This document shows, piece after piece, positions 1 to 64,000 of a stretch of 64,000 nt of DNA. This DNA is from Yuukianura sp. NJ FZ-2021 (Eukaryota). Made by a program: the position numbers and the translations under genes. The stretch's first letter is position 1; each line of letters opens with the position of its first letter. Location of the stretch: NCBI GenBank assembly GCA_046563655.1, contig CM102289.1, positions 9,238,001-9,302,000 of the forward strand, written 5' to 3'. The notes beneath the pieces were generated by a model that did not search any database, was not told where the DNA came from, and saw only the letters and a program-made list of their open reading frames with translations.

Positions 1-126
1 GTTTTCTAGACTAGAAAAAAGCTTTACCAATTTTCAAACAGTTGTATACTTTCTAATGGTATTTTGGAAGAGTATGTTGGAAAAAACTTTTTTTTTGGCA
101 AATGTTTTTAAACTTTTTTGAAAATT

Positions 127-3100
127 TTAAATCTGGACTTCAATCACGCCTGCTCCGACGATATCGATCAACTCCGTTGACGTAAACGTGGCCAGCCAAC
201 GCTGCGTACCGACTTGGCGCGGAATGAAGTCCTGAATCCATTTGAATTCCGCTAATGGAGCAACGTCGCTGTTTTGAAAAAAAAATGAAAACTTAAAAAT
301 TATAAATTTCCAAGTTCTTAAAAATGATTTTGAATTTAAATTTGAGAACGCACTCGACTGAAATTGCTCCAGAACGCTGAAATCCAGGTCCCTCATACCG
401 GACGCTGCAATTGGTCAGTTTGACATCAAGTGGATTTTGGAAACTAAAAGTCACAAGCGCCCTCTGGTGCAATTTCAGAATCGGATCAACCTGGACGACA
501 AAAAATTAAGGCGCGAAGTAATTTCATTTTCGAATTTTCGAATCATCATTTCTAAAAGTAGAAAAGTGACCTGAATCGTAAGTGTTGGTTTGATGACCTG
601 GAAGTCATCTTCTTCAAACCAGGTTTGACTCGTTCCATCCACAACACACACGGCAGTTACTTTCATAATTCCGTATTCCACTAGCTTAGGCATGTAGTCC
701 CCGGGCTTCACAGTCATTCTTAGTTCTTCCGCTGGAGTTCCAAAAAATAAGCTTAGTTTTCAATTTCTTAGTTCCCGCTTTTTTTGAAAAGAAAGTCCGA
801 AATGTGGTTATTAGTGGAAGTTAATCGGATTATTTTACTTTTGCCTGGTGCTACACTGAACTTTCCAGTTGCCTTCTTAACTTCATTGGCTCTTATCCCA
901 TTGTAGTACGTACTTTCTGCTCCCAAATCAACCTGAACACTACGAGTCTCTGCTCCTTTGTTCTAAAAACAAAGAGAAAAGAAATTTTGAAAAAGTTGTT
1001 TTTTGAAAGAAAAAAGTTTCAAATCTTACTGTAATTTTGGTTACAACGGCAAAGGGATGCCCTATTTCAACCTGCTCTAATTCTACAAGATCAAATTCAA
1101 AATCCTCCAAAGGATTTGCTTCAAGTTCAAAAAATTTTGACGCATCTCGTGTGCCTAAAAAGGAAAGAACTTAATGCGTGGAATGTACAAAACTGACAAA
1201 AACAATAGAAAAAACTTTTTAAATTTCAAAAATTTTACGTCTCGCGGCGTTGATCAACGTCAAGCGTTCGGCTCGAGAACCTTTTCAAAAAAATTACACA
1301 ATTAAACGTAAATTTACATAAAATTTTGGAACTTTTTCAATATTTTCAACCTTCTTTGTTTTTGTATTGTGCCAAAATGTCTTCCCGATCCGACTCTCCT
1401 TTTGCATCAAACACGTTTGGTTTCTTGGTGAAAATCATTCGGCCGATGCTAAATTTTCGAAAATGAAATTTTTATTAAAATTTGAAAATTAAATTCAAAA
1501 TTTGAAATTTTACTGGTAGTTGTTGCATGTCATCCGTTTGAATCCGAAAGGCGAAGTTGGATCTTTCTTCCAGTGAACTAAATCTGCATTGACCTCAGCC
1601 AAAACAAATGGAACATCAAAGGAAAAACCAACTTGACCTTTACGCACAGCCTCCAAAGATGCTGGACCACACTGAAATGACCCTATGTCAACAAAATTTT
1701 GAAAATTTCTTTCATTTTGAAATTATAAAAAAAATTTAAGTACTAACCTTCACCACTGTCACTTCGTTCTTGTGGCGTCGCATCAATTGCTTGCCAGCCA
1801 CCGTAACCATTCGGCAAATCCGGCCGTGCCATCCACACATCATTCTTAAACGCCGCCAAAATTTTGATTTTAAAATTAGCCAATTTCGTATCATTAATTC
1901 CTTCAGTTTGGTAGTCCTACAGAATTTGAAACTTACCCAAACGTGAAAGTTCTAAAATCAAAAAATTAAAAACATTTTCAATGTATATTTTTCTTGATTT
2001 TCATAAAAAGTCAATTCTTTTACCCATATTGAATCTTTTCTTCCAGATGGATTGTTTGGATCAAAATTAATTTCTTCATTGTTTTCATTAAAGTAAATGT
2101 CCACTGTGAGGGAGCAGTTTGTGTCATGCGCCGACACGTAGTTTGTTACCACACGACACGGAATTCCAATTGCACGACAAACTAAAACACCAAATAAAAA
2201 AAAATAAAATTTCAAAAAAAAAAATTAAGTTGAACTAAAGATTTGTGCAAGGCAAAGCAACCTAAACAGCATTCTCAAAATCATTGTTGTTAGAAAAGTT
2301 TAAAATGTTAGTCTAACCAAAGAAAATTTGATCAAAATTTTGGTTTTTGGCAAGTCTCCATCTCTGTTCCAAAAATCAATCAATCATTCCATTAAGTTCA
2401 CAGTTTGACCTTCCTCCCAAGTCATTTCTACTCTTCAACTAAATCAACTTTCCCGCTCTTTTTTTTCTGATCAATTTTGGTTCCGGAAATTCCATGTTCC
2501 GAGTCAAACTTCTTCTGGAGTCAGTGATCCATGACCTTCATTTCAACAGCAGCATTAGCTGCTCAGAAAAATCAAAATCTGCCGCGCTTCTGTTGCGAAT
2601 TAAGTTTTTGACCTGAACTAAACACAAAAATGTCAACCAACCAAAAAATTATTTCAGGAGATTGATTTTCTGGTTCGCTACTGCAAATAATTTGACTTTT
2701 TCTGAGACTCAGAAGCTTGCTCATAGCATTCGTTTCCTAATTTACGTCTTTTAGGATCTGCAAGCTTTCAACACAGATTGGAGCTTAAGAAAATTTCAGA
2801 AAAAAAAATTTGGTTGGAGGCCTCATAAAAGACGCACGAAAAGCGATTTCGGTTTTTATATTCCTCCCATGTTGAAAAAACTGCCGCCATCCAAAGTCTT
2901 TCACCGCACCGTGGAAAAAACGACACGCTGCCATTCCTCCACACCGTGGAAAAAACCGCGGCGGTGTACTTAATTAATACGCCTTGATGAGGAGCTTTCC
3001 TAAAGTAAAGAAATCGTAAATCTCCGAATTCGGGGACACTCGCAAGCCAAAGAATTCATCTTCTTTCCCGCGCTTTTTCTAAGTTACGGTTTTACGTGAA

Positions 3101-6100
3101 CATTTCAAGGAATTCGTTAAGCATGGTGCACTTTTTTTTTTCGAAAAACCGCGGGAAAAGTTTTTTGAAGATCGTAAATCACACAAGGTGAGGACGGGAG
3201 GAAGTGACATCTCACTTAACTTTAGACAAAATTTACACGCAGTCAAGGACACCTCTATGCATTCCAGTTTTCAAAATTTCGAAACTTCCCGCTCTCTAAC
3301 TGTGTGTCATCACTTGAACATCCTGACAAGTTCAAAACGACATTTCCAATAAGTTTTCATAATGTTCGGATTTTCCCGCCATTTTTGAAACTGACATTCC
3401 CATGTCATTTTCCTCATCTCTTTAGTAGTATATTAGTTCGAGAGAATTAAAATATCAAACTTAACTTTTCAGTTCCTATTTGTCAAAAAAATGTAAAGAA
3501 AATTCTTTCAAAACATTTTTTAAACAACAGAAAGAAATCGACTATTTGAAGACACTTTTTAATCAAGATTTGTAAAATATTTTTCCAATTTTAATCCAAC
3601 CCGTTGAGGAATTTTCACCTTCATAAAACAGGCAGAAAAGAACACCTCCAATTCAACACTTGCAGAATACCGTTTTCAAAAAAATCAACATCTAGTTTTA
3701 AAAATGTTTTTTTCAAATGAAAATTGCTCAAATTTTGATTAACTCTTTATACCGGAAACTTTACTCTTGGCATCCGACCGAACTTTTGGTACATCATTCA
3801 ACTATTTTTAAAACGAAAAAAAGTTTCAAAGAACGGAAAAGAACAACAATTTTTACTTCAATTCTACGCTGCATAAATTTAGCGTCAAAAATGTTTTTTT
3901 TAGTAAAATTCGATTTTTTTTTCAAAATTTTTCAAAAAATGCCTTCTCACACCTGAAATTGCTCAAAAATGGATTAAGTTCTTGCCCAACGAACTCCCAA
4001 TTAATAACACCAAAAACTTTTCCTTCAACACAAAACTTTGAAAACAAAAAATAGGTTTCGGAGAACGGAAAAGAACAAAAACATCTTTCCATACCACGCT
4101 GCTTAAATTTACTGTCAAACCTGTACAAAAAATCATTTTTTTGAAAATTTGAAAGAATTTACCTGTACAAAGTACGCATGAAAAAATCCAGCACTGACCG
4201 TACTTGACTGGCTGGAGCGTTCTAAAATACTGTTCTAAAATTGGAACGCTTCCAGTCCAGGCTCCCGGAGCGACTCCGTCACTGTACTTGTTGTCCCAGC
4301 GACCCACCAGGAGTCCATCGTCGTCATTGGCATTCACCTACAACCAATAACATCAAATGTTAGACTGTGTTAACTTCATGTTAGCATGTCGAGAGTCTCA
4401 AAATACTAGTTTTAATTAGAAAGTGGACCATTTTGGTGAGAGCGCGGGAAACTAGAACTGGATCTCCCCGTGATACAAATGGAATTCCAGATTTCTCGAG
4501 TAGGATGCAAACGAGAGGCAGCACGCAATCATCGAATTGTCCAAAGGCCCAGTGACGCCCTTTCGTACTTTGGTAAGGACCGAACCACACTTTCCCCTTG
4601 TCCTCAAGTACATACTCCTTCAGTAGTTCAGAGTCACACATGTACGTCAAGTCATCTAAAAATATACACATTTTCAAAAAAAAAAAGTTTTATTGAAACA
4701 GATTTCAACACTGACATAAACTGTGTCTGAATTTTACACAGAAACACAAAATGATGGATTTCGCTTCAATACAACTGCAAAAAAAAAAATATGAAAAAAA
4801 AAGCACTACAATAATTAACGGCGTCTTTGGACACCACAAATTTCTCTGCAGGCTGTGAATTTTACAGTTTCTCTTTTTTTTTTCTCCAAAATTTCGAAAT
4901 TTCCTGAAAACTCATAAAAAAAAAGTTGAGGTTTTCCTACTGTTGATTTTCTGTTTGAATTTTTTTCTGTTGATGGAAAGTTGTTTAATTGAAACGAGCG
5001 GGGCTATGGGCACTTGAGACTCATTTTCTGAAAACTATGAATTATGAAAATTATTTTAAAAAATTCTGAAATTTTAGTCAAATTGGGGCAGTTTGAGAAT
5101 TCTATTGAAGTCGTAAAGTGATAGTCATAGACTTTTTTGAAATACGGAATTGAGGGGATGATGATTAGGAAGACATTTGGAGAAATGGTGAAAGTTAGGT
5201 TAGTTTTGGATCGTTTTCTGTTCCTGGAAGGGAGGCTTTTGGTTTCGTATGAGCAAAGAAGCTTTTGGTTTCGTATGGAAAAGAAGGAAATGGATGTGGA
5301 ACGTAAGCCGTAAGGGACTGTGTGGGAATAGATCCAGTGGGAATCATTATAGGTCCAAGATGGCCCATTTATTTAAAATCAACCTTATCATGCATCTCCT
5401 TTCACCCAAACTGTCTTACTTTCTCCTTTTGTTACCCGCCACGAATCCCAATCCTACTGCCCGCATATCCTATTACCAACTGATACATGTCCTTATCACA
5501 ACTTCCAGAATTTCAAAAAACTGAAATTTTGAAAAAATGGACAAATTTAAAAGTTCTTACGATGGTCCCAGGGATTGAACAGAATGTAGATATCAGTTGG
5601 ACATACGAATGTCACTGGCCCGCCACCACGAATTGAACGACTCTCCACTGTACATGTCCAAATTCCCACGCAAGTATCTGGACCAATCCGAACCTTCAAA
5701 AAATTTCAAATTTTTAGTTTTTTCAAAATTTTGCACTCGTCAATTTTTCATTTTTGCCTAGCTTTTTCAATTTTTTTAACGAATTTTGAGCCGTAGACAT
5801 GCGTCGCCAGAAAATAAAAAAGCGATGATTATTTTTATAGCCTTTGGCTAATGTAGTTTGTGAAATGGGGCGAATGAATTTTAGCACACAATGCAAAATT
5901 TGCAAAAGTAGGTCAAAGGTCAGATATCAAAAACTGATAATGTCAGAGCAAAGTGTTATTTTTGCACACTTGCCTTAAGCACACGCAACTTGTAAGCAGA
6001 AATGTGTCGAACCAAGGATGTTTGAGAAACAAAAGTGCTGAGTTCGTTAAATACTTAATGTTTTTCACTGTCAAGATAAAGGCTTTGTTGTTTTGGCAAA

Positions 6101-7726
6101 TACTAAAACCGAAAGAGTTTAAACAGCGTCAAAACGGCGCCAAATTTGAAAATTGCATAACGATTTTAGTAAGCAGTATCGAAAGCTTTTTTCCCCTAGT
6201 ATCAGCAAAATCGTCACAAATCAATTCCTAAGAGACATCGTCATCATCGCAAGCGATTTGGAAGCGATGACGCCTCTCGGCTCGAAATTTCTCTCGAGTC
6301 CAGCAGTACTGGCTCTGATTTCTCCATGGAAAAATAAGAGAAAAGCTTTTGGACGTAATTTGACACTCATGGACGGTTTGCTCATATTCGATTTGTGTGA
6401 GAACCACGTTAACGAATGGCCTTCAATAAAAAATTTTGTCGTTTATTTGATTCGTGTAACAAAATTCTGCTCCACGGTTCTTTGACACCCAGTTAGTATT
6501 CTTTAACAGGTTGCGTAATACCACAGTTGTTTACCCCAGAAATGAAAATAAGTAAAAACTGAATACCAATTCCTAAAAATGAAAATTTGGATACCAATTT
6601 CCTGTATAAAATTTGTATTAATCATCAATGCCATGGTTATGATACCCTGAAATGAAAAATGGAACCTTTTTTTTGTATTATTGAAAAACATTTGAGGTAT
6701 TACGCAACCTGTTAATGAAAACAAAACCTATTAAATATCAACAAACCGGGATTCTGCCTCACTAAAAAAAATTCAGGCCGTTCATATCCCAAAAAATTTG
6801 CGTGTCCTTATTTTCATCTAAAACCTTGAATGAAAATTATCGCCGTGCCTGAGTGACCTTCCAGAAGTGTCCGAGTACCGGCTTTGAGAAACGCAGTGTG
6901 CACCGTTTGTAGTAGTAGAGTTGGAGTAGGCCGTTACCTCAACGCTTATGGCATTCTTATCATGTCCTGCAATTCGACAGGCCCAAGAGGTTTGAGTCAG
7001 ATCGAACGGCCGCTTCTCCGCATTTAGAGTGAATTTAGTTCCGTTGAGCGGAGAGGGCTTCGGGCCGAAGTTGAAACTGAGCTTAATAAAGTCTCGGGTG
7101 GGGTCGTACGACCGAACTGGCGTTTGGAGAGCCACGAAGAACGTTTGACCTCTACGCAAAACTGGTGACCCCCGCTCAACAATTTCAAATTTGGAAGTGT
7201 GATGAGTCTGCCCATTCTCCTTCGCATAAAAATAAATGTCGCCGATTCGCAAAGTCGCTGTTTCTGGCAGGGGCCCTTGGGCACCAGCTGCAAAAAGAAA
7301 ATCAATGCACCTAAAATTTCAATTTTTGTCTAAATTGCATATTTTCAAAAAGTATTTTCAAAAATTCAAAACTTTTCAAAAAAGACAGTTGACATTGATT
7401 CAAAATGTGTAGCCATAAAACTTTAAACCGATCAGTAACTTGAATTTGGCACAAAAAAACTTTTTGAAAATAAAAACTAATAAATTGAGCATTACATTGG
7501 CTGCTGTAGTTTGAATGTAAGGCAAAATAATGTGAAATTAGCGGGAAAATTTGAGTTTGGCGGGAAAATTTTTAACGGGGCGGGAAAATTTGAAATTTAA
7601 AACATGAAAGTACATACCTAGAAGGCGTTGTTCCATGTCTCTATCTTTTGCCTGTGCATCGGCATATGTCCGCTGCAGTCGTCCCACTAAACATGCGTAG
7701 TAGGCTGCGTAATTTGCTGAATCCAT
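127..7726 (-). CDS. Tg: Transglutaminase (protein-glutamine gamma-glutamyltransferase, hemocyte TGase/annulin-like), 16 coding exons, ~753 aa
   Basis: Exons: 7726-7618, 7287-6938, 5693-5561, 4655-4429, 4337-4163, 2181-2024, 1951-1937, 1844-1748, 1682-1514, 1448-1351, 1280-1239, 1154-1030, 962-839, 731-571, 490-354, 268-127. All junctions are GT..AG and phase-consistent; total 2262 nt. Motifs: LRRGQTF, YILFNPW, WAFGQF, YGQCWIF (catalytic Cys), [23 protein letters not shown] (His), [11 protein letters not shown] (Asp), CGPAS, FQNPL. The first exon is the least certain. Confidence 0.96.
6503..6715. mobile_element. MITE (non-autonomous DNA transposon), TTAA-CAGGTTG family, in TGase intron 2
   Basis: Perfect 20-bp inverted termini TTAACAGGTTGCGTAATACC ... 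GGTATTACGCAACCTGTTAA; a related copy lies at 41002-41211. Confidence 0.8.
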
Positions 7727-8550
7727 TTTTAATTAAAACCTTTTCGTTTTTTTTTCTAAATGTTAAATGTGTTTCAGTGTTTCAAAAACGACTTTTTCCT
7801 GTTTTTTTGAGCACTTTGAGAATCCAAAAGAACGTGAAATTACTTTTGCTCCTGAGGCTTCTTCCCGTTTTAGTTCAAATAGAAATGTCGCCAGTAATGA
7901 GAGTGTTTTAGGCCCTTGTTAGGCTTAATTAAACGTTAATATTTAAACACAGTTTCAATTCAAAAGAGACAACTGTTATTTCTGTTCTGAAAAATTCTGA
8001 AAGCGAATGTTAACATTCGCTTGAATTCAAGTGATTCTACTTTTCTGGTTTCTCTTGCCAGTGTCTATTTGGCGTCAGTTTTCACACCAAAATGTTCTAT
8101 TTTTGTGTTCCGTCAAATAAATCTCTGGAATTTTTTTTTTAAACTTCGGAACTTTAAAAAAAGTTTCTATTTTTGCTTTCCTTTCGAAGATGTTACTCTT
8201 TTTGCCGGTCATTAATGCCTTGCCCACTTTTCTGGATCGACTACTGGCATGCAATGGCCAATTTTAAACAAATCTCAAGTTTGAAAAAATTTGCTGATTA
8301 TAGACGGATTTACTAAAGAAAAAAATTTGGCAACTTGCAAAAACAGAGACTATTGCGAATGCAGAGGAGTGTCACTTCAGAAGACGAATGGCTGTTGTCA
8401 CACTGTTTCTGTATACTTTGTCATGCCACTTAACCCATTTTCAAAACTTGTCAATTTTAAAACACTAAACTTAAACGGTTTAAACATCACCAGCTATAAA
8501 AACGAGAGAAAACTAATAATCAAGATAATGCTGCACAAATTCAACACTGT

Positions 8551-8645
8551 ACCACCGACCACCTACCATTTGCTTTGCCACCGACCACCTACCATTTCCT
8601 TTGCCACCGACCACCTACATCTTACAGTACCGGCGACCACCTATA
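8551..8645. repeat. Minisatellite, ~26-bp unit (GCCACCGACCACCTACCATTTGCTTT), about 4 copies
   Basis: CGACCACCTA occurs four times at ~26-bp spacing. Confidence 0.85.
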
Positions 8646-9681
8646 ATTTAATCATTTCCTTACACCGTTTCTCTTGTAAATAAATAGAGACCAAGTAAAA
8701 GTTGGAACTAATTTTTTCGGTCGTTTGTGAGCTTTCTTTAGCTAATCTGAGAATTTGAAGTAGGAAAACAAAAGAGAAAGTAAGGAAGGATGCGGAGATA
8801 AACGAGGGAAATGTCCCATTGTTCTCATTCTCTTAACTCTATGTTAGGTTTATGTTAGGATTGGATTTCAATCTCTGTCTTTCCCTCCAGTCCATCTCTC
8901 CTGTCAATCCTTCCAGAAGAGACTCTAATAGATCTAGTCATAGTCTGGGATAATGGAATTCTTACTTTCTCCTAACAAAACACAGGACTTCTCAAAAGAG
9001 AGTCTCTACAAACAGCGGAACAATTGAAAACACAAACAAAAGAAAAAACACACAACCAATAATAAGAATCCTGAGAAAAGAGAACAAAAAAGTTACAACA
9101 ACATCAACAACAAAGTTGCTACTTTGCTCTAAAAGTTTCAAAAAACAAAAAAAATTTGGTACATAACAAGCGCCAGCTCGTATTTCATTTTTCGTCTCTG
9201 GTTTCTGCATGTCCTTGAATTGAAGGCAATTACTTTTTCCTTGAGCTTTTTCAAAAAAAGAGACTGACTTTTCATTCTTGGCTATTTTTCAAAACTGTTC
9301 CACAAAGTTAAACTGGCATGAAAAGGGAGTTCAACTACCGTTTAATGTAATACAGACCACTTTTGAAAAAAAAATTTTTTTACGTTTGAGTGAAAGTTGA
9401 AAGTCTTGAAAGTCCAGTCATGTTGTTTTAGCTTAGAGATGCAATGAACCAGTTACCATTAGAAAAAGCAAAAGGCTTCTGTTTTGGGCTCAAAGTGAAA
9501 GTTTGTCGACTTTTTGAAGAAATTTTTCTTTCTTGAAGATTCTTGTTCTTTTTTCGTTTTTGGCAAAAGAAACATACGGATTCAACCAGAAATCAGGCGG
9601 AAGTCAACTCCAGTTGAACAACACTCTGTTTAGTTGTCGTCTACCAAAACCATACTCTTCCAACACAGTCTAAACCCATTA

Positions 9682-10024
9682 CAGGACGGTAGTGGATGGA
9701 CAGAAATAGACGGAAAGTTTCATGGACGGAATTTTATGGACGGATACTCTCTGACATTTGTAGAATGTTGGGGCAGGTACGTAAGTTATCGCAACGTATT
9801 AAAAAAACATGTCGGAAAAATCTGTCCATGGACGAGGCCGTCCTTGGTAATCCGTCCATAATCTTCCGAAATTTTCATGGACAGATTTTCCGAGAGGATC
9901 ACTGCTGAATACTAAGGTAGATAAATGGAAGATGGTAGAAGAAATACAGTTTTTGAAAATATGTCCATGGACGACGCCGTCTATGAAATTCCGTCCATGA
10001 TCCTCCTAGACCCGTCCAGACCTG
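9682..10024. mobile_element. Foldback/MITE-like element built from CATGGACGG / CCGTCCATG subrepeats
   Basis: The left arm CATGGACGGAATTTTATGGACGG is mirrored by the right arm CCGTCTATGAAATTCCGTCCATG; ends are CAGG...CCTG. Related pieces occur at 13780-13928 and 44272-44328. Confidence 0.7.
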
Positions 10025-13000
10025 CTGCAGCTTCTTCAAAACCCAAGACTCTACACATTTTGGATTTGTTTCTCCTTTCTGCACTTTCTTTGCGCTGTCG
10101 AAGCGAGTTTCCTTCCACAAAGTCCTCTCTTCGCTAACTTTCTTCGTCAACAGTCATTTCCTTCATCGTGTCCTCTTTAGCTCGTTTTGGAAGCCAAGAG
10201 CATCTAGGCACTCGGTGTCCATATTTCTCCCGCCTCAAGAAAGACGAAGACAAAGGAAATTAGGAAGAGTGTCAGGAGGCTTAAAAGGAACTTTTATGAT
10301 CAAATTTCCAAAATATGTTCTTCTCTTTCACCAGGAGTGTCGGAAATGCTGAGCATCAGCACTCAAATGGACACACTTTTTCTCATTTAGCACTTTTTAG
10401 ACTTGTGCACGCTGCACATTTTTAGGAACAAAACAAATCGTTGCGCAACGCAGTAAACTAAAAACTTCATTTCTTCTATTTGTCAACCGGAAACCAAAAA
10501 ACCTGAGTCAGACTTGAAAAATAGACCAAAACAAGTCCGTTTTGAACCCAATTTTATTGAAAACCGCTTTTGTCTTTCAAAATTTGAAGCCAAAATCTAA
10601 AGTCAACATAATTTTGGTTTTGTAGAAAACCAAATTTGAGGAATTATGTAAATTTTAGGTTTTATAAAGGTAGCCAAATTCTAGAAATCAGTCTAATAAG
10701 TGGCTTCGCAAACTTGAAAATTGTGACGCACCTTAAGTTTTTGTTTTCAATTTTTAGTAAAGCCAAACTAACTTTTTTGAATGACCAAAAAACAATTTCG
10801 AGAAACAACATGAAAATCGAAGAAATTGAAAAAATTATACCGATGAGAAACTTTTTTTTGGAGTTTGAAACCCGCTTTTCAAAAACAAAACATAAAATTA
10901 CCAAAACCAAGAAGAAATTTTTGCGGAACGAAGTTTAAATAAAAAATTGCCAAATCATGAAGACTTTTAGCCGTAACGAAGTTTAAATAATAAATTGTGC
11001 GTTTCTCTAACTGTGTAGGACTTTATTTTAAGTTGTAATGATTTCTGATAACACGCAACCCTAACTTATAGAAGAAGCATAATAAGATGAACTTTGTTGG
11101 AATTGTTAGCTTTTGTGGTTTGTTGTTGTCTGAGAAAGTTTCATCCACTCAACAAGTAAAAAGTTCCGAGTATTTTTTAACATTGGACATTGCATGTTAA
11201 GGTGAAATTGAAATGATTTATTCAGAAGGTGGAATTAATAGAAGAAAGGGACGCTGAGGGATGTTCATTCAACATGAAACTGCACTTTTTCTACTTTTTT
11301 CGGTTTTTAAAAAAGACAGCTCGGGTTTTTTCGATTCCCTACAGCACATAACCCTATGTGGAAAGTAGGTTGAGTTTTAGCTTAAAAAGAAAGTCCCAAT
11401 GTCCTCATCGATATCAAATACAAAAATCTAACTTTTTCTTTTGGAGAAAGTTAAGCCTCAAAACGAAAAAAAGTTACATTGTTCCATTAATAAATTAATA
11501 TACATCGAACTTTTCCTAAATTTTTGTTTTACAAATGTCCAATTTTTTTTCGTTTTACAAAATTTCACTTTTGAGTTGTACTAAAACATTTACATTTTTA
11601 ACAAAAGTTTTCAATGTAAGGGCGGGAGTGTACTTCGTGTATTACACATGCAAGTTTTTTTTTCTGAAGTGTTTTCAAAATTTCATTATTCTTTGATTCT
11701 GATATACTGTGCAATTGAATAACGAAGGCCAATTGATTTTCCATTTCAGTTTTCAAAGCGGAAATTTTGAAAATAATTTCTAATTTGCGTTTTAAAATGC
11801 TTGTGGGGAAGCTTGTGCTTATTAAAACCTTAGTTATGGTTTCCGTTTGTGCCAAAGTGTTGGTTTTAATTTCCTTTGAAAAGCAATGTCCACCAGGTGT
11901 GTGGTTTTTATTGTACTTTTAATTACGTTTTTCATCTGACAAAGTTCTATTTGAACACATTTGAACAAGGACAGGAGCGGTTTGTTCTAAACTGGATTCG
12001 ATTCAAAGTAAAACAGCTCATTTGTGAAAGCAAATGAAGAACTATGACCTTGTGACACGCAGGAAGGGGAAATGAGCTCCCGTGTCTCTGACAAATGAGG
12101 AAATGCGGCTTTGGGCAGCTTAAACTGACAACCGAATGCATAGGGAAAGCCAAATTTACAATGGCATACGTTTACAACAAAATAAATGGATTTCAAATAA
12201 AAGTTTTTTAAAAAATCAGAAAAAAAACAGAATTTGGCATGCTTCTTGACACAGTCGCTCAAAAACTATTCCGTTAAACAGCGTAGTCGTTGGCAGCTAT
12301 AAAACTTAAATCAAATTCAAAATCAATTTTAAAATTATACTTAAAACTTTCATGCGACAGAAAGTCAGTGAATTTTGAAACCTGAAAATTTTGTTCTATG
12401 TAATCAAAAACGTGTAGAAACACAGCCTTTTGGAAATTGATTTTGACATTACCGGATCGAACTAAATTTTGATCAAGACTTGAGGGAAAGTCGGTACACC
12501 AAAAAAGAGAAAGCAGAGTTGCAGTCCCCACGGACTCTGTCTTTTCCCGCATTCAGAAAATCTGGTCTGTCCACTTCTAGAACCAAAGTAAGGCAGAGGC
12601 ATTCGATTCGTCTTGATTAAGGACTGCTGGAAACGGCAGTTGGACTACCAAACCTATTGCTTTCTCTTACAATATTGTTTCTATCCAAATCTCTCCCCTC
12701 CTCTCACTCTCCAACATCATTTATTATAAGTTCCATAGGAAGTAGAAACCTAAAAGATAGCCTAACATGAAGCGTAAGGAACAAAACTGGAGGAAAACCT
12801 AGAAAATCCATAGCAACGGAAAAATAAGGCGCCAAATGACACTTTCCTCCGTCAATTTCTCACCCAAATTGAAAGTGAAAAGGAAATGAAAGTGGAGGGG
12901 GAGATATGCTTCAAAAAGTCAATATTTTTTTTTAGAAATATTTTTTGAATATGACCTGTGACCCGCTGGGTTAACATTAGGCTAAAAGTTAACCCCGGGG

Positions 13001-13779
13001 TAGAGTATAATCAGTTTGACTGAAAAATAGGGGAGGTTTAATCAATAAAATCTATTTGACTCTGCCCCTTTGTTCTTTTTCATAAAATTTAGTTCTAAAT
13101 TGCTCAGTTCAGGTCCACCAACCACTTTGTTTTCATAAACTCACCCCCCCCCCTACAATAAAGGGGGGGTTGAACCAGGGGAGGGGGGTAGAGCAAAGGG
13201 GGGGAAGGAGAGGGGAGAAATCATAATTTTCTTTTGTATTTTCCGAAATTGGTTTTTGGCTTTCAATGTTTTACTTGAGGAAGGGAGAAAGTAAAAGCAT
13301 GAAGTTCGTGCTGCAGATGCATTTTGTATTTCCGGGAAATTTTGAAAGTGCGTTTCGGAAAACATAGCTTTTGAGTTATTTTTGGTGCGTCGTGGATTCT
13401 GAGTTTGAGCGGTAGATTTAATTGAATCTAAATTGAATTAAGTTAGACAAAATGAAATTAGGAACAAGTTAAAAGGACATGAAGGAATGCGACAGAGTTA
13501 ATGAATTGGTGACAATTTTCACACTATGTTCTTAGATACTTAGAGAGCTTCACTGCCAGTGGACCAGAAGTAATCGGAGGAGAAAGTTGACGAAAGTGGA
13601 CGAAAGCCTAAAAAGTGTGTAAACTGACGACACGTTAATACTTTGCCACCAAACTAAAGCCTTCGTGTAATCATTTTGCCCGCGAAAGTTCTGTTTTAGT
13701 AAAACTCCAAACCCAAAAAGCTTCAATGGTCACGCACTAACATGCTTTGCTCTGCACGGATGATTCCGTTAAAGGAAAG

Positions 13780-13928
13780 TCATGGACGGAAACTCATGGA
13801 CGGCCGTGTCTCCATGGACGGGCATGGACGGACGTCATTGGATGCTCAGAAGATAATCAGACATGCAATGTTAAACAAAAGTTTACGAAATTTTGGTCGT
13901 CCATCGTCCACAATTTTTCCGTCCATGA
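13780..13928. repeat. Second copy of the CATGGACG foldback repeat family
   Basis: Four CATGGACGG motifs are followed by inverted CGTCCAT/CCGTCCATG motifs. Confidence 0.65.
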
Positions 13929-14633
13929 GTGTCTTGTTCCAAAGTCCAATGCCATCAGTCACTTAAATGTGAATCTACGGCAAGGCGACCACTGCCATGG
14001 CCAAAGTCAAAAGTTGTTCAATGCGTGACTAGAACTAAGGCTTCTGGCGGAGCCCTTGGATTTGAAGGGACTAAAACTACTTCCTCAGAAGACAAAAGTT
14101 TTTTTAGTCTTGTGAAGTCAAGTATTTTTTGTCTATTGTCTTTTAGTCCCGCACTCACTTCTCAGGAGAATTACCCGGGTGGAGCTTTTCCTACGCCTGA
14201 TTTCACTAGCAACTCCCGCCTTTCGCTTTTTTCTTGCCCGGAAAAGTCCCGGGTGAAAGGAAGGCCAAAAGTTCAGAATCCCCGGTTTTAGATCAAAAGG
14301 ATTTTGGCTTTGACTTTCCCTCCTACTCTTCAACCATTAATCCAATCCTTTCATTTAGACCATTTCCTACTCATTATTGTCCTCAACCGAGGCTTTGACT
14401 TGGATTAACCCTGTGAACCAATGAACCCGTGACAAAAAAAAATGAAAAAAAGTTGACCTTTCATGTTTCACTTTTCAAAAAAAAAAACTGACCGAACATG
14501 CACCAACTACGCACAAAAATGTAAAATTTCGGCCAGAACAGCATCATCAGTACCCTAACTCGGCGAAACTCCTAACTTAAAAATGTGACACAAATTATAG
14601 TAAAAAATGTAGCAGTGTAGAAAAAAAGGAGAA

Positions 14634-14809
14634 TACCGTAAAATTTCTAATAACCCCCCGTGCGTTTTTCCAAAATTTCAACTTTTGCCACCATCCTTTA
14701 CCAATTATATCTAAAGCTCTGTCGGTCTGAGCTCAACCGTTGCGTTGGAAGTCTAAAGAGACCCGGCGCTTATTTTTAGAGATGGGCGATTATCAGAAAC
14801 TTTACGGTA
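14634..14809. mobile_element. MITE, TA-CCGTAAA family (Tc1/mariner-pogo type termini)
   Basis: Inverted termini TACCGTAAAATTTCTAATAA ... TTATCAGAAACTTTACGGTA with TA at both ends. Confidence 0.7.
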
Positions 14810-17109
14810 ACTTAGAAGACTACCATGTACTTTTACTTTACTTTAACAAAATCGACACTTTTTCGTCCCTGTGGGATTTGCGTTAACTAATAATTCAAGA
14901 AGCTCTAATTATTGGATGGAGATGAAAGTGGAGGTTTTTGGGAAAGTTTATTGGCTCCAAGGCTTTCTCTTCTCTCCTTTAATCACAAGCCTTTGAACCG
15001 GAAGAATTAAGCCCATTTACTACACTTATGCAGAAAAGAGAGGGAAATTCAAACGGATACTTCCAGCATCTACCAGCATGTACTGCCAGCACCACTTCAG
15101 CTTTCACCAGCTCACGCAGATTTTCTCACTTTCACTTTCCTAGTCTAATCCTCCAGCACTAAAACCTTCTAATTTCACTCCCTCACTAATACCTAATACC
15201 CTCTAACATGAAACTACTAAAAAACGAAAATTATATCATAAACTTCTACTCTTTTTTAATAAAAACGCACAAAAAATCCATTTTCTCTTGTTCTTTTATA
15301 GCAAAACTTTCTCCTCAATGGCCCACCATAATCTATTGTTTACATGGTAAAAGCTTTTTATGATGTACTTATTCATAACTTACGTTTCTTTCTAATTGTT
15401 AACCTAACAAAAAGCCATCTTTGGTTTAAAAACCTTACACTTTAAGGGTATACTGAGTGAAGTCACCATTGACTTGACCTGTACAGTTTTAGTTTATGTG
15501 AACTTATGTTTTGGGGCCGAAAAATTACTTGAGACGGTTTGTAAAGAAAAGTAAGTAAAAAGTTAGGTTTTCAGTGAAAGTAGAGCAATTGAAAGCGAAT
15601 TTGTTGGAGAAATGGAGGTCAGAAGGTAGCATAAGACAGTTTAGACAGAAATGGGATGACACAGAAGCCGTTTTCGGAGATCTTTTTGTTCCTGGCGGGA
15701 GTAACTACGGAGTGGAATGCTGGCGGGAGTAACTATGTACGTAGAGGAGTGGAGAGAAAGTGTTTGACTTTTCCCTTCTGATCACTGAAACATTTGGAGG
15801 CCACATGGTGGGCACTGAGAGTGTAACCTTCATCCACTGCCTCAGTGCAGGATAAAGACATGATACAAATGGCAGAATTTGAGTTTCCCGGACTCTCAAG
15901 TCAACAATTCCAGACTTCCTGGAGGAAGATGCACCACCATTATGTAAAGTTCCAGCATACTTTCTCTCTCGACTTCAGTTGAGTCAAGAGTCCATGAAAA
16001 TACTACACACAAGACTCAAAGTGACTCCAAACGTTCAGGAATCCCAAGGACATGAGCACGATTTGCAAGATGTTCAAACGCATTCTACACAAAAAAAAAA
16101 CATTGCTTCCTTTTTTTAAAAGTTGCTCAAAGTAACAAAATTCAGCAACAAAAGTCCCAAAAAGTAAACAATTCTGAAAATATTTCTGGTCAAACTCCCA
16201 GTATGCTGAAATCTCTGGAGTTAATCGCCATCAGAGTTAATCGTGTTGACCATTTTGCAGGTGACATTGTTGTAGTTGGCCCAAAATGTCGATGGTCAGG
16301 ATGGCTACACTTTTGTTAGGCGCAGCGGAGGTCCGTGTGCTGAGAACAGCCTTTTCGGAGATTGGATCGGAGGAGTAGCGAGGACTTTCTCTGGCCCTGC
16401 TTTCACCACCACCCGCAGCACACCGAAAAAACCGAATTTCGGAGTTGGAAGGCCCTGCACACATTCTGCTCACCAAAATATTTAGAAAGGCTTTCTCTCA
16501 GTCTCTGGCAACCCACGCATTCATTCACATCATTTTGGATCCACTAACAACCAAACAATTGTTGCCAATCAATTTCAAATCTGTTTGTTCTCACACAAAA
16601 TCAACAAAAGTTTCAAAATCCTTTTCACTTTTTGAACATTTTTTCTGTTTTTTGAACAAACTTTACAAAAGAACGAAATCTTTTCTGCTAAATTCTGAAT
16701 CCAGTAGGCGTCTATGTGCAAGGAAACAATTTCTCTCAAAAGTTCGTTAATTTAGTAATTGTGATTTTCTAATTAACTAAAACTTGATACAATTTTTATG
16801 TTGCAGCGGAGTGTAACAATCAAAGTGAAAGTTTTTGAATTTTGAAACCCATCTTGGAGCGTTTTCGACAAATTTTTTTGAAAAGTGTTTTTTAAAAATG
16901 GAAAAACTAAACTGCCTGGTTTCCTTGGGCTCTACGCAATTTAGCAGTGGAAACAAAGAACAAAAGTGAACTTTCGAAAACAGAAATTTCTCGGTGTTTG
17001 GATTCCACTTAAAAGTGCAAAAGGTTCGAATCAAGAGGAGGGAAAACTTGAAATTGCATTGGATTTTGCCACTTTCCTGGTCTGTTTTTACCAACAAGAT
17101 TCATGAAAT

Positions 17110-20100
17110 ATGAATAAGCAGAGGATTCTACTCTTGTTTTCTCTACTTTCCACTCTCCTGGTAGAGAGGATTGTATCAGGTAAGCCTTTTAGCACAAATT
17201 GATTTTTCTACTTCACTTTCTCCATGACTTTCACAACTTTTTTAGTTGTTTAGAATTTTCAGATTGAGTCTAATAAAGTAAACAGTTTTATTAGACAAGG
17301 AAAACACAATAGAGGAAATTGTTAGAAGAAGAGAAAATACTGCCAGCAACTTTCTCTCTCTTGTTTTTTTAGGCTAGAAAGATTTAGCTTTTTTTCTTTT
17401 CAAAATGAGGAAAAATTCCAGCTTTTCTCTTCTGCTTGATATTTCAAGTGGAGCAGTTTTGAATTTTTTGAAGATTTTTCCAATAAACTGGGTTCATTTA
17501 AAACCTAACATCAAACGCTACAGTTCCTTTTCGAATGTAAAGTTGGTTTTAGTATTTTAAGTTTCTGGACTGTTCATGGATCAACAAAAACAAAAATAAA
17601 ATTTTGATAAAAAAACAACTTTGTAGACGTTTTCACTTTTTGGAACTCTGTTAATGTCAGAAAAACTTTGCTTACTTAAAACTTCTTGTTTTTCAGAATA
17701 AATTACTGAACTCGAAGCTAAATTAATATTTTGATAATCTTGTAATCCTATAAAGATTTAGAAAAAAAGAAGGCAAACTCTTAACTTTTTTCGATTTTTC
17801 AAAAAAGTTGGACGTTTTTTTAAATCCAAGTCGAGCCTACTTTTTTTTCGACTAAAAAAAGTTGCGGTTGACGTCAGCTTTCATTTCCTGTCACCCTACT
17901 TTACTTCCTTTCAGGATTTCTTAACTTCCTTTTACCCCCATAACTCTGTCGCTGACTTCTAAACTTCGAAATTTCAAAAACCGTTTTTAAAAAAAATTAT
18001 GAACAACGGATTTGGCAGGTCACTTCCGATTATTTACACACCAGAAAAAAGTGGAAAATGGTCATTACCACAACCACTTTCCCTGATTAATCGTCGTGCA
18101 TTTCTCATGACTTTGTAATTTGTGAATGATTGCTGAAGTTTTGTGCCACCACCAATGACAATAGCATGTCATTTCTCTTGATCAATTTTCTGTTTGCATT
18201 TGGTGCACAAAAAACTTTGAGGAATGGAAATGAGAAAAGAATAGGCTTAATTTGACCAAAGTGAAAGAAAAGAACTGTGTTTACATAATTTATAAAAGCC
18301 TACTTTCTCTATACAGGTCTAAGACACCACATTCTGCCCAATCCATTAGGTCAAAATTCTAACACGATTCTAAGAAAAATACACCTCCTTTTTTTGAAAT
18401 CAAACTCCACTTATTTTATTTTTGAACTTAATTTACGATTATTAAACTAAACATTTGAAATTCTGCAACAACTGCAAAGAAAATTTGTGAACTAAAACCC
18501 TAAGTTTGAATTTTCTCTAGATTTATTGATTTCCTTAAAAACGTGTTTCACACCTACCATTACATTGCAAAGGTGTGTTCATGTTTTCTTAAAATCGGAA
18601 AACATAAAAGTGAAAGTTTGTTGAGAAAACTTTCGTAAGTGCGCCACTTAATTGGTAGTTTGCTTTCAAAAAATAAATTTTTCGCGCCTAGAATAAATTT
18701 CAGGTTTGGGAATTTGATGTTTTCGCAAGGTATAATTAAAGCATGTTTAAAAAAATTCTTTTTCCTCAACACAGTCAAAAACCTAATCAAATCACACAAA
18801 CTTTCTTTCACTTCAAAAAAAAGTCAAAAAATTCTTGTTTTTTTTCGTTTTATGGTAAAATTTGCAGAGAATCTGCTTTGATAAGGAACCATAAGCAGGA
18901 TAGATAGTAAAATAATGTTTTCAAAATTTGGAACAAATTTTTTTCTTTTTCGCTGACTTATTATGTTTTGTATTGAATTGGAAAATCCGTAAAAGTAAGT
19001 TAAGCTATGGAAGTGACTTGGAACGCGTCTCAGGCACACACACGTTCGTTTTTTCCCATTTTTATTGTGACAGCTTCTCATCGATTATTTGTTCCTGACG
19101 GATCTTGACTTTCTCTTGGGCTCAGACAAAATCTCAAGAAAAAAAGTAACATAAAAGGAAAGTCTACTTTTCCGTTTTCATATTTGTATTGTCCTCTGAG
19201 AAGACTTGGAGGACCATTAAATGTACACAGGGCTATGACTCATGTTCTCAAATTAACTGGAACATAGTCAAGAGGGCCCTTGGTAAGTACCCTTAAAGTG
19301 TCCAAAAAATCTAGACTGGCTGTTGTCCACTTCCTTTCACTTTGTGTGACACTCCCACTCACTTTCACTTCACATTTTAGTACTGTACAAAGTCTCCTAA
19401 ACGCCCAACGATCATCAAAATGATCTGAACGTGCAGAGCATTAGCCAATCCCTCGGTGACTACTGTCCTACTTGGTTCCTGCCATTGCTCCGAACAAATT
19501 GCTACGAAACCAATTGTTCCGAATGGCAAATTGCTCCAAAAATAGTATTAGTTGTTAAACATAACCTAGTAATTCAAAATTAAACCTGCAGTGACCTTGT
19601 AATTGTTAGCTTAATCAAACCTTATCATTTTTAGCCTAGCCAATTTGACGATAGTTCAATTTCGGAGCAAATTTCGGAACAATTCGCCATTCGAGGCAAT
19701 TGGCTTCGAAACAATTCATTCGAAGCAATGGTGTGCTACTGCCCTACTTCAACCATTTCCCGCTCTTTTTAGTATTGGTTGAATTTGAAGCCAAATGTAT
19801 CCTTGGAGGGATAGAAAAAAGAAGCGTTTTAATGAACAAATCTTTTGGTTTGGATTAGAGAGGAGAAAGCAGTGGAAAAAGAGGGTGAAGGTGACAAATT
19901 TACATGCATTAGGAACGGTGGTGGTGGGAACGATTCAGACTCCGAGTCAACTCGAGTGATTTATGGCCGTTTGACGGAAGTGGAGTTCCACTGTACTCGT
20001 TTTTTAGCGGAAAACAGCCTACACAAGCATTTTAAATTTTTTTGGTCCTTGTACCTCGGACACGGCACGTCCTGAAAAATTTAGAATGGAAATGAAACAT

Positions 20101-23100
20101 TACTTTCTCCATGTCTCCAAAACCACCACAATTTGCAAAGTATTTTTCATAAAAGTGAAAAAAAAATGCAAAAAATACACTAAGCAAAGCACTAGTTTGT
20201 TAAGAACCATGTTTTTTTGTATCCGGTCTTTCGTGCATGGTACAATTTAGAAAGACTTTTGGATGTTATTTCAAAATTTTTGAGAAATTTTGAAAGAAAA
20301 TTGAGGTTTCCGGTGGTTTGGAAATTGTTACATTTGGATTCAAATATTTTATGATTTCGTTTGTCATTACTTGGTTATCTAACCACATAGATTCCGCATG
20401 TAACCGGGGGCTCAGAATGTGAAAAATTTCATTATCTTCTTCAAAAATTTATGAAAAAATTTGAGAAAATTGCGGAACTGGAGTGAAGTCGTTTGGGGTT
20501 CAAAATTGGTCTGAACTTTCCATATTGATTTGAGAGGCTTGAGAGAGAGCGGAAATGTAACATGATATTTTAGGAGCGTTTTGGATTCCATGCAGATTGT
20601 GGAGATCGAAGGATAATTTGGGAAAGGAGGCCCAAGGTTTTCCGGTTTCCGTTTCTGCTGGAGCGAGGAGTGGCTCTTCGGCAGAGAAATCGGATGGAGT
20701 AGGGTGCCTGTTCGGCGGAGAAAGCGGAACTCATCTCCCTTTGGCCTAATCGGCCTCATAAACATTCAGATATGGCTTATAGAACGGACAGTTCCTAACT
20801 CTAACCGGGAAATCTAAAATATATATAAGGACATAGGGGAGGTTTAGGTTGGAGGGAGGTGGGTTTCAACCAAAACCAAAAAAAAATGTATGAAAATGGA
20901 GTAACATCTTGAAGGCAAAAAAACGTAGGGATTTTTATACTTTTTTACGGAAAGAGAAAGTTTTGTGAAGAAATATTTTATAAAGTTGAATTTAAAGCGA
21001 GGCAGAATGGTAAATTGGACTTGGGCAAAGGAAAGCTAAACTTTTTTAACAGCCCGTCATGTTATTTTTTGAACATGCAGAACTACTACATCTTAATTCG
21101 AAAAAAAAAACTAACGTAAACCTAGACTAAAAACCTAAAAATTAACTTAAATAATTACTTAATAGCTCATAAAAAAACAGCAAACTCTGCAGAAAAAAAA
21201 AGAAGACAAAAGAAAAAAAAGGGCGAAAAGAAAAACATGAAGTAGGAAGTGCACAAATTAAAAAAAATTAATAGTTATTAACACAAAGTTTTTCACACCA
21301 AAGACTTGTCAGGAAACTCTGAACCAAAAATTATAGAAATTTTTGAAAACAAGTTTTCTGAAAATTTCGAATTTGAAAATACTTTCACCTTAGTAATTTC
21401 GATTTAAGTATCAACTACAAAAGAAAAGCAATTTTGTACAGTTGCAACTCTGTTGAAATTTTTTTTTGCGGAGGAAAGAACAAATGGACTGCCGAGAACT
21501 TTTGATGTGGCAAAGTTCAAAGTTCGATTGAAGAATTTTGGGTGAAAGTGAGTTCAATGAAGAATTTGGACAACTCACTTTCCTCTTCTCTGCTCTTTCT
21601 GAAAGTCCGTTTCATTAGAATTTATTTTGAACTTGCCTCCGAAAAAGTTCTTTGTAAAGGTGGTGATTTCCCTTTGAACGAAGCCTTTTTCAATTGCAAT
21701 TCGTTTTCATCGCCTCCAACACTTTCACCAGAAGAGAATTTTCCCATCACTTCCTCCCTACTTTCTTCTCCGTCATCATTACCTAGCATGCAGCACTTCC
21801 TTAACGATTCAGAAAGCATGAGGACTTAAGGGGCCCTTTAAGGGGCCCTAGGTTTAGTATAGGGCCTAAGTTAAGGGCCCTAACTTTAACATAGGGCCGA
21901 AGTTTCCTGTTGGCCCACATCTTCAGGGTCCACTGCACCTTCTCCTTGTTCGAACTTTCTCCGTGCTCTACTTTCTTTTGTAGATGAAAAGTACTACAAG
22001 ATAAGTTTAGGAATTGGCCTAACAGAGGAGAATGTTGGACACTTAAGATGACTATAAGTTGTACATGAGTTAGAGTAATGTTAAGGGACGCTAAAAGGGG
22101 CCCTTACTATACCACATGAAGTACCCCTTATTCCTACATCTGTCTTTTTATTATCTTTTTTTTCTCTCTCACTCTATACTTTCTCCGCAAATTGCAAAAT
22201 GTACTTTGCTCCGCCACATTTCCTTCTTACACAATCAACTTTCCTTCTCCAACTCAAAACTTTTTTGTACCAAAATTTTTCGTTCACAAAATTGAAAGTA
22301 ATGCGAGCAATTTGAAATTTCACCTTAGATTTCCACTATACAGAAGCTGATGAGGTAAAAAGGCGGCAAATTTGTTTTTCTCTTTAATTTTTTCCAAATG
22401 TTTTGCAGTTTTGAATAAACCGATTTGCCTCAACTTAAAAATTTTTTAAACTTGATTAGATTTTGGAAAAGTAAGGAACTGGATAATTTTTTTAACAAAA
22501 ATATTTCAAATGTGAGACTCAAAATTTCAGTTGAAGAGTTTTCGTGAAATCCTGACTTTGATTTTTTGGAATTGAATTTGATTTTTTAAACTTTGCGGGT
22601 AGGAATTTTTTTTAGTTGGAGAAAGGAAGTGAAAGTCGGAACTTCACAGTTAGTTAGGCTCAGACGAAAAGTTATGAGACGGCGGTAGGAATGAACTTTG
22701 ACCTCTTCCATGTCTTCACAAACCTCTTCTTTCTACTTTTTTTTTGGAGAAAGTTATGCCCACGACTGATTCTTAGGAGGCTGTTAGAGCTGAAATGTCT
22801 TCTTTCTCTGCCTACTTTCTTCCTTTAGAAATAAAGGTAAATCTCTCTTTCAATATTTGGGCAATAACAATGCAAATCTTGAATCATTTGACTCCTTTCA
22901 GAAATGGAGAAAATCCCGCCTCAACTAACATTACATTATTTCTCTCCTCTTCGTGTCACTGAAGGGGAACAACATTTCCCATTTCCTTACTTTTTTCATG
23001 TGCTTTCTCCCTATTTTGGTCTCGTTTTTTCTCGTTTTAGGTGAAATTTTCCTTGGGAAACTGCCATTTTTAGAGATATGCTTTGCTTCCGTTTTTTGGC

Positions 23101-26100
23101 ACTCAGCAAAAACTGGAAAGATGTCACTTTTTTAGTGAAAAAGTTCCAGCAGTGAAGTTTAACCTTACGGATTTCCATCATCTCACTCCCGCCAAAATAC
23201 TTTCTCTGATTTACATAACTAGGATGTTTCATTGTCCTCCAATAGTGTACTTTACAATTTGCTTAATGCACATCAAATTGTGTTGTAAGAACTTTTTTGT
23301 TTCAAAATTTAAAAATTATGATTTTTGAAAAAATTGGAATCTTCTTTAAAAATGTCCAAACGGAAACCAGTCAACCGCGGAGATGAAAGTTGAGATTAGA
23401 GTAACTGCGCGTGTCAATTTTTATGTGTATTTTTTAAAACTGAGCATCTGATTAGAACAGGAAAATTTTAATAATTAGTTAATTAAGTTAATTGCATTTA
23501 AAATTTGATCGCGGTTTGTGCAGCATTTTTCATTTCGGTAATGCAAAAAAATTAGCAAACCTACCAGAATTTTAATTCTCGCTTTTCCTCAACCTTTTTC
23601 AAGTCAAGCAAGTTATGCTAATTTTGAAAAAAATGGAACAACTTGTAAAATATTTGTTTTAGATCCAATTGAAAAACATTTGAAAGTTTAGGCCATAACT
23701 TAACTGGAGAAATTAAAGACCCAAATGCTTACTTTATTGCTTCCGGATGGGCAAAGTGACTATTTAAATCTTTGTTGTTCCAAAATAGAAAGTAGAGGAG
23801 TAAGGAGCAGTTGAGAGAAAGCATGAGTACACTTTTTAGACATTAGAATATAAATTCCCTTGTTTATTTATTTAGAGAGGAAGACTTAAGGGAGTTGTTT
23901 GGTTGCATTAGTTTCTCTCCTAATCCCAGAGAAGAATTCCATCAGGGAAACTTTCTCTTTACTTACATTCTCCCTTCCGTTTTATTACTGGAGAAAGTTA
24001 AAAGGGCATTAGCTCTCTCCCAAGGTTCTGCTCCAAACGGAATCGATTCCTCCAACCCTGTCATCATCATTCTCCCATTACTTTCTTCTCTCCAAATGCG
24101 GTGGCACGCTTTCAATTTTTACTCCAATTTTTACTTTTTCGAAAAAAAAACTCCGTTTTTTACTTTTTTTTTTGGTAGGAGTTACATGTATTCTGGATGG
24201 AGTAACTAAACCGTCTGTCTTAATTTTCAATTTCCAACTTTCTCTTTTCCTCCGTGCTCAAAACTACACCAATTTAAAAAAAAAGTTTCATTTCACCCCA
24301 GACGTTAACTTCATCTAAGTTTCAAAAAAGTTTCATTTCACCCCAATTTAAGTTTCAAAAAATGAAAAACTTTGGTACGGAAGTTATTAGATCAACTCAA
24401 AGGTCAGTGTCCTTTAACTGCTGAAGTTCAAATCAAATTTTGAAAAAAGTTTTTTGAAAAAAAGTTTTTTTCGAAAAAGGAGACAGAGGCATTAGGAACA
24501 GGGTGAAAATCAAACGGAGGAGAAAGTTTAAAGTTAAAATTGACAACAAGAGTATCCGATTACGAAGCAAACCAAATTAAATCCTTCTTTCTTTCTTTTT
24601 TTTTCAAAAAAAGTTAAAAGAAAAAAATTCAATTTAATTTGGAATAGAAGGCTAAGATTAAACCCTTGAATAAGTTCGTTTCCCTTTGGAATTTCTATTT
24701 CACTTTCTTTGAAACTTCCGCTCTTACGCAGTTCTTGCGACACAACAGACAACAGAAACAGAGTTTTAGTCTGTGACAACTTTTATATAAACGAATTAAT
24801 CATTTCAAATCCGCAGCTTCCCGCTCCTTTTTTCAGTTTCTGGTCCCAAAGCTAATAGCGACTTCCAGAAGAATTTAGATGAGAAACAAACGAGTTGACA
24901 AGAAAGTTGAATTTCCAAAACTCTAGTTTTTTTTCTATTTTTTGCATTCCACTAAATAGCACAAGCAAAAACAGTTTTTTTCTATTTAAATGTCTTTTCC
25001 AGACGTTTATTTTCTCATTTTTTAAAGAATTTGTGTTTTGCATAACTTTTTCTCATTTTCTTCATCTCACTCCTGTGGTGAAAGTTAGCTCAAGGCAAAA
25101 AAAACAGCCAAGTTTTTATAAACTTTTGTTAGTTGAAAAGCTATGTCATTTTCATTTTTGTGTTCTCTGGTTTTTTTTTGTGTAAAAAGTACAAATCAAT
25201 TTCATTTTGTTAATGAAAAACAAAAGTACACGGCAGAAACAACAAAATTTAATGAAAGTGGAACAGGACTTTATTTTTACGGACAACGCAACCTCTCTAA
25301 TGTTATTTCTCAATTAAATTTGAGTAGAAGTTAAGCTAATGCAAAAAGAGAGAAAGAAATAGGCGAATTTCAAGGAAAAACTAGATTTCAGTTGGAAATT
25401 GATGAAATGAGGAACATGAGGGAAAGTGGTCGTTAGTTTGGATACTAAAAAATAATGATGTAGAGCGCGCTAAAAGTAAAATTTGCTTTTACTTAACCCA
25501 AATTCATCCAATTACACTAAAATAAGCTTTCTAATTGATACAAACCTTGAGGTAAAGCTTTATGAAGTTTCATTTTTAGAATGCAAAGTAAAAGTTGGCC
25601 TACTTTTAGAAAAGTTGTCAGGATTTCGTTAGTAACGGAATGGAATGGATTCATCCCGCGGGAATTTCAAGTGGAGATCCATTATTTGAATTAGAATGGC
25701 GTGTGGCATTTTTCAAAAAAGTACAAAACGTTGTAAGGTGTGTTTCCACTTATGTTAGTCCACAAAAACATTACAATTTCAAACCAAAACGACTTTCTTC
25801 CACTCGTTTAAAAATTTTGTTTCATCATTCAAAAACCAAATTTTTTAAATTTAATTTAATTTTAAATTTTAAAATTAAATTATTTTAAATCTTTAATGAA
25901 AATTAGTTAACATCGACAAAACTAGTGAGAATCTACATTGGATATTGCATGAGACAGCAGTGGTGAAAGTCCTTTGTCTTCGTCTGTCTTGAGGGCCCTT
26001 AGAATTGCGTAGTGAAGGCCTTTGTAATCTCATTAGACTATTGAATCTTCTTGGGCCCTTCATCTGTCTATTACGCTTCAGCTTCATCAGTCTCAATGAA

Positions 26101-29100
26101 AAAGGATCTTAGACTTTCCAAGATTCTCAAATTTCAAAACTTCTTTGCATAGAAGCCTATGTTAATAAGCCTAACTTAAGTGAAGTGTCAAGAGTCAAGG
26201 ACTGATGAGGTGTCAGGCCCAGCACAATGACACACTTATCATCTTCATTTCAAAAGATCCCGCTCCTTCTATTTTCAAATGTCACCAAATTAAGTGGTTG
26301 CGTCTACACATTTTTCGAAATCAGCGCCACTAACTAGATTAGGTTCAGAATTCAATTTTTTTTTGAAAATTTTCCCGCCAAAATGAGTTTTCTGCAAAAC
26401 ATGGGTGTTTGTAATCCGTAACCCAAAGTTTAAGCCACAAATAAATCCTGCTTTTACATTGGAATTAAAATATGGATGAAGAGAAAGCATTTCGGCGGTT
26501 AACCTTTCTCCTACTGGACCAAAAACTTTAAAACCTTAAGCACATTGATCTCAGTTCGCCCACATTTCTGCACTTAAACACCAAAAACCTAAGTTAATCT
26601 AAGGTTATGCCAGAGAAAGTGTTAAGTTTTAGAGAGAAAGTGCTAAAACCAGAGTTAATCTTCCTCTCAACCTACTTCCTCATTCCCGCATTTCCCGCCA
26701 TTACTCACTTTACTATGATAAATCCAATTCACCTAACTTATAAAGTTAGGTTTACGTTAGTTTGTTATGCTAACTCCATCAATCCGCAACTCACGTTTTA
26801 TCTTCGCACGGATAAAGCCGGAAACAGTAAGGCGGAAGGAAGTTGTACGAATAAACTCCTTACGAAAAACACGTTTGGAGCTTAACTTTCTCCTAACATT
26901 TCCGTTCTAAACTGACGTTTTAGTTTCACCACCAAAAGTTCAGCTTCTAAAATATTTCTTGTGCCTTTCAGCAACAAAATGAATGAAGTTGCTTAGTTGC
27001 GGGAAGATCTTTGCGGAAGATTGTAAATAGAATTTTTACAATAAATCTTGCACTGTTCCCTCTTCAAACTGAATTTAAGGGATAAACATATCCTGTGTAG
27101 TACTTTGAAAAAAAAGAGCGGGTTTTTTGGAAAACGGAGTTTTTTGTTAGGCGTTCTACTTTTTCCCTTTGACAAAAGAAACAAGTTTCCATTTGAGTTA
27201 GCGTTGAAATGTGAGCGAGAGATTTGAATTGAGAAAAGGGGTTTAGAGTGCAGTGGAACTAAATTGAGAGAAAGATTTAATATTTACTGAGAGTCCTTAA
27301 GCTCCAAATCTTGTGCAGTTCAAGTTATCTCCAAGGACTACTTCGCTTGATCAGATTTTCATATCAAAATGGCGTAAGAGGGGACCATTGCACGACATTT
27401 TTGGACGCTCATGTGTGTACTGTCATTTGTGAACGGTTGACTCTGCACGGTAACTTATGGACGGCCAGCTTCGGACTTACTTGATGTAGCTTGGGAAGCT
27501 TCAATCTGCCTCCGTAACGTTAGAGGTGAAGAAATTTCCGTACAGAAGTGTTCTGGAACCGGAAAAGACGACGATGCGACACTGAGGGGGCCCTTAATGT
27601 TGCAATTTGGGATAAAGGAGACTCGTCTTTTCTTAACTCCTGGAAATTGAATTGAGTCATTGGCTTTTACAAAATATGCAATAAGAGATTAAAGATAAAA
27701 GACAAAAAGAAATTCAAAAGTGAAAGCGAAAGTGAAAACTAGTGTTTACTTTTACGATTTTCTGGCAACCTTTGCCATGGTCAACAGTAGTATTTTTTGG
27801 CAAAGTCCAATGTGCAAAAAAGCACAGGAGAAAGTGAGTCAGTATAACTCTTGGTAGCAGGAAAAGGTTAGGGTAAAAGCTGAGAGAAGTGAGGCGGGTA
27901 GGTGATACATCGAAAAGCTGGGAAAAGCTTACACCAAAAATGCAATCATCCTTGCCATGTCAGTGTACAAGTTTTATGGCACCCGCCACAGTTTTTTTTT
28001 GAAACTTTTGCCACTCTCAAGCAGCTTTTCCGGGTCAACGAAATACTTCACAGCAAGCTACAAAAAAGAAATGGAGTTAAAGACGGGTACATCGATCAAA
28101 CAGTAAGATAGTAAAGTCAAGAAAAAACTTTTTAAGTTGTAAACATTTTCAAAAATGTACAAACCAAAAAAAAAAAACACACCAAATCGAAAGAATCTGC
28201 AACAAAAAACTAACGTTTCGAAAAAACTCAACCTTGGAACAACATAGTTCTTTTGGAAACTTTTTTCTATGTTCAAAACTTTATCGGCTTTTAGACTGGT
28301 AGATGTCGGTGAAAGCATTCATTAACCTATGTACGTTGGAAAAAAATGTACAGTACGATTAATAATTAAGATCAAAAGAAGTTGAGTGTGGGAAAGCGTA
28401 AGTTTAGTGAAAAGCGCTAGTTGGCAATTAAACTTCTCTTTTGAATTTTCCCTCGCCGGTGTAATTTTTGATTAAAAGAAATGCTAGTTTGGGGCAATGT
28501 GAGACATTTCTAAAGACTGGGCGGTTGAAGTAGGTTTTTAGTAGGTCCTCGACTACTGTGGCTCAAAATGTACTAAATCATAGGAGATCCCAACCGATTC
28601 CTTTCTGGATTCCAATTCCTGGGAGAAACCATTTTATCTGAATTGGACTCACAGTCCATGACGTATAACTTTCTTTTTCAAAAAAAAACTGGGAAAAACT
28701 AGAACCCTTAAGAAGAAATCTTGAAATCTAGCATCTAGCGAGTTCTAAGAGGAAGTATAAGATCCATGATCCATGCCTTTCACTGTGTGAAAGCACTTTA
28801 TTTCTACCTGTCTGTCCCTGGTTCGCAATTCCTCTGCTACTGCAACTGATCGATATCTCCGAAGTATTCTATCGCTCCCAATTCCATTTTTTCCTGACTG
28901 TAATCGACCTGAAATTGGTGACTTGTTCGTTATGGTTCACAAACTCCTTTGAACGCAGTTTTTATATTACTGTTGGCCTCTTACGAAGCCTTTCTTCATT
29001 CTTCAAATCCATAAAACTATTTTTGGCCCTTTGGGCTTGTGAAGTTCGTGTTTAATTAAAGTTGTGATTGAAATCAAAAAAAGAAACATTGGTGTAGAGT

Positions 29101-32100
29101 AGGAAAAGGGCGGCAGAATTTGAATCTTATGATGGTCTACCAGTGCGGGTTGGTTAAATTTTTACTTTGGATAAGACTGCTCAACCAAGTAGTAAATGTT
29201 ACTTTTCCTGTAACTCGTAAGCTGTGCAATCAGGTTAGCTAACACTTTCCATTGTAATCCATTGTAACACTATTCATAGATTTTGGCGTGCTTAGATTTT
29301 TGTTGCTTAGATAATGGCATGCTTCGCTAATTAATGTGGTTTTCGGAGTTTCTGCTTCCTTGAAGCGGCAATGGCAAACCTTGAAAATTATGCTTATATA
29401 ACCAGCTGTAATTAGCGTAACAGCTTCGTAGTTTGGACATTGGGCATTGGACATTCAAGTAAATTGCTTGAAGATGTATCTGTTTCGAGTATTTTCACTT
29501 TGGGTTTTTACTTTCAAGTATCTACCTTCACTTGCTGGTGGAGAAATAAGATTGACTGTAAGGAATTCAAATTCAAAAGGGCAGCAAACCATTTTATACT
29601 TGTAGTACATAATTATAATTATAAATAATATAAAAATATAAATATAAAAAATAGTATTAAAGTACGACTTTACTGCAGGATGATAAATTGTACATTGCTG
29701 GTAACGAGACTCAAATGGAAGTTCTCGATGAAGAACTATTAAGATTCAAAATAAATGAAACGAATTGCAGATTATACGAAATCAAGGTCGAGTACGTCCA
29801 GATTCACCGCAATGCGCTGAAGTATTTTGGAAGTTGCAAAAACTTACATACCATAAAGTTCGACTCGGTTAGTTGGCACTGGGAATTGAGTAAAAAAAGC
29901 TTGCAACATTTGATACATCTTCCAAATTTGGAAACATATTGGTGTACAACGCTAGTCGACGATTCCACTCGATGGAATGTATACGACGATCTGGAACAAG
30001 TGATCTTCTTCTACATAGATTCTGAACATAATGATTCTGCTTGGGGTTCATTTCCATCACTAGATAGCATTCAGATTATTTGGAAAATTGAACCACATGG
30101 ATATTTAGAGCTAACAGTAAAAATCGACTACCGATTGGATGAATACTCAAATATTATTATGGAGAGAAAAAATCAAATAATTGCAAAGAAAATCAGAGAC
30201 AAAACAACTTGGAAATTGCTTTATGGTATGCTACCAAAAGCAGAATTTGTTGAAATAGAAGACTGCTTTCTCAACATACAGCTTTTGGACTTTAGATCAG
30301 CAATAGAGTTGACGTTGAAAAATAACGATCTGGTTGACGGAAATATGGCGCAAATTCTCATAAAATCCTCAATATTGATGAAAAAGCTTGTGATCTACGC
30401 GACCGAAGATGAAGCTATCGACGTAGCACTTCTCTCAAAAAATCTTGTTCGTCTTGAAACAAATCGACTCAGTTTCCGTTGGAGCTCCACGATACCACCA
30501 GCTCAAAACTTCCCTGACATGGATACATTAGTAGTCAAATATGGTGACCTCGACCCTAAACTTCTAAAAACCACGAGGTTAAGGGAATTGGTCATAGAAA
30601 ACACCCTTCTGTGGAACGCCACTGTTGCGGACATGGGAGCAACTATGCACAGCATAATACTTCTGTCTCTTTTATATCAATATTTTGACGGGGTTTGTCC
30701 CTCAGTGCAACTCGACACCATTTCACATCTTCCCTTGGAAGGGATGATTCTACAAGATGCATACATTTCAGCTGGACAGAAACTAGAACCATTAGCCTCC
30801 ATTGAAAGCTTATTTGTGTTCAGATGCGAGTGGGATCCTGTGTTGATAGCACATTTTGATGTTTTATTTCCAAACTTAAGAAATCTAGCGATAGACATTG
30901 GAGATGTTTTGTCTTTTTCATTAATGCAAAACATATTTGCGGTATCTCGTGTGCTAAACATTGGAATCGCCATTCCACTGGATACGACACCACAAAAAAT
31001 TCAGGAGCTTACACATCGCTTACAACATTTATTCAACGTATCATTATTGTTGGACCAAATTCCAAGCGCAGGATCCGCTGTTGCAATACGTCGACCGAAC
31101 CCTTCTGCTGACTTTGTCTACCATAGTACATCGAATACCAGCACGGACAAAGCAAACGAAATTTTCTACAGGAACAGTCGGATTGAAATTCTTTTGAAGC
31201 ATTACGGATATTCTCTAGAGGAATTCAGGCAAGTGACGATAGACCTAGTTTACAGAATACACACGTACTACGTCTTTGCAGTATGTACCACTGGAATTGC
31301 ATGCAACATTTTGAGCACTCTTGTGCTTCTGCGCAAGGCTATGCACAGCTCCACTAGTGTACTGCTACTGGCACTTGCTTGCGCAGACTCATTATATCTT
31401 CTAACATCGTTCTCTACCGTTCAAGAGTTCCAGAATTTATTTCAGTTTAAGATGCAACGGTCTGCTTTACATGGTTACGTTGCTTACCCATTAAACAAAA
31501 CAAGTAAAACAAAAAACAATACAAATTAATAGAAATATTCAAAATAAAACCATCTCTTGCATGATAATTTTTTCATGATTTTAGTGTACACAGCCTCAGT
31601 TTACATGACGATTCTCATCACAGTGGAGAGATTTGTAGCCATATCAAAACCTCTTCAAGTGTCGCTCATCTTCACAATAAAGAAGACAACTAGACGCGCA
31701 GTCGCAGTTTTCATGTGGGCGGCAATTTTGAACATCACAAGATGGTTTGAATTCATCAAATGGAACTACGAAGCTTCTTCGCCATACTGGAGTTCAAACT
31801 ACCCAAAACAGCTTCACAGATTCCCATTGTACAGACTACTCTACCAGCAAGTTGTTTGGTACACCTTCACCTACGTTTTGCCATTTGTCGCCATTGCAAC
31901 CATCAACATCCTCATTCTCATCAAGGTATTTGAATTCCTTGCTTCTCATTGGCTATTGAAACAAAGTTTTTGATTGCCTAACTGATTGTGTTGGCCATAG
32001 GTGAGAAAAGCAGCTGAATCCAGAAGAGCTGTAGCTGTAGGACAGCAGGATGCTGATGAGAAGTCTTTGAGCAGAATGCTGCTGACAGTAGTTTTTGTGT

Positions 32101-35100
32101 TCTTCGTGTGTAACTGCGTGAGTGCCATCATCAACTGGGTCTTTGTTTCTAAGGGGGTGGAGCCAGAGGTGGCAGAAATATTTGCCTGTTTGCCAATTAT
32201 CTTGAACTCTTCGGTCAACTTTCTCCTCTACTTCTTCATGGGCACAAAATTCAGAAAAGAATTCAAATGCATGATTGCAGAAATCAAAACCCGTGTTAGA
32301 AATGTGTTTCACTTTTGAAGCAATTTCAAAAGAAAAAAAAAGAGAGAGAATCTAAAAATTTGTTAGTTATACTGCTGATTTTTTTTTGTAAAAAATTTAT
32401 GAAGTTAAGAATAATGTATTGAGTTGGAAGGGTGGAGATGAAAGGAAGATGTAAAATTGTCCAATCAATCCTCCATGCAACAAAACACGAAAATTCAGCC
32501 GAAGAAAATACGAGATCAGCCCTCTCTTTTCCCGCACTTTTTCTTTTCCAGTTTGAATTAATATTCAGTGCACGGAGAAAGACAAAAATTATTTTATAGG
32601 TTACAAAATCATCTTTTCATCCCCCAGAGAACCCTCTTCCATTTCATAACTTTTCCACATAGCTCTTCCTCCTATAAGGTTAGGCTATGTTAGGCTAACG
32701 TTAGTAAAAGTAAGGATTGGTACGTAAAGACTTCAATGCTCTCACGAATCCTAGAAATCTAGAGAAAGTAGAAAGAGTTGGAGAAATCTACAAAAAAGAA
32801 GAAGAAAATCTCTTGAGGAATAGCTTGTTTCAAATAAAAGATTATAATCCTCCGCGGATTAACCCGGCTTGGATTATAATCGATTAATTTGAGTGTACTC
32901 GATTTTTTCGTCCGATTGTCAGCTGATGTGGAAGGGCGGGAATTGAAAATTTCAAAAATAACAACAGTGGGTGGTGATGGTCGGGTGGAGGGAGCAGATT
33001 AATCCAAGAGAATCGTGGTTTTTGTGGATTCTTTTTTGGCCGATTATAATCCAAAAAGTGGCGCACTGCGCCTGCGCACCACCTCAGATTAATCTGGCTT
33101 GGCAGATTAATCTGAAAAGCGATTATAATCGCTTTATTTGAAACAAGCTAATGAAAACACGTTTGGAAATAAAAATTCCTTGTGGAGTCGTACACAATTC
33201 CCCTCCACTTACTATACTACGCACATGTAAGTTCTTCCAGAAGAGGTGAAATTTCTAAATGCTAGTTTATGTTGAAAATGTTAGGTTATGTTAGTTCCTT
33301 GGAGCAAAAATTTCCAAACTATAAAAATCTGTGCTTTCTTATTTTGTTGATCCTAATCTTGTAGAGTCATATAAAAGGAAATAAAACTTGGTTTTACGGC
33401 GCACAACTCAAATATTAATTGGACTTAAATGCCTTCTCGTTCCAACAGGAAGCTCTTCGTGCCAAGAGGTACACAATCTCTACCAAAAAAATTTCGAAAT
33501 TTTTTTCAAAAAATTTTTTTTTTACTTAAATTGTATACAGAAGGTTGATGTTGGTGAAAGTTGGATTTGATGAGTGTAGTAACAACCGAATGCAGTGAAC
33601 TGAAAAAGAGAAAGTATAAACGCAAAACTAAAAAGTCTGAAACTGAGTCCAGAACTGTATTTGATCACGTTCTGGACATTATGACAAGTTCAGTCGCAGT
33701 AGTTAGAGTCACGTCGACATAAAAATGGACAAAAAACCTAACATTTGTTATGTTATGTTTTTTCTACCAAAGTTTCAAGAAAACTCTCAGTGTGGTCACA
33801 ATCTGGAAAAAACTTTAGAGCAAAAGTGACCTCAAAAGTTAGTAAAAGAAAATAATGTGTTTCATTGCTCACAAAACGGAAAATAAAAGTTCTGAAATTT
33901 TTTGGAAACAAAAAGAATGAAAGTTTTTTTGGAAGAAACTGATTTTTTTTTTGGAGAAACTAAAGTTTTTTGTCCTTGGTGCCTGACACCTTGTGCACTT
34001 AAGTTGTGCTCAAATGGATGAACAATGGAACAGTCCTTGGCCATTTAGCCGTCCTTTTGGTAACGAAAGATGAAGTATTTCTTTATGAGTTTCAGAAAAA
34101 AAAAGTTGAGTTCTGCAGTGCCGTAACGCGAGACGGCACTGCAGAATTTCCGAGGGTTTGTTACATGATTGCACAGAAATGCAATACGGAAGTGAGACAT
34201 GGAAGTTTCAACTTTCTCCGCACTTAAGTCTGACACATTTCGATCCGAATCTGACGCGCCATTGGTTGGTTCCAAAAAAAAGTTTCAGTTTACTTTGCAG
34301 ACTGTTAGTTTTTGAAATCAAAAAGTTTTTTTGACGGACGATGTTTGAACAGCCTGAAAGTTTAAACTGGTTTGTCGTCGCCTTTGCATATAAAAAAGTT
34401 TAAACGTAACATAAATAACATGAGTTAAAAATTGATACAAAAAACTTCAGAAAACGATTTTGCTTCCATTTTGAAAAATTTATTTCCACAGTGCGATATT
34501 CTGTCCTCCTTCCAATTTTTATTTCAAAAGGGCGTTAGCTCAAGAAGTCAAAAGAGTAAAACATGAATATTTTAGACAATTTTGGATTTAAAATCAATAG
34601 GCTATGCCTCTGTTTCGAATTTCGCAAATTCTAACAGTTAATTAAAGGTTTTAAAAAAATTGAAAAAAGGAGAAAGACCTCCCACTTTGAAAGTTTTTGG
34701 AACAGGAATGGAGAACAATGGCACCAAATTGCCATTTTGTGAAATGTAGTGAAAGGAGTAAGTGCTTTTTAGAACACGTTATTATGAAAAGATACACGAA
34801 ATTGTAGAAATGTGCAACCATTTCGACACTACCGCACTCGCTTCCAAAAAGTGTCCAACATCCAGTAAACACAAAATTTAACTTTTCAAATGACATTCAA
34901 AATAATTAAATCATGTAGTTGAAGTACGATATTATTTTAAATGGGAATGTTAAACTTTTTCGTTTTTGCAAAACACGCTTGTTCAAAAAACTTAGTTTTT
35001 CCTCCGAAAACTCAGAAATTTTTTCTTGTAGTTCTAGTTTTGTTAAATTGTAATACAAAAAGTTTTGGCAACTTTCTCTAGAAAACTATAACTTTCTGAG

Positions 35101-38100
35101 GTCGGTATCTGTTTCATGTGTTACAACTTAAACCTCTTCAAAAAATGGCCGAAAACTTTCTCCAACTTTTTTTTTCAAAAAATATCCAAGGTCTGGCAAA
35201 CATTTGTCGCGATTTGAGGCAGTTTTAGCTAGTTTTTTTTAAAGTAAAAGCTGTCGCTAGTTTAATTTTTACTAAAAGTGAAAGTACTTAAGCCAAGCAC
35301 TTTCGTCAGGTTTTGCGTAGCCGTGTCTCTGGAGTCTTAAGATGACGAGAAGAGCATAATTTGCATGCAAATGCATAAAGCTCTTTGTTCTAATTAACTT
35401 TGACTAAGAACAGGTCTAAAGTGGCCTTGTTTTCCTCACTTTCTCCTGCCAAGTACCGTAAAACTTCTAATAGTAGAACCCCGGGCTTCTATTTTTCTTG
35501 GCTTCTATTTTTCCACCATCAGACTTTTTTTTATTTGAAGCTCAAGTATTCCTTGAGCCCGGCGTTTGAAAAAAATTGGCTTCCATTGGAACCCGGCTTC
35601 TATTTGAAGTTTTACGGTACTACTACCTTATTTTTCATAAGTTAGGCAAAGTTCCTTGGCTAACGCGACTTAAGTGCACTTTTACCTTAGGTTTTGTTTG
35701 CTCTGTTTCTCCAGAATTTCAAAAATGAAACTAATTTTGATTCTGAGTAGCTTGTCTCCTGTTATCGTTTAATTTTACACCAAATGCTGCTGTGAGTGTT
35801 TGAAAATGCTCAGAGCAAGAGAGAATTAGAACCATTGTGTACACTCATTACATCGGTTAGGTTTAACTTAGGTTTGTTAGATTAAGTTTCTGAATTCCGG
35901 ATGAACGTAAGTTAGGATAGGTAGCCTGGAGGCGTTTGGTTCTGTTGGAAAGTGTCTCGTTAAGAGGAAGGCAATGAGCTGTAGGCTCTTCGGTTGGCGT
36001 CAAGATCTGCATTATTAAACAGCTCGCTCCGAAGTGCTGGAGTTGCAGGAATCCGGGGCTAAGCGAGTGAAAGTACAACAAAAGCACCTCAACTCTTTTT
36101 TTTAGTTTGGGAAAAACACAAAACGGGGCAACGCTCGCCTGGCCTACTTACACCCAATTTCGCTCAAATTACAAACCATTCTAGAATACTGGCAAGCACT
36201 ACTGGAATTGACACCGTGAAGCCTCCAAAAACCAAAATAGCTAAACGTATTAGACGTCGAGTGGGAAACTCGTAGAAAAATACTTCAAGTGCAACGTGTT
36301 GCCAATTTCAATTCTTCGGTGAAAGTTTTTGCAGACTTTCACCAAAGAAAAAAGTTAAAAGCTCTTTTGTCCTTTTCAGTTTTTTGGAACAAAAGAATTT
36401 GCTAAAAGCTATCCTGAAAATGCAAAATTCTCATTCAATGCAGACAAAAATTGAACAAGAATTAAAATTCAGCGCAAAATTCAAATTTTTCGGCGGTTCC
36501 TAATGGTATTATGACTTGAAACTTAACTTCATAGCTACTAAGGCAAAACTAAACCTTCCAGTTGCAATTCCTTTCATTCTGGAATGAATGAAAATGCTGA
36601 AAATGCTGGAAATGCTGGCTTTTGGAGTCAGAAATGTCACAGTGAGAAATATTGGAAAACTTTCTCACCTGTCGGCCTAGTGGTCTCATGCTCCATTCCA
36701 CAGTAGAAAGACGCGGGAACAAAGGCCATTCAGCTCTAAAGAACTGCGACTAAAAGGAAAGTCGTGCCTTACTTCAACCAAAAAGCACAGAGAAAGGCTG
36801 CCTTACTTCAACCAAAGTCTCGTATTGTGCTACTACTGAACTCTTTGCCTCAGAAATCAAGGTGTTAACAAACCCCAGTCGCCATTCAGTCCATTCATAC
36901 AACGCCTTTCTCTAGGAAGGATTTATGGCCTACATGCAAAAGTCATTTACGCCACTGCGTTTTCAAAGTGCTTAACCTTTGTTGCCGCACTGCCCTCCTT
37001 TTACTTTCCCATTTGTTCTTATTTCAAAAAACCAAGTTTTTGCAAAATTTAAAAATTTACAATTTTCTAAAATTTTAATTCATATAAACGCTGCCATCTT
37101 TGACCTACTTTCGGTTCCGAGTATACGGTTTACTTCCAAAAACTATGGGAAAAGGAACAACAAAGATAAACTTTGGCAGAAAATATCAGTTGGATTTAAA
37201 ATCAAGCAAAAGAGATGTTAAGTAAATCTCCAAATTCCTTAATTAAATGGATAAAAAACGTAGTTTTTGACGCACGGGTGGAGTAAAACCAAGTTTGAAT
37301 TTGAAATTGCAAAATTTTGAAACATTTTTTAAAAGTTGAGGAGAGGGGATGACGTGACTTCCGGTGTTCAGCAGTGGTTGTCTAAAAGTTAAGTGTTGGT
37401 TGGATTGATGTGAAAAGTGAGTCAGGAGTTGGTTTATCTTCCGTTCTAGTGACAGGGCAAAGTAATGCATTACAAATGCAAAATGTGTCCAAGTCTTTCA
37501 CTTTTACTTTACTTTTGTAAATCCCGGAGAAAGTCATGTTTTCTAAAGTCACTCCATCATAGCCCCTTCCAGGAAGCGTAACATTTCAAGGTCCTCAAGG
37601 GAGAGAGGGGACTTGGGAGGGGAATGGGCTCCACTCATTCAAAATGTCAAAACTTCCATTACGATTTCAAAGTGTTTTTAAAGTCAGAATTCATTCAAAA
37701 GCAACTTCTACTTCAACTTTCAAGTAAATACGACTCTATTTTGGGGAAAAGAGGGCACACTAAAACTCGGAACCATCGGAAATCATACTTTGAAGGAACA
37801 TACTAGAGTCAATTGATACCACCAGGAACATAGTTACCGTAAACGTTCTAATAAACGCCGGCCTATATTAAATCAGTTAACTTTTAAATGCCGGTGCCGG
37901 TGGTAAAAATTAAGATTTTGCATATACGCCTGGGCGTTTACTAGAAATTTTACGGTAAGTATAACCAGCATTGGGCGACGTCCCAACACGCATGAACAGC
38001 ATGCTTGTCATTTTTAACAAAAACTGTGCTAAGAATTTTCTATTCATGAAAATTAATCTTAACTTGAATTTTAGCTCTGGATTTTCTTTTAGACTAAAAT

Positions 38101-41100
38101 TTTTGATAAACTAAAATCAGTTTATGAAACTTCAAAACGATTTTGAAATTTGAAACACGTTTTTCGGGATTTTGGGCGGAGAGAATGAGAAATGAGCGGT
38201 TGAGTGCACAACGGCGCATTTTAAATGGCATTATCAAAGTAGCAGAGGGAGCCAAGAAATGACAATACATCGCATTATGACTCTCCCGCTTTTTTCGGGA
38301 GAAAGGAAAAGCAAACCCGGGTTTTCTGGCACTAAAGAGGGAGGATGTAAAAAGAGAAAAAAGGCTTTTGAATGAAAAAATTCAAGGAGAAAGTTTTACT
38401 TCCTGTGACAATTTTCATAAGATCTCGACTTAAACCAACCGTAAAAAGTTGGGGGAAGGATGATGAAGGAATTTGAGGTTGACGAATTTGAAAACTCCCG
38501 CCATTTTGAATTAAGAAACGGCGCGTCGCATTGTTAAAAACGACATAAAAAAGCATTTCATTGTGCACAAACACAATTTTGTGCATTCAATTTAAAAAAA
38601 AAAACACCGACTTGGTTTTTTCTATCTTTTTTGTGACAATTCAAAAAAGCATCAGAAAAATTTGTTTAGAATTTCGCCTGAATAAATTCTAATATCATTC
38701 ACTCGTTTCCTTCTAGATTTGACAAACTCGAAGGAACAAAATATTTTTTGATTCTTGATACAACACAACTTTTTTTTTTCAAAAATTGAATTTCATGGAT
38801 TTGAAATCTTTCAAAGAAAGAAAAAAAGGAAAAGCGTGAGAACTTTCTCCAGCAGGCATCTTTCATAGTAAAAAAAAATCTATACTTTGCATTTTATAGT
38901 CAAAGTTTATTTGGTATAAAACAAGTCTTAAAAATATTTTACATGCAGGAAATATAGCTCTATATAAAAATTCCTAAAAATTCTAAAGGAAGTAGATGAT
39001 GATGAAGCCAAAAAAAAAATGAAAAAAAGCTTCCTTTTCATCCAAAAAATTTCTGGACCTTTTTTCACGCTTGATGAATTCTTTTCTCAAAAACCTCCCC
39101 TGCTCGTCTGAACGAATGAAATTTTTTGAAAATAAATGTCTCATTTAAAGCAATTTGTGAGAAATCTAAGACTCTAAAAATGAATAGTCAAAAACCTTGT
39201 GTTCGAAAAGGCAAAAAGTGAAAAGTGTTTTAATTGATTTGGAAAAGATGAAAGGATCAGCAAGCTCCCTTCAACTTTTGAAAATCCATCAGTGTTAAAA
39301 CTAAAATTTTGAAAATTGAGCAAACTTTGAACTGTTTGAACAGGCGTCAATACCAAACGCATGTAATACATTCGTACGAGTGAGTTTTAATCAAGGAAAG
39401 GAGATGATGATGTTACAAACTTTGCAAAGTCCATTTCACCAACTTTCTGTGCAAAAGTTTTCTTGTTTTGGCGGGAGAAAGTTTAAATGGCTACATCAGT
39501 GAAAGTGTGTAGGAGTGAGTGAAAACCGGAAAACCAGAAATCCTGTCTAATTATTTCCCACATTCAACCCACACTCAACACATTTTGCTTTTCAGTCAAA
39601 ACCAAAATCAAATTGTAATTTGCACAAAATACTGAAATTTCGAAATTACAACGATTAAAGTAACAGCAATATTTTAGAGGTTTGACCATTAGCATTATGA
39701 GAGCCAGCTTGTTTGTATTGCTTTTTCCACATTGATTACAAATTTAACTTACTTCGAAATAGGGCGTGGCACAAAAAAGTAAACGATGGAAAAATAATTT
39801 GTTTATTTAAGAAATTATGGGGGGAAAACTGTAGCAAATAAAATAAAAACTAAAAATTTTAAACAGTTTTAGAAAACAAAATGTTGGTCATGCCACAATA
39901 TATTAATAACTGTTGGAAAGCTTCAAAATTTGGAAAACTGAAAACCTGAAATGAAAAACATAAAGTGACTGAAAACCAGAAATGAAAAACATAAAGTGAA
40001 CCAAAAGCAAAAGCAAAAACTAAAACTTACTCTAAACTCTTTGTTTTCTGTGACATCGAAGAAGCTTCAGAGCTCATTACAAGAAGGGCCCTTGAAGGGC
40101 CCCCTTGTATTGTTTGAGCTCTTGAGACTCTTCTTTTTAGCAAGAAGTGAAAGTTTGTAGACTTAGAAAGTGGAGGAAGGTTTGAAAGAGTGTGAGAATT
40201 AGAAGAATGAAGTTGAAGATGACTTTGTTAGGACAGAGGAAAGTTGTTAGAGTTGAGCCCCCATTTTATAACTCAACTTCCAGAAGACACTTTAATTTCA
40301 TCACAGTCACTGTCCATCTTGACGATGGGAGAAGAGCTTCCAGAAATCGTCTGGAAGTGCTTTTTAGCTCAAGTGTTGAAATGGAGAGAGCAAATGACAC
40401 TCCAGAGGGAATGGGACTCAGAAACTATAAAATTCTAGCCTCCTCAGCACCACTTTTTCATCTCTTCTTCACAAATTAAACTTAATTGGGATCAAACTTA
40501 AGGAATTAAGCAAAAGAAAGTTTTTGAAAACTAAAATTTTCAGGAAAAGTGTGAAAACAAAGTCTAAGATTTTGGAATTTTGATGACTTAGAAAAATAGA
40601 GGAAGTGAAAAGAAAATTTGAAAATTAGGGAGAATTTTTTGAACCAATTTTTTCGCAATTTTCTGAAAATCAATGGCTTTTTTTCTAGAATTTTTTTGAA
40701 GCTAGAATGACCTAAATACATAATTTTTGTAACATGCGTGCATACCATAATAGTCGAGTTCCGACTGGAAGTTATCTTGTCCGTTTCCAGTTTGAAGGGA
40801 GAAGAAAACTGCTCAGGTTTCCCGCCATTTCCTTCTCTTCTCATATTATTCATTTCCTATCTCCATTTTTATCTTGTCACTTTTTCATGTTCGCTTACTC
40901 ACAACTAAAATGCAAAAAGAAATTTTCCTATTGGTTCTTTTTATAAATAGAAGTTTCCTATTGGCCTATCTTTAAACAAGGTTTTTTGACTTTAATTTTC
41001 TTTAACAGGTTGGGTAATACCTCATGTTTTTTTGATTTTGTAAAAAGAAAGTGTCTTTTCATTTCAGGTAATTGTAGCCATAACAATACAGCCGATTTTT

Positions 41101-44100
41101 TTAAATTTTGCATACGAATTGGTAGCAATTTTTCGGATTGGTACTAAAATTGGTACCAATTTTTCTTTTTCGTTTTTCTATCAACAGCTGTGGTAGTATC
41201 CAACCTGTTAAAAAAAATTAACTCTCCGTTGTCAAGGAACCTTGATTTTTAAAAGAACGCTTACTCCTATTGGTCTATCTTTCAAACAAGTATTCCCATT
41301 GGTTTATCTTAAAAAGAAAGCTTCCTATTGGTTCTCACGATAAATGAAAGCTTCCTATTGGTTCCTTCTCTTTAAGAGCTATAAACAAACTGTGAAACTT
41401 ATCTGATTTTTTATGAACATGAACGTTTGCAGCAACAGAATTTTGAACTTTGTTTAACTTTAAGAAGCTTCCACATGTTTATTCGGCTACATGCGGAGTT
41501 TGTGTAACTTTGTTTCTACTTAGATACATATCTTTTAAGATACTATTTGGAAGAAACTGTGGAAAGAGGACCAAAGAAAGTTCAAAGAATCTGGAGAAGA
41601 CGTTTTCCCACGAGATTTACCATATTTTAGTCAAAGCGAAATTTCATGTAATAGAAAAGTTTGGTTTTAAGCCAGTTGCCCTTGTGACAAAAACTTAAAA
41701 GAAACTTACGACTTGATTCTCTCATCTTCAGTTAAAACTTTTAACACATTTTCGTCCTTTTATGATCTCTCATCCACTTTCTCCATCTATGCAAACTTTC
41801 CCGCCGCATATTTCCAATTTTTTAACTCAAAATTTCATAAATTCAACTTTCGACTAAAAAATGAAGTTTTGAATCAAAAATTTAACAAGCATGATTCAGT
41901 AGAACCTGTTAAAATTAAAAGCTGGCTTTTGGAATGAGCAGAGCAAAAAATCAGGCTTCTCAAAATTAAAAATTGTCTTCATTTTTTTTTTTGGGTAAAA
42001 TTAAACCTTTCTTTTTTGAAAAAGCGGAGCTGTGGTTTTTGGCTGAAAAAACTAATTTGAGTTCTCCATTCTGCTTTGCCTTATCGATTTACACTCGAGA
42101 GAGCTGTGTCTATAAATCCAACTGGGCTGTTCCAGAAGAAGCCTTCTGTGGACTAAGTTATAGTAGGGGGAAGTATTCATGATGAAAGCTTCACAAGATA
42201 GAAAAGAAAGAAGAAAGTCATGTCAAGGAAGAAACAGAAAGTAATTTCCAACTTCTTTTTACATCCACAATTTCTCATTTCCCGCACTTCCTCAAAAAGA
42301 GACGCTGTACAGTCATTTCCTTTGTGTAAAATGATTAAACCGCAGGCTCATCTTGAGACGGGTGGGGTCAAAGGTCACTGACCTTGAAATGTTGAATAAC
42401 AAAACTTTTATGGTTTTAACGTTGACCTTTGCATAATTTCAACTTTTAGTACGACAAAGTTCAGTTTTGCTAAGGTGAGTTTCGTCAAAAAATCAAGCCA
42501 GCCTAACCTCAAAATTCAAAATTCCGACACAAAGCTTACAAATTTTGAGTTTCTGATTAATTGTGGTTACACTTTGAAATTTGTTTGCAGTGTAGTTTTC
42601 AGTTTTGCTGATTAGCGTTTTTGTTTACATTAGTTTAACCTAACATTTTGTAAACATTTCAAATCATTAATCCCGCTTCGATTTTTTGCTTAGACTGAAA
42701 ATCGAAATTTTTTGTTCAAAGTTTATTGAAGTAAAGGAAAAGCTTTAACTTTCTGCTCCGGTTTGTAGGTTATCAAATTACGAATTCCTCATTAACGGCG
42801 GTAAATGCAAAAGCGAACAGCCTGAACTTGGAGTTTGTGGGGAAGGCTGATGTTAATCAAAACACAAAGAACACGGCACAGTCCATGTACTATGTATATT
42901 AGGTTATGTTAAGTTAACCTAATCTCATGTATATTTATGAGATCACTAAGATAACTTCAGATCGATTCCAGAACTGTCTTCCAACGCACTGGATAGATTC
43001 TTACTTTCGAAGCCTCCTTGTACTATTTTTTTTCTTTACATGAACTTACTTTTCTACTAGAACGATTTTTTCGAAGAGAAAGTTTGAAGTTTGGTTCACG
43101 AAAAAATCTTTAGTAGAATTTCCGTACAGGAACAAACTTTGTACTCCAATTTTATACCTGGAAGGCACAAAAAGATACTTTTCACAGTGAAAGTTCACAA
43201 CATTGAAAATAAGTTTATAAGAAGACGCGCGGGAAAAAACTTTGAATTTTCGTCTGTACATACCCTCCGGTTCCAATTTTTTTTCAATCTGCTTTCTCTC
43301 TTTTTCAACTTTTCGTCAATATTTGACTTTTCAAGAGTACGGAAATGATTTGGGTTACTTCAAATTTTGGAAAAAGAATTTTCACCTCGGCATTTCTAAA
43401 AAAAATAAGAAAAAACTTTTTTTTGAAACTTTTTAGTTCCTGAGGCACTTTCACCCTTATTTTGATTATTTCTTCCCGGTTTTCCAGATTCACTTTCACT
43501 GTTTGAATATTTTTGTTTAAATTCAAAACCTTGAACCCTCAGGTTGAGAAAAACTGTAAAAAATGTGAAAAATAAGGGCTTAGTATAGTTTTTTGAAAAT
43601 CTAAAAAGAAATTCGAAACAAGAGGATTTGGAAAAAGAGATTCCAAAAGAGAAATGGGCGACTTTCTCCATACATTTATGGGTGGCCCTTAATGTTTATT
43701 ACTCCCAAAACCAGTTTTCTTGTTATTTTCAAAAAAAGAAACAATTTTCAAGGCGCCAACATTAGGAAATCCGCTTCTATTATTTATTTTTTCAAAGCAA
43801 TTAACAACGCCATTTCAAAAAAAAAGATTGAATTTTCTCGCTCCTTTTAAAGCTTTCATAAATTTTTTCCAAGGAAAACTTAAGAAAAATTTTCTTCAAA
43901 AAGAGCGTATGTTTCTTTACGTAAAACCTGAATGATTCCAACTGTTCAAAAAAAATTTCAACACTTTCCGTTTTTTGAAACATTTTGAACTAAAAAAAAA
44001 CGTGGTCCCCAGTGTGTGATTTGAAGAGACTTTCTCTTTGGGATTTTTTGTGTGAAAGTTAAGGACAGGAAGTGCGGAATTTATCACTTCTAGCATCCGA

Positions 44101-47100
44101 TTTCGCATGTGAAGGCTCCAACTTTTTGTCACTGGAGTCCTTAAGGCTCCTTAGGTGCGGAACTTAACAGGACACTCTTGGGCGGAAACTGCTGCACCGC
44201 GTCTTTTTTGACATACAAAATCAAAAACATAGAAATGTCCAAAACCAACAGTTTCTTGAGAGTTCGGCGATTCATGGACGATTTTTCTCCGTCCATTGTA
44301 AATCCCGTTTATAAATTTCCGTCCGTGAGTGTCGTGTAACGTGTACGGAAGGAGTGAGAATCTTGATAGGAAGGAGAGGAGACAGTATGGAAACAAGATA
44401 AGGTGAAAGTAAGTTCTACCACAGGCGAAGTAAAAAGCCAAAGTCTTTTGCACTTTGGGAGAAAAGTAATAAAATGTTCTGACAACTAACTGTAAATCTC
44501 TGGATTTTTTAAAAACTTTTCCCACCAGCTTACAACGTCTTAAAAAACTTTACTCAGTGTGGGAACCAGGCGCCGGAGAAAGTGAAACAAGAAAAAAGTT
44601 AAAAACTAAGCAGATGGGGTCTAACCTTGTTTAAAGCGGAATTTTAACTTTCAAAAAAAAGTTTTCGAAAAGTCAAATCCTTCGTTAGTAACTACCTTGA
44701 AAATTTTCAGAAATGTTAAAAGTGAAAATCTGACATCATAATTAATACATGGTGAATTTTCAACCTTTTTAAAAAGTAAGAAAAGCTTTGGAACTAAAAA
44801 GAAGGCGTAAAACAGATTCCGTTTTTTTTAGTGTGAAAGGTTAAAAGCTAAGTATTTTCGAAATTGAAGCCAAACTGCATAAAATTTTCAAAATTTCTTT
44901 GAAAATGACCATGTTTGGTGTGAATTTCATTAAATGGTGCGTGTGTAGTTGAATTTGAAGTTGGTGGGAAGCGTTTCTGTGTTTGAAAGTGTAAAATGGA
45001 TAATCAGATGAGAAAAGTTTCGCGTGTGACAAAACGTAATTTATCAGACTCAAGTACAAAAGTTTTTGAGTAGGTCATAGTTACAACGTAAACCGAAAAA
45101 GAACCTTTTTGTCCTGTATAGTTCCAAAATCGCAATTTTCCTTTGAACTTTCCCTGTAAGTTTATGATAGATTTAGGTTAGGTGAAAGCGTTGCGTTCCC
45201 ATTGTTGCCGTAGTGCATTAAAATGAAAAATGGGTGAAAAGTAAGATTTTGCATAATTTTAATGGAGCTTCTTCTTCCATTTTGGCTTAGGAACGTTTTC
45301 TGGAAGGAAGAATTATCTGTCGGGTGGATTTTGGGAGCAGCCTTTTGCGAAGCCCTACTTTGAGAACTCAACAAAGCGAGACGTTACGACCACAGTTGGG
45401 CAAACGGCCTACCTCCACTGCAGAGTTCGCAATCTGGGAGATCGAGCCGTAAGTCATTTCCTAAACTTTTACATTATCCAGAATTCAATCTTCCCAACCT
45501 TTTGCAATTTCATAATGCCTCCAATTTTCTGGCCGGATGAACACCTTTGCCAACATTCAAATTTTCAAAATGGGGAAGAGAAGGTGAAAAATCACACGAA
45601 AATACAAGCGAAGGTTTCGCCTTACTCCAACCCTCAAGCCCTAAACGCTTCTGTCTTTTCTTAGAACAAAATTTTGATTTTTGATTACAAAATTTTTATT
45701 TTTTATCGGATTCTAAGATTTTTCAAGGAGCAATAGCACAAGCTAAGAAATAATTAGTTAGCTAGGTGTTGTACTATGAAATACGATTTGGAAAAGTGTT
45801 AGATTTTCTGTTTGAAAAATATTTCAGCAGTGACACAAATTTCTAAGACGATTTTTGATTTCTGCAATCATGCGTGTAAATTCTTTTCTGAACTTTGTGC
45901 CCATGAAGAAGTAGAGGAGAAAGTTGACTGAAGAGTTCAAAATGATTGGCAAACAGGCAAATATTTCTGCCACCTCTGGCTCCACCCCCTTAGAAACAAA
46001 GATCCAGTTGATGATGGCACTCACGCAGTTACACACGAAAAACACAAAAACTACAGTCAGCAGCATTTTGCTCAAAGACTTCTCATCAGCGTCCTGCTGT
46101 CCCGCAGCTACAGCTCTTCTGGCTTCAGCTGCTTTTCTAACCTATAGTAAGGACCATCAGTTAGCCAATCAAAAACGGTTTCGATAGCCGATGAGAAGCA
46201 AGGAATTAAAATACCTTGATGAGAATGAGGATGTTGATGGTTGCGATGGAGGCAAATGGAAGGACGTAGGTGAAGGTGTACCAAACAACTTTCTGGTAAA
46301 GTAGTCTATACAGTGGAAATCTGTGAAGCTGTTTTGGGTAGTTTGAACTCCAGTATGGCGAAGAAGCTTCGTAGTTCCATTTGATGAATTCAAACCATCT
46401 TGTGATGTTTAAAATCGCCGCCCAAACAAAGACTGCAACTGCGCGTCTAGTTGTCTTTTTTATTGTGAAGATGAGCGACACTTGAAGGGGTTTTGATATG
46501 GCTAAAAATCTCTCCACTGTGATGAGAATCGTCATGTAAACTGAGGCTGTGTACACTAAAATCATGAAAATATTATCTCCAAGATATAGTTTTATTATGA
46601 ATATTTCTATTAATTTGTATTTTTTGTTTTACTTGTTTTGTTCAATGGGTAAGCAACGTAACCGTGTAAAGCAGACCGTTGTATCTTAAACTCAAATAAA
46701 TTCTGGAACTCATGTACGGTAGAGAACGATGTTAGAAGATAGAAGAAGTCTGCGCAAGCAAGTGCCAGGAGCAGCACACTAGTGGAGCTGTACATTGCCT
46801 TGCGCAGAAGCACAAGAGTGCTCAAAATGTTGCATACAATTCCAGTGGCGCATACTGCAACGACGTAGTATCTCTGTATTCTGCAAACCAGGTCTATCGT
46901 CACTTGACTGAAATCCTCTAGAGAATATCCGTAGTGCTTCAAAAGAATTGCAATCCGATTGTTTCTAAAGGCGATGTTGAGTGGTTCATCGGTGGCGATA
47001 TCCCATGTATCATCGTAGACAAAATCAGCAGCAGCGTACGCTCGACGTAGTGCAACCGCGGATCCTGCCCGTGGAATTTGATCCAATAATGATACATTGA

Positions 47101-50100
47101 ATACGTGTTGTAGGCGATGTGTAAGCTCCTCAATTTTTTGAAATGTCGTATCCAGTGGAATACTAATAAAAATGTTTTGCAACTGAGATACTGCGACTAG
47201 GTTTTGTAGTAATGACCCAGACAAAACATCTCCAATATCAATCGCTATGTCTTTTAAGTTTGGAAATAAAATATCAATCTCTTCTATCAACACAGGATCC
47301 CACTCGCATCTAAACACACCTAACTCTGTAACGTAAGCTAATGCTTTTGGTTTCTGTCCAGCTGAGACGTATACATCTTGTAGAATGACCGCCTGCGGCA
47401 GAAGATGTGAAATGATGTCGAGCTGCACTGAGGGACAAACCGCGTCAAAATGCTGACATCCAATAGACAGAGTCTTTATACCGTGTATTCCAGCTCCAAA
47501 ATCCGCAACAGTGGCGTTCCACAGAAGGGTGTTGTCAATGATCAACACATCCATGCTCGAGGAGTTTAGAAGTTTAAGGTCGAGGTCACCATATCTGACT
47601 ACTAATTTTTCCATGTCAGGGAAGTTTCGAGCTGGTGGTATCGTAGAACTCCAACGGAAACTGAGACGATTGGTGTGAAGATAAACAAGTTTTTCCGGGA
47701 GTAGGGCTATGTCGATAGCTTCATCTTCTGTCGCGTAGATCTCAAGCCTTTTCATCAATATTGACGATCGTTTGAGAATTTCCGCCATATTTCCGTGAAT
47801 GAGATAGTTATTTCTCAACGTCAACTCTGTTACTGATCTGAAGTGCAGAAGCTGTACGTTCAACAAGCAGTCTTCTATTTCAACAATTTCTGCTTGTGGT
47901 AGCATAGTATAAAGCAAATTCCAAGTTATTTTGTCTCTGATTTCCTTTGCAATCATTTTATTTTGTTTCTTCTCCATTATCTCTGAGTCGCCATCCCATC
48001 GGTAGTGCACTTTTATTGAAAGTTCAAAATATCCATGTGATTCAATTTTCCAAATAATCCGAATGCTATGTAGTAATGGAAATGAATCCCACCCAGAATT
48101 AGTATGTTCAGAGTCTATGTAGAAGAAGATCACTTGTTTCAGATCGTCGTCTCCATTCCATCGAGTGGAATCGTCGACAATCAAAATACACCGATATGTT
48201 TCCAAATTTGGAAGATGTATCAAATGTTGCAAGCTTTTTTTACTCAAATCCCAGTGCCAACTAACAGAATCGAACTTTATGGTAGTTAAGTTTTTGCAAT
48301 TTCCAAAATACTTCAAAAGCGCACTGCGATGAATCTGGACGTACTCGAACTCGATTTCATGTAATGTGCAATTCGTTTTATTCATGTTGAATCTCAGTAA
48401 TTCTTCATCGAAAACTTCCATTTGAGTGGCGTTACCAGCAATGTATAATTCATTATCCTGTATTAAAGTTGTTCTTTCAAACTAGCTTTATATTATTATT
48501 TTGTAATTAGTTAAAACTAGTTAAAATTTTATGCTAGAAAAACTTTGAAGATTTTAAGTTTTAATCTTTCAATTTCTTACGGTCAAACGAATTTTTCCAA
48601 GAGCAAGTGAATGTAGTGTGTTGAAAATTAAACCCCAAGTTGAAAATACTCGGAACAGATACATTTCGAAGCGATTTGTTTGCATGGTTCTAGAACAATG
48701 TCAAAACTGCGAACTAATTGGGATAATTACAGTTTGTTTTATAAATTAATTTTCCTGGTTTGACCGCTCAAATGGAAAAGAAACTTTATCTCCCACATTC
48801 AAAGGAAACAATTAGCACTTATTGGCAAACTCTTAGTAAGATTCTTTATCCTAAAAAATAATTAGACTCTAAGTCGATTGAATACAACGCACGTTTAAAA
48901 AAGTAACTTAGTTGGATTAAATTAGTTAAACAATTAATTAATAAAAATGTAATTAATTAACTTGGCTAACGTCCATAACAGGAACAAGGAAACCTTGCAA
49001 ACGTTCCACTAGGATTTAAAAAAAATTAACTGTTAATTTCACTTTCTAAAAATACGTCTTAAAGTATTAAAAATTTCGAAAAACAAAGTCAACTCATACG
49101 GAATCCTAATGCTCTTAGTTGTTTTTGAAACTGCGTAATTAGATTTTGAATTTTTATAAGTGTTATGCATGAACATTGAAAAAAAAATTTCGAAAACAGA
49201 TTTTTTTTTGTTTTTTAACGAAAGCAATTTTTAATGTTAAGCTTGAGCAGTTTTAGAACTTTTTGCTGCTGTTAAGTTCTATTCATTTGCAATAAGTACG
49301 CCCACAACTTGTGCATCATAATTACACTTCTGGGAGACACTTTTCCTCTGAAATGTCCGATTCCTCTGAAAAGATGCTTTCACCGTATATTGGAGATACC
49401 GTACAAATAACTATAAAACCAAATAGACAGGAAATTTATTTTCATGAGTAAAGGATAAGCGCGCCAAAATTCCGATTTTTCGGATACTCCCGCTTCTCTT
49501 TTTCAAAAAGTTTCCGTGCCATTCATTCCCCCATTTTGAAGTTTCCATTCTTTGATACCTCCACAATACTTAAAATGGATGAAGGAATGTCCCATTATAA
49601 AAGCTTAGAGTTACTTAACTTATAATAGCTTTAGAACCTCTCAAAAGCAGCTCTCATACTCCCTTGCTTTCACCATACACTTCATTTCCAGTATGAAACA
49701 GTTAGGCTAAAAATAGGTTTTGTTAGGTTAGCCTAACATTAGGCTTTTAGTCTTGCATATTCCTATTGTCTCTGCCAGAAGTAGGTTATTAAAGGAGCTT
49801 AAGACCAAGTCTTTGTTTCTTAAAAGAGTGAAAGTGAGCGGAAGAAGGGAGAAAGGGAATCCTTATGACTAAAGTTCGTTTCAGATTTTAATCAAAATGT
49901 AATTTATTTGAACCAAAGTGTAATTCCCGCTCTTTTGAAATTTGAATCCCATTGTACTTAGGTTTCTTGGATCCGGAAGCGTGACCTCCATATCCTAACT
50001 GTAGGAATTTTGACTTATACGGGAGATCAAAGGTTCCAGTCACTCCATTCAGATGGGACGGACGAATGGACACTCAAAATAAGCTCACCTCAAATCAGAG

Positions 50101-53100
50101 ACAGCGGAACGTTCGAGTGTCAAGTAAGTCACAGATTTTAAAAGTAACTCAAAAGTAATTAGTTGTAATTATTATAATTAATATATTTATAGCAACAGTA
50201 ATTTTATATGAATTATATGCTAAGCTGACCATTCTGATTTTTAGGTTAGCACGGAGCCTAAAATAAGTATGGCGTTTCAATTGAGCGTCGTAGGTAAGTT
50301 GAAATTTTGAAAAGAAAATTTTGGAGAAAAATTTTTTGTTGCTAATTTTTTTTGGAATGAATGAAACCTTTGTTATACAAAAATTATTATGAGAGCCAAG
50401 AAACCGGATGGAGGGAAAAGCCATTACATTACAGAAGAGAAAGTTCGGTTGTGATTTATTGCTTGGTAAAAGTAATAAGCCCCAGAACATACTGCAACAG
50501 AGTTTGAAATATTTCGAAAAAATTAATTTCGGTTTTGGAAACTCCAAAAAGTTCACAGTTCAACACTGTTTGACCTTTTAACATTTCAGTCTAGTTTGAA
50601 TTTTGAAACAAAAACTTCTTTGGATTTAAGTTTTTCAAAAACCAGCCATCGCAGTAACTGATATTTGCTAAATAATACAATTTTTTTTTGTACTTTTCAG
50701 TTTTAAAAAAGCTGTTTTTTTTTCTAGCTGAGAATATTTATATCCTCCGTCTGTTGCCAGTTTGGAAGTTTACTGAGTTTTTGGCACGGAAGTTCAAAAT
50801 TAAATTAACATTATCTTATTCCCTCCCTTCATCTCCTCGTCTTCACTTTTCAAGCTTTTTCTCTGGTTTAGTTTTTTTTATCTCGGAGAAAGCAAAATTT
50901 GGTTTTCTCCTTGTAGCCTCAAACCCACAAACTTTTTGGCGCGCCTACTTATTTGCGTCTCCCGACTTTTCCTTGTTGTTGGTCCTTAAAGGCTTTTCCC
51001 CAGAGACATTTTTCCTTCATCTCCAACTGCCTTCTTCAAATAACTTCAAGAGAAAGCCAGAATGTTAATCCCAGATTATAAATAAATGCACTCCGGCCAA
51101 AAACCACATTAGTCAGCACAGCCTCTGCTTTCTCCTTTACAAACCTCATTTCAAACAGACAACGCTGTCTCAGGCACGTGCCTTTTCTTCTTTAAACTTC
51201 TTTTCTAATCTGTCTTTAAATTAACCGCAACAGTTAGGCTCATAGTGAGGCTAAAAAGCACTTTTGAAACACAAAGTCAAACTTAAAATACAAGATTTAA
51301 ATTCTTCGCTTTTCGATTTTCTTTTTAAATAATGGCGGCTCCATCTACAGAATCATATAGCCGAATGCATTCGAAACCCTTTGGTCCAAGCATTCCGAAT
51401 GTTGTTGTTATGCTGGAATTCCGGTAATTTGTTTTAATAGTATTTTGAGCTGTGATTACAATTGGGCTGTCACGGCTCAGTGCAAAGGTTTAATAGTTAT
51501 GTTCAACTGGGAATAAAAAAGGAGTAGAATTTGTAATGGAGAGGGTCCCAGGGAGGAAATGTGTCACATTAAGGCACACTAAAACCGCTGCTGCTGTTTC
51601 CAGCGATGCTGTTCCAGCGATTCCAGCGTTCCAGCGATTCTGGAAAAGCTGGATCGCTGGAGACTGGAGACTAATGGCGTACTTGGGTCGAAAGTGCATT
51701 ATGCATACGAAACAGTGTTTAGAGAAGGGAAAGAGAGAAAGTCAAAGGTAGACAAACTGCTGAGAGAGGAGAAGAATGTGATAGTGGTTGAGCGTGAATG
51801 AAGTGTAATCGGTGTAGAATCATTACATTGAAAAATGACACCAAAATTTACATGGGTTTTCACATAGGTTAGCTTTTACTGAAGGATTAGGTTCAAATGA
51901 CATTGGGGATTAGATTGCTCGAGAAAAAGAAATGTGAAAGTTTTGCAAATTTTGAAAAAAAAAATTTTTTTAGAAAGTTGTGAATAATGTAAAAGTTGTT
52001 GTCGTGATTTTTAGTATCCCAAGCGGAAATCCTGGGCAACTCGGAACTACATTTGAAAAGCGGAAGTGATATCAATCTCACTTGTATTGTTCGTCAGACA
52101 CCAGAACCCCCCACGTACTAACACGGATATTTAAATATAATATATTAATATATTATAATTTATTAATTTACTATATTTTTGTATTCTTTGCAGCTACATC
52201 TACTGGTACCACGGAAATCGTGTCATCAATTACTCGCAGCGGGGAGGTCAGGAAATATTTAGAAACAAGAAACTTACGCAATTTTTCAAAAACTCATTTA
52301 TTTTGTAGTCAAAAGCAAAGCTTTTAAACCAAATTGGAGTCCATTGTTCCTAAATCAAAATTTTGAGAGTTTTCAAATTGTTTCAAGAAAATTTTAGAGT
52401 TTGTAGTTATTAGAAAAGGTTTGTCAAGTTTCTTTTAGTTGTGCAACAAATTGTGAGTTTTCAACAAAGAAAGTTTGAGTTTGACGTTCAACAAATTTTG
52501 AGAAATTTTTTATAACTTCCAAAAAAATCATAACAGGTTTCGTTTTGGATAATTTTTGTGTGAATTATAATTTTGCTTTTACTTTTTAGGAATCAACGTA
52601 GTTACTGAAAAACAAACGAGGACTTCACGGCTTTTAATTTCGCGGGCCGAAAAGTCCGATTCCGGAAACTATACCTGTTCGCCTTCTAACTCCGAGTCTG
52701 CTTCAGTTCTCGTTCATGTGCTCAATGGTAACTTAAAACTAACATTTATTATATTATATTAATAATTTTACTTATTATATTAATAATTTTACTTATTATA
52801 TTAATAACATTACTTATTATATTAAGTTTTTCCAAGTTTTATATATCAATTTTAGTAGCAAAAATTTCCAGAAGATTGATTTTTACGAAACTTGATTCCA
52901 ACTCGTAACTTTTTTCTTTCAAAAATGAAACGGAATCGAATTAATCCAAATTCTTTTCATTTCCGATTCTTTTTCCTTTCAACTTTTATTTCCAAAAGGC
53001 ATCACAAAAATCAATCCTTACTTTCTCCTGACGTGAAGAATTAAAGCCCAATTCTTTATCGGTGTGGTGCAGAGAAAGCGAAGTTTCTCCTCCATTTAAC

Positions 53101-55128
53101 TGTACTACCTGCACTCCCTCGTAAACCAAAGGCACCTTGGACTTGGAATCTTTTTTCTTTTAAACCGGGTAATCTAGAGTCCATTGGGCCCAACATCTCT
53201 GGATTCTGCCCATGTCTTTTTAGTAAGAGCTCAAAAGTACACTCTTTTCCCTCGTGGCCTCCCACAAATGGCACGACTTTCACTTTCACTTTCTCCTCAT
53301 ACTTCCAACACAAGAAAAAACATAAAAGTAATAATAATAATGCACACGACCCTACTGACGTTTTTACGCTTCCAAAACTTTCACCAAAAAATTGAAAAAA
53401 AAAAACTTCACTCGGGGTGCTTCACAGGTCAAGCCAAAGTTCAGCAACGCTTTATAAACTTTTTTTTTCAAATTTTCAAATTTTTGTTCTAATTTTTTTT
53501 TTAAATTGACACAATAAGTGCCAAATATGAAAGTGGATGAAAGGAAGTTCGCCACAACGTTTGCATGCATCGACGTTTGGAAATCTGAAATTTTGAAATT
53601 GAAATTCTCTTATAAAAATCAAAGAATTTTGGAGTAATTTTGTCCCACTCGTTTTGTATTCGTGACACAAAAATTCTACGACTGCGTTCTCGTCAAATTT
53701 TTTGAAGTTTTGGAACTTATATGAGAGAACGAGGACCAAAAAAGTAGAAAAAGCTCGGAAATTTTCAAATCCCATGAAATGTCAAATCTAGTCAATCCTT
53801 TACCAAAATTTTTTTGAGAATTCGGTTCAAGTAACCATTTTTTTCATGATTCGGCAATTATGATCATAAGTCACGTTCCTCCAACTGTCATGACAGGAGA
53901 AGACTAGCAAGACTTTTGCGCTCCACGACTCCTAACCAAAGTCCTCTTGGTGGGTTTAGTCCCACCATAGCCCCACCATAGTCCCACCATAGTCTAGTCT
54001 CATTCTAGATCAACTAAGTCCTTCCAGAATCATAATCCAGTCCATGCCTCCACCAAATCGAGCTGTAACTCAATTTAGAACTTCCAGTCCATGCTCTCCG
54101 CTGCTCAAAATCCGATTCTAACACTCCGTGTTCTGCCTTCTGCAAAGTTAGTGTCACGATTCTGACTCAATTGGTTCTTCGTTGTTTAAGGATGAACAAA
54201 AGTGTGGAGAAAAAGCGCGCGGAAAGAGCGTGTTTTGACTCAAAAGCTAACGAAAGTCATTCATTTAGGAAGGAGAAAAAGAACAAAAGGTCCCCTGTGT
54301 AGGGGCTAATTATGCACAATTTTCTCCCGTTCCAGGAACTATGCTAAAAAGAACTTAAATTTCAGGAGGAAATTTTAAATTTTATAAGAACAGGAAGAGT
54401 GTCGGGTTGTAAAAGAAAAAGAAATATGAGCAGATTCTTGGAAAAGTTTTATGAAAAGGAGGTCGTTTTTAAGCCTTTGTTTACTTGTTTCATCTTTCAA
54501 CTTTCTCCATTATTCATGCACGAAACAGGTAGAGAACTTTTTAGTATCTAGAAAGAGCAGCAGGGGAATCTCCATTCATTATTACTTCCTCCAGGGTCCG
54601 TTCAAGAATTACGCATTTACGGAACAACCCCAAAATGGGTGGCTGTACCAGAAAACGTACCAGATTTGGTTCAGTTTTAATTTGGAAACCTTTTTTGAGA
54701 TGCTGAAACTACTTTGCATTATGCCTTCCTCCAAGGTTGTTCACGTATTACGCACTCACGAAAATCCCGAAAATGGGTGGCTGTACCAGAAAACATACAT
54801 AATAGGGTTGGTAACATTTTCTGAGATGCTGAAGCTAGTTTGAGTTTGCGTATCGTTTGTAAGTATTTCAGGTGGATGGGTGGATATTTGGGTGGTTTTG
54901 TGGTGACGTACTTTGTAAAATTTTTCAAAAGGCCGCGTTTTTTTTATTTTAGGGGAACATCCCGCTGCCATGCAACATGGAAACAACAGAGGACGACCGT
55001 TTCGCATTGTGTCGCACCTCCAAGTCTTCGTTTTGAGTCTGCTGGCTTTATGTCTCGGACGGTTCCTGTCTAATCCTAGGCTCAACAGCTACGTTCCGCC
55101 GCAGGTCAACTTGTCCAGAAGAAGGTGA
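17110..55128 (+). CDS. dpr4: Dpr-family (defective proboscis extension response) two-Ig-domain neuronal adhesion protein, dpr4-like, ~301 aa, 8 coding exons
   Basis: Exons: 17110-17179 (MNKQRILLLFSLLSTLLVERIVS, signal-peptide-like, phase-1 GTAAG donor; inferred), 45291-45448 (PYFENSTKRDVTTTVGQTAYLHCRVRNLGDRA), 49962-50123 (VSWIRKRDLHILTVGILTYTGDQRFQSLHSDGTDEWTLKISSPQIRDSGTFECQ), 50245-50293 (VSTEPKISMAFQLSVV), 52015-52114 (SQAEILGNSELHLKSGSDINLTC), 52194-52246 (YIYWYHGNRVINYSQRG), 52590-52727 (INVVTEKQTRTSRLLISRAEKSDSGNYTCSPSNSESASVLVHVLN), 54953-55128 (GEHPAAMQHGN plus hydrophobic tail). Phases are consistent; total 906 nt. Closely matches Drosophila Dpr4 as I recall it. Exons 2-8 are high confidence, exon 1 moderate. 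Confidence 0.88.
19465..19749. mobile_element. Mutator-like (MULE/foldback) MITE with long subrepeated TIRs and a ~9-bp target-site duplication
   Basis: Inverted arms of ~60 bp (CCATTGCTCCGAACAAATTGCTACGAAACCAATTGTTCCGAATGGC versus its reverse complement near 19685-19731). Flanking direct repeats GTCCTACTT (19465-19473) and GCCCTACTT (19741-19749). Confidence 0.8.
29395..29433 (+). promoter_or_regulatory. Putative TATA box plus initiator of receptor copy A
   Basis: TATATAA at 29395-29401 and Inr-like GTAGTT about 30 bp downstream. The same arrangement is conserved upstream of copy B. Confidence 0.5.
29474..32318 (+). CDS. Class A GPCR (FMRFamide-receptor-like 7TM) with signal peptide and large LRR-like ectodomain, copy A, ~855 aa, 4 exons
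   Basis: Exons: 29474-29557 (MYLFRVFSLWVFTFKYLPSLAGGEIRLT), 29679-31503, 31585-31925, 32001-32318; total 2568 nt, GT..AG, in phase. 7TM motifs: GIACNILSTLVLLRKAMHSST, LALACAD, TASVYMTILITVERFVAISKPL, NITRWFE, LPF..N.LI, MLLTVVFVFFVCN, NSSVNFLLYFFMGTKFRKE. The ectodomain has repeated LxxLxL-like segments and several N-x-S/T sequons. Confidence 0.9.
32821..33150. mobile_element. MITE with 18-bp perfect TIRs and internal GATTATAATC / GATTAATC palindromes
   Basis: TAGCTTGTTTCAAATAAA (32821-32838) ... TTTATTTGAAACAAGCTA (33133-33150). The target duplication can be read as TA or AAT, so the superfamily is ambiguous. Confidence 0.85.
35454..35619. mobile_element. MITE, TA-CCGTAAA family
   Basis: TACCGTAAAACTTC ... 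GAAGTTTTACGGTA, 14-bp perfect inverted termini; internal CC(C)GG(G)CTTCTATTT repeated. Confidence 0.8.
37835..37957. mobile_element. MITE, TA-CCGTAAA family
   Basis: Inverted termini TACCGTAAACGTTCTAATAAACGCC ... GGCGTTTACTAGAAATTTTACGGTA. Confidence 0.8.
40921..41366. repeat. Degenerate 29-30-bp tandem array with a TTCCTATTGG core, interrupted by a MITE
   Basis: ATTGG cores at 40930, 40960, 41269, 41298, 41327 and 41357. Confidence 0.7.
41002..41211. mobile_element. MITE, TTAA-CAGGTTG family (opposite orientation to 6503-6715)
   Basis: TTAACAGGTTGGGTAATACC ... GGTAGTATCCAACCTGTTAA. Internal TTTTCATTTCAGG matches the reverse complement of the first copy. Confidence 0.8.
45824..48664 (-). 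CDS. Class A GPCR (FMRFamide-receptor-like 7TM) with signal peptide and large LRR-like ectodomain, copy B, ~855 aa, 4 exons, antisense inside a dpr4 intron
   Basis: Exons: 48664-48581 (MYLFRVFSTWGLIFNTLHSLALGKIRLT), 48457-46633, 46555-46215, 46141-45824. Exon lengths 84/1825/341/318 are identical to copy A, the frame is intact and the 7TM motifs are the same. Confidence 0.9.
48704..48743 (-). promoter_or_regulatory. Putative TATA box plus initiator of receptor copy B
   Basis: Minus-strand TATAAAA at 48743-48737, with Inr-like GCAGTT about 30 bp downstream; aligns with the copy A upstream region. Confidence 0.5.
52747..52825. repeat. AT-rich 21-bp tandem repeat (TTATTATATTAATAATTTTAC), about 4 copies, in a dpr4 intron
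   Basis: Tandem units are directly visible. Confidence 0.85.
54628..54838. repeat. Local direct duplication, ~140-bp spacing
   Basis: AAAATGGGTGGCTGTACCAGAAAAC ... TGAGATGCTGAA occurs twice (about 54628-54711 and 54766-54838). Confidence 0.8.
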
Positions 55129-58100
55129 CATGGACACTAAATTTATACAGTGACTCTAACCCCCCCCCCTTTATACAGAAACCCCCCCCCTTCATACCCT
55201 TCAAAAAACCACCTACGGTGAAAGTTTTTTGGTGAAAGTGGGGCGAACTAAGATTACGCAAAAATCTGAAAAGAGAAAGTGTTTTTGCAAGATTCAAAAG
55301 CTAAGGAAGCAGGAAGCTCTGAAAATGAATAACTGAAGCGAGGCTGTTTCGGAAGAAGGCGGGAAGTGAATTGTCGTCATCAAAACAGAACGAACAACCC
55401 ACGAAGGACTCCTATTTGTATTCCAACCTCGTTTTAACTTTTCAATTATTCAGTGACCTCTGGTGACCTCTGACGCTCCATTTCTGGGCTCCTGCAACAC
55501 AACATACGACTACCACTTTATAAATTTGGGCATGTAAATGATGTTTTTCACTGAAAAAGAGAAGTTACGGGAACCAAGCTTCGCATTTTCCACTTTTTCT
55601 CTTCGTTTTTCAAAATGTAGGGAAACTTTTTAATCTTTTTTGGTTACATGCCCAACCCGAAATTTGAAAATGATGTGAAAGTACGCGCGGAAAAATAAAT
55701 CAGAAGGATTTATGGAATTCAAGTACGCATTGCGGCTAAAAACGGATTTTGGCAGATACGGCGATGTCAAATATTTAATTTACTTTTCCAGTTCCAGGAC
55801 TTCATAATCCTCAAAATTTTCAAAAATTCAGTTTTCAAGTTCCTCCGGCTCTCTATCACTTTTAAAAAAAAGTTTAAAATATATGTTTCTACTGAAATAT
55901 TTAAGTGTCAAGTGCCTTAACTCCTCAATGTTAGGTTATTTAAAATTTAACAAAAAAATTTAATGTGCTAAGTCTATAAAATCCAACACCCAAAAATTAC
56001 AAAATTTCTGGAAGGAACAGAAAATACAAAAAATTAATATTTTTCGTGTTGTAAATTAACGTATAAGATTACTAGAACTAGAATTTAAGCATCGTAATAT
56101 CAGGGATCCAGTTACTCATAAAGTTAATTGAAACAAAAAATTTCATCTTTTCCTTATTTTTTTTTAATTTTTAGTGGTTTGTTAATTAGTTAATTTTAAT
56201 TAGTAAAAAATTTTTAACCTCAAGCATCCTCTCTCTGATCCTGAACAATAACTACCGCTACAGTATTTTAATTTATACCAAAAAAATTTATAATTTTTTC
56301 AGTTTAAAAGTTTTTTAACTTCCATAAAGTGTTAAACCCTTAACCCTTAACTTAAACTATACTCTGAAAACGTATCAAACCAACCAATTTTGTATTAGGA
56401 ATGTAGGAAAAATGTGAAATAAATTGTTAACTTTAAGTACTGGTTGCAGTAAATCATAAATTAAAACTTCCAATTTTACTTCTTTGAGAAAAAAACGAAA
56501 ATTTGTGACACAAAAAGGCAACATAAGTGCACAGTGCAAAGCACACCAATTCAAACTGAGTTTGTAAAAGTTTTTCCGAATTTGAAAACAAAATTGCAAA
56601 ATTTTAACTAGGAACTAAGCACAACATGTCCAAAACACATGTCTAATTTTCATGTTTAAAAATTGAAAAGTTATTATTGTTGAAGCACAGAAATTTTTTG
56701 AATATAAGTTTGACAGGATGTAATTTCCTTGATGGAGAGCGTATTTGTGCGGAATGGTTGCGTAGAGAAAGTGAATAGTGGAAATTGATATGATTGGAAT
56801 CTGAGAGTCATTTCAAAAGTTCCCTCTCGACTCACGGCATGTCGTTGACATGGCAAAGAGCAGAGAGGGGAGAAGGTGATATTGAATTTGTCCAGGAAAG
56901 TGTGCACAAGGAATGTTCTTATCTCCAAGATACTTGGCAGTAGTACTGGCAGTAGTGCTGGGAAATATGAAGTGTTCGAACCCTTCAGGTATGTATTACA
57001 ATGTCATCTTCTCGCATTCCAAAACGCCCTTTGACTTTCAAACCAACAAAATATATTTCATATCCGGAGATATCTGCCTCGAAACCGACGCCAAATTCAA
57101 AATTTCCCGCACAGGTTCAAACTTTCCCGCCATTTGGAAAACCACAAATGCCTGAGAGAGGAGCATGGAAGGAGAAAGTTCTGGAAGGAATATGATTGAT
57201 TCTCTGTCATAAGAATGTGCAATAACTTAAGAACGGAGTCGATTTCTAGCACCGTTATCTCAAAATGTTCCAAACCTAACAAAAAAGTAAGATCAAAAGG
57301 ACTTTCTACTTTCTCCAATGCAGTTTCATAAAAACCGGTTTGCGTATCGCACAAGACGACGACTTTTAGGAAAAAAAAAGTTTCTGGAAATGACCATCCG
57401 TTTGGATCACACTTTTCCATTACTTTCTCCAATTTTCTTTTTCTCCAAAACTCAAAACGACTTTTTTTTTGTCCTAAGATGCTGTCGTATTCACGAAGTT
57501 TTTAAAAATCAAAAAAATTAAAAAATTTTCAAAAAAAAATTGTTTTATACTTTTTATTTTCTGGAGGTGAAACTCATTAGCAGCTTTTCAATTTTTTTTT
57601 TGCATTTTTGCTTCAGAATTTGATAATTTTTACACGGCACTACATTTTTTCAGTGTGAAGTTGTAATGTGTATGAAAATTTTAAGATTCAGGAAATGATG
57701 CTTAATTTTTTTTTTTTTTGAAAATTTGAAAGCTGAAAAATGTAAACTTTTCTTTTTGATTTCGAAAGGTTAGTTAAGTTTGTTTTGACGAAGTGTCAGA
57801 ACAGAAACAATAGAAATTTTGAGTTTAATTTCCTAAAAACTTTGCCAATTTCAAATTCAATTTGGACTGAGGTCCTGCAGACATAGATTTTCCGGTTGTT
57901 TCAAAATTTTGAGTTTTGTTATAATTCAAACCTTCGCGCTTTTGTTCGTTCATGCAAAAGCTCAATTCTGACAGGCGAATGAACCGTGTGGTGCTTTTTG
58001 TTCCAAAAGTTGAACAATTTTGAACTTTTTTTTTCAGGATTGACAAGTTAATGCCTTTCTCTGTCACTCACAAAATGACGGCGGACGCTCTCTTTTGTAT

Positions 58101-58747
58101 GAAAAATTTGATTTGATTTAACCCGCGATATTCAAAAACCAAAAAAAGATGACTTCCCACACGCTTTTCACTTAAAGTTCTTCCACCTCCTAAAAAAGTT
58201 TAATTTGACGTTTTTTTTTTTTGAACTTCCAACCATGACTTTTTCGTCGCACGAGAAAATGGAAAGCAAACCGTAAGTAATTCGGTTCAACTTTTACTTT
58301 TTTCATCTTCCTAAAAATAAAATTCGTTTTGATGGATACGGCCGCCGCAATTTTCATTTTATTTTGAATTTCCCGCTCTTCTGCCTCCTATTCACTCTTT
58401 TTTGAAAAGAATAGTGAAATTGAATTAAAAGAGTGACAGAGGAAATGGGGGCCCTTGACATGTCCCTTAAAACGAACCCCTTTAAGAGCCATTGTCATTG
58501 TTCCCCTCTCTCTTGCTCCACTGATTAGGATACAATTTCATTTTTTCCCGCTTTTTTCAAAAAGTACTCGTGAAAGTTCAAAATCTGAAAAAAGAAGATA
58601 AGAGACTTTTGGTCGTTTTTCATTTTCAAAAAAACGGGTTTTTTAAGACTGCCGGCTCCTAAGCGATTTCTTTGGAAAATGTCCGAAGTCTTGTAAAAAA
58701 TTCAAAGTGACACCCAAATCTTGCAGAATCTTTGAGTAATCTTGAAT

Positions 58748-58831
58748 TCTGGTGCTGCACCATGCGAAATGTGGAGTTCTGGTGCTGCACCATGCGAAAT
58801 GTGGTGCTTTTGGTGCTGCACCATGCGAAAT
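58748..58831. repeat. ~30-bp tandem repeat x3 (TGGTGCTGCACCATGCGAAATGTGGAGTTC)
   Basis: Three visible units, each with the palindrome TGGTGC-T-GCACCA. Confidence 0.9.
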
Positions 58832-61800
58832 ATTTGGCGGGAAAAGTTGAAAGTGGGTGGGTACTTGGTTTGGCTGGGTGCCCAGTCGTTCAGAACAGAA
58901 CAAATGATCGACTGAGACTTTTCCTAAGCTCCCTTCGCATACGCTAATGGATTCTACAAAATCTCATCATCCTTGAACAGAAAAAAAAACTTTGGAGGGA
59001 ATCAAAGTTGAAACAATTGGACATTTGGCAAGGAAAAGAGAAAAGAGCGGGAAAAGTTTAAGTGCCAAAATGAAATTATGGAAGCCAAAACGATTTCCGA
59101 ATGTGGGGCAAGTCGATACAGAAGAAAGTTCAAGACCCTAATGAACAAAAACCACATTTTTTGAACAATTTCTGTGCAATTTGAACAATTTTGAACAATT
59201 GAAAAATAAATGAAAAATTTTACTTTCACCATAAAATTTCTTACTGTTGCCTTCGGAAAAACTTTTTGGTGGAATACAATAGAAGTTTAAAAGTCATGCA
59301 TTTGCGGCTTTTCAAAATTTGAAATTTTGAAAATTCAAACTTTCGCTGATTCTGTAGCTCCCTTTTGTGTTTTTTTTAAAGCTGACAGGTTTTTTCGTTT
59401 TTGACAAAATGAAAATTGATGAGCACCGAAAGTTTTCGGAGGGAAAAGATCCAATAACTGAAAAATCGTGTTTCTTTTTCTTTTTTGAAATTTTTGAGCA
59501 GTGTAGAACCAGGCGCAGTTTTTAGTTTGAAGCCCCCGCGGGCAAGTTTTTATGCAGAATTTGAAGATTTTAAAGTGTGAAACTTGTGTTAATCAGGGAT
59601 CAATATCTTTTAGCATAGAGTGAGCTCGAATTAGGTAATAACCTTAAAACTCTCTTTTAAAAAAAAAGTTTGTGATACTCTCATAAAAAGTTCATTGGAA
59701 AAAGTTTTAAAGCTTCATTAGCCCTTTGAGTGTACCCAAGTAAAAGTCTTTTGTTCAAAAAATTTCACTTTCCAAAAGGTTCGCACCAAAACTGTGCTTC
59801 AAGTTTAGGCTTTTACGAAGTTTTCAAATTTGTACTAACACACCGCCTTCATTCCTGGAGAACCTTGGAAAAAGAAGCCTTTTCAAACAACTTTTGGAAA
59901 AACTTACTTCTGGAGAGTTCAACTTGATTCAAAATTTACAACTAACTTTTAGTGTAACATCCAAAATTCAAAGTCCTTTCAATTCCAAGTTGTATTTGAT
60001 CAAGCGTCGATGGTCTCGTACAGTTTCAAGTTGAAAAGGTAGGAGTTGCATAGTACAAGTTTAAGTTTTTGAAAAGTTTGGCGGGAAATTCAAGACAGCG
60101 GAAAATTCGGAGAAAACCGAAATAAGAAGCTTAGGAGACTTCCTTAATAACTCCGCCAAACAACAGAATGAAAGATCAAATCCGCTCCAGCGTCAAATCC
60201 TGGACAAAACTTGGGTACCTGTCCAGGGACAAGAACTTTCCAGAACCTCTGGACGCTTGGTTTCGGTCTTGTCCAGCCAATCATCACGAAAGTTGATGAT
60301 GTCCACGCTCTGGAACCCCTTGAGACAATACCCGGGTTCATCTTTAACGAATCCGAAGGGCATGGTGTACTCAACTTTCTGAAAAACCTAGACGAGGGTC
60401 AAGTTACATCCAATTCCATTCCATTTGTAAGAAAAACGAAAAAAAAACGCCTTTTCAAAAAAAAATAACACACATTCTTCAAAAACAAAAATAATGGAAT
60501 CCCAACAAATTGTAGAAAGTCGACAAATAAGGAGTTTGTTTAAGAAAGGGAGAAATTTTTATGTTAGAAATTTCGGAAATAGGGGTAGAAATCAATTTTT
60601 TTTTTAATTTTTTGAAACTAAGTTTTGTGTTAACGTTTCCTTTTGAAACCGGGAATTTTGAAAAGCTCTTTTCTCTTTCCGTTGTCATCCGATTGTTCTT
60701 CAAAGGAGTTAGTTAAACCGCATACTTTGCATTTTGATGAGGATCTTTGTAAAATCAGTCAAACAAGAACAATGGAAAGTGAAAGTCCCTGTTCTTAGTC
60801 GTTGGCGGTGAAGATGTGCTGGATGCTGGAGAAATGTGCTGGGGAGAGTACTGGGGAAAGTGTGCGTGAGGTCTTAGGAAATTAGAGAATGCAAAGTACG
60901 GTCAGATCTTTCGCATTTTCTTTTGTCTTGCGATGCGGAAGTGGGCGGAATCGTTTATTTTTGGTTACTAATTTAGCATTTCTCAGAGTTGTTCCGTTGT
61001 GGAATGCTTTGAACCGAGTCCAGGAGTGACACGGTTGTTCCGAATGTAATCAACCGCCGTAGTCTCCACTTTATTTACTCCTTCCGCCACAATTTCCATC
61101 GTGAGCAGAATCATAAACATTCCCAATTACTACTTCTACTCCGCTCTTCCTGTAAAGATGAAAGGAATGTCAGAATAACCATCACTTCCACCAAGAGGTG
61201 CCTTAATTAGACGTTCCAGACCACAGACCGTCATGGAAATTGAGTAAATACTGCTTCGTTTGGAATGTTATTTTAAGTTGAACTTTGGTTTAAGGTCGTT
61301 GGCATTTCTAAACATCAATTTAATTTGAAAATGAAAGAGAACATAACCGGGAACAATTAAAATTATAAGTAATTTTAGTCTAATTTTAGTAATATTTTAA
61401 TAAGCAGTTTACGACATAACAAAGGTTTCTGAATGGTTAAATTGTTGGCTTTCCTCTTAAGTTAATTAAGTCATCAATTAATTGATTGATTAATTACTGA
61501 ATTAGTACTTAATTGATCACTTAATTAGTTGAGTAAACCGTTGTTTTCTCTTATTTGACTTTCACTTTTTTGAATTTTATATTCCCGCGCGCCATCTAAC
61601 AGTGGAAGGGCAAGTTGAGACACCAGCCCGCGAAATTTTTTGAATCAGATGGGAGTAAATTTTGAAAAAAAAGCCGAAAAAAAAAATAAAAAGCAAATAT
61701 AAAAAATGAAGAAACGAGATACGAGAAAGTGATTTAATTTTTAATTTTTTAAAATATGTAACTATGTAATTAATTAATTAAGTTCTGGTCCTGGAATAAT

Positions 61801-62211
61801 TTGAAGACGTTAATTTGAAGGCGTTAGTTGGATCGATAGTCAGTCCAACTGCCGACTACTTCAAAGTTCAGGGCAACTTTTAACTTCTGATGTGTGGTGA
61901 GAACTGTCAGTCAATGCCAACTTCAATATCCATCCAGTATTCAGTACCCAATTTTTGTGATTAAACTTAGTATTTGATTTCCAGGTTCGCCAGCCACTGT
62001 GTCTATCATTGTAGTTGTTCCAGCAAAGGATTGATTTTTGATAAACCGTAGTCCAGCCGGGCAGCCGGACGCCTTAGTAAAGTAAGGTGGCCAGGCCACC
62101 GTGGTCTTACTATTCATTTGAGAGATGAGAAGATGACCTTAACCTAATGCTTTGTTTCAAGTGACGGAATCCTAACTGGATAGTGTGACACACCTCAATT
62201 GAGCTTTTAAA

Positions 62212-63679
62212 ATGGCGGCTGCTATTAAAGAAGGGCTGATCTGTGCCGAATGTCATCAAGAGTTCAACTCTGTGTCAATCTTGCTGTCTCATTTCCAAAA
62301 CAAGCATTTACAGGAAGACAATTCAATCAAAAGTAAAGCAGTATCCTCAAATTGTGAAACGCAAGGCTAACTCTGTCTTTGGTATTTTTAGGTTTGATTG
62401 ATAAAGCAAAACACAAATTGGTGAACAAGCAGCAGCAGGAAGAGGTGATTCGAACGACTCCGAAGTATTATGATGTCTATGACGATGTTTCACCGGGAGT
62501 AACTAGAAGTCACTTCCAAGATTTCAAAAGACTTCGATCGTCACAGGTGGAACATCTCTCTTCAGAAGGCAGCAAACTGCTCATACGTTTGCACAAACTT
62601 GTTAGCTTCGTTGGAGATGAAAACAAACGACGGGGTACTTCCACTACTGTTAATTTATCCTCGGTATACGCTTAGTATAACTACCAAATTCAAACCGTTT
62701 TTGTGTCATTTCAGGGTTTGAACAAAACATAGTACAATGGATGGAGGCGAAACATGTTTCTAGATGCCCCGATTGTACTGAATCTTTCAACCTGCTCGTA
62801 AGGAAACATCATTGTCGACTTTGGTAATTTCGATGACTTTTACATTCAACTCTGCCGTTTTTGTGTTTTTTATTACTTTTCTTTTCTTGTCAAGTGGTTC
62901 GATTCTCTGTGATAATTGTTCCTGTTTCATTAACGGCGACCTGGCAGCTAGTCTCACTTCACAAATCGGACCACATGAGTCCATTTCCAAAGAATTCCAA
63001 CTCCGAAGTTGTCGGTACTGTTTCGACTTAGTTAGGCTGAAAGGCACAACTTTTGACACCAACCCACCAATTACCCAGCTCTACGACAAACTGAAACAAC
63101 TAATGTCACAGTGCGAAGCACTCAACTCCGAGTATTCTTCGATGATCAATAGCGTTGCCCGTGGTGACAACCTTTATTCCATGGAACAAGTGACCACTCT
63201 CCGCAACGACCTTATCAAACATACAGAGAAGATTGACATGCTGAGTAAACGAATGGTCATAGTGGGGGCAGAGGGCGGTGAACAGTCATCAGCCATCAGT
63301 GATAGCGAAAATAGACTCAGGTCGAGGCTCAGAATGAGTACGATTAATTGGGTACGAGAATTCTTGAGTGGATTGAGCGCAGTGCCACAACAGAAAGAAA
63401 AACAGGAGGAACCGTTAGCGGATGGATGGGCGGCAAGTGTCGACTACAATTTCAAAATCAGTGACCAAGATGATGTAATCGCTGTACAAATTGAAAAAAC
63501 TAGGAAATGGATCGTGGAAGCAAAGTAAGAACAAGCGTCATTTTTCCCAAACTTGTGACATTCTGTGATCATTTTCAACACGTTTTATTTGGTACAGAAA
63601 AGCGAAACGGACAGATGAAGTTGAAATGCTGGAAGCCAGTTTAAAGCAACTGCTGCTGGAGTTTGAAAGGAAAAGTTAA
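62212..63679 (+). CDS. Rbsn-5: Rabenosyn-5 (ZFYVE20/RBSN), Rab5 effector with C2H2, FYVE and Rab-binding domains, ~394 aa, 5 exons
   Basis: Exons: 62212-62332 (EGLICAECHQEF...HFQNKH, C2H2), 62392-62634 (GVTRSHFQDFKRLR...KLLIRLHKL), 62715-62823 (EQNIVQW...RCPDCTESFNLLVRKHHCRLC, FYVE), 62895-63524, 63598-63679 (QIEKTRKWIVEAKKAKRTDEVEMLEASLKQL, Rab-binding hairpin). Total 1185 nt, in phase. Confidence 0.93.
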
Positions 63680-64000
63680 GCTTTGAAAGTGGATTTATTG
63701 TATTCACGCCTTACTTCCGTTTACGCTTTTAAACTTAAGATTTTTAATTGACTGATTACGACACTAACTAACAAGCAGCAGAAAATCTAAATTCCCAGTA
63801 AAGCCGTACGTTCAGAAACCATCGTTTTTATTCAGTATATATTTAGTAATTTATTGTTGCGTGGATAAAATACATTAAAATGTTATGCGAAGGCACTATA
63901 TATCCACAAAAAGTTTTGCATTGTCGTATTCAAAAATTCCTAAACAAAAAAAAATTCATGAAGAATTTTGAAAACAGTCTTTCCTTGAAAATAAATAAAA

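Follow-up and report, generated by a model that had tools for sequence, protein, structure and literature searches.

To our knowledge, LRR ectodomains on GPCRs are confined almost entirely to the hormone-binding LGR clade, whose evolution is conservative. The LGR family (glycoprotein-hormone receptors, LGR4-6 and relaxin receptors) joins an N-terminal LRR solenoid to a class-A 7TM. Hypervariable LRR recognition receptors, such as plant NLR/RLP, lamprey VLRs and some TLRs, display replacements and omega >1 at the x positions of their repeats and conserve the hydrophobic scaffold. Nematode Srw/FMRFamide-type receptors have short N-termini. One paper (PMC9545775) gives the LGR hallmark as a cysteine-rich cap before the LRRs and a cysteine-rich hinge before TM1, and reports novel LGRs in Nematostella and Trichoplax.

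The window, which is the whole stretch of 64,000 nucleotides analyzed here, contains a pair of inverted neighboring orphan animal receptor genes, A and B, that share the LGR arrangement; structural matches of their modeled ectodomain include the ectodomains of LGR4 and TSHR. The logic of the receptors is likely LGR-like, with the LRR part binding a ligand and the 7TM relaying the signal. Unlike LGRs, however, they have neither a cysteine-rich N-cap nor a cysteine-rich hinge: the A ectodomain contains only six scattered cysteines (residues 30, 53, 89, 196, 340 and 383), and the hinge (residues 433-529) lacks cysteine in A and has a single one in B. Their 7TM pieces are also closest to peptide receptors among the matches listed, and a single exon encodes nearly the whole ectodomain together with TM1-2. 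As in Srw/FMRFamide-type receptors (PF10324), the TM1-2 and TM6-7 pieces exceed the Srw cutoff and the TM3-5 piece matches 7tm_1/Srx, but a 530-aa LRR ectodomain is fused in front. With the hypervariable LRR receptors they share x-position replacements over a conserved scaffold, with omega at these positions of 1.86-2.04 (not significant for the x codons alone). Whereas those receptors have kinase, TIR or NB-ARC outputs, the output here would be a GPCR, and two copies are seen, with no cassette-type donors in the window. The comparison suggests that the LRR-GPCR architecture arose on a 7TM background different from that of LGRs. A full-text literature search found no paper in which a 7TM of the Srw/peptide-receptor-like kind carries an LRR ectodomain, which does not prove the absence of such a fusion from print; a paper on lophotrochozoan class-A GPCRs mentions neither LRRs nor ectodomains.

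Copies A (29474-32318, plus strand) and B (48664-45824, minus strand) each encode 855 amino acids in four exons, with GT-AG splice sites at all introns and intact frames in both (Table 1). They align as a single blastn HSP (29375-32336 versus 48762-45804; 84.97% identity over 2974 columns). The interval singled out by an earlier sequence-only reading, 29679-31265, proved to be exactly the ectodomain part of A exon 2, with the paralogue inverted at 48457-46871. A transglutaminase exon neighbors the receptor pair. A misassembly of haplotypes or a chimeric inverted join, which would make this a comparison of alleles or errors, is highly improbable: although among the sequencing runs listed the stretch is found in three DNA runs of one sample and in no RNA run, with no single record across the 19.8 kb, the copies are 15% different and carry two codon indels, their flanking DNA is unrelated, and error-free short contigs (at least 95%) lie on each copy separately (e.g. 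29472-29915, 30602-31036 and 46807-47239).

Table 1. Coordinates of the receptor genes and their parts within the window.
Feature	Position	Strand	Basis or remarks
A, diverged 5' block	29382..29678	+	Comprises the 5' flank, exon 1 and intron 1; divergence from B greatly exceeds that of all parts downstream
A exon 1	29474..29557	+	28 codons, ATG, hydrophobic N-terminus (putatively signal-peptide-like, from hydrophobicity); phase-0 GT donor, in frame with exon 2
A exon 2	29679..31503	+	608-codon open frame, AG acceptor, GT donor; Srw match on TM1-2
A exon 2, ectodomain	29679..31265	+	529 codons
A exon 2, TM1-TM2	31266..31503	+
A, predicted LRR1-16	29679..30974	+	AlphaFold DSSP strands, hydrophobic register, LRR-only fold matches
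A, LxxLxLxx starts, LRR1-8	29679, 29772, 29844, 29928, 30060, 30240, 30300, 30378	+
A, LxxLxLxx starts, LRR9-16	30444, 30519, 30579, 30654, 30735, 30801, 30876, 30951	+
A/B-specific insertion, LRR5-LRR6	30090..30203	+	Ectodomain residues 138-175; modeled as two long beta-hairpin strands
LRR9-16, hot zone of exposed-position replacement	30444..30974	+	Difference counts, omega_x
Hinge, LRR solenoid to TM1	30975..31265	+	Predicted helical, cysteine-free in A; omega 0.81
A exon 3	31585..31925	+	TM3-TM5, ERF motif ending TM3; Pfam 7tm_1 positions 70-178, E 1.2e-6
A exon 4	32001..32318	+	TM6-TM7, NSSVNFLLY motif, C-terminal tail, stop; Pfam Srw positions 219-316
B exon 1	48581..48664	-	Placed via A/B alignment; ATG and GT donor intact
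B exon 2	46633..48457	-	Ectodomain 46871-48457, TM1-2 46633-46870; splice sites as in A
B exon 3	46215..46555	-	A/B alignment
B exon 4	45824..46141	-	A/B alignment; includes stop codon

The Pfam Srw cutoff of 22.2 bits is exceeded by the TM1-2 piece (23.4 bits, positions 2-54) and the TM6-7 piece (26.5 bits), and the 7tm_1 match of TM3-5 scores 28.7 bits (cutoff 30.5). The translation shows ERF after TM3 and NSSVNFLLY in TM7, which we take to be class-A motifs of the E/DRY and N(P)xxY types. The best solved relatives of TM3-5 and TM6-7 are neurotensin, neuromedin-U, orexin, opioid and somatostatin receptors, a four-sequence profile of TM6-7 has peptide receptors as its best solved matches, and no LGR-type chains are present among the matches listed for TM3-5, TM6-7 and the TM6-7 profile (19, 60 and 60, respectively). 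Among the matches listed, the 7TM module resembles Srw-like peptide receptors rather than canonical LGRs. The A/B family almost escapes standard annotation: neither copy has any Pfam LRR family match at E up to 1, and a set of 1.84 billion representative proteins yields only 4 relatives. Homologous-protein searches at E <= 0.001 returned nothing, either for the exon 2 protein or with an alignment as query. Three metagenome proteins used as queries led to three related loci, which at 26-30% ectodomain identity are too distant to be used in the codon analysis.

The predicted fold supports the assignment of the ectodomain as an LRR solenoid. An AlphaFold (AF2) model (pLDDT 76.5, pTM 0.75) retrieved LRR proteins in every Foldseek match listed (best E 1.4e-5), and VIA aligned 250-370 residues of it with LRR solenoids at an rmsd of 3.2-5 A and Z of 13-15.5, where Z near 13 is commonplace among repeat proteins. 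The ESM Atlas gave weak LRR leads only (scores 0.88-0.89). Strands in the model are 20-31 residues apart, except for two longer gaps of 44 and 60 residues caused by insertions. All 16 repeats have a common LxxLxLxx register, in which offsets -2, +1 and +3 from the strand start are hydrophobic in 94% of cases in A and in 89-98% of residues in the distant homologues; conservation across these homologues is lowest at the x offsets. The insertion between LRR5 and LRR6, modeled as strands at residues 141-153 and 159-170, coincides with a gap in the distant homologues at residues 149-165; its omega of 1.38 is not significant. Model confidence is low at the hinge (pLDDT 40-68, residues 451-529).

All divergence and selection figures are pairwise and derive from the two sequences A and B. 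The ectodomains, put at about 70% identity in the sequence-only reading, are 70.3% identical in amino acids over 528 aligned codons, and the 7TM parts are 92% identical. Two single-codon indels were found as described, with an extra codon in B at alignment column 75 and in A at column 485, and intron 3 is indeed alignable (11 differences in 73 columns). Exons 3 and 4, however, exceed the proposed 90% identity only in part: the figure holds for nucleotides (93.9 and 92.7%) and for the exon 3 protein (95.6%; 5 of 114 residues changed, as had been counted), but the exon 4 protein is 89.5% identical (11 of 105 residues changed). The copies differ at 16/138 four-fold sites in the ectodomain (11.6%) and at 13/119 in the 7TM (10.9%). 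NG86 synonymous counts do not distinguish the two parts (p = 0.26), whereas non-synonymous divergence does (p = 4e-16), with dN about four-fold higher in the ectodomain (0.17 versus 0.04). Within exons 2-4, GENECONV-like tests revealed no conversion-like tract (max-chi2 p = 0.41, longest identical silent run p = 0.57). Since silent divergence is equal, dN differs and exons 2-4 contain no silent breakpoint, gene conversion of the 3' end alone, which had been offered as a source of the contrast, is rejected. States of the distant homologues are kept by A at 34 sites and by B at 29 (p = 0.61); this symmetry indicates that neither copy is decaying alone, and the 7TM omega of 0.21-0.28 indicates that both are maintained.

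Amino acid differences in the ectodomain are clustered (198 runs versus 222.8 expected, p = 0.006) and follow the repeats. From the strand start, offsets -4 to +3 differ in 50/126 positions and offsets +5 to +12 in 19/128, a contrast reached in none of 10,000 permutations; in LRR9-16 the counts are 33/64 and 8/64. By single offset, differences number 12 of 16 at -1, 10 at 0, 8 at +2 and 6 at +4, and 2 each at +1 and +3. At the exposed x positions of LxxLxLxx 38/80 residues differ compared with 120/449 elsewhere (p = 3e-4), and radical changes show the same tendency (19/80 versus 47/449, p = 0.003). All six variable segments quoted in the sequence-only reading (e.g. KNLVRLET/EKLVYLHT) and all four invariant ones are present as written. 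The latter are not the inter-repeat linkers they were taken for, but the second half of each repeat (xxNxL..., the ascending/convex part), which is conserved family-wide. The idea that changes concentrate on the repeat strands stands when positions are taken in the repeat register, but fails by DSSP class: differences are found in 49/175 strand, 44/146 helix and 65/208 coil residues (p = 0.78), and restricting the strand test to non-hydrophobic positions reveals no enrichment either (24/77 versus 65/192). The class test is too coarse because strands start after two exposed positions and extend into the conserved half of the repeat. Placement of the changes on the concave face is suggested by the LRR consensus and the DSSP assignment of the model.

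Fixed-site codon maximum likelihood on the whole gene yields an omega of 2.04 at x positions (omega_x; LRT for omega_x = 1 of 13.06, p = 3e-4), 0.52 at the L-scaffold, 0.86 in the rest of the ectodomain and 0.215 in the 7TM, under a partition that was not blind, as the repeat register was fixed with the difference map in view. With the ectodomain only, omega_x is 1.86 versus 0.75 for the rest (p = 0.0034). The result is robust: omega_x varies between 1.75 and 1.87 across codon-frequency models and between 1.65 and 2.02 when any one repeat is dropped (LRT 5.2-10.6). LRR9-16 with a local dS of 0.25 reach an omega_x of 2.48 (p = 0.0027), and the N-terminal eight repeats show values of 1.19-1.57, which are not significant. 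Diversifying selection on a concave face coupled to a constant signaling module, as originally proposed, is partly supported, by the omega_x of 1.86-2.04 and the 7TM value of 0.21, but not by the x codons taken alone: given their own branch length and dS, these have an omega of 1.50 (LRT 1.2, p = 0.27). NG86 on the 80 x codons gives 0.97, owing to a path-averaged pS of 0.277. The differences are repeat-phased, dS is not lower in the 7TM, and over the ectodomain as a whole omega is below 1 (0.68-0.93). Omega may be inflated by multi-nucleotide mutation; 50 of the 157 replaced codons have 2-3 base differences.

Much in these figures could be expected from relaxed constraint only, with exposed positions of a redundant ectodomain drifting neutrally, buried scaffold residues and the 7TM remaining constrained, and omega exceeding 1 through an underestimated neutral rate. 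The values below 1 for the ectodomain as a whole and the non-significant or sub-unity estimates for x codons alone point this way, and x positions are the most variable ones in the distant homologues as well. Replacements are scarce at family-conserved positions (4/64 versus 91/258), as plain constraint predicts, and x-site dN (0.33-0.5) would come close to neutrality if the 5' block reflected the actual neutral rate. The local neutral proxies, however, agree at ~11% (29/257 four-fold sites; 9/98 positions in the interiors of introns 2 and 3). A check that uses no model finds differences at 25/80 second codon positions of x sites, a rate three-fold above that of the combined proxies (38/355, p = 1.3e-5), and drift is unable to outrun the neutral rate. 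The LRT also rejects omega_x = 1 whether dS is gene-wide, ectodomain-only or local. We regard relaxed constraint as an unlikely explanation on its own. Pure silent sites differ equally within the motif (10/84) and outside it (31/267), and the excess is therefore not an effect of local mutation or of an old island.

The history of the pair is less uniform upstream. Silent and non-coding sites differ at 69/200 positions (34.5%) in the 5' block, compared with 77/709 in exons 2-4 and introns 2-3 (Fisher p = 7e-14), and silent divergence falls to 12/168 across the ectodomain's first half. This jump would fit an old duplication with later conversion of exons 2-4, with short strand-coding patches that escaped or re-diversified, perhaps through exchange with other, unseen members of the family; the pattern would then be a conversion mosaic and not the product of selection on point mutations. 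The grouping of differences in short multi-base patches agrees with it, as do slightly raised silent differences near replacements (14/80 versus 19/185, p = 0.11) and in the LRR9-16 motifs (7/35 versus 10/89). None of these silent-site trends reaches significance, however, and exons 2-4 contain neither a breakpoint nor an over-long identical run. Silent divergence in the motifs (12-20%) is well under that of the 5' block, the 64-kb window holds no donor copies of the receptor, and keeping replacements at exposed positions only would still require selection. Such a mosaic origin appears improbable.

We favor, with moderate confidence, diversifying selection on the exposed LRR strand positions of two functional inverted paralogues whose 7TM is constrained. 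The receptor would be lineage-restricted and composed of a signal peptide, a 16-repeat, presumably extracellular LRR solenoid, a cysteine-free helical hinge and a class-A Srw/peptide-receptor-like 7TM. Since the duplication, or since exons 2-4 were last homogenized, the 7TM/G-protein module would have remained under purifying selection in both copies, while replacements at solvent-exposed x positions, above all in LRR9-16, would have outpaced the local neutral rate. As the likeliest mechanism, the ligand would bind on the concave sheet of the solenoid, and the copies would have been driven to different ligand specificities with a common signaling output, as in LGR-type and hypervariable LRR recognition receptors. 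The evidence suggests that the A/B version of the architecture is under diversifying pressure at this presumptive binding face. If true, it would represent a GPCR-coupled analogue of the hypervariable LRR recognition receptors, and a natural receptor pair, whose differences would lie almost entirely in the binding surface, would be suited to linking LRR specificity to GPCR activation. A broader proposal, which we put forward tentatively and consider doubtful as it stands, is that of an independent LRR-GPCR family, in which a Srw/peptide-receptor-like 7TM from outside the LGR clade carries a cap-less, Pfam-invisible LRR solenoid. It would evolve as a recognition repertoire in the manner of R-genes and VLRs, through local duplication, positive selection on the concave face and a constant G-protein module, possibly in an immune or chemosensory role in an invertebrate lineage.

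Among the sequencing-variant rows listed (40 of 264), two fall in copy A, and both are synonymous.

A single blastn alignment (84.97% identity, 2974 columns) joins 29375-32336 (+) to 48762-45804 (-) and covers copies A and B, inverted paralogous genes for a receptor with a predicted LRR ectodomain and a 7TM half. The homology peters out some 90 bp 5' of the start codon and some 20 bp past the stop. Each copy encodes 855 residues, with canonical splice sites at positions identical in both, and tblastn finds no third copy within the window, which is AT-rich eukaryotic DNA (GC 36%) with short GT-AG introns. The interval singled out by a sequence-only reading is precisely the ectodomain portion of copy A exon 2. 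Two stretches of the spacer between the copies have a contig word depth 10-60x that of their surroundings, with many joints and loose ends, and resemble high-copy repeats or pieces of transposons. At 31346 and 31349, both synonymous sites in the part of copy A that encodes TM1-2, all contigs of three runs carry T against C in the window; because the same runs show many further variants across the spacer, the sequenced sample is polymorphic or unlike the assembled haplotype.

Coordinates of the paralogous receptor genes and other features of the window
Feature	Coordinates	Strand	Remark
Copy A exons	29474-29557, 29679-31503, 31585-31925, 32001-32318	+	complete four-exon gene
Copy B exons	48664-48581, 48457-46633, 46555-46215, 46141-45824	-	complete four-exon gene
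Ectodomain portion, A exon 2	29679-31265	+	529 codons
Ectodomain portion, B exon 2	46871-48457	-	529 codons
Insertion, copy A	30090-30203	+	ectodomain residues 138-175
Diverged 5' block, A	29382-29678	+	compared with B
Diverged 5' block, B	48755-48458	-	compared with A
Spacer, deep stretches	40437-41758, 32505-33165		
Transglutaminase gene exons	3963-7318	-	Transglut_N (Pfam, E 1.2e-18) on 6818-7318; core-like open frame 3963-4337

Protein identity between the copies is 70.3% in the ectodomain, close to the 70% of the sequence-only reading, 88.6% in TM1-2, 95.6% in exon 3 (5/114 residues changed) and 89.5% in exon 4. The figure of over 90% put forward for exons 3-4 thus holds for exon 3, with the five changes counted there, but not for the protein of exon 4. 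Intron 3, described as readily alignable, has 11 differences in 73 aligned bases, and intron 2 has 5 in 77; the single-codon insertion and deletion correspond to an extra codon in B (alignment column 75) and another in A (column 485). Every variable or invariant segment quoted occurs as written, although the 'invariant linkers' are really the half of each repeat that carries xxNxL, together with its ascending part. The invariant segments hold the family-invariant R267, W268, P274, F278, P279, L311, W312 and N313. Replaced positions are clustered beyond chance (198 runs observed, 222.8 expected, p = 0.006), and the copies are symmetric in divergence relative to distant homologues (34 vs 29). 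As a whole, the observation is confirmed.

Gene conversion of the 3' part as the cause of the contrast is rejected, as silent divergence is equal in the two halves and non-synonymous divergence is not. Differences at fourfold degenerate sites amount to 16/138 for the ectodomain and 13/119 for the 7TM. NG86 synonymous counts are alike (72.2/337.8 vs 34.0/200.3, p = 0.26); the non-synonymous ones are not (190.8/1246.2 vs 27.0/693.7, p = 4e-16). The 709 silent sites along exons 2-4 and introns 2-3 show neither a rate breakpoint (max-chi2 p = 0.41) nor an over-long identical run (longest 39 sites, p = 0.57). Depending on the method, dS is 0.18-0.25 in the ectodomain and 0.15-0.19 in the 7TM; omega ranges from 0.68 (NG86) to 0.93 (YN00) and from 0.21 to 0.28, respectively. 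With silent divergence equal and these omega values, the comparison proposed by the sequence-only reading reveals neither a much lower dS in the 7TM nor an ectodomain dN/dS well below 1 with randomly placed substitutions.

No Pfam model, LRR or other, matches the ectodomain at E up to 1. Among 1.84 billion representative proteins searched, four relatives turned up, 25-29% identical and each an unnamed metagenome protein. The loci of three of these relatives share the exon plan of A and B; compared with copy A, their ectodomains are 26-30% identical and their 7TM exons 50-61%. One of them (L002, 3072-5120) looks like a pseudogene: an in-frame stop separates two halves of its ectodomain exon, and its exon 3 is shortened and lacks the ERF segment. 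An AlphaFold2 model of the ectodomain, built from a seven-row alignment, has evenly spaced strands (mean pLDDT 76.5, pTM 0.75). Among the matches listed by Foldseek, LRR solenoids appear throughout (TIR1 at E 1.4e-5, internalin A, TLR2, LGR4 and others), and FBXL17, SDS22, LGR4, internalins and decorin reach Z 13-15.5 in VIA-align, with 250-370 residues aligned. When the 16 repeats are aligned on the first residue of the first model strand, offsets -2, +1 and +3 follow an LxxLxL register, being hydrophobic in 94% of A repeats and in 89-98% of distant-homologue residues. The fold matches and this register support a predicted LRR at the level of fold and motif rather than of a curated sequence-model match. 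An insertion between LRR5 and LRR6, found only in A and B and missing from distant homologues, forms long beta-hairpin strands in the model and is heavily replaced (omega 1.38, not significant); it is reminiscent of 'island' inserts in other LRR receptors.

By DSSP class, replacements display no strand enrichment (strand 49/175, helix 44/146, coil 65/208, p = 0.78), nor do they among positions non-hydrophobic in distant homologues (24/77 vs 65/192). The DSSP test missed the phasing because model strands start after two exposed positions and extend into the conserved second half of the repeats. Under a repeat partition fixed with the A/B difference map in view, and so not blind, differences reach 12/16, 10/16, 8/16 and 6/16 at the exposed offsets -1, 0, +2 and +4, and 9/15 at -3; the scaffold offsets, +1 and +3, show 2/16 apiece, and each of offsets +5 to +13 has 0-4/16. 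The contrast between offsets -4..+3 (50/126) and +5..+12 (19/128) is matched by 0 of 10,000 permutations; in LRR9-16 it is 33/64 vs 8/64. The canonical x set of xxLxLxx (offsets -1, 0, +2, +4, +5; 80 residues) differs at 38 residues, against 120/449 elsewhere in the ectodomain (p = 3e-4), and radical changes (BLOSUM62 < 0) number 19/80 vs 47/449 (p = 0.003).

A pairwise Goldman-Yang-type fit, in which the site partitions were fixed and the synonymous rate was common to all, gives an omega of 2.04 at x sites, 0.52 in the L scaffold, 0.86 in the rest of the ectodomain, 0.215 in the 7TM and 1.5 in the signal exon; constraining omega_x to 1 costs 2ΔlnL = 13.06 (p = 3e-4). With ectodomain codons alone (dS 0.21), omega_x is 1.86 vs 0.75 (p = 0.0034). 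It stays at 1.75-1.87 under three codon-frequency models and at 1.65-2.02 (LRT 5.2-10.6) with any single repeat dropped, and amounts to 2.48 in LRR9-16 (local dS 0.25, p = 0.0027) and 1.57 in LRR1-8 (p = 0.21). From offset -1 to +4, omega runs 3.5, 2.9, 0.37, 2.6, 0.29 and 1.4, the alternation expected of a beta-strand. A comparison independent of any model points the same way: at x sites, 25/80 second codon positions are changed, compared with 38/355 in a neutral reference made up of the 4-fold sites in exons 2-4 and the interiors of introns 2 and 3 (p = 1.3e-5). This excess is neither a local mutation hotspot nor an old unconverted island, since pure silent divergence is no higher inside the motifs (10/84) than outside (31/267). 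The 80 x codons on their own give a non-significant omega of 1.50 (p = 0.27), and NG86 gives 0.97 there because its path-averaged pS is 0.277 over just 45.5 sites. Multi-nucleotide mutation can raise omega artificially, and two or three bases are changed in 50 of the 157 replaced codons. Omega above 1, as the proposed diversifying selection on a concave face would produce, occurs at x sites in the fixed-site model; across the entire ectodomain omega is below 1. On two sequences and a predicted fold, the interpretation appears largely borne out by the tests that the sequence-only reading called for.

The most important result against selection lies upstream: taken together, the 5' flank, exon 1 and intron 1 have changed at 69/200 sites, compared with 77/709 downstream (p = 7e-14). 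The drop is sharp at the intron 1/exon 2 boundary, to 12/168 in the first ectodomain half, and intron 1 is AT-rich and of low complexity. The jump suggests a fast-evolving 5' block, or a duplication of greater age whose exons 2-4 were homogenised afterwards, in which case the omega analysis is still valid for the time since homogenisation. With a true neutral divergence of 35% and constrained silent sites, dN at x sites would come out as roughly neutral. The interiors of introns 2 and 3 within the neutral reference (9/98) match the 4-fold sites, which argues against such constraint.

Pieces of the 7TM exons score 23.4 and 26.5 bits against Srw, above its cutoff of 22.2, and also match 7tm_1/Srx. 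Among proteins of solved structure, the sequences that match best are those of neurotensin, TRH, orexin, neuromedin-U, opioid and somatostatin receptors, with no LGR-type chain among the matches listed for two 7TM pieces and a four-sequence TM6-7 profile. Canonical LGRs are defined (PMC9545775) by a cysteine-rich cap and a cysteine-rich hinge. The architecture of A and B would work in the manner of an LGR, but falls outside that definition: the hinge of A has no cysteines and the cysteine-rich cap is absent. Judged by sequence, the LRR-7TM fusion is likely independent of LGRs. In the proposed mechanism, a signal peptide would send the glycosylated ectodomain outside the cell, a ligand would bind the concave sheet of LRR9-16 near the hinge, and the 7TM would pass the signal to a G protein, so that the paralogues may have the relay in common and differ in binding surface. 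N-x-S/T sequons turn over between the ectodomains, with six in A, seven in B and only four at common positions.
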